Below are positions 1 through 8,443 of a DNA stretch of 8,443 nucleotides, in pieces. Positions within the stretch are counted from its first letter, which is position 1. Each line of letters starts with the position of its first letter. A model generated the notes under the pieces. That model had not been told where the DNA came from. It saw only the letters and a list, made by a program, of their open reading frames with translations, and ran no database searches. Origin of the DNA: Naegleria gruberi (Eukaryota); NCBI GenBank assembly GCA_000004985.1, contig GG739070.1, one strand, 5' to 3'. The translations under genes were made by a program, and so were the position numbers.

Positions 1-332
1 ATACTCTCATTAACCAGAATGTCAGGTGTAATTGGCTTAAGGTATTTTTGAGGAATTTGATTTTGAATAGTAAATTTACAATAATACAATACTGGATACA
101 CCTTCAAACAGTTGTGTACTAGGTATGAGTAGAAGTAAAGAAGATGTTTTTCCATAACTACGACATACACTTCATCAAGTGAACATTTCAAGCAAAGATC
201 CAATAACAGAGCCTGCACTGAGGTTGGAATGGCAACATATTTGCCTAAGTGCACGTCTATTTCATGATGAATATTAGGAAGAACACCACAAAACAAATAC
301 TTCCGAAGGTCTGCCAAGTTGACATTTGTCAT
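1..332 (-). CDS. Hypothetical protein, N-terminal part only. The ATG is at 332..330 and the reading frame runs open off the left edge of the window (5' partial in window coordinates, gene continues leftward).
   Basis: I translated the reverse complement of 1..332 by hand. It gives an uninterrupted frame of 110 codons: MTNVNLADLRKYLFCGVLPNIHHEIDVHLGKYVAIPTSVQALLLDLCLKCSLDEVYVVVMEKHLLYFYSYLVHNCLKVYPVLYYCKFTIQNQIPQKYLKPITPDILVNES... An in-frame TAG lies 5 codons upstream of the ATG, so this is the first Met. The context AAAAAAGAA-ATG is A-rich. Codon usage (TTG, AAG, GGT) matches the two other genes. 110 stop-free codons is unlikely by chance in ~30% GC DNA. The ORF track omits it only because it runs off the window. 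No family recognised. Confidence 0.45.
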   Translation of the reverse strand, partial: MTNVNLADLRKYLFCGVLPNIHHEIDVHLGKYVAIPTSVQALLLDLCLKCSLDEVYVVVMEKHLLYFYSYLVHNCLKVYPVLYYCKFTIQNQIPQKYLKPITPDILVNES

Positions 333-1039
333 TTCTTTTTTGTTCTAGTTTTGAAAAGAAATCTTGTAACCATTGGAACTGAAATTATTTTATTAAAAAC
401 TACAAAATAAAATTATTAAAAATAATAACACAAATAAATAAAATCTTTGAAATGTATTATCTTTTTAATCTTATCAGATATTGAGCTAATAATCAGGATA
501 TACTTCGGAATAAAGTACTTGATGGATTTAATTCATAAACATCTTCATGTAAACTTCCAAAATGAAAATTTATATATTTCGAATTGTCAAAGGATGATGA
601 TGCTAACTAACCAACAATTTGCGTAGTAATATTGATCATATATTCAGATAATATATTGGTGTCGATAGTCCATCGCACATTGATTTTCATTTTTATCATT
701 AATTACAAATACGATTTGGTGACAACATATATAGGAGTTGGCAACATCAGAATTTTCCATCTCGATAAAATTTATTCCGTCCAACAATTTACATGACAAA
801 TTTAAAAAAGTAAATTAATAAGAGTGTTTAGAACAATGTCATCTCATGATTTGAAATTAGTCCTTTTTGTTTGTCCACTAGTTTCAAAGTGAAATGAAAC
901 AATTCCCTTTTCTAACAATCAAAAATTGGTGATAAAGGATTCAAATTATTAACAACACTTTTAGTTTTTTAATCTCTCTCAATATCTAATGATCATGTAT
1001 TCTACATTGAACTTAATTATTATTCAACTGCTTCATAGA

Positions 1040-1135
1040 TTGTTGAGAAACTTCCTAATCTTCAATGTACCTCTTTGGGCTCTTCCTCTGGACAATCTCT
1101 TTGAACAATTCATCCTCCATAAGGATGCATTTTCT
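1040..1135 (+). promoter_or_regulatory. Pyrimidine (CT)-rich tract on the GST-gene strand, ~230-330 bp upstream of its ATG. This is the kind of CT-box that positions transcription start sites in many fungal promoters.
   Basis: The sequence cttcctaatcttcaatgtacctctttgggctcttcctctggacaatctctttgaacaattcatcctccat is strongly C+T biased in an otherwise A-rich region. The functional interpretation is inference. Confidence 0.25.
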
Positions 1136-1270
1136 TTCACTTTACAACAAAACTTACAATGTTGCAAATTTCAGAGGACATTTTGCGTGCGTTCAATTTT
1201 TCCTTTAAAATGTCCTCATCACGGAATTTGTTTATTTTTCAAAATCAAAAAAAAATTCAAAAATTAAGCC

Positions 1271-1296
1271 ATCAAGAAATTTGATCAAGAAATTTG
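1271..1296 (+). repeat. Perfect tandem duplication of the 13-mer ATCAAGAAATTTG (2 copies), 72 bp upstream of the GST ATG.
   Basis: Read directly: atcaagaaatttg (1271-1283) and atcaagaaatttg (1284-1296). Confidence 0.6.
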
Positions 1297-1367
1297 CAAT
1301 CGGAAGCAATAAAACTCAAAGCTCTCTGCTACAAAATCAACAACACCAACAACAATATAGAAACAAA

Positions 1368-1674
1368 ATGATCGATCTCTACTCACTTGCTACTCCAAAT
1401 GGTCATAAGATTGCCATTGCTTTGGAAGAAATGGGACTCGAATATAAGGCACACACCATTGATATTAGAAAAGGAGAACAATTTTCTCCAGAATTCTTAA
1501 AGATTTCTCCAAATAATAAGATCCCTGCTATTGTTGATCAGGAAAATGGATTGGCATTGTTTGAATCGGGAGCAATTTTGCAATATTTGGCAGATAAAAG
1601 TGGAAAGTTTATTCCTCCAAAAGGATCAAAGGAATATTATCAATGTTTGCAATGGTTGGCTTGGCAAATTGCTG
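1368..1674 (+). CDS. Glutathione S-transferase, Nu-class / Ure2p-like (E. coli YfcG/YghU-like 'disulfide-bond reductase' type), exon 1. Covers the N-terminal thioredoxin-like domain (aa 1-102 plus the first base of codon 103).
   Basis: The first ATG of the frame is at 1368, in context aaacaaaATG. The 'M' the ORF track places at 1281 is a TTG. Translation: MIDLYSLATPNGHKIAIALEEMGLEYKAHTIDIRKGEQFSPEFLKISPNNKIPAIVDQENGLALFESGAILQYLADKSGKFIPPKGSKEYYQCLQWLAWQIA. From memory this is near-collinear with E. coli YfcG (MIDLYFAPTPNGHKI...GQFRPEFLRISPNNKIPAIVD...LFESGAILLYLAEK...LQWLFWQ) and with yeast Ure2p and fungal Ure2p-class GSTs. The exon ends at a canonical donor G|GTATGT. Confidence 0.85.
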
Positions 1675-1802
1675 GTATGTTTTGAATCACTTGATCAATT
1701 TGGATTAATATTTAATATTTTACAATAATTTTCAATAATTTTACAATATTCAATACATTTAATCCTACTCACTGATATGAATGATCAATGGATGAATAAT
1801 AG
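1675..1802 (+). other. Spliceosomal intron (phase 1, 128 nt) of the GST gene: GTATGT...CTGAT(branch-like)...AATAG.
   Basis: The unspliced reading hits TGA at 1683. Joining 1674 to 1803 gives ...WQIAG-LGPMSGQMGFF, which matches the YfcG/Ure2p motif WQ(V/A)GGLGPMxGQ exactly across the junction. The intron is ~20% GC. Its donor GTATGT is the yeast-type consensus. Confidence 0.8.
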
Positions 1803-2110
1803 GATTGGGACCAATGTCTGGACAAATGGGATTCTTCCACAAATACTGCCCAACTGATGTTCCAGTCGGAAAGGAAAGATACTTGAAAGAAACTCAAAGA
1901 TTGTGGGGAGTTTTGGAAAAGCATTTGGCTGAAGGAGACAAGAAGTATATTATCGGAGATGAATACACCATTGCTGATATGGCTATTTTCCCATGGTTGA
2001 GAGTGTTGCCATTCTATGGTGAACCAGTTGTTGAACAATTCANATGGGAAACCTATCCACACATTAAGGCCTACATTGATAGAGTTGGTGAAAGACCTGC
2101 AGTTCAAAAA
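1803..2110 (+). CDS. GST exon 2 (C-terminal alpha-helical GST domain). 3' partial: the CDS runs into the N gap and perhaps 10-20 codons are missing.
   Basis: Translation (GL)GPMSGQMGFFHKYCPTDVPVGKERYLKETQRLWGVLEKHLAEGDKKYIIGDEYTIADMAIFPWLRVLPFYGEPVVEQFxWETYPHIKAYIDRVGERPAVQK. It matches YfcG/Ure2p blocks (ERYxxETQRLY.VL...SIADIA.WPW..., ...RPA) from memory. The single n at 2043 gives one X. The total so far is 205 aa, against ~215 for YfcG. Confidence 0.85.
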
Positions 2111-5100
2111 NNNNNNNNNNNNNNNNNNNNNNNNNNNNNNNNNNNNNNNNNNNNNNNNNNNNNNNNNNNNNNNNNNNNNNNNNNNNNNNNNNNNNNNNNN
2201 NNNNNNNNNNNNNNNNNNNNNNNNNNNNNNNNNNNNNNNNNNNNNNNNNNNNNNNNNNNNNNNNNNNNNNNNNNNNNNNNNNNNNNNNNNNNNNNNNNNN
2301 NNNNNNNNNNNNNNNNNNNNNNNNNNNNNNNNNNNNNNNNNNNNNNNNNNNNNNNNNNNNNNNNNNNNNNNNNNNNNNNNNNNNNNNNNNNNNNNNNNNN
2401 NNNNNNNNNNNNNNNNNNNNNNNNNNNNNNNNNNNNNNNNNNNNNNNNNNNNNNNNNNNNNNNNNNNNNNNNNNNNNNNNNNNNNNNNNNNNNNNNNNNN
2501 NNNNNNNNNNNNNNNNNNNNNNNNNNNNNNNNNNNNNNNNNNNNNNNNNNNNNNNNNNNNNNNNNNNNNNNNNNNNNNNNNNNNNNNNNNNNNNNNNNNN
2601 NNNNNNNNNNNNNNNNNNNNNNNNNNNNNNNNNNNNNNNNNNNNNNNNNNNNNNNNNNNNNNNNNNNNNNNNNNNNNNNNNNNNNNNNNNNNNNNNNNNN
2701 NNNNNNNNNNNNNNNNNNNNNNNNNNNNNNNNNNNNNNNNNNNNNNNNNNNNNNNNNNNNNNNNNNNNNNNNNNNNNNNNNNNNNNNNNNNNNNNNNNNN
2801 NNNNNNNNNNNNNNNNNNNNNNNNNNNNNNNNNNNNNNNNNNNNNNNNNNNNNNNNNNNNNNNNNNNNNNNNNNNNNNNNNNNNNNNNNNNNNNNNNNNN
2901 NNNNNNNNNNNNNNNNNNNNNNNNNNNNNNNNNNNNNNNNNNNNNNNNNNNNNNNNNNNNNNNNNNNNNNNNNNNNNNNNNNNNNNNNNNNNNNNNNNNN
3001 NNNNNNNNNNNNNNNNNNNNNNNNNNNNNNNNNNNNNNNNNNNNNNNNNNNNNNNNNNNNNNNNNNNNNNNNNNNNNNNNNNNNNNNNNNNNNNNNNNNN
3101 NNNNNNNNNNNNNNNNNNNNNNNNNNNNNNNNNNNNNNNNNNNNNNNNNNNNNNNNNNNNNNNNNNNNNNNNNNNNNNNNNNNNNNNNNNNNNNNNNNNN
3201 NNNNNNNNNNNNNNNNNNNNNNNNNNNNNNNNNNNNNNNNNNNNNNNNNNNNNNNNNNNNNNNNNNNNNNNNNNNNNNNNNNNNNNNNNNNNNNNNNNNN
3301 NNNNNNNNNNNNNNNNNNNNNNNNNNNNNNNNNNNNNNNNNNNNNNNNNNNNNNNNNNNNNNNNNNNNNNNNNNNNNNNNNNNNNNNNNNNNNNNNNNNN
3401 NNNNNNNNNNNNNNNNNNNNNNNNNNNNNNNNNNNNNNNNNNNNNNNNNNNNNNNNNNNNNNNNNNNNNNNNNNNNNNNNNNNNNNNNNNNNNNNNNNNN
3501 NNNNNNNNNNNNNNNNNNNNNNNNNNNNNNNNNNNNNNNNNNNNNNNNNNNNNNNNNNNNNNNNNNNNNNNNNNNNNNNNNNNNNNNNNNNNNNNNNNNN
3601 NNNNNNNNNNNNNNNNNNNNNNNNNNNNNNNNNNNNNNNNNNNNNNNNNNNNNNNNNNNNNNNNNNNNNNNNNNNNNNNNNNNNNNNNNNNNNNNNNNNN
3701 NNNNNNNNNNNNNNNNNNNNNNNNNNNNNNNNNNNNNNNNNNNNNNNNNNNNNNNNNNNNNNNNNNNNNNNNNNNNNNNNNNNNNNNNNNNNNNNNNNNN
3801 NNNNNNNNNNNNNNNNNNNNNNNNNNNNNNNNNNNNNNNNNNNNNNNNNNNNNNNNNNNNNNNNNNNNNNNNNNNNNNNNNNNNNNNNNNNNNNNNNNNN
3901 NNNNNNNNNNNNNNNNNNNNNNNNNNNNNNNNNNNNNNNNNNNNNNNNNNNNNNNNNNNNNNNNNNNNNNNNNNNNNNNNNNNNNNNNNNNNNNNNNNNN
4001 NNNNNNNNNNNNNNNNNNNNNNNNNNNNNNNNNNNNNNNNNNNNNNNNNNNNNNNNNNNNNNNNNNNNNNNNNNNNNNNNNNNNNNNNNNNNNNNNNNNN
4101 NNNNNNNNNNNNNNNNNNNNNNNNNNNNNNNNNNNNNNNNNNNNNNNNNNNNNNNNNNNNNNNNNNNNNNNNNNNNNNNNNNNNNNNNNNNNNNNNNNNN
4201 NNNNNNNNNNNNNNNNNNNNNNNNNNNNNNNNNNNNNNNNNNNNNNNNNNNNNNNNNNNNNNNNNNNNNNNNNNNNNNNNNNNNNNNNNNNNNNNNNNNN
4301 NNNNNNNNNNNNNNNNNNNNNNNNNNNNNNNNNNNNNNNNNNNNNNNNNNNNNNNNNNNNNNNNNNNNNNNNNNNNNNNNNNNNNNNNNNNNNNNNNNNN
4401 NNNNNNNNNNNNNNNNNNNNNNNNNNNNNNNNNNNNNNNNNNNNNNNNNNNNNNNNNNNNNNNNNNNNNNNNNNNNNNNNNNNNNNNNNNNNNNNNNNNN
4501 NNNNNNNNNNNNNNNNNNNNNNNNNNNNNNNNNNNNNNNNNNNNNNNNNNNNNNNNNNNNNNNNNNNNNNNNNNNNNNNNNNNNNNNNNNNNNNNNNNNN
4601 NNNNNNNNNNNNNNNNNNNNNNNNNNNNNNNNNNNNNNNNNNNNNNNNNNNNNNNNNNNNNNNNNNNNNNNNNNNNNNNNNNNNNNNNNNNNNNNNNNNN
4701 NNNNNNNNNNNNNNNNNNNNNNNNNNNNNNNNNNNNNNNNNNNNNNNNNNNNNNNNNNNNNNNNNNNNNNNNNNNNNNNNNNNNNNNNNNNNNNNNNNNN
4801 NNNNNNNNNNNNNNNNNNNNNNNNNNNNNNNNNNNNNNNNNNNNNNNNNNNNNNNNNNNNNNNNNNNNNNNNNNNNNNNNNNNNNNNNNNNNNNNNNNNN
4901 NNNNNNNNNNNNNNNNNNNNNNNNNNNNNNNNNNNNNNNNNNNNNNNNNNNNNNNNNNNNNNNNNNNNNNNNNNNNNNNNNNNNNNNNNNNNNNNNNNNN
5001 NNNNNNNNNNNNNNNNNNNNNNNNNNNNNNNNNNNNNNNNNNNNNNNNNNNNNNNNNNNNNNNNNNNNNNNNNNNNNNNNNNNNNNNNNNNNNNNNNNNN

Positions 5101-6990
5101 NNNNNNNNNNNNNNNNNNNNNNNNNNNNNNNNNNNNNNNNNNNNNNNNNNNNNNNNNNNNNNNNNNNNNNNNNNNNNNNNNNNNNNNNNNNNNNNNNNNN
5201 NNNNNNNNNNNNNNNNNNNNNNNNNNNNNNNNNNNNNNNNNNNNNNNNNNNNNNNNNNNNNNNNNNNNNNNNNNNNNNNNNNNNNNNNNNNNNNNNNNNN
5301 NNNNNNNNNNNNNNNNNNNNNNNNNNNNNNNNNNNNNNNNNNNNNNNNNNNNNNNNNNNNNNNNNNNNNNNNNNNNNNNNNNNNNNNNNNNNNNNNNNNN
5401 NNNNNNNNNNNNNNNNNNNNNNNNNNNNNNNNNNNNNNNNNNNNNNNNNNNNNNNNNNNNNNNNNNNNNNNNNNNNNNNNNNNNNNNNNNNNNNNNNNNN
5501 NNNNNNNNNNNNNNNNNNNNNNNNNNNNNNNNNNNNNNNNNNNNNNNNNNNNNNNNNNNNNNNNNNNNNNNNNNNNNNNNNNNNNNNNNNNNNNNNNNNN
5601 NNNNNNNNNNNNNNNNNNNNNNNNNNNNNNNNNNNNNNNNNNNNNNNNNNNNNNNNNNNNNNNNNNNNNNNNNNNNNNNNNNNNNNNNNNNNNNNNNNNN
5701 NNNNNNNNNNNNNNNNNNNNNNNNNNNNNNNNNNNNNNNNNNNNNNNNNNNNNNNNNNNNNNNNNNNNNNNNNNNNNNNNNNNNNNNNNNNNNNNNNNNN
5801 NNNNNNNNNNNNNNNNNNNNNNNNNNNNNNNNNNNNNNNNNNNNNNNNNNNNNNNNNNNNNNNNNNNNNNNNNNNNNNNNNNNNNNNNNNNNNNNNNNNN
5901 NNNNNNNNNNNNNNNNNNNNNNNNNNNNNNNNNNNNNNNNNNNNNNNNNNNNNNNNNNNNNNNNNNNNNNNNNNNNNNNNNNNNNNNNNNNNNNNNNNNN
6001 NNNNNNNNNNNNNNNNNNNNNNNNNNNNNNNNNNNNNNNNNNNNNNNNNNNNNNNNNNNNNNNNNNNNNNNNNNNNNNNNNNNNNNNNNNNNNNNNNNNN
6101 NNNNNNNNNNNNNNNNNNNNNNNNNNNNNNNNNNNNNNNNNNNNNNNNNNNNNNNNNNNNNNNNNNNNNNNNNNNNNNNNNNNNNNNNNNNNNNNNNNNN
6201 NNNNNNNNNNNNNNNNNNNNNNNNNNNNNNNNNNNNNNNNNNNNNNNNNNNNNNNNNNNNNNNNNNNNNNNNNNNNNNNNNNNNNNNNNNNNNNNNNNNN
6301 NNNNNNNNNNNNNNNNNNNNNNNNNNNNNNNNNNNNNNNNNNNNNNNNNNNNNNNNNNNNNNNNNNNNNNNNNNNNNNNNNNNNNNNNNNNNNNNNNNNN
6401 NNNNNNNNNNNNNNNNNNNNNNNNNNNNNNNNNNNNNNNNNNNNNNNNNNNNNNNNNNNNNNNNNNNNNNNNNNNNNNNNNNNNNNNNNNNNNNNNNNNN
6501 NNNNNNNNNNNNNNNNNNNNNNNNNNNNNNNNNNNNNNNNNNNNNNNNNNNNNNNNNNNNNNNNNNNNNNNNNNNNNNNNNNNNNNNNNNNNNNNNNNNN
6601 NNNNNNNNNNNNNNNNNNNNNNNNNNNNNNNNNNNNNNNNNNNNNNNNNNNNNNNNNNNNNNNNNNNNNNNNNNNNNNNNNNNNNNNNNNNNNNNNNNNN
6701 NNNNNNNNNNNNNNNNNNNNNNNNNNNNNNNNNNNNNNNNNNNNNNNNNNNNNNNNNNNNNNNNNNNNNNNNNNNNNNNNNNNNNNNNNNNNNNNNNNNN
6801 NNNNNNNNNNNNNNNNNNNNNNNNNNNNNNNNNNNNNNNNNNNNNNNNNNNNNNNNNNNNNNNNNNNNNNNNNNNNNNNNNNNNNNNNNNNNNNNNNNNN
6901 NNNNNNNNNNNNNNNNNNNNNNNNNNNNNNNNNNNNNNNNNNNNNNNNNNNNNNNNNNNNNNNNNNNNNNNNNNNNNNNNNNNNNNNNNN
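2111..6990. other. Assembly/scaffold gap or hard-masked block: 4880 consecutive N, plus an isolated n at 2043.
   Basis: Read directly. The 3' ends of both convergent flanking genes (GST on plus, BTB gene on minus) fall inside it. Confidence 0.99.
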
Positions 6991-7053
6991 CAGCGTATCA
7001 GAAGTAATTTCATTCCATTTTCCAATAACTTTCCATCTCGTATGTAATTTAAT
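6991..7053 (-). CDS. BTB/KCTD-like gene, exon 2 (continues the BTB fold). 3' partial: runs into the N gap.
   Basis: After splicing, base 7053 completes codon AT|A. The frame then reads I-LNYIRDGKLLENGMKLLLIR. Together with the exon 1 end (..FIDRDPKYFRY) this gives FRYILNYIRDGKL, the hallmark T1/BTB_2 motif FRYILNYLRDGKL. The ORF-track entry 2064..7025 (MENGMKLLLIR...) is this same frame. Its 'M' is a TTG. Confidence 0.7.
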
Positions 7054-7136
7054 CTGTGTTAAATTATTATTATATTCATTATTTGAAGGTAAAATAAATA
7101 TTAATTATTATTGATTTTCCTTAATCAAAAACCTAC
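7054..7136 (-). other. Spliceosomal intron (83 nt, phase 2) of the BTB/KCTD-like gene. Minus-strand sequence GTAGGT...TTTAAC(branch-like)ACAG.
   Basis: Exon 1 ends ...TTT AGA TAC AT|GTAGGT. Reading through unspliced gives ATG TAG (FRYM*) and truncates the BTB domain ~50 residues early. The acceptor is ...aatttaacacag| at 7054. It is 84% A+T. Confidence 0.7.
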
Positions 7137-7948
7137 ATGTATCTAAAATATTTTGGATCTCTATCTATAAATACATGACCATTGTCATCTCTCAGCACTG
7201 TATCCTTCTCCGAAAATACTAATGAAAAAAGTGATTCACATCCTCGTAGTGTCTTGCTCGTTGTTTGAAATATTTGACCTCCAACATTAAGCGTCACTAC
7301 CCTATTACTTGAGGTCCTCTTTGGTTTTGTTACTTCGGGTATTGATGAAACAGTCCTCCTCAAACTTGGTTTTTCTTCTCCTGTTATAACTCCTCTAGAA
7401 GATGATGATTGTGGTTCATTTGCAAAATTCACAGTTGCCATTTTTTCAATTTCATTTAAATTATTAATTGTCCTAGATGATGATGGTTCTCTATTTGGTT
7501 GTTGTTTTTCTCTAGTTTGTTCCCTAGTTGTTGTTGAAGTTACAATATTATTTTTGGTATTATTATTATTTTGATTTGTATTAATAGTGGAAGGACTCAT
7601 TGTCTTCATTATTGATTTGAGTATTCCTTTAGATTTGGGCGATAATTCATCTAATTTTTTAACTGCTTCCTCGTAGGTTAATTGGTGATCTTCCGATGGT
7701 GATGGTGTTACTGGTTTTGCCGATGAAGATTTCCGATGATTGCCAGATGATCTTTGATTTGAAGATGATGATAATTGCTGCTCTACAAAAGGAGAAGATC
7801 GTTTTGGAACGCTGCTACTCCGATGTGGAGAGGAATGAGGTTTACTTGCTGTTGCCATCTCATCAATAGATGCCGTATAGTTACTCCTTGAAGAGGATTT
7901 TCCTATTTGTTCTGGACATCCTCTGTCGTTCCTAGTTGATGTGCTCAT
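7137..7948 (-). CDS. BTB/POZ (K+-channel-tetramerisation T1 / KCTD-type, possibly Whi2-like) domain protein, exon 1. It covers ~200 aa of Ser/Asn/Thr-rich disordered N-terminus and then the first half of the BTB domain.
   Basis: The real ATG is at 7948..7946 (MSTSTRNDRG...). The track's first 'M' at 7951 is a TTG. An in-frame TAA lies 8 codons upstream. The C-terminal part is RVVTLNVGGQIFQTTSKTLRGCESLFSLVFSEKDTVLRDDNGHVFIDRDPKYFRY. Compare the KCTD1 T1 domain: VHIDVGGHMYTSSLATL...HYFIDRDGQMFRYILNFLR. The N-terminus carries low-complexity runs (SSSSNQRSSG, NTNQNNNNTKNN, QSSSSRG). Confidence 0.8.
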
Positions 7949-7976
7949 CAATTTTTTTTTTGATTTTATTGTTTAA

Positions 7977-8000
7977 GATTTTGGCGGGTGATTTTGGCGG
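7977..8000. promoter_or_regulatory. Duplicated GC-rich 11-mer GATTTTGGCGG (x2, period 13), ~30-55 bp upstream of the BTB-gene ATG. It reads CCGCCAAAATC on the gene strand. Candidate transcription-factor site (E2F-like TTTGGCGG core).
   Basis: Read directly: gattttggcgg (7977-7987), gt, gattttggcgg (7990-8000). It is the only GC-rich island in an ~85% A+T intergenic stretch. Its function is inferred. Confidence 0.3.
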
Positions 8001-8074
8001 TTGATTACATACTCCAAAGATGATTTACTTGTCAATCAGCAAAACACATTTATGAAGTGGAACATGAACTGAGC

Positions 8075-8090
8075 TACCTTAGTACCTTAG
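8075..8090 (+). repeat. Tandem duplication of the 8-mer TACCTTAG (x2), ~50 bp upstream of the tRNA.
   Basis: Read directly: taccttag taccttag. Confidence 0.5.
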
Positions 8091-8136
8091 ATCATGGATG
8101 TGGTTATGAACAATATTTTTAAGAAGTTAATAAGAA

Positions 8137-8208
8137 TCCCGTGTGGTCCAATGGCTAAGATACCTGGCTCTCACCCAGGAGATCCGGGTTCAATTCCCGG
8201 CACGGGAG
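8137..8208 (+). tRNA. tE(CUC): tRNA-Glu, anticodon CUC, 72 nt, no intron. The 3' CCA is not encoded.
   Basis: I folded it manually. The acceptor stem TCCCGTG/CACGGGA has 7 bp and the discriminator is G. The D-arm GTCC-AATGGCTA-AGAT follows the same G-U/T-A/C-G pattern as canonical eukaryotic tRNA-Glu, and the A box is TGGTCCAATGG. The anticodon stem CCTGG/CCAGG has 5 bp, with loop C-T-CTC-A-C (U33, anticodon CTC, A37). The variable loop is 5 nt. The T-arm is CCGGG-TTCAATT-CCCGG with B box GGTTCAATTCC. Confidence 0.9.
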
Positions 8209-8214
8209 GATTCA

Positions 8215-8228
8215 TTTTAGTTTTATTT
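8215..8228 (+). terminator. RNA polymerase III terminator T-runs, 7 nt after the tRNA 3' end (TTTTAGTTTTATTT).
   Basis: Two T4 runs sit at 8215-8218 and 8221-8224, immediately downstream of the discriminator base. Pol III terminates in oligo-T on the coding strand. Confidence 0.5.
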
Positions 8229-8233
8229 CACTT

Positions 8234-8434
8234 TTACAAGAATGATAAAATCTCCTCTGGATCAATACCAAAGTTTGCCACTGTAGAAAAGAGATCATTC
8301 TCATTGGGAATCACCTTTTCGCTCTCTTCTTTTGCATGGCTCAATCGATTGTGCAAATAACTCACTTGTGGTCTATCATTGAACAGCATGACTTGTCCAC
8401 ATAAACTCAAAGCAGAGGCATAACTCTTTTCCAT
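8234..8434 (-). CDS. Small hypothetical protein (66 aa as drawn), or the C-terminal part of a larger gene whose 5' end lies beyond the right window edge.
   Basis: The ATG is at 8434..8432 in context aaaatcATG and the stop TAA at 8236..8234. It translates MEKSYASALSLCGQVMLFNDRPQVSYLHNRLSHAKEESEKVIPNENDLFSTVANFGIDPEEILSFL, which is hydrophilic and protein-like. The frame stays open upstream to the window end (..AKI-M), so the true start may be outside. No family recognised. See the finding on a possible internal intron. Confidence 0.4.
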   Translation of the reverse strand: MEKSYASALSLCGQVMLFNDRPQVSYLHNRLSHAKEESEKVIPNENDLFSTVANFGIDPEEILSFL

Positions 8435-8443
8435 GATTTTTGC

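Follow-up and report, generated by a model that had tools for sequence, protein, structure and literature searches.

Does the gene NAEGRDRAFT_54798 of Naegleria gruberi end where its deposited model ends, i.e. in the middle of a BTB domain, or has an intron been missed beyond which the coding sequence runs on into an assembly gap? The window that was analysed is the entire 8443-bp scaffold of the N. gruberi NEG-M draft genome on which this gene lies. Sequence is available for 1..2110 and for 6991..8443, with 4880 N between these two pieces, and the GC content of about 30% is in keeping with the 33% published for the N. gruberi genome (PMC8296547). On the minus strand, an open reading frame that extends from 7948 to 7133 encodes 271 amino acids and ends with the residues FRYM and a stop. 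Its product matches one database protein with 100% identity, namely the 'predicted protein [Naegleria gruberi]' (XP_002668424.1 / EFC35680.1 / NAEGRDRAFT_54798 / UniProt D2W5H3). A literature search by the locus accessions retrieved no papers on the locus, and the protein collections that were searched contained neither a longer nor a spliced form of XP_002668424.1. An exact-match scan of metagenome contigs for the second exon described below, which was meant to bridge the gap, gave 0 matches.

The reading that we consider very probable on the basis of the sequence is that NAEGRDRAFT_54798 represents the 5' part of a gene in which an 83-nt GT-AG intron (7136..7054) has been missed, and that the BTB domain encoded by this gene continues into the gap (for the features see Table 1). 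The original prediction had specified the length of this intron, its donor, its acceptor and the ATG TAG that is read as a terminal Met and a stop, and all of these are present on the minus strand exactly where it had put them. It had also called the acceptor pyrimidine/A-rich, and here the position stands while the composition does not, as the intron is A/T-rich, not pyrimidine-rich, towards its 3' end.

Table 1. Location of the features of the BTB gene, as predicted here, and of the adjoining gap within the window
Feature	Position	Strand	Remarks
Exon 1 (predicted extent)	7137..7948	-	From the ATG at 7948 to AT (first 2 bases of the split Ile codon); residues 1-270 + 2 nt
Predicted intron, previously unannotated	7054..7136	-	83 nt, phase 2, GTAGGT...TTTAACACAG; spliceosomal GT-AG type
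Predicted false stop TAG	7133..7135	-	Results from continuing the exon-1 frame into the donor GTAGGT (ATG TAG; bases 2-4 of the intron)
Predicted exon 2, visible part	6991..7053	-	Third base of the Ile codon + LNYIRDGKLLENGMKLLLIR; open to the gap edge; ends with the partial codon TG
BTB_2 (T1/KCTD-type) domain, visible coding region	6991..7297	-	Residues 218-283+; interrupted by the predicted intron; Pfam PF02214
Conserved short motif LSPKSKGILKSIMKT	7601..7645	-	Residues 102-116; within the otherwise low-complexity N-terminal region
Assembly gap, 4880 N	2111..6990	.	Covers 3' sequence of two convergent genes, BTB (-; the 3' part) and GST (+; the 3' end)

The sequence of exon 1 is identical to that of the deposited 271-aa protein apart from the terminal 'M', and its 3' end reads, on the minus strand, ...CCA AAA TAT TTT AGA TAC AT, with 7137 as the last base. 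The block that follows opens with a GTAGGT donor (7136-7131) and closes with a CAG acceptor (7056-7054; context ...AACACAG). It has a GC content of 17%, versus 36% in exon 1, and contains stops in 3/3 frames. From 7053 to 6991 the sequence (A TTA AAT TAC ATA CGA GAT GGA AAG ...) then runs for 63 nt without a stop up to the N run. Translation across the joined exons yields ...FIDRDPKYFRYILNYIRDGKLLENGMKLLLIR, in which the join of AT and A produces ...FIDRDPKYFRY-I-LNYIRDGKLLENGMKLLLIR, exon 2 being visible for 21 residues only. The intron length of 83 nt is typical of the genus, the introns of N. lovaniensis having a median of 80 bp (PMC6125883), and N. gruberi genes have on average 1.7 exons (PMC8296547). 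A point against the splice is the donor itself, since GTAGGT is unlike the GTAAGT or GTATGT of the three introns with which it was compared.

The way in which such an intron would have led to the deposited model is simple. If the donor of a phase-2 intron starts with GTAA or GTAG, reading through yields xxG TAA or xxG TAG, and therefore an immediate stop; with the phase-2 GTAG donor present here, reading into the intron would give ATG TAG, i.e. 'M' and a stop, and the terminal 'M' of the deposited protein is an artefact of this. In the cell, we infer, the intron would be removed and the mRNA would run ...FRY-I-LNYIRDGKL... through the remainder of the BTB domain, with the remaining 3' exons and the stop codon situated within the 4.9-kb gap. 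The single-exon frame that ends in FRYM and a stop would then have been the only 'complete' model open to the gene caller, and presumably it was deposited for that reason. Introns as such could be found by the gene caller. The scaffold's GST gene, which lies on the plus strand and is convergent with the BTB gene, clearly requires an intron, of 128 nt (1675..1802, GTATGT..AATAG, 21% GC); when spliced, it gives ...WQIAGLGPMSGQMGFF... with matches to GST_N and GST_C.

The splice affects how much of the BTB domain is recovered. The spliced product matches the Pfam profile BTB_2 (PF02214) with 57.5 bits (E 1.8e-15) between residues 218 and 283, which covers profile positions 1-69/94, whereas the unspliced product scores 37 bits and covers positions 1-55/94; both lie above the Pfam gathering threshold for this profile (21.4 bits). 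It had been claimed that the deposited end cuts the domain midway, which agrees with these profile ranges, and a BTB domain that is complete without the downstream exon, the outcome of a Pfam BTB_2 run that the original prediction had named as speaking against it, is not what was obtained, as the unspliced match reaches position 55 of 94. The expectation that the gene comprises at least two exons and continues into the N gap fits as well: the frame is open to 6991, the spliced match ends at profile position 69, and profile positions 70-94 (at least 25 positions) fall in the gap. In the Naegleria relatives described below the match extends over positions 1-89/94.

For a comparison of all possible splices we used an HMM built on 17 homologues (BTB domains only), from which the N. 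gruberi window protein was left out, and scored with it every GT..AG pair with a donor within the final 350 nt of the region (n=182). The pair 7136/7054 ranks first (1/182) with 88.7 bits and a lead of 18.7 bits. The second-best pair has the same donor and an acceptor at 7037 (70.0 bits), and the unspliced sequence scores 67.6 bits. This second pair, which would define an intron of 100 nt, likewise keeps the frame open to the gap, and one might also think of an error in sequencing or assembly close to the gap, as sequence that adjoins a gap can be of low quality (a single N is found at 2043, adjoining the other gap edge). We nevertheless regard a different splice or an error of this type as exceedingly improbable. 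Use of the acceptor at 7037 lowers the score from 88.7 to 70.0 bits and loses the ILNYIRDGKL motif, an AT-rich, stop-filled block of 83 nt within GT..AG is not the product of a base-calling error, and, as will be described below, relatives of the gene have an intron at the same place.

The match of exon 2 to the BTB family exceeds chance. When exon 1 was combined with stop-free 63-nt windows from outside the gene, the same HMM returned 69.7 +/- 1.8 bits and never more than 79.3 (n=1869), relative to which the true exon 2 has a z of 10.6. The only windows that reached 88.7 bits were those from the gene's own BTB N-terminus, which were scored as a second copy of the domain, and this value was attained by 0/2000 shuffles of the exon-2 peptide. 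The earlier statement that a frame is very unlikely to land on the family signature by chance is thereby put in numbers, together with the first rank among the 182 pairs. Solved structures point in the same direction: the best PDB matches of the BTB domain are KCTD13 (4uij), SHKBP1 (4crh) and KCTD9 (5bxh), with E-values against solved BTB structures of 4e-12 to 4e-10, and the alignments with these three domains are ungapped across the splice junction. In the case of KCTD9 the alignment extends to the last visible residues (..gqlivndginll vs ..gkllen-gmkll).

An exhaustive HMMER search with the deposited 271-aa protein as query yielded chiefly multi-BTB proteins of animals and, among the matches with longer alignments, a metagenomic ORF of 130 aa (P0134) that ends with ...FLDRDPTYFRFM, i.e. 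at the same residue as the N. gruberi model. A member of its 90%-identical cluster (P0172) ends with ...DRDPKHFRFM. P0134 was found on two contigs, L001 (JGI 3300002220) and L002 (ENA ERZ27315067), which both read TTC AT/GTAAGTAGTTTTCTGACTTTGAAACTAACCCAACCAG/C CTC AAC TAT TTG AGA GAA GGA AAG. This sequence contains an intron of 37 nt (L001:809..845, GTAAGT..CCAG) whose codon position and phase are as in N. gruberi. The metagenome gene caller had divided the environmental gene into P0134 and P0178 (196 aa), which joined make up a protein of 329 aa, and splicing raises its BTB_2 match from 25.8 bits (1-54/94) to 53 bits (1-89/94). The joined protein aligns with the spliced window protein at 39% identity over 140 aa (E 3e-20), in an alignment that spans the junction. 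It is 58% identical to the N. lovaniensis protein P0179, because of which we assign the two contigs to a Naegleria. In the site and phase of its intron and in its truncation by an ORF caller (..FRFM and a stop) the environmental gene is thus like the N. gruberi gene; it differs in that its intron measures 37 nt, in that some 80 aa precede the BTB domain and in that exon 2 is unbroken to the stop, and its protein is nearer to P0179 than to the N. gruberi protein.

The closest named relative that we identified is this P0179, which was found with the joined environmental protein as query. It is the product (494 aa) of the N. lovaniensis gene C9374_014188 (4 exons, L003:6001..7629), and belongs to an annotation that was made by BRAKER1 guided with RNA-seq (PMC6125883). 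The first intron of this gene (L003:6864..6913; 50 nt, GTAAGT..ACAG) splits a Val codon (GT/G) in ...DPKYFIH-V-LNYLRDG..., and both its codon position and its phase 2 are identical to those in N. gruberi (GT/G vs AT/A). The two proteins are 33% identical over 205 aa (E 9e-22), the alignment starting at a motif well upstream of the BTB domain, and they have in common a Ser-rich N-terminus, the LSPxSKGxIKxIMK motif, BTB_2 and the intron site. The N. lovaniensis gene is unlike the window gene in the length of the intron (50 vs 83 nt) and its donor (GTAAGT vs GTAGGT). It carries two more introns and encodes some 165 aa of C-terminal region, and the corresponding part of the N. gruberi gene would be inside the gap. 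The intron site shared with the Naegleria relatives forms the strongest evidence for the splice. No synteny was found between the N. gruberi scaffold and the N. lovaniensis locus; because of this we do not claim strict orthology for the N. lovaniensis and environmental relatives, which may be paralogues instead. A more distant BTB_2 gene of N. fowleri, FDP41_001101, has no intron at the site (uninterrupted ORF of 542 aa, P0113). Its protein (P0173) was considered as an orthologue, as its BTB domain is 41% identical, but given the missing intron and a C-terminus unrelated to those of the L001 and N. lovaniensis proteins we take it to be a paralogue.

The relatives bear on whether the TAG at 7135-7133 might be the true stop after all, in which case the locus would be a pseudogene or encode a 271-aa protein with half a BTB domain, and the BTB-like sequence after 7053 would be a relic. 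Such a reading matches the deposited model, and a small unplaced scaffold with a large gap could well be a repeat or a degenerate copy. A relic, however, is not expected to retain clean GT..AG ends whose joining recovers the frame as well as the collinear homology, and two other Naegleria lineages have this codon interrupted too, by what is annotated as an intron or clearly behaves as one. Moreover, a true stop would leave a BTB domain that is cut at profile position 55/94 and is without its C-terminal helices. We consider a true stop highly improbable.

The comparison also revealed that reading past the split codon leads to a stop at once in 3/3 lineages (ATG TAG in N. gruberi, ATG TAA in L001 and GTG TAA in L003). 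From this it could be argued that the intron is real but often retained, and that the truncated 271-aa product is made purposely beside the full-length one, i.e. that retention is regulated. Yet in any intron of phase 2 a GTAA or GTAG donor creates this stop automatically, so that its conservation is uninformative, and the intron sequences of the three lineages are conserved neither in length (83, 37 and 50 nt) nor in content. In the 83-nt intron, which was searched for snoRNAs and structured RNAs, there were no Rfam matches and no unusual RNA fold (z = -0.17). Regulated retention therefore receives very little credence from us, and the missed intron remains the reading on which the following description of the gene product is based.

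In this description, NAEGRDRAFT_54798 encodes a KCTD-type protein, in which a Ser/Thr/Asn-rich region of some 215 aa with a helical motif is followed by a BTB_2 (T1) oligomerisation domain. The N-terminal ~215 aa consist for 20.6% of Ser, 9.8% of Thr and 8.4% of Asn and have no match to a Pfam domain. In a single-sequence AF2 model (mean pLDDT 50 over the whole model) the pLDDT of this region stays below 50 except in a short helical motif. The original prediction had described the N-terminus as Ser/Asn-rich and disordered. A Ser-rich and probably disordered N-terminus is consistent with these data, although the conserved helical motif LSPKSKGILKSIMKT lies inside it. This motif sits in the one part of the model that is predicted as helical with confidence (helices 92-100 and 104-116; pLDDT 83-86) and aligns with LSPSSKGLIKTIMKS of the N. 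lovaniensis protein, which is found at a comparable distance ahead of the BTB domain.

The BTB domain itself belongs to the same family (PF02214) as the metazoan KCTD BTB/T1 domains (KCTD13/BACURD1 4uij, SHKBP1 4crh, KCTD9 5bxh, TNFAIP1 5fta, KCTD17 5a6r and KCTD5 3drz) and the Kv T1 domain. The block FIDRDxxxFxxILNYLRxGxL, which straddles the splice junction in the window gene, is conserved with the metazoan KCTDs. The likeness to these proteins is limited to the BTB domain, whereas the N-terminal extension of the window protein, and presumably its C-terminus, are lineage-specific. A likeness to the yeast stress and nutrient regulator Whi2, which had been proposed for the N-terminal region, is less informative. 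Similarity of Whi2 to KCTD proteins has been reported in terms of sequence and predicted structure (PMC6126876), and Whi2 and the window protein are both BTB proteins outside Metazoa. Nevertheless, the window protein is a canonical BTB_2 match that structurally is nearest to KCTD13, SHKBP1 and KCTD9, and it resembles Whi2 only by way of the published family-level relation; a low-complexity N-terminus, moreover, is a defining feature of neither the Whi2 group nor the KCTDs. The analogy is thus non-specific and points to Whi2 no more than to any other KCTD.

Among the best matches of the BTB domain were also proteins with a BTB_2 + TLDc architecture (P0003, P0006 from Physarum, and P0014), of which P0003 has the exact motif FRYILNYLRDGKL. 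In P0179 and the spliced L001 protein no TLDc or other Pfam domain was found after the BTB domain, and since these Naegleria relatives are without TLDc we do not expect this architecture in the window gene. The top representative matches P0022-P0033 were examined as orthologues and rejected, as they proved to be multi-BTB repeat proteins from animals. From a word-indexed search for homologues in which the BTB domain was the sole query, a single, uninformative candidate emerged.

By analogy to N. lovaniensis C9374_014188, the gap probably hides the end of the BTB domain and, after it, a C-terminal region of about 165 aa that is specific to Naegleria. This region is conserved at 58-62% between the N. 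lovaniensis and the environmental Naegleria protein. When the region of the Naegleria relatives was searched, neither Pfam nor the PDB sequences gave a match, and BLASTP showed no similarity to P0173; an AF2 model of P0179 made from a 4-row alignment has a mean pLDDT of 41, too low for the model to be of use. An identification of the region as SPRY-like, which had been a guess by eye, was dropped as searches gave no support for it.

KCTD BTB domains mediate homo-oligomerisation, and many KCTD proteins recruit Cullin-3, the C-terminal region choosing the substrates. If the N. gruberi protein follows its family, its BTB domain would mediate homo-oligomerisation and it might, as is often the case, act as a Cullin-3 substrate adaptor. 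It is conceivable, although we would not expect it, that the gene belongs to a Naegleria-specific KCTD subfamily, characterized by an LSPxSKGxIKxIMK helix, a BTB_2 domain and a seemingly beta-rich C-terminus of about 165 aa, the latter being a possible new Cul3-KCTD substrate-recognition module that in N. gruberi would be encoded in the hidden part of the gene.

In practical terms, the analysis corrects one database entry (XP_002668424.1 / D2W5H3), which at present describes half a BTB domain with a spurious terminal Met. At the same time it illustrates a systematic artefact, namely that a GTAA or GTAG donor in phase 2 amounts to an immediate stop, at which the gene is cut if the exons beyond it are missing or if ORFs are called in the prokaryotic style. 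Independent data sets are affected by it, the N. gruberi model (P0001), P0134 and P0172 all being cut at the same residue. The correction is a routine one of a gene model, which adds a new member to a well-known domain family and bears on no open biological question; its value lies in the quality of annotation and in the study of KCTD/Cullin-3 systems in Heterolobosea.

Across independent data sets, the BTB gene family is truncated at the identical residue (L001:420..1446 and L002:1351..2002, both environmental Naegleria metagenome contigs, and L003:6001..7629, the N. lovaniensis locus of C9374_014188), because the phase-2 GTAA/GTAG donors of these genes give an immediate stop. Two metagenome ORF calls, P0134 and P0172, both end in ..FRFM, and the remainder of the L001 gene appears as a separate protein call of 196 aa (P0178). 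The N. lovaniensis gene contains two more short introns (7260..7303 and 7520..7569 of L003), whereas the environmental Naegleria gene lacks both.

A second Naegleria BTB_2 protein, N. fowleri FDP41_001101 (P0173 in the NCBI model, 657 aa), has a Ser/Thr-rich N-terminus. Its gene does not carry an intron at the FxxIL site, as is evident from an uninterrupted ORF of 542 aa. The corresponding ENA ORF call (P0113) departs from the NCBI model past ..KKETV, and this divergence suggests that an intron is located farther downstream.

The intron of the window's BTB gene holds a branch-site-like TAAC element just ~5 nt from the AG. Introns of Trichomonas and Giardia have the motif ACTAACACACAG, in which the branch site and the 3' splice site are fused, and the TAAC..AG end resembles that motif. 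The string ACTAACACACAG occurs in a paper on Trichomonas introns (PMC13548475). The intron of L001 carries CTAACCCAACCAG. The element is not seen in the intron of the GST gene or in the one at this site in N. lovaniensis, so it may be there by chance.

Several other features could be recognized on the scaffold (see table). The spliced product of the glutathione S-transferase (GST) gene scores 64 bits against GST_N and 45 bits against GST_C; the gene contains a lone N at 2043 and is also 3'-truncated, because its exon 2 enters the assembly gap at 2110. The tRNA-Glu gene lies 188 nt upstream of the BTB gene ATG and points away from that gene, and 25 nt separate it from the stop of a further, partial gene, whose product of 69 aa (ending ...NFGIDPEEILSFL*) yielded no match in Pfam. 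The 1.3-kb stretch at the start of the window, in which ORFs of more than 92 aa are absent, is probably either intergenic or the site of an unrecognised intron-rich gene.

Location of the features in the window and in the related Naegleria loci
Feature	Position	Strand	Remarks
1.3-kb stretch	1..1280		27-29% GC
GST gene	1368..2110	+	convergent with BTB gene; ATG at 1368
GST gene intron	1675..1802	+	GT-AG, 128 nt, phase-1; GTATGT..AATAG; 21% GC
BTB gene intron, 3' end	7054..7063	-	TTTAACACAG
tRNA-Glu	8137..8208	+	anticodon CTC; Rfam tRNA, 61 bits
Further gene, 3' end	8234..8443	-	open from window edge to stop at 8236-8234
C-terminal ~165 aa after BTB domain	L001:846..1446 and L003:6914..7629

The region that follows the BTB domain in the Naegleria relatives shows 58-62% identity when N. 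lovaniensis is compared with the environmental Naegleria, and the shared pattern is ..LEDCxLRHxNxEVVKxSExGSLYxCLDYV..WYNYE..VLYWNDVxVQRKxFK... It has no match in Pfam or among PDB sequences, and is predicted, at low confidence, to be beta-rich.
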